Virus record (IMG/VR): IMGVR_UViG_2740892119_000002
Strand: one strand, 5' to 3'
Source of the DNA: a virus
Taxonomy: Duplodnaviria; Heunggongvirae; Uroviricota; Caudoviricetes
DNA length: 64,000 nucleotides
In this document: in pieces, positions 1-64,000 of the stretch
Layout of the letters: every line of letters starts with the position of its first letter
How positions within the stretch are numbered: the stretch's first letter is position 1
Position numbers and translations under genes: made by a program
The notes under the pieces: model-generated
The model's database searches: none
What the model was told of the DNA's origin: nothing
The model's input: only the letters and a program-made list of their open reading frames with translations

Positions 1-84
1 CCGTTGGAGGTGTGGCTGATGGCCATGGAACAGGTACACCAACGGGCAGCGCCGAGCCTTCTCCTAAACCAACGTTTTTATGCC
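1..84 (-). repeat. Conserved 5' segment of a second tail-fibre variable cassette, truncated by the window edge
   Basis: About 88% identical over ~80 bp to 488..566 in the same orientation; an extra T relative to copy B creates the stop of the 78..554 cassette and changes the frame. Confidence 0.5.
59..84. other. Candidate cix/hix-type crossover site A (26 bp, AA core)
   Basis: TTCTCCTAAACC-AA-CGTTTTTATGCC resembles the Hin-family site TTCTTGAAAACCAAGGTTTTTGATAA (recalled); lies at the cassette boundary. Confidence 0.45.
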
Positions 85-554
85 GCCCTTACGATGTAAT
101 TAAATGCGATATTTCGTGGACGGGTTTCACTCCCGCCAGTATTACCAATACTCCCTCGAGAATGAAGTGTCGGTGATGGAATCAAATTCCCTCCTGTATT
201 TGAGGCATCAAGCCCCCGTCCTTGTGTGTATGTTTTTTTGAAAATTGTCGCCAGCTCCCATTCATCTTTTGTGTCGTAACCATCATTGGCTACAACAATA
301 TGTCGGTGCTTTTCCAGCATTCCTGTCTGAATGCTCAATAAAGCACGTCCCGCATCCACCCCGCGCCCATCATCCCAGCCGCGAATAAATTCTCCCCGTA
401 AATCCGGTAATTTATTGGTGGGATAAGCCTTTGCCAGATTTGGGTACTTTTCAGAAGAAAATGCTGCACCATTGCATTTCAGCCACCCCGTTGGTGGTGT
501 GGCTGAGGGCCACGGAACAGGGACACCAACAGGCAATGCAGAGCCTTCCCCCAA
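78..554 (-). CDS. Tail-fibre C-terminal variable cassette (Sv'-type, no independent start)
   Basis: 158-codon ORF beginning at a crossover-like site right next to cin, with an in-frame stop just upstream; track start is a TTG; silent-orientation cassette as in Mu/P1 invertible segments. Confidence 0.65.
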   Translation of the reverse strand: MGEGSALPVGVPVPWPSATPPTGWLKCNGAAFSSEKYPNLAKAYPTNKLPDLRGEFIRGWDDGRGVDAGRALLSIQTGMLEKHRHIVVANDGYDTKDEWELATIFKKTYTQGRGLDASNTGGNLIPSPTLHSRGSIGNTGGSETRPRNIAFNYIVRAA

Positions 555-571
555 ACCAACGTTTTAGTCTT
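546..571. other. Candidate cix/hix-type crossover site B
   Basis: TTCCCCCAAACC-AA-CGTTTTAGTCTT; same codon phase through the AA core as site A; about 45 bp from the cin start. Confidence 0.45.
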
Positions 572-625
572 AATCCCTACCTATACCAACGATGTATTTT
601 TAACTAAACAAAGAGGTTGTTTTTC

Positions 626-1198
626 ATGCAAATTGGCTACATTCGTGTGTCAACAAATGACCAAAACACAGATTTACAAAGAAATGCACTGAACTGCGCA
701 GGATGTGAACTGATTTTTGAAGATAAAATAAGCGGAACAAAGTCAGCCAGACCAGGCTTGAAAAAGCTGCTCAGAACGTTATCAGAAGGAGATACGCTGG
801 TTGTCTGGAAGCTGGATAGGCTTGGCAGAAGTATGAAACACCTTATCACGCTTATAGAGGAGTTGCGGGAAAAAGGTGTTAATTTCCGTAGTCTGACAGA
901 CAGTATTGACACATCAACACCCATGGGGCGTTTCTTTTTTCACGTCATGGGGGCTTTAGCAGAAATGGAACGTGAATTAATTGTTGAGAGAACACTGGCC
1001 GGACTGGCAGCTGCACGCGAACAGGGACGCATTGGCGGACGTCGCCCGAAGTTGACAAAAGAACAACATGAGCAAATAGCGAGGTTGATCGAAAATGGCT
1101 ACAGCAGGAAACAGTTGGCAATTATTTACGATATCGGTGTATCGACGATTTATCGTTATCATCCTGTAGAGAAGCGCCAAACTCAATCTGAGCTGTAA
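626..1198 (+). CDS. cin: Serine DNA invertase (Cin/Hin/Gin/Min family)
   Basis: MQIGYIRVSTNDQ...VVWKLDRLGRS...MGRFFFHVMGALAEMERELI; AAGAGG SD 9 nt before the ATG at 626; track start 617 is a TTG. Confidence 0.95.
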   Translation: MQIGYIRVSTNDQNTDLQRNALNCAGCELIFEDKISGTKSARPGLKKLLRTLSEGDTLVVWKLDRLGRSMKHLITLIEELREKGVNFRSLTDSIDTSTPMGRFFFHVMGALAEMERELIVERTLAGLAAAREQGRIGGRRPKLTKEQHEQIARLIENGYSRKQLAIIYDIGVSTIYRYHPVEKRQTQSEL

Positions 1199-1633
1199 TT
1201 CTAATGCCGCGTCGGTGTAATTTATCTTGATAGAATAGGTACATTTATCGCGCGGCACATCAATTCGATGTATCTAGCGCCTGCTGGCCGCTAATGAAAA
1301 CTGTTCTCGAAATGTTGTCCCTAGTCCGAGACTAGGGTATCACCTCTGGAAAGCATACGCAGAACCTTTTTTAACCCAGGGTGCCCAGCTTTTTTGCTGC
1401 TCGCCTTATTCGCAAAAATTAGCTCACATCCTGCGCTTTCAAGTGCTTTTCACTGCATAGCTGTGTTTTGTTCATTTGTCTATATGCGTACATAGCCTAT
1501 TAGCATATTTTCTGCCCACTATCGTTATTTATTGCAAGCTACAGGTTTTAATTAACAAAACCAGTGTGTGTGGAAATCACAAAGTGCATACCGTTCTCAA
1601 ATGTTGTTCAACTTACTGTTGTATAGGTAAAAA

Positions 1634-1897
1634 ATGACATTTTATGTACATATCGTGATGTTATCCCTTCTTGGTGGGGTGTATTCGTATTTGAGTGGGC
1701 TATGTGAAAACCGTTACGAGTCTTCATGCAAGAAATTGCTGGCCGAATGTATTTCCGCCGTACTTGCTGGCTTTATTGGCATGTATCTCGCGGAATATAA
1801 GGACATGAATGAAAGCCTTCAGAGCTGCATGGTTCTTATTTTCAGCGCCAATAGCAGGCTTATTATTGAAGGTTCCAAAAGTCGGTTGAATAGATAA
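1634..1897 (+). CDS. Small membrane protein, holin-like (position of P1 lydC)
   Basis: 87 aa with hydrophobic segments; ATG start; sits ahead of the lydA/lydB pair. Confidence 0.45.
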   Translation: MTFYVHIVMLSLLGGVYSYLSGLCENRYESSCKKLLAECISAVLAGFIGMYLAEYKDMNESLQSCMVLIFSANSRLIIEGSKSRLNR

Positions 1898-1971
1898 GTC
1901 TCTTATGCAACATAACCGGTTGAGAAGTTACTTTGCATACCATTACCTCCTGACAACGTAGGAGGGAACTT

Positions 1972-2301
1972 GTGCTTGACACACAGGAATTAGCTCCAGT
2001 TGCTATTGCGCTCCTGCTTTCAGTAATTGGTGGGATAGGCACGTTCCTGATGGATGTCCGAGACGGTCGCCAGTCTGGCAATTTGTTGGGATTGGTTACG
2101 GAGATCTTTGTTGCAGTGACAGCTGGCGCGGTGGCGTACCTATTGGGGCAACACGAGGGCTGGGAGTTATCAATTACGTACTTAATGGTAACGATAGCCA
2201 GCAATAACGGTCATGAGGTGATTTCAGGGATGAAACGAGTGAATATCGATAGCATTCTGAATGTTCTTACAAGTTTGGTGAAAAAGGGAGGCGGGAAATG
2301 A
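1972..2301 (+). CDS. lydA: Holin (LydA-like)
   Basis: 109 aa, hydrophobic helices; GTG start 5 nt after GGAGGG; stop overlaps the next start (ATGA). Confidence 0.6.
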   Translation: MLDTQELAPVAIALLLSVIGGIGTFLMDVRDGRQSGNLLGLVTEIFVAVTAGAVAYLLGQHEGWELSITYLMVTIASNNGHEVISGMKRVNIDSILNVLTSLVKKGGGK

Positions 2302-2741
2302 TTGGCTGGGGTGTATGCGTTCTTGCGTTAGCTTTAGCCGATCGCTATTTGCTAAAACGCAAGGACATCACGCATTTAGAACTTGGTGATGTGGAAATTA
2401 AACCGGGTTTCATCCGGGTGCCGTTCAAATACCGGTCTAAATTCCCGTTTTTGCGCGGCGCAACGGTCAGATATTGGATCCGCGATGTTCAGAAGCCGAC
2501 GACAGTGATTGAAGGCGAACAACGTTGTTTGACGTCGGCTGAACAGGGCGAAAACAGTGAATGGTTGTACATACCCACTGAATATATGGGTAAAGGAGAG
2601 CGACTGTGGCATTTCAACGTCATGGTTACGCATGGCGACTCGTTCATTAACCCGTTGTATCGGATTTTCCCTGTTACTCAGCAAATCCGCAGAAGTTACG
2701 TAATAAATCTCGCACAGGATGTGTCAGATGACGAAAAATAA
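2298..2741 (+). CDS. lydB: LydB-like lysis regulator (antiholin)
   Basis: 147 aa, translationally coupled to lydA; position as in P1. Confidence 0.55.
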   Translation: MIGWGVCVLALALADRYLLKRKDITHLELGDVEIKPGFIRVPFKYRSKFPFLRGATVRYWIRDVQKPTTVIEGEQRCLTSAEQGENSEWLYIPTEYMGKGERLWHFNVMVTHGDSFINPLYRIFPVTQQIRRSYVINLAQDVSDDEK

Positions 2742-3330
2742 GTATGCAACGGTCGATTTTGACCAGGTTAATGAAAAGGGGCTGAAATCCCTTATCGCGG
2801 CGATCAATAAAACCGGTGTTACGGTAATTGAGGTTGACTCCAGCAACCGCGCAACAACGAAAGATGGCGTTAAAGTTAAAACCGCAAAGCTGGTTCTTAA
2901 CGACGGACAAATTCTTGCCATACAGGTAAACGATACTGGCGATATATCGTCTGTGAGGCTGAATGGAAAAGCTATTCCTAACGCTCAGTCGCCGGATATC
3001 AAGACGCTTGGTACCGTCATGGGGCAAGCGGCCCGCAAAAACTCCGCAAAATTCCAGAAATCACTGATCGCCAAAGCGAAACGTGTTGCCAATCCGGTAG
3101 ACAAGAAACCGGCAGTAAAATCCAACTTTCAGCGCCTGCAAGAGGCAAAACAGCGGAATGCTCAGGTGGTTGCCGCTTATAAATCAGCGCAGAACTCGGT
3201 GTCTTTCAATCAACAGCAGATCACTGATTTGCGGGCGAAGCTGGATAAGGAGACAGGCCGACTCAATAACGAAAAGGCCCGAAATGGCGAACTCAAACGC
3301 CGTCTTAAGCAACTGAAAGCAGGAAATTAA
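2728..3330 (+). CDS. hdf: Hdf-like Dar-system protein
   Basis: Coiled-coil-rich ORF directly ahead of darA; AGGA before the ATG at 2728 (track start 2719 is an alternative ATG). Confidence 0.55.
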   Translation: MTKNKYATVDFDQVNEKGLKSLIAAINKTGVTVIEVDSSNRATTKDGVKVKTAKLVLNDGQILAIQVNDTGDISSVRLNGKAIPNAQSPDIKTLGTVMGQAARKNSAKFQKSLIAKAKRVANPVDKKPAVKSNFQRLQEAKQRNAQVVAAYKSAQNSVSFNQQQITDLRAKLDKETGRLNNEKARNGELKRRLKQLKAGN

Positions 3331-3331
3331 C

Positions 3332-5251
3332 ATGGAACAGTTCAATATCAATAAAGGGGTGACGATCAAGCCTGGGCTTGACGTGCTTCCCCCGCCAGTG
3401 ACTGATGATGAATATCGCGCATTAATGGCCGGTGAGGACCGCTATCTGATGACGGAATCCAACACCCTGGAGGAAATCGAGGCTACGTTCTTCTATGACA
3501 CGCCGATCCACTGGTGTGCTACGGATTTACTGGAGGCGATTAGTTCTACTCGTTTGCAGTTACACCGGACCATGCAGGCATTTGTCCGGGCATTGAACCA
3601 GAAGCTGAATGGTACCGGAATCTCTGCGGGGAGTGATAAAACGGGGGATGTGGCCCAGAGCGGCGCGCGCGCGATCGGCGGCGCTGAAATTGGCCGGGCA
3701 CGTAACGTTAACGGGCTGCCGGTCTTGCCAGCCATTATTCCGCTCAGTGATGGTCAGACTATCAGCATTCTGTTTCATAGCCCGACAGCGGAAAACCGGA
3801 TCACCAATAGCGATACGCTGGTTGCTTTCCAGTTCTTACTGAATAAAAAAGACGTTACTCACACCGTTGCTCCGATGAGTGGACGTGATATGACGCTGGC
3901 GCAGGTCACCATGAAACTTGCCAACCTTGCAGAGAAAAACTCGGCAAAATTCCAGCGTGCGCAGAAGAAGAAAAAAGCCCTTGTTGATGAAATAACCCAA
4001 CTACAGGCTGACAGTGACCAGAAAGAGGATGCCATGAGCGACCTCGCGGATCAGGTGGCAGCGGTAGAAGGGCAGAAGGCAGATCTGGAGCAGAAAATTA
4101 ACGCTGTTGCATCGGAAGCGGATTCTCTTTATGAAGAGAATGAGCGTTTGCAGACGGAGATTGATCAGCTCAATCGCACTGGTGGGCGCGATACCATTGC
4201 TCCAGCGGGGATGACTGGTGGGCACTCTCGCGCGCTGACGGATCGCCTTGCCAGTATCAAAAATCGTATGCATATGGACGGGGAAGTGACGCTCAGTAAT
4301 GGTGCATCAATGAAGCAATTCATTGGGGGCGGCGAAGGGTATATCCAGTTAACCGATCCGGATGGCAGCGTATACATGATCAAGGCTAAATCCATACAGG
4401 GTGTGGACATGGCAGATGCGATCGGCAAGCTGTTTAAAGCCTATAAAGCGGGTAATGTATCGGAATACCTGGTCCAACCAGAAGAACATAAACCGGAAAA
4501 CGTCGAACCTGAACCAGCGGAGGATGCCGGTAGCTCTTCGCCTGAACCAGAAGTCTCTGTAGGTGCATATCGATATGCCCTGCAAATGCGTCCGGCGGCC
4601 CCTGGCGCAATACCTGAAGGTAACAAAGCAATTCTGCCGCGCCCTGATGAAGGTGACCCGTATTATGAATATGCACGCTACGGCATTGCTACTTACGATA
4701 CCCCGCTTTCTGATCAGCAAATGAATGAGTACGACCTGAAGTTATTGCCTCGCGAGGATTCTTTCGACTTCCTGGCGAAGACACTTACTAATGGTCCGTT
4801 TGGCAAATATGCACAAAAAGCTCTGGAGCTGGCCACCAGCTCACCAGACGAGTTCCGCGTAATGCTGAAAACTCAGTTTCAAAAAACTTTCCCCAATATT
4901 GCGTTTCCTGGGGGCGCTGGCACCGAGAAAATGGTGCAGAGCATGATCAATGCATTGCAGGCCGAAGTCGGTGAGATTCCTCAGCCAGAACCGGCCCCGG
5001 CACAGCCTGATGAAACGGTTAGCGAAGCAGATGCAGAGGCTAATAAAGCCATTGAATATCTCAATAACGTGATGGATATACAAAGCACTGACATGGCGGA
5101 GATCCGTAACGCCCGGGGCAATGTCCGGGAAGCGATTGCAGCCCTTCAGGCTGCCGGACGTTTTGAGGAAAACGAAGAGCTGGTTAACGGCGCAGCTCGC
5201 CACCTGGCTGATCTGTTGGTAGCAATCCAGAAAGCGGGGGTAGCGGCATGA
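3332..5251 (+). CDS. darA: DarA antirestriction/capsid protein
   Basis: 639 aa, the size and position of P1 DarA as recalled; AGGAAA SD. Confidence 0.8.
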   Translation: MEQFNINKGVTIKPGLDVLPPPVTDDEYRALMAGEDRYLMTESNTLEEIEATFFYDTPIHWCATDLLEAISSTRLQLHRTMQAFVRALNQKLNGTGISAGSDKTGDVAQSGARAIGGAEIGRARNVNGLPVLPAIIPLSDGQTISILFHSPTAENRITNSDTLVAFQFLLNKKDVTHTVAPMSGRDMTLAQVTMKLANLAEKNSAKFQRAQKKKKALVDEITQLQADSDQKEDAMSDLADQVAAVEGQKADLEQKINAVASEADSLYEENERLQTEIDQLNRTGGRDTIAPAGMTGGHSRALTDRLASIKNRMHMDGEVTLSNGASMKQFIGGGEGYIQLTDPDGSVYMIKAKSIQGVDMADAIGKLFKAYKAGNVSEYLVQPEEHKPENVEPEPAEDAGSSSPEPEVSVGAYRYALQMRPAAPGAIPEGNKAILPRPDEGDPYYEYARYGIATYDTPLSDQQMNEYDLKLLPREDSFDFLAKTLTNGPFGKYAQKALELATSSPDEFRVMLKTQFQKTFPNIAFPGGAGTEKMVQSMINALQAEVGEIPQPEPAPAQPDETVSEADAEANKAIEYLNNVMDIQSTDMAEIRNARGNVREAIAALQAAGRFEENEELVNGAARHLADLLVAIQKAGVAA

Positions 5252-5613
5252 CACTATCAGCTATTCAGTTAATGGATCTCAGCGATAAGTTGGATGCTCT
5301 GATGTCCAAAGCGGCTACCGCGAGTGGCATGGAGTTGCTGGATATCAGCGATGAAATTGACCAGATCATGCAACAGATGGGGTACGGCGCGTCCGGCGGT
5401 GGTAGTGGCGAGGAAAAACAACCTTCGGAACATGATGGTGTGCCAAAACTGGTTGCTGATTTCCTGGCTGATAAATTCGTCGATCAGAGCACCGATGCAT
5501 TTATCGGTACCTTGCAGGATTTGAGTCAATATGTTGGCACATACATCGACCTGGACCAGGTTAAACAGCACACTGCGGCATGGATAGCCGCCAACATTAA
5601 AGAGGCAGCATAA
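5248..5613 (+). CDS. ddrA: DdrA-like small protein
   Basis: 121 aa; ATG overlaps the darA stop. Confidence 0.65.
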   Translation: MTLSAIQLMDLSDKLDALMSKAATASGMELLDISDEIDQIMQQMGYGASGGGSGEEKQPSEHDGVPKLVADFLADKFVDQSTDAFIGTLQDLSQYVGTYIDLDQVKQHTAAWIAANIKEAA

Positions 5614-5625
5614 GGCGTAACAGGG

Positions 5626-8613
5626 ATGAGCTTAAGCGATCAGGTGGTAATGGCCACCAGCATAGAAACGCTGATCGAGCTGCTAAAGAACCTGCCCGAT
5701 TATGGGCGGGTTTCGTATGTGGTGACAGCGAAGGGAGACGAGGTAAAAACAGCGTTTGATATCGTCGATGCCTCAGCTCTTTTGGTATCCAATACTCTGG
5801 ATGGGAAAATTAATCCTGACTATCCCCAGGAACTTCAGCCGCGCGACCGGACCCGCGCATCCAGCCTTCTTCAGGTTAACCAGATATCCAAAGATTTGCG
5901 GCCAGCTCAGCTTACTGATTCCGGTTTATCCAGCCATGGTGCGCCAATAATTGGTGAGGACAATGCCGTTGAGTCAGGTAATGGGCGGACCATGGGGATC
6001 ATTAAAGCCTATCAGGACGGTAATGCGGATCGGTATCGGGAGTACCTGATTGAACATGCGACCGAATTCGGCATACGGCCTGAAAAGGTTGAATCAATGA
6101 CGGCTCCGGTACTGGTGCGCCGCCGGTTAACGAAGGTTGACCGTGTTCAGTTTGCCAAGGACTCAAATATTTCTGATCTCCAGGAAATGGCAGCCAGTGA
6201 AAAGGCTTTTGTTGATGCCGACAGCATAACACCGGCGATGATGGCGTTGTTTAACCCGTCAGAAAGTGGAGATCTGCTTAGCCGCAGTAATGACGCGTTT
6301 ATTCGCGGATTTATGACGCAAGTTGGTGCCACACAGGCGGCTGGCCTTGTAACTGAAGATGGGCGACCAACACGGCAACTTGTAGACCGTATACAAAACG
6401 CGATCTTTGCCAAGGCATATAAGGATGCGCGCCTGGTAAGGATGGTTGCAGAAGAACCTGATCCGGATATGCGTAATGTTCTGACGGCGCTTAATGCGGC
6501 AGCCAATGATTTTGTCCAGATGCAGGCTTTATCAGGAGAAGCGCACAAGCAGGCTGTGACAACTATTGTTGATGGCATTGAGACAGCGGATAGCCTCGAT
6601 AAAAAGGCGCTGGCGGCATTGAAAGATGCGGTAGACCTGGTAAGGCAATCGAAGGAGTCAGGCCAGCATATTACCGATGTTATTGCTCAGGGGGATATGT
6701 TCAGCGAAACGGCCCCGGAAGTGAAAGCACTCGCGTTGTTCATCGTCGCGAATAACCGTAGCGCGAAGCGTATGGCCACCGCCTTTAAGTTGATGGCTCA
6801 ACGTATCAATGATGAGTTACAGCACCAGGGCCAGGCGCTGGGGGATATGTTTGGCGGCGGCGATGTGTCGTTACAGGATATCCTTCGCCAGGTGTCTCAG
6901 GAACTGGAAAACGAAGGCATGCAAGGGATATCCGGCGGTCTTTTCGAGTCCGTTTCCGGCGGTAGTTACAACGGTGTTGCTCCGTATACCAGTTTGCTAT
7001 TACATCGGGCATCCGGCATCAAAGACATTATTCATCTGATCAGGCTGCTTTCCCGCACAGATCCCCAGGATGAACAGCTTGTACAAGTGCTTGCGCATTT
7101 TGTTCGAATGCCTGTTGCCGACGTGAAAAAATGGTGCCGATTATTCGGTATCAGCAATTCGTTACTTCGCGGCTTGTTAAATCACGCATCCTCCCTTGGG
7201 CGCGATGGCTTTGACGAGATAGCGCAGGCGATAAAAAACGGAGATATGCCACCAGCTATTGACTGGTTTTCCATTCGCCCAACCAGGGTGAAAGCATTCC
7301 TTAGCGCGGCGCATTCGGCATCACCATTGGCAGAAATGGTTCAGAGGTTGTCGCTCATATTCACAGACCATACCGCGTTGGGTGATCTGACTCTGGACGA
7401 GATGAAAGAAGCCTCCATTCAGTGGGCCGATCAACAAAATGAGGTTAACTCAGACTTCTTGCCAGCATTCAGGAAGGCCGTTAGTAAAGCGGATGATGCC
7501 CGTGGAATTCTGAAGGCATTTAAGGCATTGCAAAGTCGTGTTAATAAACATGTCGGTGATATCGATGGGGTAACGGCGGAAGGCCGGGATATTCTTAAAG
7601 AGCACGGCATAACGCCAGAGTTTATTGATGAGATCAGGACTGATATGCAGCGTGAGGTCGTATCGTCCCTGCAAATCGTAGCCAGAGCGTTGGCGGATGC
7701 TAATCCGAAGAGTGCGGCCATTGTTAACCGGGTTATTGGTGATATTGAAGCATCGGAGGGCATGGGGGCGCTGAAACTCTTCCTTTCGCGAGCGTTTAAT
7801 CCTAACGGCAATATTCTCCCTGGCATTATTGGTGAGGCTAAAAAGTATGTCAGTGAAGAAGAACTTGAGCAGCTTGACCAACTACTTAAGCGATTCTCAT
7901 ATAACCCGCAGATACGCTGGCAAATGAATCAGCGAAGTATGGGTTCGGTCCACGAGAAAGTGTTATCTGCCATGAACAGTGCGATCGCAAACTCATCCGT
8001 ATCTGAAGAAAAAGCTCTTGAGTGGGCCGACTCTTTTATCACAGAAGAAGTGGAAGAAGTCCGCGCTGGACAGAATGGTGGGATAGACCTGCGCAAGGAA
8101 CTTGCTGATATTTATCGCCTGACCGGCGGGAAAATATCGACCTTATCAAAGGTAGTTCACCACCAGGGAAGGGCATATGCAAATCTTAATGGTGTTGTTG
8201 CTGTCAATTTGAACGATGAAAATGCAAGTGCACTGTGGCACGAGCTGGGTCATCATCTTGAGTACAGTAACCCTGGTTTGTTAGAGAAAGCCCGGTCATT
8301 CCTGAAGGCCAATGTTGAAGGGGATAAGCCATCTTTCGTCAATATCGGTGGGCGTGGCAAGCCTGAATGGTGCTTCAGATCTCGATTGAGTAATATTTAT
8401 ATGGCGAAGGTATACCCGCCAGCCTCAGTAAGTAACACCGGGAAAATTCGGCAGAAATCACCGACTATTTCCAAAACGTCAGCAACGGAAGTATTCTCTA
8501 TGGCTCTTCAGTTGTATCATGACAAAGAGGCCGCTGCCGCATCACTGATGAATGGTGACGGATTGCTGGAACTGTTATTAGGTGTGGCAAAGGAGCTAAA
8601 TAATGCAGATTAA
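5626..8613 (+). CDS. ddrB: DdrB-like large Dar-system protein
   Basis: 995 aa; position after ddrA as in the P1 darA operon. Confidence 0.75.
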   Translation: MSLSDQVVMATSIETLIELLKNLPDYGRVSYVVTAKGDEVKTAFDIVDASALLVSNTLDGKINPDYPQELQPRDRTRASSLLQVNQISKDLRPAQLTDSGLSSHGAPIIGEDNAVESGNGRTMGIIKAYQDGNADRYREYLIEHATEFGIRPEKVESMTAPVLVRRRLTKVDRVQFAKDSNISDLQEMAASEKAFVDADSITPAMMALFNPSESGDLLSRSNDAFIRGFMTQVGATQAAGLVTEDGRPTRQLVDRIQNAIFAKAYKDARLVRMVAEEPDPDMRNVLTALNAAANDFVQMQALSGEAHKQAVTTIVDGIETADSLDKKALAALKDAVDLVRQSKESGQHITDVIAQGDMFSETAPEVKALALFIVANNRSAKRMATAFKLMAQRINDELQHQGQALGDMFGGGDVSLQDILRQVSQELENEGMQGISGGLFESVSGGSYNGVAPYTSLLLHRASGIKDIIHLIRLLSRTDPQDEQLVQVLAHFVRMPVADVKKWCRLFGISNSLLRGLLNHASSLGRDGFDEIAQAIKNGDMPPAIDWFSIRPTRVKAFLSAAHSASPLAEMVQRLSLIFTDHTALGDLTLDEMKEASIQWADQQNEVNSDFLPAFRKAVSKADDARGILKAFKALQSRVNKHVGDIDGVTAEGRDILKEHGITPEFIDEIRTDMQREVVSSLQIVARALADANPKSAAIVNRVIGDIEASEGMGALKLFLSRAFNPNGNILPGIIGEAKKYVSEEELEQLDQLLKRFSYNPQIRWQMNQRSMGSVHEKVLSAMNSAIANSSVSEEKALEWADSFITEEVEEVRAGQNGGIDLRKELADIYRLTGGKISTLSKVVHHQGRAYANLNGVVAVNLNDENASALWHELGHHLEYSNPGLLEKARSFLKANVEGDKPSFVNIGGRGKPEWCFRSRLSNIYMAKVYPPASVSNTGKIRQKSPTISKTSATEVFSMALQLYHDKEAAAASLMNGDGLLELLLGVAKELNNAD

Positions 8614-8914
8614 AATCGCAGCGCCATTAGGTGGAGATGCCATTATCGAATTTGATGATAATGAAGAAGTTTCCGGGCGTTTAAGCATTATCTCCGGTGA
8701 CATTACCGAGGACATGATCGCTGAAGCCATAGCTGGGGCAAATCCCAATAGCTATATGGGATTCGTTAACACCCTTGATGCTCCCGCAAGTGATGTTCTC
8801 CGAACGCTGCATCTTTACGCTGGCTGGTTTGTTGATTGGCCAGCAGTAGATGGTGGCGATGAGGACGACGACGACGATGATTTTGGTGATCATGTAGACC
8901 AGATCGTATATTGA
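8603..8914 (+). CDS. Hypothetical acidic protein
   Basis: 103 aa with a DGGDEDDDDDDF tail; ATG overlaps the ddrB 3' end. Confidence 0.5.
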   Translation: MQIKIAAPLGGDAIIEFDDNEEVSGRLSIISGDITEDMIAEAIAGANPNSYMGFVNTLDAPASDVLRTLHLYAGWFVDWPAVDGGDEDDDDDDFGDHVDQIVY

Positions 8915-8916
8915 AG

Positions 8917-8946
8917 AAATCCCGCCAGTCGGCGGGATTTTTTTTA
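8917..8946. terminator. Bidirectional rho-independent terminator
   Basis: AATCCCGCC-AGTC-GGCGGGATT stem followed by a T8 run, between convergent genes. Confidence 0.7.
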
Positions 8947-9726
8947 ATCGCTTTCCACTTCTTCCGTGGTGTTTTCTTGCAGTTCTGTTAATGCAGCACG
9001 ACATAGGTTCCGGGCATTGGCTATAGCCACACTTTTGACTTCATCCGTCATCGTGCAGGTAATGTACTGATCGAGTTCTTCAGCGCGGATGATGCTTTTG
9101 CCAATCAGAAACTGTATTTGCCAGAGCAGATCGGCATCCATAATCAGAATTTCTGCCGGGCCTTCAGGGCCAGCCGGGAAGGAAACATAAGACTGTTTGC
9201 CCAGGCCGACAACTCGACAACTTGCTTCAAGAATTGCGCGCTTGAGGTCTGACTTTATAACGGAAACAGGTTGATTTTCACCAGTGATTACGCCGTTGAC
9301 ATGGAAAGGCATGTAGCTTGAAATACGCTCCACTTTCCACACGCCAGCAAGCGATCCTTCATGCAGCACAATAGGGGTAACCGCGAGTTTCATCTCACCA
9401 TATAGCTGCTGGCAGATAGCTGGATTGCTGAATACATCTAAAGGCTCACATTCAAACAGCGGCGCAATCTGCATGAGGTCCATCATGGTCATCCCTGGGG
9501 TACGAGCAGTAATGAATCTGCGCATACCAGTATCCATTGCGCTCCAGATTGCTACACCATGCTTTTTGCTCACTTCTTCAGTAAAGCCAAGGTGGCACAT
9601 GATGGTTTTTTCGATAGCCAGATCAGAGATCGAAACCTTTTCGCCAGGCACACCATCATTATTGATGGTCACTTCGACACTCTGACCATTACGCAGGCGG
9701 TATTGAATTGCTTTAGTATTTTCCAC
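8944..9726 (-). CDS. Hypothetical protein
   Basis: 260 aa ORF; GTG start with GGAG upstream. Confidence 0.55.
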   Translation of the reverse strand: MENTKAIQYRLRNGQSVEVTINNDGVPGEKVSISDLAIEKTIMCHLGFTEEVSKKHGVAIWSAMDTGMRRFITARTPGMTMMDLMQIAPLFECEPLDVFSNPAICQQLYGEMKLAVTPIVLHEGSLAGVWKVERISSYMPFHVNGVITGENQPVSVIKSDLKRAILEASCRVVGLGKQSYVSFPAGPEGPAEILIMDADLLWQIQFLIGKSIIRAEELDQYITCTMTDEVKSVAIANARNLCRAALTELQENTTEEVESD

Positions 9727-9732
9727 GTTAAA

Positions 9733-10383
9733 TCACTCCACAACAAACCAGTCACAGGCCAGTAAATCATCCACAGACGGCAACCAAACGCTGTCCATAT
9801 TTTGTGCATCTTTCAATACAAAATGGTCACCATAAGGAACGTGAATGCCGTGTAAATTGACGCTTCCAGCGAGAACTAACCAGCAGAATTGCTTTTCGCC
9901 TTTCCACTCGCGTCGGGCAACTTTCTTGCCTTCCTTCAACCACATTAGCGCATCAGAGAAGTCGGCTGCTTCAAGGTCGATTTCTTCTTGTAGAGTAGCG
10001 ATACCGCCAGCAGAAATAGTTACGTCCCTGGCTGTAATGAATGTCACCCCATTGTGACCTTCAATGCTGAGCGATACCCCATTTTCGAAGAAGTCGTTAG
10101 TCCGACTAAAGCCTTCTTCAAATGTTTTTTCTGGTGAATAGGACAGAGATCCGTCCTCATAAGCGACCAGATATCCGCCAATTTCTGGTCGGTGTTTTTG
10201 CAAAAATATTTTATCAACATGGACTTTTACCCCTTCTGGCTCAACGACTTCGATGTTGCAAAAAAGGACCACATCCATTAGGGCGATAATTTCGATATCT
10301 TTGATTTTTGAGGCGCGAACTGTTTTATGGCTTTTGTATTTTGGAAGTGCCGTCAAAAGCTCTTTCGTTGTCATGTTATTCAT
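9733..10383 (-). CDS. Hypothetical protein
   Basis: Start moved to the internal ATG (MNNMTT...) preceded by AGAGGAAA; the track's longer N-terminus would run into the ssb 3' flank. Confidence 0.55.
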   Translation of the reverse strand: MNNMTTKELLTALPKYKSHKTVRASKIKDIEIIALMDVVLFCNIEVVEPEGVKVHVDKIFLQKHRPEIGGYLVAYEDGSLSYSPEKTFEEGFSRTNDFFENGVSLSIEGHNGVTFITARDVTISAGGIATLQEEIDLEAADFSDALMWLKEGKKVARREWKGEKQFCWLVLAGSVNLHGIHVPYGDHFVLKDAQNMDSVWLPSVDDLLACDWFVVE

Positions 10384-10580
10384 AGTCTTTCCTCTGCTTA
10401 AAACCTGATGTATTGCGCCTTCAGGTGGGTCAGGAATGTTTTCCCACCAGCGAACGCAATATCTCGGGGTGTTCTTTTCGTGAAAAGCGCGTGCCATTGC
10501 CAACTTTGGCGTTTGTTTGCGAGTTCGTGCTTTTGTCGGCGTCTGGACCACCGCTTTTCTTTCAGTCGTTTTTTACACAT

Positions 10581-11069
10581 TCAAAACGGAATATCGTCGT
10601 CAAAGTCCATTGGAGGTTCGTTATTGGCGTTGCTCTGAGGTTTACCGCCACCACTGTATTGCTGGTGGTTTTGAGGTTGGTTTGATTGCCCCCAGCCATT
10701 TGAGGACTGTGAATCGTCACGGCGAGCGCCGATCATTTGCATGGTGCCGCCCTGGCTGACGATAATTTCCGTCGTGTAACGTTCTACACCGGCGTCATCT
10801 GTCCACTTACGGGTTTTAAGTTTCCCTTCGATGTAGACCTGAGAACCTTTTCGTAAATACTCACTCGCAATTTCAGCAAGTTTTCCGAACAAAACGACTT
10901 TATGCCATTCTGTTTGCTCTTTCTGTTGGCCCGTTTGCTTGTCGCGCCATGATTCATTCGTTGCGATGCTGAGTCTTCCGACCGCGCCGCCATTTGGTAT
11001 ATACCTGATCTCCGGGTCTTGCCCCAGGGTACCAATCAGGATGACTTTGTTTACACCGCGTTGTGCCAC
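10581..11069 (-). CDS. ssb: Single-stranded DNA-binding protein
   Basis: [20 protein letters not shown]...C-terminal DFDDDIPF tail typical of SSB; GTG start. Confidence 0.95.
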
Positions 11070-11088
11070 TTTTCTTACCTAATAAAAT

Positions 11089-11105
11089 AAAATAATTAGA
11101 GCAAT
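11089..11105. promoter_or_regulatory. C1 operator-like site (15/17 to consensus)
   Basis: AAAATAATTAGAGCAAT (reverse form of ATTGCTCTAATAAATTT), 20 bp upstream of ssb. Confidence 0.6.
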
Positions 11106-11238
11106 AATGTATATCTTTGAAACGTAGCTAACAAGTGATTTGCATTATCCTGTGCCTTCTAAAGGGATCGAGTCAGTCGGTATTGGCTGTGAATGGGTGT
11201 TTGTCCTGGAGCGTAAAAAATTCGCTTATGAGGTCTTT

Positions 11239-11796
11239 ATGAAGGGAAAAACAGCCGCAGGAGGCGGTGCAATTTGCGCTATCGCGGTGATGATTACCAT
11301 CGTGATGGGTAATGGCAATGTGCGAACCAACCAGGCGGGGCTTGAGCTGATTGGTAACGCTGAAGGTTGCCGACGTGATCCATACATGTGCCCGGCAGGG
11401 GTATGGACTGACGGGATCGGTAATACACACGGGGTAACGCCGGGTGTGCGAAAAACAGACCAGCAAATCGCCGCTGATTGGGAAAAGAATATCCTGATCG
11501 CTGAACGCTGTATTAATCAGCACTTCCGGGGCAAAGACATGCCCGATAATGCCTTCAGTGCAATGACAAGCGCGGCATTCAATATGGGATGCAATAGCTT
11601 ACGGACCTACTACAGCAAAGCGCGAGGCATGCGAGTAGAAACGTCCATCCACAAGTGGGCGCAGAAAGGGGAATGGGTGAATATGTGTAACCATCTCCCT
11701 GATTTCGTGAACAGTAACGGCGTGCCCCTGCGAGGTTTAAAGATTCGCCGTGAAAAAGAACGCCAGCTTTGCCTGACGGGACTGGTCAATGAATAA
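11239..11796 (+). CDS. lyz: SAR endolysin Lyz
   Basis: MKGKTAAGGGAICAIAVMITIV signal-anchor-release N-terminus; matches P1 Lyz as recalled; the track ORF starts 33 codons early. Confidence 0.9.
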   Translation: MKGKTAAGGGAICAIAVMITIVMGNGNVRTNQAGLELIGNAEGCRRDPYMCPAGVWTDGIGNTHGVTPGVRKTDQQIAADWEKNILIAERCINQHFRGKDMPDNAFSAMTSAAFNMGCNSLRTYYSKARGMRVETSIHKWAQKGEWVNMCNHLPDFVNSNGVPLRGLKIRREKERQLCLTGLVNE

Positions 11797-12087
11797 ACTC
11801 CGGCAGCTCCGCCGACTTTCGACAATGAAGTTATCGCTGGCGGCGATAGTTTTTGACTCGATTTTCATGGCGGTATATGTGCTCAATGAGACGTGGCCAC
11901 TGGAACCGCTATTGTATGCCGGGCTTCGGCTGTGCCTGACATTTTTGAGCATGGCTGCAAGATTGATGCAGCAGAAAGAAACCGCTTCAGATTGTCCACG
12001 CCGCGCGGTGCGCAAATATATGGCACGCAGGAGAAGGCGATAATAGTTAACGAGAACCCCGGCAGCCGCCGGGGTTATTTTTGGTGG

Positions 12088-14818
<2,731 letters not shown>

Positions 14819-14884
14819 TTAATTAGAATAATTCACATCGTGTTTGAACGGAATTTAACACTAGTCACTTGTTAAGGATTACCA

Positions 14885-17800
14885 ATGAACAAGCTATCTA
14901 TGGGGGTGTTTCGCTGTTCAAGTGTCAGCGAAATATTGAAATACATTAGGGCAATAACATCTCACCGAGCGCCGATTAAATACGGCGTGGAAAAGGTGGA
15001 AGGCAAAAGCTATGACCGACTGCGCCGGGAGGCGAATCAGAAGGCGATAGATTTGCTTAATTCGCTGGTGGACGGCGCGACACTGACAGATGAACAGCGC
15101 CAGATCCTGGCTGGGTACACCGGTGAAGGCGGCATTGGCGGGTCCGTCTCCGAATATTACACACCAAAGCCGATCGCTGAAGGTGTCTGGGAGATCATGA
15201 AGCTCTACGGCGCGGACGTAGGTAACACTCTGGAACCATCGGCGGGCACCGGCGTTTTTAATGAGACAAAACCGGTTGGTACGGTGATGACTGCGACTGA
15301 GATCAGCAGTGTTTCCGGTCGTATAAACCAGCTGTTACACCCGGAAGACAGCGTACAGATTTCCCCGTTCGAACAGCTGGCTGTAAGCACGCCTAACGAT
15401 TCATTCGACCATGTTGTGGGTAACGTTCCGTTCGGTGGTCGTGATAACACACGCAACATCGATAAGCCTTACGCAGAAGAAACGGACATGGGTTCTTACT
15501 TCATGCTCCGCATGCTGGACAAGATAAAGCCAGGCGGATTCATGTGCGTGATTGTGCCGCCGTCCATTGTTTCAGGTTCAAACATGAAGCGGTTACGCCT
15601 GCGCCTATCACGGAAAGCTGAATTTCTTGGTGCCCACCGCTTGCCTACCGGTACTTTTGACGCAAACGGGACCAGTACGGTCGTTGACGTGGTGCTGATG
15701 CGCAAACATCCGGCGGAGATGGCTGAGAAAATCCCCCTGGTGGATGAAGGCACTCTTGAATCGGCAAATGTGCTTTGGCCAACGTTTATTTCTGGCAAGT
15801 GGTTTGAAAAGGACGGCCGCCGGTTTGTTCATGGCACTCAGGAGAAGGGATTCCAGGGGCGTATTGAGGTTCGTGCCGACGGGCAGATTGATAACCAGGC
15901 TCTTAAAGCGAAGCTGATTCATCGTTTCGAAAGTCGTATCGACTGGTCTTTGCTCAATATGGCTGAACCGTCACCGACCGCAGACGTTGTTGATGAAGGG
16001 GAAATGCGCCTGATTAATGGCGTATGGCAAAAATATGCTGGTGGTCGCTGGATTGAAGCTGATGCAGGGAAGGAGCTGAAGATTGATGTTGCCAGTTATG
16101 GCGCGGACAGCTGGGAGGCTCTTCAGCGTAACCTGACTACAACAGAAGGCCGTCTCGGTATGACATTTACCCAGATGGCAAATGTCCGCGATAAGTACAC
16201 CACATCAATCAGCGACGATATGGTGCAGCTGGTGGACTGGATTAACAGCCAGCCTGAAAAATACCGTGAACGCTTGTATCGCGGGGCGATGATTGGCCGG
16301 ATGTTAATTGAATATCAGGACATGAAGGCCGCCGGGCATAGTGCTGAACAAATCGAACAGCAGCGCCTTTCTCTGGTATCCCGTTTGCAGGCAGAGATTG
16401 ACCGTTTTGGTAACCCCGGTCGCGGTCCGATAGCGAAATTATCGGGGAGCGGTGCGCGCGCCTGGTTTGCTTTCCGTGGTGCAATTAAGCTGGATGGCAC
16501 TATTTCTGACGAGCTGACAGGAAAACTGGTTACGCATGATTCCAGCGCCAGTTATGACTCCACCAGCTATCAGGACACCCTGCGTTATCTCTACAGTGAT
16601 CTCACTCGCGATCCAATCCAGCTCGATGATTTCCGCCTTGCGTTTACCGGCGAACTGCCAGCCAGTGATGACGAGTTGCTTAATTTATTGGCCAGCACCC
16701 CTGGCATTGCGGTTTCACCGTATGGCGGGATTGTTCCGTTCGCCCGCGCCACCAGCGGCGACATTAACGAGATAGTGGTACCAAAACAGGAATTCCTTGC
16801 CACACTCCCCGACGGTCCAGTAAAGAACAACGTCCTTAATCAGCTGGCAGCGATCGAAGAGAAGCGCATCAAGACGCCAGCAGAGAATATCCGCTTTAAG
16901 CTCAATAGCCGTTGGTTCGACCGTTCCGTCATTCTGGAATTTTTGCAGGAAAACGGCTATCCGGATCTTCGCTATGTGCAGTCAGTGCAGCTGGAAGGCG
17001 ACGAAATGGTTTCTGACACCTATCACGGTGGTGATGGTCTGTTCGTCGGGCACCGATACGGTGTCGTCCAGCGCAAGGATAAAGAAACAGGCGAGATCCG
17101 CTACGAGTGGGACCGTAAATCAGGTGAAAACGCGACCGGGTTCCCGGCACAGCTGGAAAAGTATCTCAATGGTGCGCGTATCGGTGGCAAAGATAGCGCG
17201 ACGGCGAACGGCTACCGCGAGCAGATGGCACTGCTTGAGGACCAGTTCAATAAGTGGATCAAGACGCACGATCGCTACGATGAGCTGGTTGCCAAATACA
17301 ACGATGTGTTCAATAGCAATATCCCGTATGAACACTCTGGCGATCCGCTTGGGTTGAAGGGATTAAGCGGTAAGCGCCAGCCATTTGATTACCAGAATAG
17401 CGAGGTGCGCCGACTGTCCGAAGATGGGCGCGGCATCCTGGGCTTCGGCACCGGGCTGGGTAAAACCACGACCGCGCTGGCGCTTGAGGCGTTCAACTAT
17501 GAGAACGGTCGCTCCACCCGTACTGCGTATGTAGTGCCTAAATCAGTGCTGGAAAACTGGTATTACGAAGCAAAAGAATTCCTGAGTGAAGAGGCATTCA
17601 GTAACTACCTGTTCGTCGGTCTTGATGTGCTGATGGATGGCGATCAGATTCGCCAGGTGCCGGTGCTCGATGAGAACGGTAAACCTGTTCTTGGTACTGA
17701 TGGCACTCCAGTTATGCGCGATGCTCTTAAGCTGGCAGATGAAGCCACTATCACGGCGCGGATGAACGCGATCCCGCACTCAAATTACCGTGCAGTCGTG

Positions 17801-20800
17801 TTTACCAAAGAACAATACGCCCGCATTCCGCTACGTGATGACACCGTAGATGAGCATGCACAGGATATGCTTTATGACTTCGTTGCCGCCGGGCGCGTAG
17901 CCAGCGCAATGGACTCCGACTCCCACCGCAAAGAGGCCGCGCGTCGCCGGGTATTGTCGGAGTATTCAGATACCGGCACCGAAAAAGCAGAGAAGTATCC
18001 GTACTTTGAGGATATGGGCTTCGATAGTGTGATCGCTGACGAAGGTCACAACTACCGCAATAGCTATAAAAATGGTCGCGAAGCGTCACAACTGGCCTAT
18101 CTGCCCACCAGCGCGGTGGCGCAATCGGCGCGGGATATGGCAATTAAAAACGCGTACCTGATGAAAAAGAATGGTGGGCGCGGACCGGTTCTCCTGACTG
18201 CAACGCCAGTCGTTAACACCCCGATCGATGCATACAACATGCTTTCTCATGTTCTGCCGAAGGAATACTGGCAGAAGATGGGGATCTACAGTCCTGATGA
18301 CTTCGTAAAATTCTTCGGCAAGACCAGGCTGGAAACGGTACAGAAAATCAGCGGTGAAGTTGAAGAAAAAATGGCGCTGGTGGGCTTTGAAAACCTTGAT
18401 GCGCTGCGCGGCATATTCCATCGCTGGACAACGCTTAAAACGGCGGAAGACGTTAAGGATACCGTGGAGATCCCGGAACTGGACGAACACCAGCAGGATG
18501 CACCACTTACGGAAGAACAACTGGCGGCGTATGAAGAATTGCGTCAGCAGGCGGAAGCGGCAGCCAAAGCCAACAATGGCGTAACGACCTCGGTCAATGA
18601 AGACGGCGTGATTGAGCACGAGAAAGCCCGTCCGATCTTCTCAATAATCAGGGATATGGACCGCGTATGTACTGACATGGACCTGTACTATCGCAGGATC
18701 ACCTATCGTTTCCTGCCGGAGTACGCCGATGCGGTGCAGCAGCTGGCGGACAGTTTGCCTAAACAAGCCACCAGCGAAGACGACGACAGTGATGATTCGA
18801 TCACGCAGCAATCGCAATACTCCCTGATAGATAAGGGCGAGTTTATTCAGTTGCAGGTACCGGAAGCATTTGAGCAGGAAGTGAATAAGCGCCTGGCCAA
18901 GTTTGGCATTGACGAACAGACCGTAACTCACCCCGTTACGCCCAAATACGCGAAGCTGATTGCCACGCTGAAGGAGTTTTTCCCGGAAGGTAAGCAAATC
19001 ATCTTCACCGATGAAAAAACGCAACACCAGAAGCTCAAGCGCATTATCTGCAATGCTCTTAACCTTGAACCTTCAAAGGTGGGGATCCTGAATGCTCAGA
19101 CGGTTGCCGAGGCAGGTAAAACCGGTAAGAAACTGAAAGCGGTTAAACCACCGAAAGAGCTACCGGATGAACCAACAGATGCACAGATAGCGAAATACAA
19201 CGAGCAAATGGCTCTGTATGACGCCTATATCGCGCAGCAAAATGAAATGTCGCTGGGTGGGCTGGAAAAGATTGCTGCCGACTTCCAGGAGGGCCGGACT
19301 CCGATCATCATCTGCAACAAAAAGGCAGAGGTGGGTATCAACCTGCATCGAGGAACGACTGACATCCATCATCTGACGTTGCCATGGACACCAGCCAGTA
19401 TCGCACAGCGTAACGGTCGCGGTGCCCGAGTTGGTTCCAACCGTGCAAGCGTTCGCGTTCACTACTACTGCGGCAAGGGTTCTTTCGATGAATACCGACT
19501 GAAGACGCTGAAGCGTAAAGCAGGCTGGATCTCCGATATCCTCCGCTCAGATAAGTCTGAAATGGAGAACGCCGACGCCAACGATATGATCGAAATGCAG
19601 ATGTATACCGCTAAGGATGATGGCGAACGTCTGGCAATGATGCAGGTTCAAATGGATAAGGCGAAAGCCGCGCAACGCGCTCGCCAGAAAGAACAGGCTA
19701 CTATCGACCTTCAGAACTACATCAAGGCGCAGCACGCAGCTGGCGAGGATGTGGAGGTACTTACCGCTGAATTAGAGCGAAGCAAAGCGGAACTTGAAAA
19801 GACCACCGCCGAGGTAGCTAAATTCAAACAGGCGGCAATGGCCAAGGCAGCGGATAACGCAGACTGGAAGGCCCGCTGGGGGAGTGTCCATCACACAGAC
19901 CGTATGTTGTTAGCACAGTATCGCGCGTCGTTGAAAAGCGCCATTCAGCGCAAGGCTAATATCTCTCAAGCCATCTCCCGCTATGAGAAATTATTGAACC
20001 GTACTCAGAAGGCCGCGACGGATATCAAACGCCTGCGCCCGCTGGTGGAGGATGCAATAAATAAAGGCATTCTGGATGTAGATCCTGACCTGGTTAACCA
20101 TGCGAGTGAGTTCCTTGTTATCGGCGATCGCTCATGGCGTGTAGGCCAATACTACGATTGTGCCGGTGATATCGTTCGCATTAAGTCGCTGGACTTCGAC
20201 AGCCAGCGCGCAGACGTGGAGATCATCTTTACCTTCAAAGGCACCAAATCGGGTAACTGGGATGTGAAGACGCTGGATAAACAGGTGGATGTAACTCCCG
20301 ATGAAGATGCTGTTATGCAGAAAATCAGTGGTGGCGTCTCCATCGCCGGGATTAACGACATCATTTCCTGTGACGATTTCTACCGTTTCCAGCAGCGCGG
20401 CATGATCAAAATCACTGACTCGTACGGCGTTCAGACTACAGAGTCAGGCTATAGCATTGATTTTGTTGGTACCTATACGGACCCACTGAAGCATGCGGTT
20501 TACCCGGATCGCCGTGACGGCGCGCTGAAGTCGTCAATTGCAAAATGGGTGCTTGGTATGATGTCGGAAGGGAATAACCGCCAGATCCGTTCGGCAGAAA
20601 CATTCCTGGTTGAATTGTTTGGCTCCAATTATGGCGATGTAATCGCGTCATACGGAGATACGCTATCCCCTGAAGCAATTCAGGAGAAAATAGCGGATGC
20701 GATCGCAAAAATGCCGGAGAAAACAAGCCAGGGGGCTACTCGTAACGGGGATTCTGAACTTGAGGTCACCAATGCCATTTTCGGTACCCATGAGTTCCGG

Positions 20801-21652
20801 GCGTCAGATTATGAGATCACCACAGCACAGTTTGGCACCATTGGCATTTACAGCAATAAAGCCGAGATCAAGCAGGCAATGGACTCAGCAAGCGCGCGCA
20901 TCGCAGCAGAACGGGAAGCCAATCTGAATCATGCAGTCGCCGCACTGACTCAATCATGGGTAACAGCAATCAGGGAGGCCGCCACCACAGGGAAAATCAC
21001 ACCTGCAATTGCGGATGTCGTAAACGACGGCTCTAAATTTATGGATGCCTATCAAATGGATGCGGTGCAGTTGCCATCAGCCTATGGCCAACTCAGCTAT
21101 CGCATGACCTACAACCTGGTATCAATGTTTTCCGACCTTGCCATCCTTGGGCTGGTGGATCTTAACGAGGTTACGCCGGAATTGCTCAGCATGCGCAAGA
21201 ATCATGTGGAGATATTGCAGAGAATTAACACGGTTCTTGCCGGGCGCACCGATGAAGAGAAACAGGCCGACGCTGATCGGATAAACCTGGCCCTTGGCAA
21301 CATCACGGAGGAAGAAATTGCCGCCAGAAACGAGAAACAAGAAGAGTTATCATCAATACAGGGTGATGCCACCAGCATAGCTCAGTCTCTTGGTCTGAAT
21401 TATCGCGTATCCACCGCCGACCTGAAGATGATGTACGCACCAAAATTCGCCGCTGGCGAGGTATTTGGGCTTCAGGAAGCCTCAGGCATGAAAGGCGTTC
21501 TTTTCCGTGCGAAAGACGCAATCAAGGCGAAATTCGGCGCTCGCTGGCTGCCAGCGAAGGCGAAGAACAGCGATTTCCCGGGTAACTGGTGGATTATCGA
21601 GACAAAACACAACGTGGCGGACGTTCTGGCCGTCATCCAACAATACGCATAA
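14885..21652 (+). CDS. darB: DarB antirestriction protein (N6-adenine methyltransferase plus helicase)
   Basis: 2255 aa, the size of P1 DarB as recalled; MTase-like VGNVPFGG; helicase motifs GFGTGLGKT and ADEGHNYRN. Confidence 0.9.
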   Translation: MNKLSMGVFRCSSVSEILKYIRAITSHRAPIKYGVEKVEGKSYDRLRREANQKAIDLLNSLVDGATLTDEQRQILAGYTGEGGIGGSVSEYYTPKPIAEGVWEIMKLYGADVGNTLEPSAGTGVFNETKPVGTVMTATEISSVSGRINQLLHPEDSVQISPFEQLAVSTPNDSFDHVVGNVPFGGRDNTRNIDKPYAEETDMGSYFMLRMLDKIKPGGFMCVIVPPSIVSGSNMKRLRLRLSRKAEFLGAHRLPTGTFDANGTSTVVDVVLMRKHPAEMAEKIPLVDEGTLESANVLWPTFISGKWFEKDGRRFVHGTQEKGFQGRIEVRADGQIDNQALKAKLIHRFESRIDWSLLNMAEPSPTADVVDEGEMRLINGVWQKYAGGRWIEADAGKELKIDVASYGADSWEALQRNLTTTEGRLGMTFTQMANVRDKYTTSISDDMVQLVDWINSQPEKYRERLYRGAMIGRMLIEYQDMKAAGHSAEQIEQQRLSLVSRLQAEIDRFGNPGRGPIAKLSGSGARAWFAFRGAIKLDGTISDELTGKLVTHDSSASYDSTSYQDTLRYLYSDLTRDPIQLDDFRLAFTGELPASDDELLNLLASTPGIAVSPYGGIVPFARATSGDINEIVVPKQEFLATLPDGPVKNNVLNQLAAIEEKRIKTPAENIRFKLNSRWFDRSVILEFLQENGYPDLRYVQSVQLEGDEMVSDTYHGGDGLFVGHRYGVVQRKDKETGEIRYEWDRKSGENATGFPAQLEKYLNGARIGGKDSATANGYREQMALLEDQFNKWIKTHDRYDELVAKYNDVFNSNIPYEHSGDPLGLKGLSGKRQPFDYQNSEVRRLSEDGRGILGFGTGLGKTTTALALEAFNYENGRSTRTAYVVPKSVLENWYYEAKEFLSEEAFSNYLFVGLDVLMDGDQIRQVPVLDENGKPVLGTDGTPVMRDALKLADEATITARMNAIPHSNYRAVVFTKEQYARIPLRDDTVDEHAQDMLYDFVAAGRVASAMDSDSHRKEAARRRVLSEYSDTGTEKAEKYPYFEDMGFDSVIADEGHNYRNSYKNGREASQLAYLPTSAVAQSARDMAIKNAYLMKKNGGRGPVLLTATPVVNTPIDAYNMLSHVLPKEYWQKMGIYSPDDFVKFFGKTRLETVQKISGEVEEKMALVGFENLDALRGIFHRWTTLKTAEDVKDTVEIPELDEHQQDAPLTEEQLAAYEELRQQAEAAAKANNGVTTSVNEDGVIEHEKARPIFSIIRDMDRVCTDMDLYYRRITYRFLPEYADAVQQLADSLPKQATSEDDDSDDSITQQSQYSLIDKGEFIQLQVPEAFEQEVNKRLAKFGIDEQTVTHPVTPKYAKLIATLKEFFPEGKQIIFTDEKTQHQKLKRIICNALNLEPSKVGILNAQTVAEAGKTGKKLKAVKPPKELPDEPTDAQIAKYNEQMALYDAYIAQQNEMSLGGLEKIAADFQEGRTPIIICNKKAEVGINLHRGTTDIHHLTLPWTPASIAQRNGRGARVGSNRASVRVHYYCGKGSFDEYRLKTLKRKAGWISDILRSDKSEMENADANDMIEMQMYTAKDDGERLAMMQVQMDKAKAAQRARQKEQATIDLQNYIKAQHAAGEDVEVLTAELERSKAELEKTTAEVAKFKQAAMAKAADNADWKARWGSVHHTDRMLLAQYRASLKSAIQRKANISQAISRYEKLLNRTQKAATDIKRLRPLVEDAINKGILDVDPDLVNHASEFLVIGDRSWRVGQYYDCAGDIVRIKSLDFDSQRADVEIIFTFKGTKSGNWDVKTLDKQVDVTPDEDAVMQKISGGVSIAGINDIISCDDFYRFQQRGMIKITDSYGVQTTESGYSIDFVGTYTDPLKHAVYPDRRDGALKSSIAKWVLGMMSEGNNRQIRSAETFLVELFGSNYGDVIASYGDTLSPEAIQEKIADAIAKMPEKTSQGATRNGDSELEVTNAIFGTHEFRASDYEITTAQFGTIGIYSNKAEIKQAMDSASARIAAEREANLNHAVAALTQSWVTAIREAATTGKITPAIADVVNDGSKFMDAYQMDAVQLPSAYGQLSYRMTYNLVSMFSDLAILGLVDLNEVTPELLSMRKNHVEILQRINTVLAGRTDEEKQADADRINLALGNITEEEIAARNEKQEELSSIQGDATSIAQSLGLNYRVSTADLKMMYAPKFAAGEVFGLQEASGMKGVLFRAKDAIKAKFGARWLPAKAKNSDFPGNWWIIETKHNVADVLAVIQQYA

Positions 21653-21685
21653 CAGGAGCGCCCGGTTCGCCGGGCGTCGCATAAT

Positions 21686-22126
21686 ATGGCCACACTATCT
21701 GATACAATAAAACCGAATAAAACATATCTTGAGGCGGTACTCCGTACAGCGTTGTTAGGAAAGACAGAAGACGAATACGTTGATTTCTTCCTGTCAGGGC
21801 TACGCGGGCGATTACTGAAAAATCCCCGCCTGTACCGCAGCTATGGTCCATACTGGCCGGAAATTAAAAAATTATTACTGGAGCGCGGTTATGGTAATTT
21901 CGGTCGTCTCGTTGACCGTGACGTTCGCAAAATTTACCGTTATGACCGCCCGGCGCTGACGCTCATAGCTGCGACGCTCTACAGCCAGGAGCGTTTTGAT
22001 AATGGTCAGATATACTCAGCCTGGCATTTACTGCCAGTACCTGAAGAGGTTGACGACCAGGACTATGAGTTTGAGTCTTACGATTTGGAAGTTGAAGCCT
22101 TAGCACAGGCTGGAGAGAAAACTTGA
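21686..22126 (+). CDS. ulx: Ulx-like Dar-associated protein
   Basis: 146 aa directly after darB. Confidence 0.55.
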   Translation: MATLSDTIKPNKTYLEAVLRTALLGKTEDEYVDFFLSGLRGRLLKNPRLYRSYGPYWPEIKKLLLERGYGNFGRLVDRDVRKIYRYDRPALTLIAATLYSQERFDNGQIYSAWHLLPVPEEVDDQDYEFESYDLEVEALAQAGEKT

Positions 22127-22371
22127 AAAAGCGATACTACACAGTAAAGCATGGGACGCTACGAGCATTACAAGAGTTTGCTGACAAGCACAACGTTGAG
22201 GTGCGCAGGGAAGGGGGAAGTAAAGCTCTGCGCATGTACCGCCCGGACGGGAAATGGCGGACGGTCGTCGATTTCAAAACTAACAGTGTTCCCCAAGGTG
22301 TCCGCGATCGGGCATTCGAAGAATGGGAGCAGATCATCATAGATAACGCATTGCTTCTGAATGCTGATTAA
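22123..22371 (+). CDS. lxc: Lxc (C1 co-repressor, Bof)-like protein
   Basis: 82 aa; TTG start overlapping the ulx stop, with GGAGAG SD. Confidence 0.6.
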   Translation: MKKRYYTVKHGTLRALQEFADKHNVEVRREGGSKALRMYRPDGKWRTVVDFKTNSVPQGVRDRAFEEWEQIIIDNALLLNAD

Positions 22372-22380
22372 TAATCATTT

Positions 22381-22402
22381 AAAGCCCATATGATATGGGC
22401 TT
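22381..22402 (+). terminator. Stem-loop (perfect 8-bp inverted repeat) at the left island boundary
   Basis: GCCCATAT-g-ATATGGGC right after the lxc stop; no clean T run. Confidence 0.3.
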
Positions 22403-22423
22403 AAACAACAGGATCGATATACA

Positions 22424-23464
22424 GTGTTAGTTAAATATATAGGCGAGAGTTATATGGATAAACCTTGGCCGGGCATGCACATTAGAACATCTTGTCTGGA
22501 GGATGGTTTCTTTAGAGCAACGCAACCAAAGTATCTTAATGATCCGTCGAGTGAGTCGCGACTTCTTCCATTTTTTAATAAATTTTCACCAGCCGATTAC
22601 GCATGGGCTAGAAATGAATTTAAGAAAATGCAACGAGATCCATCTTATGTCCCATCTATACAAGAGTTAGAGTATTATTTAAAACCTTGCGGGAAACGAT
22701 ACGGAGAGGATTTTCCACACTTGTTAATCAATGAAGGTTTTACCTCAATGGATTCATATGATGAATCTAAACTCCAAGAAATAGTAACGTACCTTAACGA
22801 TTATTTAGTAGAAGCCGTAAGCTGTCATCTTGGTGTGTTCTCTCTATCAAAAAGTGATTGCAATCTACACATGTGGACTCATTATGCATCGATAGGAAAG
22901 GGGTTTGCTGTAGTTTTCGATGAAACACACGATTTTTTCAAAATATATCGGCCGTGTGATGTTAGTTATAATCCAGAAGATAGAGCATCTGTAACCTATT
23001 ATAAAGGCGCTGTGCGATTTAATGGCTATCCTGCGCCATCGAGGAATATAGATATAAAGAATAAAGATAATACATTGCATGGAATCTTAAATCGAGATTC
23101 AGTTCGCGAGCTTTTTATTAATAGGCTTCTTTATACAAAAGGTGAAGAGTGGCTTCCTGAAAATGAAAGTAGAATTATTTTTCCATTGGCTGATTGCGAG
23201 AGAAAAATAGGAAGCATTGTCTCTCCATCGATTGATGATTGCCTATTAAATGAGTATCCTGATGTTTTTCATGACTATCATGAAATTAACTTAAAGAAAA
23301 TTCCTTTTTCTGCATTCAAGCAAATTACCTTAGGGTATAACATGACTGAAAAAGATAAAAATATAATTTTAGATAAAGTTAGTTCGAATAAAGAATTGTC
23401 TCACCTCAACGTATTACAATCAAAACTTGATATATATGGAAAGGTTGTGGTTAATCCCATGTAA
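22424..23464 (+). CDS. DUF2971-like protein of unknown function (cargo gene in the res/mod-equivalent locus)
   Basis: 346 aa; YLNDP and FSLS..MWTHYA..GKGFAVVFD motifs; markedly AT-rich versus flanks; GTG at 22424 or ATG at 22454 as start. Confidence 0.8.
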   Translation: MLVKYIGESYMDKPWPGMHIRTSCLEDGFFRATQPKYLNDPSSESRLLPFFNKFSPADYAWARNEFKKMQRDPSYVPSIQELEYYLKPCGKRYGEDFPHLLINEGFTSMDSYDESKLQEIVTYLNDYLVEAVSCHLGVFSLSKSDCNLHMWTHYASIGKGFAVVFDETHDFFKIYRPCDVSYNPEDRASVTYYKGAVRFNGYPAPSRNIDIKNKDNTLHGILNRDSVRELFINRLLYTKGEEWLPENESRIIFPLADCERKIGSIVSPSIDDCLLNEYPDVFHDYHEINLKKIPFSAFKQITLGYNMTEKDKNIILDKVSSNKELSHLNVLQSKLDIYGKVVVNPM

Positions 23465-23496
23465 TAATACGCTTATGTCTAAACTTCATGATAAAT

Positions 23497-23520
23497 ACCT
23501 TCCTTAACTTAGGAAGGTGA
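23497..23520. terminator. Stem-loop between convergent genes
   Basis: ACCTTCC-TTAACTTA-GGAAGGT; no T run. Confidence 0.3.
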
Positions 23521-23561
23521 GTTGTGGGTTTACGCAGAAAGTAACAAATAACCTTCGTAGG

Positions 23562-24203
23562 TTATAGAATATTATTCTTTCCGGTGAGTATTCCTTGAGG
23601 AACTCTAGCGCATCCCATAATTTGAGTTTTCTTGATGATGTTTATATATGACGCTATCAGCGATGAGTCATCACGACTATCCACTTCACAAGCCATTGCC
23701 CTGATGTAGTCTGCGCTGGCAACGTTGTTGTATTCCGTCGCAAAGCAACAGAGTAACGTCAGAACATGCTCTGTCGTTATTTCGCTCCAGTTGATGTTGA
23801 AAAATTCATCGCCTTTTTTATCGTGTTCGGAATCGAAGATGCTTTGGTGGAGGATGTATTTGCCGGATTCCTTGCGCGGTAACTTGATTGCTTTCTGGCG
23901 TTCCAGCTCCTTATAAATCTGCATGGCCTCAATTAGTACCGGCCTGCCGTTCATGAAGGGATCGCGCAACCTTACACGCTGGCCAACTCGACCAGTAATA
24001 AAGCTGTTTTCCTCTTCCACCAGCACGATAAAACCCTTTTCCTCTTTTTCTCGCAATTCGCGCAGCAGCTGGAGTTCCATATCGCGGCGGCGTTCAGGGT
24101 AGCTGGTCCGCTCAGCCATTATCAGCTCGTTGTTGATCCATGCAGCAGTCATTGACGCCGGTTTACCGACGCTCATCGAAACAACGCATATTTTCTTATC
24201 CAT
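23562..24203 (-). CDS. Hypothetical protein (positional equivalent of P1 mat)
   Basis: 213 aa from the ATG with AGGGG SD (track start is a rare CTG); 3' end is AT-rich. Confidence 0.55.
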   Translation of the reverse strand: MDKKICVVSMSVGKPASMTAAWINNELIMAERTSYPERRRDMELQLLRELREKEEKGFIVLVEEENSFITGRVGQRVRLRDPFMNGRPVLIEAMQIYKELERQKAIKLPRKESGKYILHQSIFDSEHDKKGDEFFNINWSEITTEHVLTLLCCFATEYNNVASADYIRAMACEVDSRDDSSLIASYINIIKKTQIMGCARVPQGILTGKNNIL

Positions 24204-24391
24204 AGCGCCCCTACAAAAAAGAAAAGCCACCAGCGGCGGCTTAGCAATACAACTGAAGGTAGCGCCCGGTACTCAGACTGTGCCGTCCATGGAATATTTG
24301 AAAAGGGATCCATCCGTACCGGGCATGTGATGATTCTGACTGAAGTCACTTGTCAGTTGTCAATTATTTCAGATTAAAAATAATATATTTA

Positions 24392-24952
24392 TTAGTGCAT
24401 GATGTTTGCCATCTCATAGGCGTCAGCCAGCAACTCCATCTCTGACTTGTTCAGCAAGGTGAATTCTTTCTTGCCTCCAACCACACCATCGGCATGAACA
24501 GGGACCAGCCAGGGGTATTTTTCTCTTACTTCAGCCGGTGCTGCATGCTGGTGGTGCCATCTACAAAGTGGCAATTGCTTTTTATGACAACCCGGCGCGG
24601 TACGACCGGCGATATGGTGCAGAGACACCTCATTAGATATTACTCCATGCATATAGCAGGCAATGCAGGGGAGAGCGCCAAGAGCATTGGCGATGCGCCG
24701 TTCCTCCGCCGTTGGTGTTCTCCCCTTCAAGCCACGAGATTTTATTTTTACCGCGCTTTTCCGCGTTTTGCTGGCTGGTGGGCGCTCTTTCTGTTTAGCG
24801 ATACGGCGGTCGATAGCATCCCGCATTTTCTGATATTGAGATTCTCGCCAGACCGGATCAGCCAACTTCTCCCGTTGCCGATCGATCGCTCGTTCTCTGG
24901 CTGCCTTCTGCCACTTGCGGCACTGTTCAATTTTTTGTTCGATTGTTTTCAT
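24392..24952 (-). CDS. ref: Ref HNH endonuclease (recombination enhancement)
   Basis: 186 aa; Cys/His-rich HNH-like C-terminal half (CIACYMHG...HHIAG...CRWHHQH). Confidence 0.85.
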   Translation of the reverse strand: MKTIEQKIEQCRKWQKAARERAIDRQREKLADPVWRESQYQKMRDAIDRRIAKQKERPPASKTRKSAVKIKSRGLKGRTPTAEERRIANALGALPCIACYMHGVISNEVSLHHIAGRTAPGCHKKQLPLCRWHHQHAAPAEVREKYPWLVPVHADGVVGGKKEFTLLNKSEMELLADAYEMANIMH

Positions 24953-24958
24953 ATGGTC

Positions 24959-24984
24959 AAAAAAAAGGCGGCCTAATGGCCGCC
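24959..24984 (-). terminator. Intrinsic terminator-like hairpin 6 nt upstream of the ref ATG
   Basis: On the minus strand GGCGGCC-ATTA-GGCCGCC followed by T8, then gaccat-ATG(ref). Confidence 0.5.
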
Positions 24985-25050
24985 AATGATGTCAAGGAGT
25001 GAAGTAATGGCAACGTCTTCGTAGTTGACAAAAACTGCGGCTTAATTATA

Positions 25051-25067
25051 GCAATCAATTAGAGCAA
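25051..25067. promoter_or_regulatory. C1 operator-like site (14/17) with a -10-like TATAAT, upstream of ref
   Basis: CAATCAATTAGAGCAAT; a weaker second copy lies adjacent at about 25038..25054. Confidence 0.55.
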
Positions 25068-25173
25068 TGGTAGATATTTTGTTAATCGCGAATCACATTT
25101 TTTCACTTCAGTACCTGTGTGCTATACTCCTTCTTGATTGATTGGATGCGGAATACAAACCCGCTCTTTTGTG

Positions 25174-25202
25174 CAGCCTGGCTCCTTGCCAGGCTTTTTT
25201 TA
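25174..25202 (+). terminator. Plus-strand rho-independent terminator
   Basis: AGCCTGGC-TCCTT-GCCAGGCT followed by T8. Confidence 0.55.
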
Positions 25203-25511
25203 TTTCATCATGGAAGCTGTTAACGCTTTGGATCTTGCTGAACTGATTGAAAGGGCATTGTTTACCTTACCCAGGAGTTCGCCAAATTCCACCATCACTC
25301 TAGTAAGCCCGCGCCGCGCTTCCTCCTCCGTTGCATTCATCACAAAATGTTCAGCACTCCGCATGCTTTTAACGGGGAACGCAACAGATATCGAGTCGAT
25401 ATCAGGCATCCTATCGCTCAACTTTACGGTGACAATGACAGATGGTGACTGAATTTGAGAGCTTACAGACAGCACCACATATTTTCCGTCTATTTTGAAA
25501 TCCTTCCGCAT
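25200..25511 (-). CDS. Hypothetical protein, C1-operator proximal
   Basis: 103 aa; ATG with GGTGA upstream; operator 17 bp upstream. Confidence 0.5.
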   Translation of the reverse strand: MRKDFKIDGKYVVLSVSSQIQSPSVIVTVKLSDRMPDIDSISVAFPVKSMRSAEHFVMNATEEEARRGLTRVMVEFGELLGKVNNALSISSARSKALTASMMK

Positions 25512-25527
25512 GTGTCACCATAAATAT

Positions 25528-25544
25528 CAAATAATTAGAGCAAT
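25528..25544. promoter_or_regulatory. C1 operator-like site (14/17)
   Basis: CAAATAATTAGAGCAAT between the cre stop and the 103-aa gene. Confidence 0.55.
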
Positions 25545-25561
25545 CTTGCGCAAATGAACGG

Positions 25562-26593
25562 CTAATCGCCATCTTCCAGCAGGCGCACCATTGCCCCCGT
25601 TTCACTATCCAGGTTACGAATGTAGTTCATGACAATATTTACGTTGGTCCAGCCACCAGCTTGCATGATCTCCGGTATTGAAACTCCGGCGCGGGCCATA
25701 TCTCGCGCGGCTCCGACACGGGCACTGTGTCCAGACCAGGCCAGGTACCTCTGGCCAGAGTCATCCTTAGCCCCGTAAATCAATCGGTGAGTTGCTTCAA
25801 AAATCCCTTCCAGGGCGCGAGTTGATAGCTGGCTGGTGGCAGATGGCGCGGCAACACCATTTTTTCTGACACGGCAAAACAAGTAGTTATTCGGATCATC
25901 AGCCACACCAGAGACAGAAATCCATCGCTCAACCAGTTTAGTTACCCCCAGACTAAGTGCCTTCTCTACACCAGCGGTGCTAACCAGCGTTTTCGTTCTG
26001 CCAATATGGATTAACATTCTCCCACCGTCAGTACGTGAGATATCTTTAACTCTGATCCTAGAAATTTCGGCTATACGTAACAGGGTGTTATAAGCAATCC
26101 CCAGAAATGCCAGATTACGTATATCCTGGCAGCGATCGCTATTTTCCATGAGTGAACGAACCTGGTCGAAATCAGTGCGTTCGAACGCCAGCGCCTGTTT
26201 TGCACGCTCACCGGCATCAACGTTTTCTTTTCGGATCCGTCGCATGACCAGTGAAACAGCATTGCTGTCACTTGGTCGTGGCAGCCCGGACCGACGATGA
26301 AGCATATTTAGCTGGCCCAAATGTTGCTGGATAGTTTTCACTGCCAGACCGCGCGCCTGAAGATATAGAAGATAATCGCGAACATCTTCAGGTTCTGCGG
26401 GAAACCATTTCCGGTTATTCAACTTGCACCATGCCGCCCACGATCGGCAAACGGACAGAAGCATTTTCCAGGTATGCTCAGAAAACGCCTGGCGATCCCT
26501 GAACATGTCCATCAGGTTCTTGCGAACCTCATCACTCGTTGCATCGACCGGTAATGCAGGCAAATTTTGGTGTACGGTCAGTAAATTGGACAT
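25562..26593 (-). CDS. cre: Cre site-specific tyrosine recombinase
   Basis: 343 aa beginning MSNLLTVHQNLPALPVDATSDEVRKNLMDMFRDRQAFSEHTWKMLLSVCRSWAAWC; matches Cre as recalled. Confidence 0.98.
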   Translation of the reverse strand: MSNLLTVHQNLPALPVDATSDEVRKNLMDMFRDRQAFSEHTWKMLLSVCRSWAAWCKLNNRKWFPAEPEDVRDYLLYLQARGLAVKTIQQHLGQLNMLHRRSGLPRPSDSNAVSLVMRRIRKENVDAGERAKQALAFERTDFDQVRSLMENSDRCQDIRNLAFLGIAYNTLLRIAEISRIRVKDISRTDGGRMLIHIGRTKTLVSTAGVEKALSLGVTKLVERWISVSGVADDPNNYLFCRVRKNGVAAPSATSQLSTRALEGIFEATHRLIYGAKDDSGQRYLAWSGHSARVGAARDMARAGVSIPEIMQAGGWTNVNIVMNYIRNLDSETGAMVRLLEDGD

Positions 26594-26600
26594 TTAACAC

Positions 26601-26822
26601 TCAGATAATGGTTTTAAGTAAAGTGTACAGGATCGGCTCTGCCTTTACCTGTTTATGGTTCTCGTCATAGAAACGCCAGCGACCGCGCGTGCGTTCTATT
26701 TTCTCTTCACCGCGCGATAATGACAGTTGACAACTATCACGATCAAACCCTTTTGCCCGCCAGTAACCACGGTTTTTCTCAAGCTCAATATGAGTGGACA
26801 CTTTAGCAGCTGAATATCCCAT
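26601..26822 (-). CDS. cra: Cra-like small protein (cre-associated)
   Basis: 73 aa immediately upstream of cre. Confidence 0.6.
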   Translation of the reverse strand: MGYSAAKVSTHIELEKNRGYWRAKGFDRDSCQLSLSRGEEKIERTRGRWRFYDENHKQVKAEPILYTLLKTII

Positions 26823-26919
26823 TTTTCACCTCTGATTGATTGGTGGTGCTAAGTGCGCTACGCGAAATCTGGAGCACTAACACTGCCAACATTTCACAGA
26901 TTTTACGTAGCGCAACCTT

Positions 26920-26992
26920 GATCAAATGATCAAGTGATCACTATTTGACCTGATAAGGTATTGAACTGTATGGATTTACAGGTAAATTGATC
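26920..26992. promoter_or_regulatory. GATC (Dam site) cluster in the cre/cra upstream region
   Basis: Four GATC within about 75 bp (TTGATCAAATGATCAAGTGATCAC ... TTGATCAT) between cra and loxP. Confidence 0.4.
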
Positions 26993-27011
26993 ATGTTCAA
27001 TAACCCTTAAG

Positions 27012-27045
27012 ATAACTTCGTATAATGTATGCTATACGAAGTTAT
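27012..27045 (+). other. loxP: loxP recombination site
   Basis: Exact ATAACTTCGTATA-ATGTATGC-TATACGAAGTTAT. Confidence 0.97.
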
Positions 27046-27079
27046 TAGGTCCGAAGAGGAGTTTACGTCCAGCTGCGCA

Positions 27080-27096
27080 TAAAAATCAAGAATTAT
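27080..27096. promoter_or_regulatory. C1 operator-like site (15/17)
   Basis: AGAATTATTAGAGCAAT in the immC upstream region. Confidence 0.6.
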
Positions 27097-27165
27097 TAGA
27101 GCAATAAATTTTGAGAGAAAAATCCCACTCCACCAGCCAAAAACTGGATTGTTTTTCATAGTTGT

Positions 27166-27192
27166 TTGACAATTGCTCTAATAAATTATAGT
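27166..27192 (+). promoter_or_regulatory. Candidate sigma70 promoter with embedded C1 operator (16/17) for coi-c1
   Basis: TTGACA, then operator ATTGCTCTAATAAATTA (27172..27188), then TATAGT. Confidence 0.6.
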
Positions 27193-27426
27193 TTTGCCGC
27201 CGTTTCGTAATACGACTTTGGATTCACTATTTAATGTGTCTTCAGCGTTGTAGAGCGGCTCAGAAGGAAATGAGCAAACAGGGAAACCTTATACAACGGC
27301 ATTACAGCTATGCATTGCTCATCTTACACACAGCGCAATGTTGTTAGATTACCCCAGCATGGATCATGGGTGAAACAGTAGGTCAGAGCTTCAGGCTCTG
27401 TGTTGTCAATACAGTGAGGCATAATT

Positions 27427-27636
27427 ATGGCTTTCATTCCACCAACCATCGACGACGTTAGACATTGCTCTAACGCTTTATCTGTAGACCCCGCCGAAAC
27501 CGACGCTGCCCGCGCCATTGCTGAACACTACTCAAAGATATCCAATCAGGAGTACCGCATCACCCAAGACGACCTGGATGATCTCACTGACACAATCGAA
27601 TATCTCATGGCCACTAACCAGCCAGACTCACAATAA
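27427..27636 (+). CDS. coi: Coi (C1 inactivator)
   Basis: 69 aa ORF immediately upstream of c1. Confidence 0.8.
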   Translation: MAFIPPTIDDVRHCSNALSVDPAETDAARAIAEHYSKISNQEYRITQDDLDDLTDTIEYLMATNQPDSQ

Positions 27637-27746
27637 ATGCACTAATAAATCTATTATTTTCGTTGGATCCTTCTATAATGGTGGCCAACAACTCCCAGTG
27701 TAATCCGCTGTGAGTTGTTGGCCATGTCAATTCTGGAGGAGGATCA

Positions 27747-28598
27747 ATGATAAATTATGTCTACGGCGAACAACTGTACCAGGAGTTCGTCAGCTTCAGG
27801 GATCTCTTTCTAAAAAAAGCTGTTGCACGCGCCCAACACGTTGATGCCGCCAGCGACGGTCGTCCTGTTCGCCCGGTTGTCGTTCTGCCGTTCAAAGAAA
27901 CGGACAGCATTCAGGCTGAAATTGATAAATGGACTTTAATGGCGCGGGAACTGGAACAGTATCCAGACCTCAATATCCCAAAGACTATTTTATATCCAGT
28001 GCCTAACATCCTTCGCGGTGTGCGTAAGGTTACAACTTATCAGACAGAAGCTGTGAACAGCGTCAACATGACCGCTGGCCGCATTATTCATCTGATTGAT
28101 AAGGACATTCGCATCCAGAAAAGCGCGGGGATCAATGAGCACAGTGCGAAATACATAGAGAACCTGGAAGCAACAAAAGAGCTAATGAAGCAGTACCCGG
28201 AGGATGAAAAATTCCGTATGCGTGTACACGGCTTTAGCGAAACAATGCTGCGCGTCCATTACATTTCCAGTAGCCCTAACTACAATGATGGTAAATCAGT
28301 TAGTTACCATGTGCCGCTGTGTGGTGTGTTTATCTGCGATGAAACTCTCCGTGATGGAATCATCATCAACGGTGAATTCGAGAAAGCAAAATTTAGCCTT
28401 TATGACTCTATAGAACCGATCATCTGCGACCGCTGGCCGCAGGCAAAAATATATCGCCTGGCAGATATTGAAAATGTAAAAAAACAAATTGCCATCACTC
28501 GCGAAGAGAAAAAGGTCAAATCAGCCGCATCAGTTACGCGCAGCCGTAAAACTAAGAAGGGGCAGCCAGTAAACGACAACCCCGAAAGCGCGCAATAG
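27747..28598 (+). CDS. c1: C1 repressor of lysis
   Basis: 283 aa, MINYVYGEQLYQEFVSFRDLF...; matches P1 C1 as recalled. Confidence 0.95.
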   Translation: MINYVYGEQLYQEFVSFRDLFLKKAVARAQHVDAASDGRPVRPVVVLPFKETDSIQAEIDKWTLMARELEQYPDLNIPKTILYPVPNILRGVRKVTTYQTEAVNSVNMTAGRIIHLIDKDIRIQKSAGINEHSAKYIENLEATKELMKQYPEDEKFRMRVHGFSETMLRVHYISSSPNYNDGKSVSYHVPLCGVFICDETLRDGIIINGEFEKAKFSLYDSIEPIICDRWPQAKIYRLADIENVKKQIAITREEKKVKSAASVTRSRKTKKGQPVNDNPESAQ

Positions 28599-28622
28599 TT
28601 TCTATCCGGCATGGTCAATGAG

Positions 28623-30107
28623 TTATTCATTAAGCCATGCCAGAGCTTCATCAACCTGCGCTTCGTCTTCGACGCTAAGCACCTCATCCTGGGGAACATA
28701 ATCCGCCAGCATAGCGAAACAATATGTATCCCAATGGTCTGGTGAGTGCAGGTTGAGCTTTTTCTTCATGTCTTCCTTAGTCATCACCCGCCATTGACCT
28801 GCGGAGTTAATACCTACAGGTATTTTAGACGCTTCCTCAATGGTTGCATTACCCTTATCCAGTCTCATACGACCAGATTTTACGGCCTCTGCGGCTTGAA
28901 CGTTGGCATAAGCACGTTTATCAAAGTACAGGCTCTTATCTTCACGGCTATGCATCTTTTTACCCCAGCGTATACGCTGTACGGTAATACCATAATACTC
29001 GTACATCAGATCCGCCGTTGCTTTACCCAGGCCATCGCCGTCTATCGCTATGGTGATATTTGGGAATCGCTCAGGATTACATTCTGCGAAAATTTTGGCG
29101 GCAAGCTGCGTTTCTGTAACGTCTGTGTATTCCAGCATTCGATAGTTGATTACACGGCGTTTATTTCGCTGGCCGGACACCATCATGATATTGATAACGG
29201 ACTTATCCCGTCCCGTACCACCAGCAACGTCCACACATGCAAGCCAGCCCCATCCTTTTGCAATCTTGACTTTCCGCCGCGTTGCACGTTCAACCTCATC
29301 ACGTCCAAGAAGGAAGCCATCCTGTGATTTAGGGAATAGGCCGCGTACCTTAATCATGTACATAGGGTTATCACGCCCGCCGTACTCCGCCAGCTTCATT
29401 TTGATAAATGCTGGCGTTACCAACGGTGATTCCTCACTGTTAAGCGTGATCGCCGTATAAACGCCATCAGGGTTACCAGGACGCTTGGCCAGTTTATGGT
29501 GTGTATCGTAGAAATAGCCGCTTGGGCGTGTAGGCTGTGACAGCAATAAGATGCGGTTATCCTGTCCGGTAAGAGCACCGGTGATGATACCGAAAGCTCT
29601 ATCACTGACACCGGAGGCTTCATCGATAATATACAGGAGATGATCTGCGTGTTCACCGGCGAGAGCTTCTTCACTTCCCAGACGAAAGCCCTTCGGTACT
29701 ACAGTCCATACACCTTTACCAGTAATCTCATAGAAAGCGGTTTCTGTCAGAACAAAATAATCAGCAAGCCATGGGAAACGGCTGGTGGCAGTAGCCCAGT
29801 TTATCTTGATGTACTTGAATATACCGGTCATTACCTGCTGAATTTTGTTCGCAACGATAATGGCACGGGCACCTGGATACATGATTATGAACAACATGAT
29901 CATGATAGAAGTCATGTCTGATTTCCCGGTACCGTGACCAGACGAAACAGATGTCTTGCTACCCTGTTCCTGCACAGACTCAATAATCAGATCCTGCTGC
30001 CAGGTAGGTGTTTTGCCGAACAAAACATCAGCGGCAGCAATCCAGTCATAACGATATAGCGCCACCAGCTCGCGCCAACGTGGATCCGTTACGCAACTTC
30101 TGGCCAT
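28623..30107 (-). CDS. pacB: Terminase large subunit PacB
   Basis: 494 aa; GHGTGKSD Walker-A-like motif; follows pacA with ATGA overlap. Confidence 0.85.
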
Positions 30108-31300
30108 TAATCATCATCCCCGTATAGCTTGCGGGTAACTTCTTCGTCTTCCTCCTCGTCTTCGTCCAGGTCTTGTTCCAGCCATGGGTCGTTTGATACA
30201 CCTTCAGTATCAACATCTCCATAACCGCCTGTATCAACGATATCGGCGATTTCTTCCCTACGCTGCTCAATCCACAATGCGGCATCGGCGCGGCGGTTGG
30301 CGGCCCGTTCTCGCGCAACTTTGTCCAGATCTTCAAGAGAAGGGCCACCGACGGCTGTTTGCCTTTCCTCATCATCGGTATTGGTCTTAGGAGCACGCAG
30401 ATCGGCTTTGATTTGCTCCAGCATCAGGGGCGGCACTTTCCCGCCATGCGCCTCAATGAATTCAGCTGCTTCCAGCACTGACCAGTTATTTTCACGCTTT
30501 CGTTCGTATGCCAGCTTAACAATGCCAGCTTGCCCCATAGACAAAGCGTGCTTTTCCGCCTCCCGGCTTTCTTTTCGATAGTTATTCCGGATGCTGTAAA
30601 TGGTGTTGATCAGGCTGCTTATCTGCGCGGAACAGCTGTTTAGCATGCTCGCGATACGGTATTCAGGCGGAGTACCTTCATCATCGTCTTTTTGCTGATC
30701 GCGCATTTCCTGCACCAGGCGAATACACGTATCCCTGGCGTTCTCCAGCATAAGGAGATGAGAGAGAGACTTTTCCAGAAGAGTGGTTTCCAGAACATCA
30801 GCCCCGGACCGACGCAACATAGCGCGCGCGGCCTTCCGCGCTTCAACGTTATCTATCAGGTAATCGCCAGCTTCGAATTCAAAGCGTTCACCATCATCAT
30901 CCAGGGTGTCGCGTTCCAGGCGATCACGTAAGGTCCGGTGGGCGCGGGTGATCACGTCATGATCATCAGAACGATCATTTATGCGCTTATTCTGGCGCTT
31001 CGCGTTCTCGACTGCGGCACTGACAACAGCATTAACTCTTTGTTTTTCAGCCATTTCAGCCACAACGTGATCACCTGCACGTTGATCATTAGCGTGATCA
31101 ATGATCATGCTTTTTAGTGGTTTTCTGACAGGCTTATTTGGCTTACGGCTGTCCGCTGTTCCGGTGTCTTCTTTGAATGCACGGAGATAACGACGTGCGG
31201 TGTTTGGGTTGAGATTAAACTCGGCGGCATATTGTGCGATGGTGTAACCACCATCTCGCGCCAGGCGAGCAAAATTCTTCTTGTGATCGTCCCAGGTCAC
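30107..31300 (-). CDS. pacA: Terminase subunit PacA
   Basis: 397 aa, [39 protein letters not shown]; GTG start with AAGGAAG SD; contains the pac site. Confidence 0.85.
30947..31108. other. pac: pac packaging site (two clusters of TGATCA/G hexamers)
   Basis: GATC elements at about 30949, 30960, 30972 and about 31069, 31084, 31096, 31103, inside the 5' part of pacA. Confidence 0.7.
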
Positions 31301-31386
31301 TTATGCTTCCTTTCGTATAAAACTCTTTTTGACGCGAGGGTAACGAAAGTCACATGTCAAAAGGCCCGGAACGGGCAAGCAATCAA

Positions 31387-31839
31387 TCAGATACGTGCGG
31401 ATGTGGCATTACCGTAATGACGGTGCTGACGGACCACCTTATTGAAAAGTTGACGCGCCACCACCCAAGGCTGGTGCTCCCGGCGTTCCTTTTCGTCCTG
31501 CGTCATATAGAGTTCGTTCTGGAGTTTTTCATCAAACCGGCGCGGAGCGCGGCTGCGGCGAAAGAATTCAGGATTCAGAGAGTGGATCTGAAATCTACGT
31601 GGGCGTGTACTGTCATCAATCAAAACAGACGAATACTTAGACACAGCGATAGCCTTTAAGCGCAGATAAACATCGCGCTTATCGACATCCAGATGCGGGT
31701 ATTCCTTTTCAAGAATTGCTGCGAGTTCTTTCGCTGATAGAAGAGATTTAGTGCGGATCATGTAATCCGCAATCTCGTACGATGTTATTCGTGAGTGATT
31801 TATTTCCATGAAGTGGCGTCCCTGCCAGTTAAGTAACAT
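31387..31839 (-). CDS. lpa: Late promoter activator Lpa-like
   Basis: 150 aa ORF upstream of pacA with a C1 operator ahead of it. Confidence 0.65.
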   Translation of the reverse strand: MLLNWQGRHFMEINHSRITSYEIADYMIRTKSLLSAKELAAILEKEYPHLDVDKRDVYLRLKAIAVSKYSSVLIDDSTRPRRFQIHSLNPEFFRRSRAPRRFDEKLQNELYMTQDEKERREHQPWVVARQLFNKVVRQHRHYGNATSARI

Positions 31840-31909
31840 CCTGTCACCTACTGATTAGCCCATGTCAACTAATCAACGTCGAATATAATACCCTCGATTA
31901 AATAAATAG

Positions 31910-31926
31910 CAATACATTAGAGCAAT
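31910..31926. promoter_or_regulatory. C1 operator-like site (14/17)
   Basis: CAATACATTAGAGCAAT, about 70 bp upstream of lpa. Confidence 0.55.
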
Positions 31927-31927
31927 T

Positions 31928-32971
31928 TTATCTAACGCTCGACGAATGACTTGTGATAGCGCCGACTCCAAGCGCGTAATCAAAGAACAATCGTTGATGC
32001 ATCGCCAGCCTACCGTGCGTCTTCTCCCAATTATCGCGGTCACGCTCAATATCACGCTGGCATGACTGGCACAGAGGAATAGCATAAATGTCATGCGCGC
32101 ATAATCGACTATGACGAACGATATAAGGCGTAATGTGAGCGCCAGCTCCCGCAGCTCCACAGCCACAGCATGGACGGGAAGCCACAAAGTCCATGTACTC
32201 GGGCAATTTTAGCGATTGAAGTTTTGGTATCTTGAAATGCGCCATACCTGGGTCGGAGTCAACATCCACAGGGCATACTTTTGCACGCATCGGCGCGGCG
32301 CGTTCTTCCATCATCTGAACATATGCTGTAGCGCGATCGTCATACGGGCGAATATCCGCCTCTTTCAGAGGTCCGCTATCCTGCGGAGTAGCCTTCATCT
32401 TATTTATTGATATGCGGCAGACTTCTTCCGGCATCAGGTGCATCATGTTGCGCATGAAAGCCCACCAGCACAGCTCCTGAATACTTAAATCATGGCTATT
32501 TGAAAGGCCCATTTCCTGACGGGCGACATCCAGTATCCAGTTAACGCGATTATTGTGCAGCGTTTCTTTCAGCTCATTAAAACCACGCATCCGGTAATGG
32601 TTATCGTGATGCCAGCACAACAACACCGCGCTATTGTCTCGTTCAGCGTGGACAATATGGTTGTCACACCAACTACGATCTGCGGCCTGGCATTGACCCT
32701 CTTTCCTACGCAACCACGCCACCAGCGCGTCAATTCCACCAATACGGCGAAACAGTTCATCGCTGTTAAAAAACGGCTGCAACGCCTCATTTGTTGCCAT
32801 GGTTTGCTCGGTAACAACGAGGCCGTCTTCCATGTGCTCGATTAACTCACGCGGCACCGGCTCCATAATAAATTTACGGCCAGCCTCCACCAGCTTTCTG
32901 ACCTCCTGATCCACTTTGAACGTGGCGAGGCCAAGCTCTTTCTGTACAAAGGGAGTAATTACGGCTTTCAC
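31928..32971 (-). CDS. Hypothetical Cys-rich protein (position of P1 pdcB)
   Basis: 347 aa; [12 protein letters not shown] and LCQSCQRD motifs. Confidence 0.55.
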
Positions 32972-32998
32972 ATCACACCTTTAATCACTGATTGGGCT

Positions 32999-33199
32999 TT
33001 ATCTGCTGCCCGGCATTCTCTGTTTAAGCACAACCATTTCCTGACGGCATAACACAGCAATAGCGGTCCTGACTCCAATTTGCTTACCAACCAGGTATTG
33101 CTTTACCTTGCGGCGACTCACGCCATCAAGAAGCATCTTTAACGCTTCACGGGACAATTTGTTGTATTTGCGTGCCATTAATCTACTCCGCAGAACCAT
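32999..33199 (-). CDS. Small basic protein (position of P1 pdcA)
   Basis: 66 aa ORF downstream of doc. Confidence 0.4.
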
Positions 33200-33563
33200 A
33201 CAATCTACGTAACGTGTCGGCGACAGAAGATACAGATATCTCGCCAGTCGCAGCGCCTACAGTAAGGTCTGCCAGTTCAGGTGAATCAAATACCTGCACC
33301 CCGTTACGGCGTAGAAATAGCAGCGCACTGTTTAGCGCGGTACGCTTATTGGCATCATTGAATATATGCCCTCTCGCCGTAGCCACCAGGTAGGTGGCGG
33401 AGACTTCGAAAAGGTCGGTGATCTCTTCGTAGGCAACTCTGGCCTGAACTCTCCCGATAATGGCCTCTGCCCTACCCGGATCTGACATTCCCGGCAGGCC
33501 GCCGTAGCGGCTTATATTCGCATCATGAAGCGCAATAAGTTCTTCCGGTGATATATGCCTCAT
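33183..33563 (-). CDS. doc: Doc toxin (Fic-fold kinase)
   Basis: 126 aa with [11 protein letters not shown] motif. Confidence 0.9.
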
Positions 33564-33784
33564 TATCGGTTAACCAGTTCCTTGTTGGTGGAGTCCAGGG
33601 TGTCAAACAGGGATGCAAATTCAGCATCCAGCGCCGCTTTTTTGTAGGCTTCGAAAGTAGCCTTGCTGACAATTACTGCTGGCTCACGGCCTCTGCGGGT
33701 GATTTCAACCTCTTCCCCGGCTTCAACATTGTTGAGCACTTCAGAAAGGTTGCCACGCGCGGTACGGAAGTTAATGGATTGCAT
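33563..33784 (-). CDS. phd: Phd antitoxin
   Basis: [39 protein letters not shown]; coupled to doc. Confidence 0.9.
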
Positions 33785-33856
33785 AAACACCTCGTGTACT
33801 CGTTATGTGTACACAATTATAAACTTCACAGGCATAAAGCACCAGCACTTTGCAGC

Positions 33857-34246
33857 TTAAATAACCGGACAATCATCAAATTCCCCACTTCGGGCATCAT
33901 TGATGACATGAGTGATTACACCAAAAACAGCATTACTGCCCGTGTATCCATCGTCATCTACTGGTAACGCCTCTTTCTTCCCGGTGCTTAAATCCTCCAG
34001 GTGCTGGCGCGGATACTTCCTGTATCTCTTTATGCGATATTCACCCTCCATAGCGCACACAAGCAGAGAACCATCAACCGGAGTAAGCGAGGAATCAACC
34101 ACCAGCAAAGCACCCTGCAATATTCCCTCACGGTGATGGCTATCAGCTGCCCGCATGAAGTAGGTCGCTGAAGGATGTCTAATTATCTGCTGATCAAGAG
34201 AAATTCGGCTTTCAACATAATCCGCCGCAGGAGAAGGGAAGCCCAT
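33857..34246 (-). CDS. humD: HumD (UmuD-like SOS mutagenesis protein)
   Basis: 129 aa, S24 LexA/UmuD-like C-terminal domain; LexA box upstream. Confidence 0.8.
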   Translation of the reverse strand: MGFPSPAADYVESRISLDQQIIRHPSATYFMRAADSHHREGILQGALLVVDSSLTPVDGSLLVCAMEGEYRIKRYRKYPRQHLEDLSTGKKEALPVDDDGYTGSNAVFGVITHVINDARSGEFDDCPVI

Positions 34247-34264
34247 AGCGTTTTACCTCAATGA

Positions 34265-34284
34265 TACTGTTTATTCATACAGTA
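34265..34284. promoter_or_regulatory. LexA (SOS) box
   Basis: TACTGTTTATTCATACAGTA (CTGT-N8-ACAG), 19 bp upstream of the humD start. Confidence 0.8.
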
Positions 34285-34369
34285 TACATTGAAAAGGCAT
34301 AGTTTGTGAAAGCGGGGTTTGTAGGCGCGCCACGCTGGGGGCTAATCACATTTCTCCCCCATCTTGCCG

Positions 34370-34621
34370 TTATTTTTTTGGTGCATCCTCGTTCTGATAC
34401 ACCGGATCGCTCCCTTTTGGCAACTGGAGGCTTAACTGCCGATAGTGCCGTAACCGTTCCATGAAATAGGTGCGCAGATTCTCTGGTTGCTCGCGGGCTA
34501 CCTGTTCAGCTATGACAGGTATGTTCAATCGCTCTTTGTACGCCACACCGCTGGCAGCCAGATCAACGTTAACCTTATCCCGTTCTTCCTGACTTTTAGC
34601 TGCAATATTCCAATCGTGCAT
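34370..34621 (-). CDS. hot: Hot (DNA polymerase III theta subunit homolog)
   Basis: [36 protein letters not shown] resembles HolE; start set at the internal ATG. Confidence 0.8.
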
Positions 34622-35282
34622 ATCAAATCCCATCCAGAACAATTGCGTAACGACTATTATTTAACCAGCAAAGTAACTTTTAATTTTTTTTCTTTTCCCA
34701 TTGATTTTTGTGCACAGCTTATCTGCCTTGCCGTGCGCAGAATCAACTTTTTTCTTCCTGATTTATCCACAAAGTTATGCACTTGCAAGAGGGCCATTTT
34801 CTAAATATTGTGATGTTTCACAAATGAAATGAATTTTGATTAATGAAGATAAGGAGAAAATTTGAGATGCAATCATGACGTTAATAGATAGGGTCTGCAT
34901 TACAGACCCCATCCGCATCAAGGAATTAGCCGTTCCCTGATGTTGTTCCGAAAACATGTGCCGTAAGCTCACGTTAACGACTTTCTTTCACCGAATCCAA
35001 CTATATAGGGGTTGGGTTTCTACGTCAACGTGAGCAAGTGCTCCTTTACATTTGACAAGGAACCACCTTAATGACTGCTTTTTTTCAGTTCCTGAGTGCA
35101 TTTTTAGATGCGCCTGTTATTAGCCAGATTCTGGCGATCATCCTCATCATCGTTTTGATTTTGCTTTTAAGGTCAGTAAAAAATGGAATTATGCACTGGC
35201 TTACTTAATGTTCAGTGAAACATTAAAATCTCCTTGATGTGGAAACAATCATTTTCTGTATGTGCTGGTGGGTACCTGTAGT

Positions 35283-35645
35283 TCAGCTTTCGTTGGCATT
35301 TAACTTCGTCTTTGCTTTCTCCACCAGCAACTTCCAGATGCCTATTTCATTAGCAGCCGCCTTGATGGCGGCATAAAAAGCATCTTGCTGATCGTAACGC
35401 TGAATCTGTTTTTTCAGTTTTGCCTCCACCAATTTAATTTCATTACGTGCTTTCTGAAGCCGCAGCGCCGCCCGGTTACGTCTGTTCTTGTATAGCGCGT
35501 TAATCTCTGATAATTGCTTTAATTTACCAGCCTGACTGCGGATTATCGCCTCTCTGACTTCTGCCGTGCGTCTCATCTGATCTCTTAAGAGTTCACCGTT
35601 TTCGATAATTCTTTCAAGGTGTTTGATGTGATCTGCAACTCTCAT
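35283..35645 (-). CDS. Hypothetical coiled-coil protein
   Basis: 120 aa; ATGA coupling with the upstream gene. Confidence 0.5.
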   Translation of the reverse strand: MRVADHIKHLERIIENGELLRDQMRRTAEVREAIIRSQAGKLKQLSEINALYKNRRNRAALRLQKARNEIKLVEAKLKKQIQRYDQQDAFYAAIKAAANEIGIWKLLVEKAKTKLNANES

Positions 35646-36574
35646 ACTTCACCCTCGCTTGTATCGCCAGCATCCACCAGCGGCAATAAAGCCCTGGCCA
35701 TCTTATGAACCAATAGTGCATCAATAATGCCAAGCGTATGCCCCGGCTTAATGTTTAATGCCGCCTCAAGGTGACACCTTTCCAGGCCACTTTTCTCGGC
35801 TTGTTTATGATGATCTGGTGTAATAACGTCGCCCAAAACACGGCTAATTCTTTCTCGTAATTGCTGGGTGCCAGCACACTTGATCGCTGTATCGTGGAGA
35901 CGGTTAACCAGTTCGCGATAAACATGCGGCTTAATTCGGATACGTTCACCGGTGACGCCCTTTCCTGGTGCTGGCACCGAACTATCCGGAATATCCGGAT
36001 AGTTGCCAGCCTCGTAAGCTACCCGCAGCCAGTGCATGAATGTTTCAGTGGACACACAACCACAGTCCACATCGATTTTCCCGCGTTGCTGTTCCAGCCA
36101 TTGCCCAAAATCCAACCTGTAAGTCTTACTTTCAAGTTCATCACCATTGAACTCGACTTTCTGCGACGCTATGAGAGCTGATTCGTATTGTTCGCGAGTG
36201 ACAACTGACTGGTATTCATCGCTATCAAGGTCACCAATTGGAAGCTCAATCTCACAACAAAAATTGCGCCCAAAGAAAGTGTCTTTTTTGTGGTCTGAGC
36301 CAAAAGCAAAAGTCGCGCATGGTGCCATTAAATTGACACTGGGTAGGTAACAATAACTCATTCCATCAGGCCACCCACCGCACTTAGGCAGTTCCTTCAC
36401 TAACAAGTCGATAAACTTCATTTTTTTATCATCTTTGCAAGCCGCCAAAGCCATTTGGGCAAGTGCCAATACTTCATCTGCCGTATATCCAGCACCGTGA
36501 CCATACATTTCGATACGGGAAATAATCTCTGATATACGCTCTTCAGTGATTCTGGTCATTTCTTTTTGCGCCAT
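35642..36574 (-). CDS. Hypothetical protein
   Basis: 310 aa ORF with ATG start. Confidence 0.55.
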   Translation of the reverse strand: MAQKEMTRITEERISEIISRIEMYGHGAGYTADEVLALAQMALAACKDDKKMKFIDLLVKELPKCGGWPDGMSYCYLPSVNLMAPCATFAFGSDHKKDTFFGRNFCCEIELPIGDLDSDEYQSVVTREQYESALIASQKVEFNGDELESKTYRLDFGQWLEQQRGKIDVDCGCVSTETFMHWLRVAYEAGNYPDIPDSSVPAPGKGVTGERIRIKPHVYRELVNRLHDTAIKCAGTQQLRERISRVLGDVITPDHHKQAEKSGLERCHLEAALNIKPGHTLGIIDALLVHKMARALLPLVDAGDTSEGEV

Positions 36575-36930
36575 TTCTTTTCACATTCCTTAGTCCATTT
36601 TTCAATGTTCATTTTGGCAATATCAGTCATTCCATCACCTAAGAAATACTTTCTCCGGTACGTCTTGCACTTAAACCACACTACAACAGCCACCAGCCAG
36701 AAAATAAAAGGCCATACAGCAATACCAACTCCAGCCGCGATAAAGCCCAATAGCCATAAATGAAGCTCTCCAACTTCTGTTTGCGGCAATATTCTTAAAG
36801 AATTAAGCAGCAGACTGAAGGAATAGTCGTATGCATTGGCGGTATAAGACATGCAATCCATATAATTAAAGTCATAGCCTGCGGCTGCCGCCCATAATGG
36901 GCGGTCAAGAAAATGTTTTAGTGTCATCAT
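36556..36930 (-). CDS. Hypothetical membrane protein
   Basis: 124 aa; hydrophobic LWLLGFIAAGVGIAVWPFIFWLVAVVVWF; basic C-terminus. Confidence 0.55.
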   Translation of the reverse strand: MMTLKHFLDRPLWAAAAGYDFNYMDCMSYTANAYDYSFSLLLNSLRILPQTEVGELHLWLLGFIAAGVGIAVWPFIFWLVAVVVWFKCKTYRRKYFLGDGMTDIAKMNIEKWTKECEKKWRKKK

Positions 36931-36936
36931 ATAAAT

Positions 36937-37230
36937 TTAAGGTTCAGACCAGTTATCTTCAATAGCAATGCTTAATCTTTGTAGCCATTCTGCTAATTTC
37001 AGCATTGCTTCTCTTTCGCTTAAACCACGAGGAAAATCATCAAGCGAAATTGTTGGCTTGAAGCCCCCGTAATTATCTATTTCAACAGTCAGATTTTGCT
37101 CCAGCACGGTATTCCTTACGCGGCTATTGTGCCGAAGCAAATATACTGAACGTGATTTATTGGTTTTATGGTCAAACTGATATTCGGTAAGTATCATCTG
37201 GCTTTTGCCATGACTATTACCTCTCCACAT
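36937..37230 (-). CDS. Hypothetical protein
   Basis: Start placed at the ATG after GAGGT; the track's TTG-initiated N-terminus overlaps an upstream micro-ORF. Confidence 0.5.
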   Translation of the reverse strand: MWRGNSHGKSQMILTEYQFDHKTNKSRSVYLLRHNSRVRNTVLEQNLTVEIDNYGGFKPTISLDDFPRGLSEREAMLKLAEWLQRLSIAIEDNWSEP

Positions 37231-37237
37231 ACTTACC

Positions 37238-37360
37238 TCACTTAATAAAACAACTCCATGCGTAGTTGATGATTTTTTCCCACGTAATATAAATCTGCAC
37301 TCCGGCAGTAAAACCAAAGCCAACAATTGCTGAAAAAATCAAAACATTTACTTTTGACAT
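37238..37360 (-). CDS. Micro-ORF, 40-aa hydrophobic peptide
   Basis: MSKVNVLIFSAIVGFGFTAGVQIYITWEKIINYAWSCFIK; GAGAG SD; stop abuts the next gene's SD. Confidence 0.4.
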   Translation of the reverse strand: MSKVNVLIFSAIVGFGFTAGVQIYITWEKIINYAWSCFIK

Positions 37361-37408
37361 TATAAATTTTCTCTCGGTGTCGTAGGTGATAGCACCATAA
37401 TTGATAAT

Positions 37409-37642
37409 TTAGTGAGTTAGCAGTTCCATTTTTTGGATGATTTCCGCATGAGCATCATCGTTATCAACACTTAACTCGTTTAATGCCTCTCGCACTACAT
37501 CAACTTCTTCTGGTTGGAAGAAGTCATCTCGGTAGTCACCAAATAGAACCGAAACAAGCCTGCCACCAGCAACATCAAGATTGGCGCTAACAGGTGGCTC
37601 TTTGCCATCCTCAAATTCGACTACAAAAGTTATTTTTCCCAT
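37409..37642 (-). CDS. Hypothetical acidic protein
   Basis: Start at the ATG (MGKITFVVEF...) after GGTGG; track start is a TTG. Confidence 0.5.
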   Translation of the reverse strand: MGKITFVVEFEDGKEPPVSANLDVAGGRLVSVLFGDYRDDFFQPEEVDVVREALNELSVDNDDAHAEIIQKMELLTH

Positions 37643-37644
37643 CG

Positions 37645-37728
37645 TTACCACCAGCGACAAATTGAATACAAACCCAGTGCTGCCGCCATCACAATTCCTA
37701 CCGTGGTGAATGCTTCAGGCCAGCTCAT
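37645..37728 (-). CDS. Micro-ORF, 27-aa hydrophobic peptide
   Basis: MSWPEAFTTVGIVMAAALGLYSICRWW; AGGAGGT 7 nt upstream; ATGA overlap with the upstream gene. Confidence 0.45.
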   Translation of the reverse strand: MSWPEAFTTVGIVMAAALGLYSICRWW

Positions 37729-38612
37729 TGATTCACCTCCTGCGGCGGTTCTGGTAGCGGCATCCAGAACAAGGCGTTCCCTAACCACGATAAAGTGCCG
37801 TCGCTCAACTCCACGTATTCCCCTTGCACCTGGCCTGCCATATACTCGCCGTGCTTTGAATAAATTAAAATCCAATCATCTTGAGCGGGCATTCGCTCAC
37901 TACAGCTTATCCAACTATCCGGAGTTACCGGAGAGTTGCCAGCCAGTCTACGCAAAACAGCCTTAACAGCCTCAATACGGTCATCATCGCAATTTTCCAG
38001 CGTATCTATGCGGTCGAGCATGATGATGGCGTTATCAATATCAGGATTGCCAGTCCACTCATTACCGCGATTGGATTCGGCAGCCTGGTTGCCAGATGCT
38101 GGCTGATTGTCGGCTTGGCTATAGCTAACAGCACGGCAGGCATCCTCTACGTTCTTCACTGCATCTGCGCAGTAGTTATAGCGATTGCATTCCACTAACT
38201 TCTGCTTGAGATTTTCAATTGCTTGCGCGACATCAGCCTGTATTGGCGGAACGGCTGTTTGCTCTCGAACGTCATTAGTCGCTATCGGTTCTGCTGCCAA
38301 CTGACTGGCATATTTGTTAATGGTAACGATAAGCTCTTGCTCGGCCTCATCCAGACAATCACCGATACCTCGCCTGTCACCGTCAAAATCATCGAAATCG
38401 GCACGAATCCTGGCAACCTCCCGGATTGCGGACAACACTTCACCAGGAATAAGCGGAGAGTTGCCCGATAGTACATTCTGCTCCAGCGATGCCAGAGCAA
38501 TTCGTGCCAGTTCTTCCGCTTCTTCTGCTGGCAGTACAACGTTGCTACCAGGTCCGTATGTTTCGCGCCACTGCTTGATTGTCAGTAGTCGCTCTTTGGT
38601 TATAGTGGTCAT
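37725..38612 (-). CDS. DUF551-like domain protein
   Basis: C-terminal DSWISCSERMPAQDDWILIYSKHGEY...WMPLPEPP pattern typical of DUF551 (recalled). Confidence 0.55.
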   Translation of the reverse strand: MTTITKERLLTIKQWRETYGPGSNVVLPAEEAEELARIALASLEQNVLSGNSPLIPGEVLSAIREVARIRADFDDFDGDRRGIGDCLDEAEQELIVTINKYASQLAAEPIATNDVREQTAVPPIQADVAQAIENLKQKLVECNRYNYCADAVKNVEDACRAVSYSQADNQPASGNQAAESNRGNEWTGNPDIDNAIIMLDRIDTLENCDDDRIEAVKAVLRRLAGNSPVTPDSWISCSERMPAQDDWILIYSKHGEYMAGQVQGEYVELSDGTLSWLGNALFWMPLPEPPQEVNQ

Positions 38613-38818
38613 TTGTTAACCCTCAAAACTTTATGCCCGGGCGCAAAAGCACGCGTTTTGTCTTTGCTTATTCGCCAGCCATCCTTGCGCGCCTCTTTTG
38701 CACAGCCAGCCCATGACGTACCTATATACTCACCGAAGTCTGGCACTGGATATACACCTTCCGTGCACTGACGGCAGTCACAATAGAGATGCATTGTGTA
38801 ACTTGCGGCAATAGCCAT
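38609..38818 (-). CDS. Small Cys-rich protein
   Basis: 69 aa; ATG; coupled to neighbours. Confidence 0.5.
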   Translation of the reverse strand: MAIAASYTMHLYCDCRQCTEGVYPVPDFGEYIGTSWAGCAKEARKDGWRISKDKTRAFAPGHKVLRVNK

Positions 38819-38819
38819 A

Positions 38820-39284
38820 TCACCCTCCTTTACCCTGAAGCATGGCGTCGCTCCGCTCTATACCATCCAGCGCGATTCGCAGTGCCTGAATTGTGGTAGT
38901 GCTATCGTTTGGGGCTATTCCATATCGCTCGAATACAGCTAAATGGTTGCGCATAATCTCAGGCGTAAGCTCTTTGTAAGCATAAGCAAGAGGCTCTGAT
39001 GCATTATCCGGCACAACCGACGCAGGCGCGGCAGCATAAACAGGAATAACGTCCGCTTGCTCTTTATTGCTTTCATCCGTTAAAGCCCAGAATAATTTCC
39101 CGGCCGGATGTTTGAAAATATAAGCAACTGGTTCTGCACTATCAGCTTCGCGCCGCTTCTGTAGCTCTGCTGCCATTGCTCTCACGACTTCAACTGGTGC
39201 CCTTGCGGCAAACTCTATGTTGGTGATCAGCTCATTAAGATATTGCTCGCTGGGATACTGTTTCTTATTGGTAATAGTGGTCAT
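38820..39284 (-). CDS. Hypothetical protein
   Basis: 154 aa; N-terminus MTTITNKK parallels that of the 37725..38612 protein. Confidence 0.55.
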   Translation of the reverse strand: MTTITNKKQYPSEQYLNELITNIEFAARAPVEVVRAMAAELQKRREADSAEPVAYIFKHPAGKLFWALTDESNKEQADVIPVYAAAPASVVPDNASEPLAYAYKELTPEIMRNHLAVFERYGIAPNDSTTTIQALRIALDGIERSDAMLQGKGG

Positions 39285-39796
39285 GCCGCGTTTCCTTCTT
39301 TCTTATTAACAATTACACCGTCATATATTTCATTAAGGTGCCCTCTCAACTCCATGCGCCTTAATGCAGATAACATGTAATCGCATTCAACCTGCTTATT
39401 TCCAGTAAATGGCTTATCGTCAGGATTACCCCAACAGCAATTACCCTTGGGCCACCCATGTACTTTCCGTACTCTTCCGTTAACAACGTGAAGTAATCCC
39501 CAGCCAGGTGGTAAATCCTCAATTGAAATAATTCCCGGCTCACTAATAAAGAATCGCCAGTCGCCCATTCCAAGAGACGGATTTTTACGAAAACGCTTTT
39601 TTCTATCTGCCAACAAGTCAGCACGAGAACACTTCGCCTCTATCAGGCATGATGCTGAATTTCTGAATCCCATAGCATCTGGCTGTTCTCCGGTACTGGT
39701 TACAGCTATAAAGCGGTCATGAAAACAAACCTTGAACCCGTTGCGCTTAAGGAACTTGTACGCAATCTGACAGAGTTCGCGGTGTGTTAACGCCAT
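39281..39796 (-). CDS. Hypothetical protein, possible PD-(D/E)xK nuclease fold
   Basis: Start at the ATG after AAGGAG; D..(13)..EAK motif (PDAMGF...CLIEAK). Confidence 0.45.
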   Translation of the reverse strand: MALTHRELCQIAYKFLKRNGFKVCFHDRFIAVTSTGEQPDAMGFRNSASCLIEAKCSRADLLADRKKRFRKNPSLGMGDWRFFISEPGIISIEDLPPGWGLLHVVNGRVRKVHGWPKGNCCWGNPDDKPFTGNKQVECDYMLSALRRMELRGHLNEIYDGVIVNKKEGNAA

Positions 39797-39797
39797 A

Positions 39798-39986
39798 TCA
39801 CTCTCCTTTAGTGCGCAAGTGGTTTTTCCAGCGGTTTTGCGCCGCGCTGGGCTTTTTGCAAAAACCACAATCCATCATCCCGTAATATTTCATCAACCCC
39901 ATCCGTCGGTTGCTGAGTCTCACCCACTGCCAGACGCCAGGAGCGTTTCTACGAACTAACAGAATCTTTGCTTTACGGTTTTTCAT
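39798..39986 (-). CDS. Small basic protein
   Basis: 62 aa; AGGAGA SD 8 nt upstream of the ATG. Confidence 0.45.
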   Translation of the reverse strand: MKNRKAKILLVRRNAPGVWQWVRLSNRRMGLMKYYGMMDCGFCKKPSAAQNRWKNHLRTKGE

Positions 39987-40158
39987 CGCTTTGCTCTCCT
40001 GCGTCTCTTTGCTGCTCGTCGTGCCGCTGCAATACCGGTATGGCGGCGCTTTGGTGCCGGGATGATGTTGTCAGCCATCAGGACATGTGGCTTTGCAATT
40101 AGCGCAGAAGCCCAAAAACGAGTCGGGTACGGTAACAAGCCGATACATGCCACACGCA

Positions 40159-40947
40159 TTACTCACCTCCTTTGATGCGAATGCCTGCGGCGCGGATTGC
40201 AGCGATGACTTCAGAAACTTTGTATGCCATTACCGTTTGGTAATCATCGTGAAAATCTGTTCGATGAAGCATGCTGCTACGTTCCGGGAGCGATATTTCC
40301 CGAGCATCCAGTTCCTTAACGCGTTCCTCCAGTTCGTAGACCCTGCATTGTTCTCTATCATCAATCAGATATAACCCAAGACATTCGCTTTCTACCCAAC
40401 CGCCAAAATCATGATCGTAACGCTCACATGAAAACTCACCGTCACCGTCCTTTGTTGGAATGGTGTAACTATCTAATGGGCCACCATATGTCGGCACATT
40501 TCCCAATGTTGGATGCTCAATCCACATGAAAAATGCACGTCCGGTTATTGGGCAAATATCTGGCCGCCATTGGTTACGAACAGCCTTGGTTTCGGATAAT
40601 TCTTCAGCGTGTTGTTTTACTTCCTCAAGCTCAACTCTCAGCTTCCCTACCGTTAGCGCAATATCCTCGTTCTCCTGATCGCGGCGTTTTATGTATTGCT
40701 GGTTTCTTTCCCGTTCATCCAGTAGTGCCAAAGCAACCTTTGGGTTGAACGCGGCAACATAACGAGCGTTGTTCTCTGCATTTTTCTGTCCATCAAAGCC
40801 GGTCCATTTGATAACGTCTTCACATCGTTCATCACCGGGCGTGTGCACCGCATAAGTACCAGTATCCGTCGAAATAAATGCGACCCATTCGTCTGGTGTT
40901 GCCTTTTCTGCTATCTCACGCAGCGCCTGATAGTCAATCTTGCTCAC
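40159..40947 (-). CDS. Hypothetical protein, paralog A (shared N-terminal domain)
   Basis: 262 aa; GTG after AAGGAGG; N-terminal ~70 aa nearly identical to the next gene. Confidence 0.6.
   Translation of the reverse strand: MSKIDYQALREIAEKATPDEWVAFISTDTGTYAVHTPGDERCEDVIKWTGFDGQKNAENNARYVAAFNPKVALALLDERERNQQYIKRRDQENEDIALTVGKLRVELEEVKQHAEELSETKAVRNQWRPDICPITGRAFFMWIEHPTLGNVPTYGGPLDSYTIPTKDGDGEFSCERYDHDFGGWVESECLGLYLIDDREQCRVYELEERVKELDAREISLPERSSMLHRTDFHDDYQTVMAYKVSEVIAAIRAAGIRIKGGE
40745..40942. repeat. Direct repeat copy 1 (~200 bp)
   Basis: About 90% identical to 41461..41662; encodes the shared N-terminal domain. Confidence 0.7.
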
Positions 40948-41678
40948 TGGTCGCCTCCTTTGCGAAGCTGTTCAGCAATACTTACGCATATCTCTGCGCC
41001 TCTAATCAGCCCCGGAACGTTCTTGTTTGGCCCCACTTCACCATCAACAAAATCAATCATCGCGTTACGAGCCATATCTACCCCCTGCGCCCGCACTTCA
41101 GCCAGGCATTTGCGAAACTCGGAAACGTACTGTTCGACGCTCATTCCCCAGCTAAGTGGACATTCATTGAATGTTTCGCCTTCGTGCTCTTCATCAGGTA
41201 GCTCTTTGGTAAAGAACTCACGCTCAATGGCGTGGAGTGTGTCAGCAAAACGACGTAAGTTACTCAAACCTACCGTAATGGAGAATTCAGGAGCATCACA
41301 TCCGACGCCCATCTGCTGATAAACGGCGGTTTTGAAGGCCTTAAGCCCCGCATTCTCCGCCACCAGCGCCGCGAGATTAGTCTCAAGCTCTGCAATTCGA
41401 CACATAGCATCAATATTTGTGTCCTCCAGGCGCTTAATTTCACCAAGCAGCTCCAGTGCAACCTTTGGGTTGAACGCGGCAACATAACGAGCGTTATTCT
41501 CTGCGTTTTCCTGTCCATCAAAGCCGGGCCATTTGATAACGTCTCCACATCGTTTATCACCGGGTGTATGCACCGCATATGTACCAGTACCCGGCGAAAT
41601 AAATGCGACCCATTCGTCTGGTGTTGCCTTTTCTGCCGCCTCACGCAGTACCTGATAGTCAATTGTCATTCTCGCCAT
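40944..41678 (-). CDS. Hypothetical protein, paralog B
   Basis: 244 aa; MARMTIDYQVLREAAEKATPDEWVAFIS... Confidence 0.6.
   Translation of the reverse strand: MARMTIDYQVLREAAEKATPDEWVAFISPGTGTYAVHTPGDKRCGDVIKWPGFDGQENAENNARYVAAFNPKVALELLGEIKRLEDTNIDAMCRIAELETNLAALVAENAGLKAFKTAVYQQMGVGCDAPEFSITVGLSNLRRFADTLHAIEREFFTKELPDEEHEGETFNECPLSWGMSVEQYVSEFRKCLAEVRAQGVDMARNAMIDFVDGEVGPNKNVPGLIRGAEICVSIAEQLRKGGDQ
41461..41662. repeat. Direct repeat copy 2 (~200 bp)
   Basis: Pairs with 40745..40942. Confidence 0.7.
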
Positions 41679-42310
41679 CCTTCACAGTTGTAATCACGAC
41701 AGCCTTCAAAATCATATGGGCTGTACTGCCAGGTGATTTTTCCGCAATGCGGACAATTCCAACGCACCTTCCCGCTTCGCGACTTCTTTCTTCTGTTCTG
41801 CTTTTTCAACCAGTCAGGCATGACCAAACCTGCGCCCTGAACCATTGTTCTGCGGTTAAATTTATTGATATTGAACGTCCGGCGCTTTGCTGCATCAGCA
41901 ATGGAAAATGGCAACCAAACTATTCCTGGTTCGTTTTTGTTGGCGACGCTAAAGATGGTCGCTTTACTGAAGTCATCTGTTGGCAATCCACCGTGTTGAA
42001 GCCAGTAAACATCGTTGCCGTTCCAGCTACCTTTTTTGTAGGCCACATACGCAGTGCAATCTGACTCAATCAGGCTTTCTGTAGGGATGTACTGGCAATC
42101 AACGTGCCACACTGCCATTGCATCCACGCTATCCGCGCAAACAGGCTGATCGATATCTCGCCCACAATTCCAGGCTTTTTGGGCTTCTTCCAGCGTGTAA
42201 ACATGAGCGCGATCGATATCAGAACTGTAACCATTGCCGTTATGGCAATGGAATGAGGCGTTATTACCCACAGTTTCACGCAAGCACATCAGGTAAAAGC
42301 GGTTATTCAC
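41666..42310 (-). CDS. Hypothetical Cys-rich protein
   Basis: 214 aa; GTG after GGAGG; C-terminal CPHCG...C..C. Confidence 0.55.
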   Translation of the reverse strand: MNNRFYLMCLRETVGNNASFHCHNGNGYSSDIDRAHVYTLEEAQKAWNCGRDIDQPVCADSVDAMAVWHVDCQYIPTESLIESDCTAYVAYKKGSWNGNDVYWLQHGGLPTDDFSKATIFSVANKNEPGIVWLPFSIADAAKRRTFNINKFNRRTMVQGAGLVMPDWLKKQNRRKKSRSGKVRWNCPHCGKITWQYSPYDFEGCRDYNCEGWRE

Positions 42311-42587
42311 TGGTTGCCTCCGCTTCCCACGTTTTCAGACTTTCACCACAGAACGGGCAAAATGAAACTCGAATAGGCGATTTAGAAAATTCACCAGACC
42401 GCAGCATGATCAGGTCTTGTGAATGAATTAATGCATGGTTATAGATTTTGTATTTCAGCAGACCTTTTCGCGTCGTGTATTCAGCGTCATGCTCCAGGGA
42501 TTGCGTCAACGCCGCGCACGGTTCTATCTTGTTGCCATTAATTTGGCATTTTGACTCACTCACTGGTTGCCCCCTGAATACGCTCAA
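42303..42587 (-). CDS. Small zinc-ribbon-like protein
   Basis: 94 aa; CPFCG motif; start uncertain (TTG, no clear SD). Confidence 0.4.
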   Translation of the reverse strand: MSVFRGQPVSESKCQINGNKIEPCAALTQSLEHDAEYTTRKGLLKYKIYNHALIHSQDLIMLRSGEFSKSPIRVSFCPFCGESLKTWEAEATSE

Positions 42588-43296
42588 ACTCGATTACCCA
42601 CACCCAGGGATTAGCGTTCCAGCATTCTTCACCATAGATGGATTCCCACAGGCGCTGGAACGCAACCTTGGCCATTGCGAAATCTCCCTTGGGAGTTAGG
42701 AATGTTCCCGGGTGATCAGGAAGCAAACTTCCAGCAGGCTGAACGCCCTCATCCCTTGCATCGCATTCGCTGATATCGTTCAACCGCTCAACGCGCACGT
42801 TGGTAATTTCCAACAGGATGCGTGATGCCCATCGCGGCATGTGAATTGATGGACGCCACCCACCATCAAACTTTTCATTCACAGTGTGAGGTTTCCAGTC
42901 GGCATCATCGGGTATCGACCATAAACCGTAATCACCAGGTTTTTGCTCACAACTGGCCCGATAAATCCTTGCTGCGTTCTTCTCATCGCCACGACAAAGG
43001 TTGTCGTTCCAGTCCACACTGCAACCATCTTCATTGCCTAATATCGCCCATGTTTCACGAACCCAAATTCGATCGCCGACGATACCAAAGGGGCAATTGA
43101 AAACACTGCTTACACCATCAGCCCCGTACCACTGAAAACCTGCACCAATTTCCCTAACCATCACTGGTGCTTCTGGACCAACTTCCGCAGGCTGATTTTT
43201 CATTATCCGCCGCGTCTGCGTTTTCCTTCCTTCGAGGATGGCTCGGACCATCTCATCGTTGAAAATCATGCCGCGCTCTTTCACTTCGCCTTTCAT
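42556..43296 (-). CDS. ASCH-like domain protein
   Basis: MVRAILEGRKTQTRR resembles the ASCH signature; AAGGGGG SD. Confidence 0.5.
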   Translation of the reverse strand: MKGEVKERGMIFNDEMVRAILEGRKTQTRRIMKNQPAEVGPEAPVMVREIGAGFQWYGADGVSSVFNCPFGIVGDRIWVRETWAILGNEDGCSVDWNDNLCRGDEKNAARIYRASCEQKPGDYGLWSIPDDADWKPHTVNEKFDGGWRPSIHMPRWASRILLEITNVRVERLNDISECDARDEGVQPAGSLLPDHPGTFLTPKGDFAMAKVAFQRLWESIYGEECWNANPWVWVIEFERIQGATSE

Positions 43297-43305
43297 GCAT
43301 CCCCC

Positions 43306-43392
43306 TTACCCATGCGCGACGATGCCGCCAAAAGTGATAGAGAACAGCCAGAAATAAATCGCGGCCATAATGATTTTGAATGCCGTGTTCAT
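43306..43392 (-). CDS. Micro-ORF, 28-aa hydrophobic peptide
   Basis: MNTAFKIIMAAIYFWLFSITFGGIVAHG; AGGAG 8 nt upstream; first ORF after the operator. Confidence 0.4.
   Translation of the reverse strand: MNTAFKIIMAAIYFWLFSITFGGIVAHG

Positions 43393-64000: not shown

Follow-up and report, generated by a model that had tools for sequence, protein, structure and literature searches.

The window, by which the whole analysed stretch of 64,000 nucleotides is meant, comes from a virus of the Caudoviricetes (IMG/VR record IMGVR_UViG_2740892119_000002). At its left end, short tail fibre coding segments with repeated crossover-like sites lie next to a gene for a Cin-like DNA invertase. The question that this locus raises is whether it is part of a two-state switch, such as those of P1 and Mu, or one end of a system in which several tail fibre cassettes can be exchanged. 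The systems of the Hin/Gin/Cin family, to which both the Gin system with the G-segment of Mu and the Cin system with the C-segment of P1 belong, operate by a common mechanism. Dimers of the invertase at inverted sites act together with a Fis-bound enhancer on supercoiled DNA. The sites are cut with a 2-nt stagger at the core, rotated and religated, and the reaction is limited to inversion by the asymmetry of the core and by topology. The Min shufflon is a textbook example of multiple DNA inversion. It was reportedly described around 1990 on p15B of E. coli 15T- by Iida, Sandmeier and Arber in work spanning 1990-1992 (GenBank X62121).

The analysis leads us to conclude, with high confidence, that a Min-type region of multiple DNA inversion on a P1-like phage-plasmid has its invertase-proximal end at positions 1-1506 of the window. 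The system is the known Min shufflon of p15B; it is real but ordinary.

Crossover sites

A repeat search of the window identified a direct repeat between positions 1-78 and 488-565, in which 68 of 78 bases are identical (87%). At least 68 matches in 78 are expected by chance with a probability of about 1e-30 per pair, or about 1e-21 to 3e-21 across all pairs in the window. The original prediction had put the identity of 1-57 and 488-544 at about 88%; the repeat is real and in the same codon phase, but the measured value for this part is slightly lower, 49/57 or 86%. The same prediction had placed a hix/cix-like site of 26 bp at 59-84 and another at 546-571. Both are found there, in direct orientation and with AA cores (71-72 and 558-559, respectively), at a spacing of 487 bp. 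They have 19 of 26 bases in common, and both contain AAACC-AA-CGTTT. The site at 59-84 is an internal crossover site of the mix type with a 12-2-12 layout, one half of which supplies the stop codon of the preceding cassette. The site at 546-571 is the terminal crossover site of the invertible region. Its outer half (the reverse complement of AAGACTAAAACG) is fixed beside the invertase gene, and is kept at the invertase-proximal end in 18 of 18 related loci whose sequence reaches this far.

On the coding strand of the cassettes, the terminal site reads AAGACTAAAACG-TT-GGTTTGGGGGAA and the internal site GGCATAAAAACG-TT-GGTTTAGGAGAA. All internal sites of the related loci fall into the class GGCATAAAAACG-TT-GGTTTRGGRGAA, the same as that of the site at 59-84. 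The cixR site of P1, on the coding strand of S, is TTATCCAATACC-TT-GGTTTAAGAGAA. The window sites align base for base with cixL and cixR of P1, and share with them the half-site GGTTTRGGRGAA and the TT/AA core. The internal half-sites are less palindromic, at 5-6 of 12 positions, than those of cix, at 8 of 12. The well-conserved half-site is the one that moves with the head of the cassette, and the other half comes from the upstream DNA. The 12-mer AAACC-AA-CGTTT occurs twice in the window against an expectation of 0.43, and two or more occurrences were obtained in 6 of 100 shuffles; taken alone in the window it is weak evidence for a site. The same 12-mer occurs 16 times in the related locus L003 (NZ_CP135665.1), where 0.17 are expected.

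A degenerate third copy of the site (CCTATACCAACGATGTATTTTTAA; 75% identity, repeat family D2) is located at 580-603, between the terminal site and the start codon of the invertase gene. It is 30 nt away from the terminal site and has the same orientation. This copy is conserved in L003 as well, and has a half-site similar to those of the Din type. This element may be a quasi-site or, alternatively, a binding site with a role in regulation or autoregulation.

It could be argued that the repeat is an artefact of assembly or a chance tandem duplication that plays no role in recombination. Arrays of such cassettes are hard to assemble, and the repeated identical cassettes in L003 are suspicious in this respect. 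The two copies in the window, however, differ at 13% of their positions and run on into different sequence, the same architecture is present in many independent assemblies, and the chance probability is of the order of 1e-21. We therefore give this explanation almost no credence.

Tail fibre cassettes in the window

The region between the two sites is a complete, silent tail fibre tip cassette, called here type A (78-557, minus strand), which has 159 codons from the crossover followed by a stop codon. The predicted cassette of 158 codons corresponds to an open reading frame that is indeed present (78-554, minus strand; 158 amino acids), but the true frame opens at the crossover, with GGT at 557-555 (GLGEGSALPV...), and is one codon longer; the TTG assigned by the ORF finder is not the true start. 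The 159 residues start with GLGEGSALPVGVPVPWP and end with RPRNIAFNYIVRAA, and the TAA stop codon (78-80) lies inside the site at 59-84. The reading frame contains a phage tail Collar domain (E = 3e-15), and the cassette matches PHROG tail fibre families with E = 1e-75. Type A is silent in its place because there is an in-frame TAA just upstream of its start. In NZ_CP135665.1, a full-length S protein has an in-frame C-terminus that agrees with type A in 158 of 159 residues, so type A is a tip in use and not debris. It encodes an alternative C-terminal receptor-binding tip of the tail fibre protein S.

A second silent cassette begins at the site at 59-84, as had been predicted. Only its truncated 5' head (1-70, minus strand) is present, cut by the edge of the window. 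It translates as GLGEGSALPVGVPVPWPSATPPT, in the same phase relative to the core as type A, and positions 1-72 are identical (72/72) to the heads of the type D cassettes in L007 and L009. The tail fibre assembly gene follows cassettes of type D, and the match is a hint, though no proof, that the central segment of the array is directly to the left of the window. Of the second cassette the window takes in only 70 nt, and it includes neither the tail genes nor the opposite arm nor the junction site at S. As the two visible sites have the same orientation and are on one arm, there must be at least three sites once the junction site of the S gene exists. The outcome that would have spoken against the original prediction, a standard two-site C-segment to the left, is excluded by these two sites. 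Being direct repeats, they would not be expected to recombine with each other.

The invertase and its probable enhancer

The min gene (626-1198, plus strand) starts 72 bases past the start of the type A cassette and encodes an intact serine DNA invertase of 190 amino acids. It belongs to the Din family, which comprises Hin, Gin, Cin, Pin and Min. A length of about 190 amino acids, a catalytic serine near position 9-10 and a C-terminal helix-turn-helix were used as the criterion for this family. The protein has the domain layout of the family, an N-terminal catalytic domain of the resolvase type (Resolvase, PF00239, E = 2e-51) and a C-terminal helix-turn-helix (HTH_7, PF02796, E = 3e-15). Its residues 1-185 can be aligned with Mu Gin (PDB 4m6f) without a gap and with E = 4e-92, the YxRVSTxxQ motif included.

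The relationship of the enzyme to Cin is not close. The identity to P1 Cin is 138/190 in a global alignment and 74.2% by tblastn, and the protein is nearer to the invertases of P2-like prophages (83-85% identical). It is the same, at 190 of 190 residues, as WP_001165547.1 in L003, and differs at one position (189/190) from the invertase of plasmid pJIE250-3. The latter has been reported to be 98.5% identical to Min of p15B (X62121), and the tail fibre gene adjoining it 95.2% identical to its p15B counterpart (Venturini et al. 2019, PMC6906374). By way of this published percentage, the window invertase is assigned as the orthologue of Min; the link to p15B is further based on notes in the GenBank record of P1. 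In a search of a large protein database the enzyme was named only "recombinase family protein" and never "Min"; a protein of exactly this sequence is recorded in 14,962 blocks of public assemblies. A promoter scan found no sigma-70 consensus promoter for min.

A putative recombinational enhancer (Fis-binding, sis-type) is located at 644-715 on the plus strand, in the 5' end of min. It is identical to the annotated enhancer of P1 cin in 58 of 72 bases (80.6%) and occupies the same codon positions. One match to the Fis consensus, at 696-710, is common to the window and the P1 cin enhancer and has the same position in both. According to a note in the GenBank record of P1, the equivalent stretch of p15B is 83% identical. 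The stretch at 644-715 probably acts as an enhancer.

The P1 backbone and the remnant of cin

The min gene is followed by the scar of a replacement. Positions 1330-1506 (minus strand) correspond to the first 177 bp of a cin gene of the P1 type, which has decayed and breaks off after codon 59. The translation of this pseudo-cin (MLIGYVRI*TNEQNTAMQ*K...) contains in-frame stops, one of which is on the codon of the catalytic serine. An enhancer-like stretch is kept in the fragment, and the locus therefore has two enhancer-like sequences about 750 bp apart. From 1330 to 2400 the window is collinear with P1, on the opposite strand, with an overall identity of 89%; the match starts inside cin, and lydC and lydA follow pseudo-cin in the same order as in P1.

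The GenBank record of P1 gives coordinates for the corresponding features of p15B (X62121): the enhancer at nt 6463-6533, a cin-like sequence at 7147-7408, a lydC-like sequence at 7483-7638 and lydA at 7728-8294. Their counterparts in the window are the probable enhancer at 644-715, the cin-like sequence at about 1334-1596, the lydC-like sequence at about 1671 and lydA at about 1914. All of these are related to the X62121 coordinates by a single constant offset of about 5813-5819, and the window thus has the organisation of p15B.

Further along, the window spans the P1 map from about 32 kb backwards through lox to about 58 kb. It carries cre at 25565-26593 (minus strand) and c1 at 27747-28595 (plus strand), the products of which are 99.7% and 99.6% identical to Cre and C1 of P1. 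The mosaic that had been predicted from a diverged Cin-like protein next to nearly unchanged Cre and C1 is thereby borne out, the identity of the invertase to P1 Cin being 74.2%. The element has a P1-type backbone in which the Min module has replaced most of cin together with the C segment.

These findings bear on the suggestion that the locus is a simple two-site switch of the P1 Cin or Mu Gin type, with two long inverted arms and an accidental or inactive duplicate as the second site. The enzyme family is the same, and one related locus, L019, has two sites only (Sc:D> and end:E<). In the window, however, conserved direct sites 487 bp apart bound a short cassette and the next cassette starts at once. 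The layout is unlike that of the annotated 4.2-kb C segment of P1, with its S/U and S'/U' parts, and the invertase is of the Min type, not Cin. Such a switch is extremely improbable, and the reading as one end of a Min-type array is retained.

Array architecture in related loci

Window positions 1-1300 match 202 plasmid records, and the 88-nt unit of head plus site was found at 972 places in 247 records. The matching records are mostly P1-like plasmids of E. coli, with some from Salmonella, Klebsiella and Shigella, and several copies of the cassette are present in most of the matching plasmid records listed. Cassette heads were mapped in 19 related loci, three of which are cut off or degraded, so that their site counts are lower bounds. 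The number of sites per array ranges from 1 to 17 in these 19 loci, and from 5 to 17 in the relatives whose DNA is 97-98% identical. Near-identical relatives contain whole cassette arrays between the S gene and the same invertase.

The arrays are built on a common plan. A complete array starts with the S gene, which ends in a junction site with the outer half TTCTTGATTACC, and continues with heads pointing away from S. The centre is occupied by a double-headed segment, usually consisting of cassette D, the tail fibre assembly gene and a convergent cassette E. The right end consists of heads pointing the other way, the terminal site with the outer half AAGACTAAAACG, and min. At both boundaries the outer half of the site never varies; it is TTCTT... 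where S joins the array and AAGAC... next to min. All sites on the S side have one orientation and all sites on the min side the other, with no exception in the 19 loci.

At least 13 types of cassette, 143-169 amino acids long, can be distinguished when types are defined at 90% identity. They share about 70 conserved residues at the N-terminus and 14 at the C-terminus, and the middle is variable. Types A, C, D, E, G, H, I, J and K each occur on either arm across the plasmids, and eight types (A, C, D, E, G, I, K and O) are found in the expressed position among the plasmids. The central D-tfa-E segment has one orientation in five loci and the opposite one in five others. This pattern of cassettes and orientations is expected from continual reshuffling by inversion between oppositely oriented sites with exchange exactly at the core; the same cassettes are shuffled at the level of the population. 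The orientations in the 19 loci obey the invariant that inversions spanning the centre, and no others, would produce, and cassettes are found on both arms. This is indirect evidence for an invertase that would promote inversion between inverted sites only.

The number of possible arrangements was derived from the array architecture with a model in which any stretch containing the central segment may reverse. For six sites, the model gives 240 configurations. The p15B papers reportedly describe six mix sites and 240 isomers, the number that the model gives. The minimal inversion distance between the arrays of L008 and L009 is 6; this distance is not informative because all arrangements are reachable.

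A different fate of the array is illustrated by pJIE250-3 (L005), which is 97.8% identical to window positions 1-1300 at the DNA level. Type A is at its terminal site (end:A), the second cassette is truncated, and the genes that come after it are unrelated ones (hokD). Although its right end is the same, this plasmid no longer has the S gene and the tail module, which makes inversion impossible (PMC6906374). The window could likewise be a dead remnant that comprises only the min-proximal end with its direct sites, the S gene and the tail module being deleted and inversion impossible; broken arrays are found in L020 and L025 as well. Against this, the head of the second cassette in the window matches that of pJIE250-3 in 63 of 72 positions but the intact type D heads of L007 and L009 in all 72. 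Furthermore, the invertase is intact and identical to that of plasmids with full arrays, and most of the matching plasmid records listed have several cassette copies. We regard a dead remnant as improbable, though less so than the two explanations discussed above. The Min-like, multi-cassette nature of the locus, predicted in preference to the two-arm arrangement of P1 and Mu, is upheld by the invertase with its 189/190 match to pJIE250-3, by the relatives that bear arrays and by pseudo-cin.

Several individual loci have features of their own. Most arrays have a single tail fibre assembly gene, which is directly behind type D in the central segment (L003, L006, L008, L009, L018, L019, L023, L024, L026 and L027). 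The central segment is found in both orientations, and half of the arrangements therefore place this gene antisense to the S operon. In L010 and L022, whose backbones are D6-like, there are two such genes in convergent orientation. The array of L003 (NZ_CP135665.1, 597-9558) has 17 sites and contains identical cassettes in several copies (A four times, B three times, and C, F and G twice each). These repeats could be a real amplification by unequal recombination or an artefact of long-read assembly of mixed isomers. In L011 (CP083412.1, Salmonella Typhi plasmid ph681355, 5840-8612), ISEcp1-blaCTX-M-15 is inserted in the array between two min-side heads, which places an ESBL gene inside an invertible tail fibre region. 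In L025 (GCA_026624965.1, contig JAPMUC010000003.1, 1-10573), min and P1-type lydC-darA come directly after a P2-like tail and baseplate module. This locus is either a chimeric element or a misassembly.

Proposed mechanism of cassette exchange

The following mechanism is proposed for the complete element. The constant part of S, a late tail fibre gene that would lie to the left of the window, would end at a crossover site. Behind S would follow promoterless cassettes of about 480 bp, each extending from a 26-bp site to a stop codon in the next site. By analogy with the Hin/Gin/Cin family, Min would bind the sites and, together with a Fis-bound enhancer that lies within the 5' part of min itself, pair two inverted ones. 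The enzyme would then cut both sites at the 2-bp core (AA/TT), rotate the ends and religate them, so that the intervening DNA is inverted. Since the sites on the S side and on the min side have opposite orientations, any cassette of the min side, type A of the window among them, can be joined to S in frame (...DYL joined to GLGEG...). The resulting fibre would have a different receptor-binding tip and, presumably, confer a different host range. The dependence on Fis and the enhancer and the cleavage chemistry are carried over from the known members of the family. The effect on host range is inferred, as are the size and the activity of the array in this element, the left part of which is outside the window.

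Relation to other inversion systems

The visible part of the locus and the Min system of p15B have the same essential features. The invertases are essentially identical, the short tail fibre 3' cassettes each start at a crossover site, and the invertase gene is transcribed away from the array. The backbone is of the P1 type, and the truncated cin-like fragment between min and lydC is present in both, with collinear spacing. Nothing essential differs in the visible part. The p15B array reportedly has six sites, whereas in the relatives of the window the number ranges from 1 to 17 and is commonly 5-9, with cassettes that belong to a pool of 13 or more types.

The Cin system of P1 has in common with the window the enzyme family, the 12-2-12 sites, an enhancer (probable in the window) within the 5' part of the invertase gene and the target, which is the C-terminus of the tail fibre protein S. 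P1, however, contains two sites and a single 4.2-kb segment, the arms of which are S/U and S'/U', instead of many cassettes of about 480 bp, and the 3' end of cin abuts the segment, whereas the invertase gene in the window system has the opposite orientation. The locus was accordingly not assigned to the P1 Cin/C-segment class: the invertase is 74% identical to Cin, cin itself is present only as a pseudogene fragment, the sites are in tandem and the cassette is 480 bp long.

The shufflon of the R64 type resembles the Min system in that one constant 5' part is fused to alternative 3' ends and in that only inversions, and no deletions, take place. It differs in having a tyrosine recombinase, Rci, instead of a serine invertase, and asymmetric sfx sites instead of 12-2-12 sites with a 2-bp core; its target is a pilus adhesin (the C-termini of pilV) and not a tail fibre. 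Assignment of the locus to this type was rejected, the adjacent recombinase being a serine invertase and the sites being of the Din type. The two kinds of system meet in L017 (NZ_OP290546.1, IncI-gamma/K1 plasmid pNDM5_LS003, 4665-5680), where a Din-type invertase, identical to that of the window in 160 of 190 residues, is found beside an R64-type shufflon and rci. A mix-like site precedes this invertase with the same 72-nt geometry, and the cassette head (LGEGSALPVGVP) is fused to the 'shufflon protein A' segment of PilV. The fusion is a hybrid, in which the head of a Min-type phage cassette is joined to a segment of a pilus shufflon. It can be compared with the PilV-collar fusion that has been reported (PMC9881135).

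The Rin shufflon of Bifidobacterium prophages also acts on the gene of a phage receptor-binding protein and consists of a serine invertase with several sites, and its authors compare Rin explicitly with Min (Mavrich et al. 2018, PMC6109161). The host phylum, the type of phage, the sequences and the cassette proteins are all unrelated to those described here.

The cassette proteins themselves are related to the tip of the T4 long tail fibre protein gp37 (PDB 2xgf). The N-terminal collar region (E = 3e-17) and the C-terminal NIAFNYIVR align to the two ends of the gp37 fragment, and several cassette types contain motifs similar to the HxH motifs of the gp37 needle. The cassettes are shorter than gp37, their middle part is unrelated and variable, and T4 has no inversion system. 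In the 2xgf structure, the gp37 chain begins and ends at the collar, and its middle part extends to the distal, receptor-binding tip before it returns. Conserved ends and a variable, receptor-contacting middle of the cassettes fit this structure.

Implications

The system in the window is already known as the Min shufflon and is cited as such in the recent literature. It is very common in E. coli, the exact invertase being present in thousands of public E. coli assemblies, and its occurrence here carries little weight as a discovery. The larger arrays and the shared cassette pool of modern plasmids may be under-described, a variation in size and not in kind. Within the library of papers searched, none dealt with larger Min arrays or a shared cassette pool, which is weak evidence.

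In practical terms, the Min region explains the breaks and differences that are seen between assemblies of P1-like phage-plasmids at this place. It also tells annotators that the many short "phage tail protein" reading frames are silent alternative tips of one gene. Further, it pinpoints what presumably determines the host range in a class of elements with resistance genes, and in one relative blaCTX-M-15 is inside the array.

A broader view, which we consider rather doubtful, is that the prototype understates the system and that the Min arrays of present-day P1-like and D6-like phage-plasmids take their receptor-binding cassettes from a common, open pool of at least 13. They would commonly have 5-9 sites, and possibly up to 17, compared with six in p15B, exchange cassettes between replicons via the conserved ends, and mostly have one assembly chaperone gene, antisense to the S operon in half of the isomers; the PilV hybrid of the IncI plasmid would be part of the same picture. 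If this were true and undescribed, the host-range repertoire of these elements would be far larger and more exchangeable than the two states of P1, which would matter for the spread of resistance genes by phage-plasmids.

Follow-up and report, generated by a model that had tools for sequence, protein, structure and literature searches.

A DUF2971-family gene, predicted to encode an ADP-ribosyltransferase-fold protein, in the exchangeable lxc-mat slot of a P1-like phage-plasmid: a candidate anti-phage effector

The window (the whole stretch of DNA analysed, 64 kb) derives from a P1-like phage-plasmid, and its interval between the genes lxc and mat is one allele of a known slot for exchangeable cargo. 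The cargo in this allele is a single gene, foreign and AT-rich, whose 346-aa product belongs to the DUF2971 family. By its modelled shape the protein is a divergent ADP-ribosyltransferase (ART)-fold enzyme that lies nearest to DarT and Tpt1. We lean towards the view that it is a prophage-borne anti-phage ART effector, consisting of one polypeptide and acting in abortive infection or superinfection exclusion. The family, the slot, the genomic contexts of homologues and the precedent of the lactococcal protein Aristaios together suggest that the P1-type DUF2971 allele probably has a defence role. The features of the interval are as follows.

22123..22371, + strand: lxc, backbone gene, whose stop codon exactly marks the left edge of the variable slot.
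22372..23679, no strand: exchangeable AT-rich cassette, 1308 bp, comprising two hairpins with the DUF2971 gene between them and, beyond the second, the allele's own 3' end of mat.
22382..22402, + strand: hairpin 1, a 9-bp stem (22382-22390/22394-22402) with a 3-nt loop.
22410..22413, + strand: AGGA, resembling a Shine-Dalgarno element, 10 nt upstream of the GTG; read from the sequence, with a putative function.
22424..23464, + strand: DUF2971 / PDC-S31-family gene, 346 aa, GTG start, predicted ADP-ribosyltransferase fold.
23496..23519, no strand: hairpin 2, a 9-bp stem (23496-23504/23511-23519) between the convergent DUF2971 gene and mat.
23562..23679, - strand: 3'-terminal ~39 codons of mat, specific to the allele and moving with the cassette.
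23680..24203, - strand: conserved backbone part of mat and right border of the slot.

The gene order darB-ulx-lxc-ORF-mat-ref-cre, with mat convergent, is as the first-pass annotation had described it, and the coordinates of the ORF hold, as PGAP makes the same call in the plasmid NZ_CP135714.1, which is 100% identical. Stop-free runs in the cassette reach 356 codons, a length that none of 2000 dinucleotide-preserving shuffles attained (longest run: mean 79, maximum 176). The N-terminus of the protein, MLVKY, is kept in homologues at 36-53% identity. The ORF has a GC content of 35.1% (GC3 27.7%), so that its AT-richness, at first counted by hand on a few lines, now stands for the whole gene and in a windowed GC scan. 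The cassette as a whole is at 35.2% GC; the window has 48.5%, darB 52.2% and lxc 49.8%. Among all 1308-bp segments of the 64 kb the cassette has the lowest value (mean of the segments 0.485, sd 0.031).

The limits of the cassette were set as the homology breakpoints against P1 and vB_EcoM-673R5. On the left, lxc shares 97% identity with its P1 counterpart, and homology with P1 and with other cassette types stops at 22369-22371; on the right, identity to P1 and 673R5 is 95-98% from 23680 onward. The break in composition coincides with these breakpoints (22371 and 23680), which bears out the earlier proposal that the gene was acquired horizontally. The right border lies inside mat, whose PGAP coding sequence corresponds to 23562..24203 of the window: the 3' end of mat has a GC fraction of 0.364 compared with 0.488 for the remainder, and the C-terminal ~40 aa of Mat are homologous between cassette types yet specific to each type. 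Hairpin 1 is likewise part of the cassette and not of the backbone, and each of the other cassette types carries an unrelated GC-rich hairpin at that place.

In P1 itself the same interval holds mod(IS5)/res, as the first-pass annotation had stated. The EcoP1I genes and the DUF2971 cassette occupy an identical position between lxc and mat; they share no homology and differ in size (~6.3 kb compared with 1.3 kb), in gene number (two genes in EcoP1I) and in mechanism. No ORF of the size of Res or Mod is present in 22372-23561, where DUF2971 is the sole domain match. Comparison of the lxc-mat junction showed that relatives of P1 do exchange cargo here, as had been supposed, with type III restriction-modification, SIR2, RelA/SpoT, PIN, GNAT, HTH+EAL or nothing in the slot. 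The SIR2, PIN and RelA/SpoT alleles match PADLOC models, PDC-S25/ThsA-like in the case of SIR2 and PDC-S33 and PDC-S34 for the other two between them, and the SIR2-family gene is often present. With a PDC-S31 match for the DUF2971 protein beside these three alleles, the defence-type flavour attributed to the locus is supported. The RelA/SpoT gene of phage SJ46, which also sits in the lxc-mat slot, is the validated defence gene CapRel-SJ46 (PMC9712102), and the res-mod slot has been published as the hot-spot RD-1 (PMC6906374).

The DUF2971 cassette occurs in ~12% of P1-like plasmids, in Escherichia, Salmonella, Shigella and Klebsiella, and 90 plasmid records and 63 of 5426 complete E. coli genomes contain the same cassette DNA. 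AT-rich DNA (35% GC) is likely to be silenced by H-NS in E. coli, and one could picture the ORF as a functionless passenger, decaying or silenced, that is merely carried along in a recombination hot-spot. No dedicated promoter for it turned up in the promoter scan, and two phage GenBank records leave the ORF unannotated. This reading is very improbable, since all six sampled P1-type alleles are intact with dN/dS values of 0.00-0.25, which indicates purifying selection, the candidate catalytic residues are kept unchanged throughout a large family, and the cassette is as widespread as described above.

Both hairpins that the first-pass annotation had placed around the ORF exist, within 1 nt of the coordinates it gave, with stems of 9 bp and not 8. 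Hairpin 1 (-12.1 kcal/mol, z -3.3) has no U-tract downstream on the + strand. The stem of hairpin 2 sits within a larger fold (-27.2 kcal/mol, z -3.6, + strand) and was flagged as terminator-like on the - strand, which makes hairpin 2 a candidate bidirectional terminator. Upstream of lxc, the promoters P1lxc (22050-22078) and P2lxc (21872-21900) are identical to the P1 versions, and the P1 promoter P2mod is not preserved, its -10 element being replaced at the junction. The scan returned no sigma-70-like site on the + strand upstream of the ORF; an antisense promoter-like site (22828->22800) was disregarded because the total number of such sites is below the expectation from shuffled sequence. 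A scan of 22000-24300 with Rfam gave no RNA family beyond one match at chance level, which leaves that region without a known antitoxin RNA or riboswitch. The cassette likewise holds no antitoxin gene, macrodomain partner or second ORF with a domain match, and a toxin-antitoxin pair was rejected because there is no second gene.

These results bear on whether the protein might instead be a plasmid-addiction toxin, or a secreted or contact-dependent effector of the sort put forward for a minority of DUF2971 proteins in pathogens, with no role in phage defence. The res-mod genes of P1 in this slot have been discussed as an addiction function (PMC6906374), and ~18% of DUF2971 proteins are predicted to be effectors (PMC12522546). 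We regard this reading as quite improbable, as the cassette carries no antitoxin gene, antisense RNA family or secretion-related neighbour, its promoter-like sites are no commoner than in shuffled sequence, and DUF2971 is the only domain of the protein.

The first-pass annotation had proposed the DUF2971 signature; the motifs YLNDP, FSLS, MWTHYA and GKGFAVVFD are all in the protein, and a profile-HMM search confirmed the assignment. Pfam DUF2971 (PF11185) matches residues 150-251 over profile positions 1-89 of 89 with 28.3 bits, above the gathering score of 22, and the 40 aligned homologues all match DUF2971 and no other domain. Four PADLOC HMMs of PDC-S31 match the protein (E 4e-16, 2.2e-14, 1.1e-10 and 4.9e-06); these matches, judged by model E-value alone, are partial (~120-324 of the protein). 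PDC-S31 is a single-gene computational candidate in PADLOC-DB 2.0 (2023) and not a validated system, and no other PADLOC model matches. In keeping with the single-gene definition, one ORF lies between lxc and mat. The PDC-S31 family and the DUF2971 protein have the single gene and the HMM matches in common, and they differ in length, the profiles covering 208-273 positions compared with 346 aa. An hhalign comparison gave a probability of 98% for a 252-aa protein of a Klebsiella phage-plasmid that is itself a full-length match to PDC-S31. The clade of ~350 aa is a small branch of the family (39 of 8512 representatives at E<=1e-30). Among PHROGs the sole match is phrog_1762, 'unknown function'; NCBIfam has no family that matches the DUF2971 protein or Mat, and a profile search of PDB sequences returned one match at chance level only (2qp2, E 0.68).

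Homologues stand by themselves at the S-V moron site in P2-like prophages, and others lie at a prophage end, beside an AAA_15/21 ATPase, at the end of an integrative element or adjoining PIN_12 on a conjugative plasmid. No conserved partner gene was seen in the seven homologue contexts examined. T4 Alt, ModA and ModB are phage ADP-ribosylating enzymes that offer a parallel for anti-defence or host takeover, and an ART could in the same way serve the phage-plasmid by modifying a host protein or a rival defence protein, and would then give the host no protection. The gene lies near the anti-restriction genes darB and ulx, and ARTs of phages and plasmids can be anti-CRISPRs, AcrIF11 being an example of the ART type (PMC12421852). 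Such a role is distinctly unlikely here. The other alleles of the slot are of defence or toxin type and none is known to be anti-defence, homologues are also carried on chromosomal islands and a conjugative plasmid, PADLOC found the family through its association with defence islands, and Aristaios, the sole family member that has been tested, defends.

The ART core fold was recognised in the modelled structure by shape comparison, in which the nearest structural neighbours are the nucleic-acid transferases DarT and Tpt1. ART motifs were sought as R/H on beta1, S-x-S or Y after beta2, and [Q/E]-x-E at beta5, and residues that fit in both sequence and secondary-structure position were found for each: R31 in strand 29-31, S140-L-S142 closing strand 136-142, Y154 in the helix that follows, and E246-x-E248 where strand 248-254 starts. 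R31, Y154, E246, E248 and R250 are invariant down to 24% identity, and S140 of the putative motif II varies in the wider family. Judged from sequence, R31, S140-L-S142, Y154 and E246-x-E248 are candidate catalytic residues.

DarT, the ssDNA thymidine ADP-ribosyltransferase of DarTG, resembles the DUF2971 protein at the level of fold only. At E<=10 the protein matches none of the DarT models of PADLOC or Pfam, and no DarT sequence in the PDB matches it. DarTG includes the macrodomain antitoxin DarG, whereas the DUF2971 gene has lxc and mat as neighbours and no adjacent DarG. Residues 56-135 of the DUF2971 protein form a large helical insert and residues 255-346 an additional alpha/beta region at the C-terminus; these, and an Arg in motif I, also set it apart from DarT. 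Assignment to DarTG was rejected because there is neither a DarT sequence match nor DarG.

Two characterized defence systems are close comparisons. CapRel-SJ46, in the same slot, is a prophage-encoded abortive-infection defence in which a toxSAS toxin and its antitoxin are fused in a single polypeptide (PMC9712102), and it therefore provides a model for a one-gene sensor-plus-toxin at this locus. Its enzyme is a tRNA pyrophosphokinase, unrelated to ART, and autoinhibition by the C-terminal domain, which was shown for CapRel, is speculation for the DUF2971 protein. CmdTAC (PMC11618068), an mRNA ADP-ribosyltransferase system, is an ART-based abortive defence directed at a nucleic acid, as the DUF2971 protein would be if our reading holds; it comprises three genes for a toxin, an antitoxin and a chaperone, compared with the one DUF2971 gene. 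In the mechanism that we favour, an anti-phage ART effector, the lysogen would produce the protein, probably via read-through from the lxc promoters, and the protein would remain idle until infection by a further phage. At that point it would consume NAD+ in ADP-ribosylating either a nucleic acid or some part of the gene-expression machinery, and so bring phage gene expression to a halt. Against this mechanism stand the variable S140, the lack of a detected promoter directly upstream and, for a potentially toxic enzyme, the absence of an antitoxin or macrodomain partner.

It is possible, if doubtful, that two further ideas hold jointly: that the protein is a self-contained relative of DarT that does without DarG, and that lxc-mat is a true plug-in site. 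One polypeptide would then sense the invading phage and ADP-ribosylate DNA or RNA, the helical insert or the C-terminal region would restrain its toxicity to the cell with no antitoxin, and each cassette would bring a terminator hairpin and a C-terminal tail for Mat of its own, which hints at a defined mechanism of exchange or at a functional coupling between the cargo and Mat.

Many ART-fold toxins show NADase activity, and SIR2 and TIR effectors deplete NAD+ after phage sensing. The protein could accordingly be imagined as an ART-fold NAD+ glycohydrolase that defends by NAD+ depletion after phage sensing, with no specific macromolecule as target. The candidate catalytic ExE is intact, a single-gene system of this kind needs no specific target, and the SIR2-family gene so often found in the slot has the ThsA-like/PDC-S25 match. 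This alternative is unlikely, since the structural neighbours named above act on nucleic acids and Aristaios has been reported to act specifically on phage transcription.

The first-pass annotation had called the gene undescribed, and this does not stand. RefSeq/PGAP names it 'DUF2971 domain-containing protein' in ~90 plasmids, the PDC-S31 family has been a single-gene defence candidate since its entry in PADLOC-DB 2.0, and the reports on Aristaios (PMC11381338), on a DarT-like prediction (PMC12522546) and on hot-spot RD-1 (PMC6906374) are published. Experiments in Lactococcus established the DUF2971 protein Aristaios as an Abi-like antiphage determinant (PMC11381338) that impairs phage transcription (PMC11381338, PMC13064643), and DUF2971 has independently been predicted to be a family of DarT-like ADP-ribosyltransferases (PMC12522546). 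Aristaios (plasmid pUCCL641_199, 316 aa) has in common with our protein the DUF2971 domain, a predicted ART fold, a single gene and a mobile element; its host, Lactococcus, belongs to a different phylum from the hosts of the cassette. A tblastn search with the DUF2971 protein gave no match to a lactococcal plasmid at E<=10, in a collection from which pUCCL641_199 is possibly absent. The literature search found no paper that names PDC-S31, nothing on PF11185/IPR021352 beyond the DUF2971 papers cited here, and no experiment on any enterobacterial DUF2971 protein. The family and the hotspot have each been recorded before, and this is therefore not a new kind of system.

The cargo described here brings no new principle. 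If its defence role is confirmed, it would be the first enterobacterial member of DUF2971/PDC-S31 with a function, in the tractable setting of P1, E. coli and standard coliphage panels, and it would open a way into a family of >8,000 sequence clusters in which Aristaios is the one validated member. ART would also become the fourth mechanistic class in the hotspot, beside type III restriction-modification, CapRel and SIR2. Clinical and livestock E. coli and Salmonella commonly carry P1-like phage-plasmids, whose swappable cargo therefore affects the phage susceptibility of these bacteria.

The interval between lxc and mat, which in P1 (NC_005856) holds mod (with IS5) and res, contains a single gene in the window, and the order darB, ulx, lxc, ORF, mat (convergent), ref and cre proposed in the first-pass annotation is borne out; Ref itself is confirmed by its Pfam match to RecA_dep_nuc (2e-51). 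The lxc-mat interval of the window lacks any ORF of Res or Mod size. The features of the interval are as follows.

22424..23464, plus strand: DUF2971 ORF of 346 codons with a GTG start
22382-22402: hairpin 1, 9-bp stem, -12.1 kcal/mol, z -3.3
23496-23519: hairpin 2, 9-bp stem within a -27.2 kcal/mol fold, z -3.6

The ORF has identical coordinates in the PGAP annotation of NZ_CP135714.1, a plasmid whose DNA is 100% identical across this region, and the GTG start is supported because the N-terminus MLVKY is kept in homologues of only 36-53% identity. Stop-free runs in the cassette reach 356 codons, compared with a mean of 79 and a maximum of 176 in 2000 dinucleotide-preserving shuffles, and it is very unlikely that such an ORF arose by chance in equally AT-rich DNA. 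Annotation of the gene varies elsewhere. The two phage-collection records that carry the cassette, MH422554.1 (3273-4462 of locus L001, where the annotation table lacks the 346-aa ORF) and MH445380.1, show no annotated feature for the gene where the match falls. The PGAP CDS of two RefSeq plasmids (L027 and L029) begins at an ATG 30 nt downstream of the GTG, despite both the GTG and the family-wide MLVKY N-terminus being intact.

The AT-richness reported earlier from hand counts was confirmed by a computed scan. The GC content of the ORF is 35.1% (GC3 27.7%) compared with 48.5% for the whole window, 52.2% for darB and 49.8% for lxc, and no other 1308-bp stretch of the 64 kb is as low in GC as 22372-23679 (0.35 vs a mean of 0.485, sd 0.031). 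BLAST homology to P1 and vB_EcoM-673R5 (673R5) breaks at the lxc stop codon (22371/22369) and resumes at 23680, within mat, which delimits the foreign unit as 22372..23679. This unit takes in the final ~39 codons of mat, whose GC content is 36.4% vs 48.8% for the remainder of the gene. As the Mat tail, like the cargo, is low in GC, the right recombination junction is placed inside an essential-looking gene. The last ~40 residues of Mat (23562-23679) are homologous yet particular to each cassette type, ending in ...CEVDSRDDSSLIASYINIIKKTQIMGCARVPQGILTGKNNIL in the window and in ...GEVEARQEPSLLSPLINIIRGTQTLAQKQVPKGVLTGKGNYL in the common tail. The next-lowest GC in the window, about 0.40 over 1.3 kb, is at ~36200-37550; this segment has minus-strand ORFs of 310, 124, 129 and 83 aa and may be another acquired segment or another published RD hot-spot.

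Both of the hairpins said to bracket the gene are real. A GC-rich hairpin of its own, unrelated to the others, opens every cassette type straight after the lxc stop (22372-22402 in the window; L002 and L013-L018 among the comparison loci), for example AAAGCCCATATGATATGGGCTT in the window, TTTTGCCCGGAATTACCGGGCAAAA in the RelA/SpoT allele and GCCCGGTCTATCGCCGGGC in the empty allele, and P1 has the mod promoters in its place. It appears that the function of this hairpin, possibly as a terminator for lxc, is conserved and its sequence is not. The 52 bp between lxc and the GTG hold hairpin 1, which is not followed by a U-tract, and an AGGA that precedes the start by 10 nt. No plus-strand promoter was detected in these 52 bp, the P1lxc and P2lxc promoters inside ulx have the same sequence as in P1, and the -10 of P1's P2mod is lost at the cassette junction; the gene is thus most plausibly transcribed by read-through that starts at the lxc promoters. 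An RNA family search across the cassette region returned no known family. An antisense sigma-70-like site lies within the ORF (22828-22800, minus strand; ATGACA, 17 nt, AATAAT; 10/12 matches) and is probably a by-product of AT-richness, since promoter-like sites in the region are fewer than the shuffle expectation.

The whole region is present in 85 of the 704 P1-like plasmids with a flank match. A sample of 60 evenly spaced records gave the following census.

Content of the lxc-mat slot in 60 records of P1-like plasmids
DUF2971: 8
SIR2: 10 (L013, 434 aa)
RelA/SpoT: 4
empty: 4 (L014, 39 bp from lxc to mat)
GNAT: 2 (L016, 202 aa)
PIN: 1 (L015, 316 aa)
other small inserts: 3
flanks too distant to join or flank match partial: 28

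Further examples are RelA/SpoT in 673R5 (L002), RelA/SpoT with an IS5-like insertion (L017), HTH with IS3 and EAL (L018) and mod/res in P1 (L003). The suggestion that P1-like elements exchange cargo at this junction thus holds, with SIR2, RelA/SpoT, GNAT, PIN, HTH with EAL, mod/res or nothing in the slot. PADLOC matched the SIR2 allele (L013 714-2018) to PDC-S25 and ThsA-like models, the PIN allele (L015 734-1684) to PDC-S34 and the halves of the RelA/SpoT allele (L002 2335-3434) to PDC-S33, and gave no match for the GNAT allele (L016 755-1363). In 673R5 this RelA/SpoT gene may be split or frameshifted, since its annotation consists of two ORFs, 182 and 180 aa long, one corresponding to the N-half and the other to the C-half of PDC-S33. 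Insertion sequences can disrupt or extend slot alleles, like IS5 in P1 mod: ISKpn26 adjoins the RelA/SpoT-type gene of NZ_AP024522.1 (L017 6778-8766), and IS3 separates an HTH gene from an EAL-domain gene in L018 (5904-8812). A RelA/SpoT gene also occupies the slot in phage SJ46, which encodes the experimentally validated CapRel-SJ46 defence (PMC9712102). The hotspot itself is already known, since Venturini et al. (2019) listed the res-mod interval, under the name 'RD-1', among five variation hot-spots of P1-like plasmids that are associated with AT-rich loci (PMC6906374).

The DUF2971 signature proposed in the first-pass annotation was recovered by Pfam (PF11185, 28.3 bits vs a gathering score of 22), and all 40 aligned homologues match PF11185 and no other model. 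In PADLOC-DB the product matches four models (best 4e-16, partial coverage), all of them of PDC-S31, which was put forward on computational grounds as a candidate single-gene phage defence; it matches phrog_1762 (function unknown) in PHROGs and has no match in NCBIfam. When 1.84 billion cluster representatives were searched exhaustively with a profile, 8512 relatives were found at E<=1e-3 and only 39 at E<=1e-30; the family is thus very large, and the ~350-aa clade is a small part of it. The closest non-P1 relatives, from Klebsiella, Serratia, Vibrio, Shewanella, Salmonella and Enterobacter, are ~50% identical.

The Salmonella and Enterobacter homologues stand alone in the gpS-gpV interval of P2-like prophages, a second phage lineage with a DUF2971 gene as a moron (L011, L012, L020 and L021 8001-9050; 47-48% identity, opposite strand). 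The Serratia homologue adjoins smpB at the end of a P2/HP1-like prophage, the Klebsiella homologue is in a small island next to a 509-aa AAA_15/AAA_21 ATPase, the Vibrio homologue adjoins a PIN_12 gene and nSTAND3/AAA genes on a conjugative plasmid, and that of V. breoganii lies at the end of an element with an integrase; the Shewanella context is uninformative. No conserved partner gene was found across the inspected contexts. This placement is consistent with mobile-element cargo of an accessory or defence kind; a rival reading is that the product serves the phage as an anti-defence ADP-ribosyltransferase (ART) like AcrIF11 (PMC12421852). A 252-aa DUF2971 protein is carried by ~107-115-kb non-mobilizable plasmids of Klebsiella, Enterobacter and Salmonella. 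In NZ_CP056436.1 (L030 6001-6759) its gene has an AAA ATPase gene on one side and replication genes on the other, and this plasmid looks like an SSU5-like phage-plasmid because tail, DnaB-like helicase and primase genes are present.

An AlphaFold2 model from the 40-sequence alignment is confident (mean pLDDT 92, pTM 0.86). In structural comparison it scored 7.1 with M. tuberculosis DarT, 6.9 with yeast Tpt1, 6.8 with Thermus DarT, 6.1 with Thermosipho DarTG, 5.6 with both E. coli DarT1 and a Salmonella NAD-binding effector, 5.0 with the Rhs toxin TreX, and 4.8 and 4.6 with two more Tpt1 structures. The invariant residues are as follows.

F30-R31: strand 29-31
S140-L141-S142: end of strand 136-142
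M150-W151...Y154: helix after strand 136-142
E246-x-E248-x-R250: start of strand 248-254

Judged by sequence position and conservation, these residues sit where ART motifs are expected and form a putative active site. In a wider alignment (to 24% identity) R31, Y154, E246, E248 and R250 are still invariant and S140 is S, C or T. The 252-aa Klebsiella phage-plasmid protein keeps the same residues (hhalign probability 98%) and matches PDC-S31 over its full length (6.6e-34). A published bioinformatic assignment places DUF2971 among the ARTs, nearest DarT and AbiGi, on record with a Tyr and an ExE that are conserved (PMC12522546), and the predicted fold and residues agree with it. Distant ~300-aa relatives share the C-terminal region (255-346, with P294 and G304 conserved), which is thus part of the family architecture; segments 205-224 and 255-285 vary most.

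Escherichia, Salmonella, Shigella and Klebsiella are the sources of the 90 PLSDB plasmids that carry the cassette DNA, which is nearly full length in 88 of them. Among 5426 complete E. coli genomes it is present in 63, nearly always plasmid-borne, and the phage collection has it in two records. Six alleles that are 6-15 nucleotides apart are all intact with the GTG start kept, and their pairwise dN/dS is 0.00-0.25, which contradicts the view that the gene is a silent passenger.

By analogy with DarT, Tpt1, CmdT and Aristaios (a DUF2971 Abi-like antiphage protein of Lactococcus), the enzyme would most likely target nucleic acid or the gene-expression machinery. CmdT belongs to a defence in which an ART acts on mRNA (PMC11618068), and a transcription block has been reported for Aristaios (PMC13064643). 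Rival readings are depletion of NAD+ and an addiction or effector toxin. The cassette encodes no antitoxin for the enzyme. As a guess, it might be silenced through autoinhibition, as CapRel is, either by its helical insert (residues 56-135) or by its C-terminal region (255-346). The defence reading of the first-pass annotation is plausible, but its term 'undescribed' is inaccurate, as the gene has a RefSeq name, the family is a PADLOC candidate with a published ART prediction and a member experimentally validated in Lactococcus (PMC11381338), and the slot is on record as RD-1. The best-supported reading is that the ORF encodes a predicted DUF2971/PDC-S31-family effector, carried by a prophage, that would act against phages as a single polypeptide and depend on NAD+.
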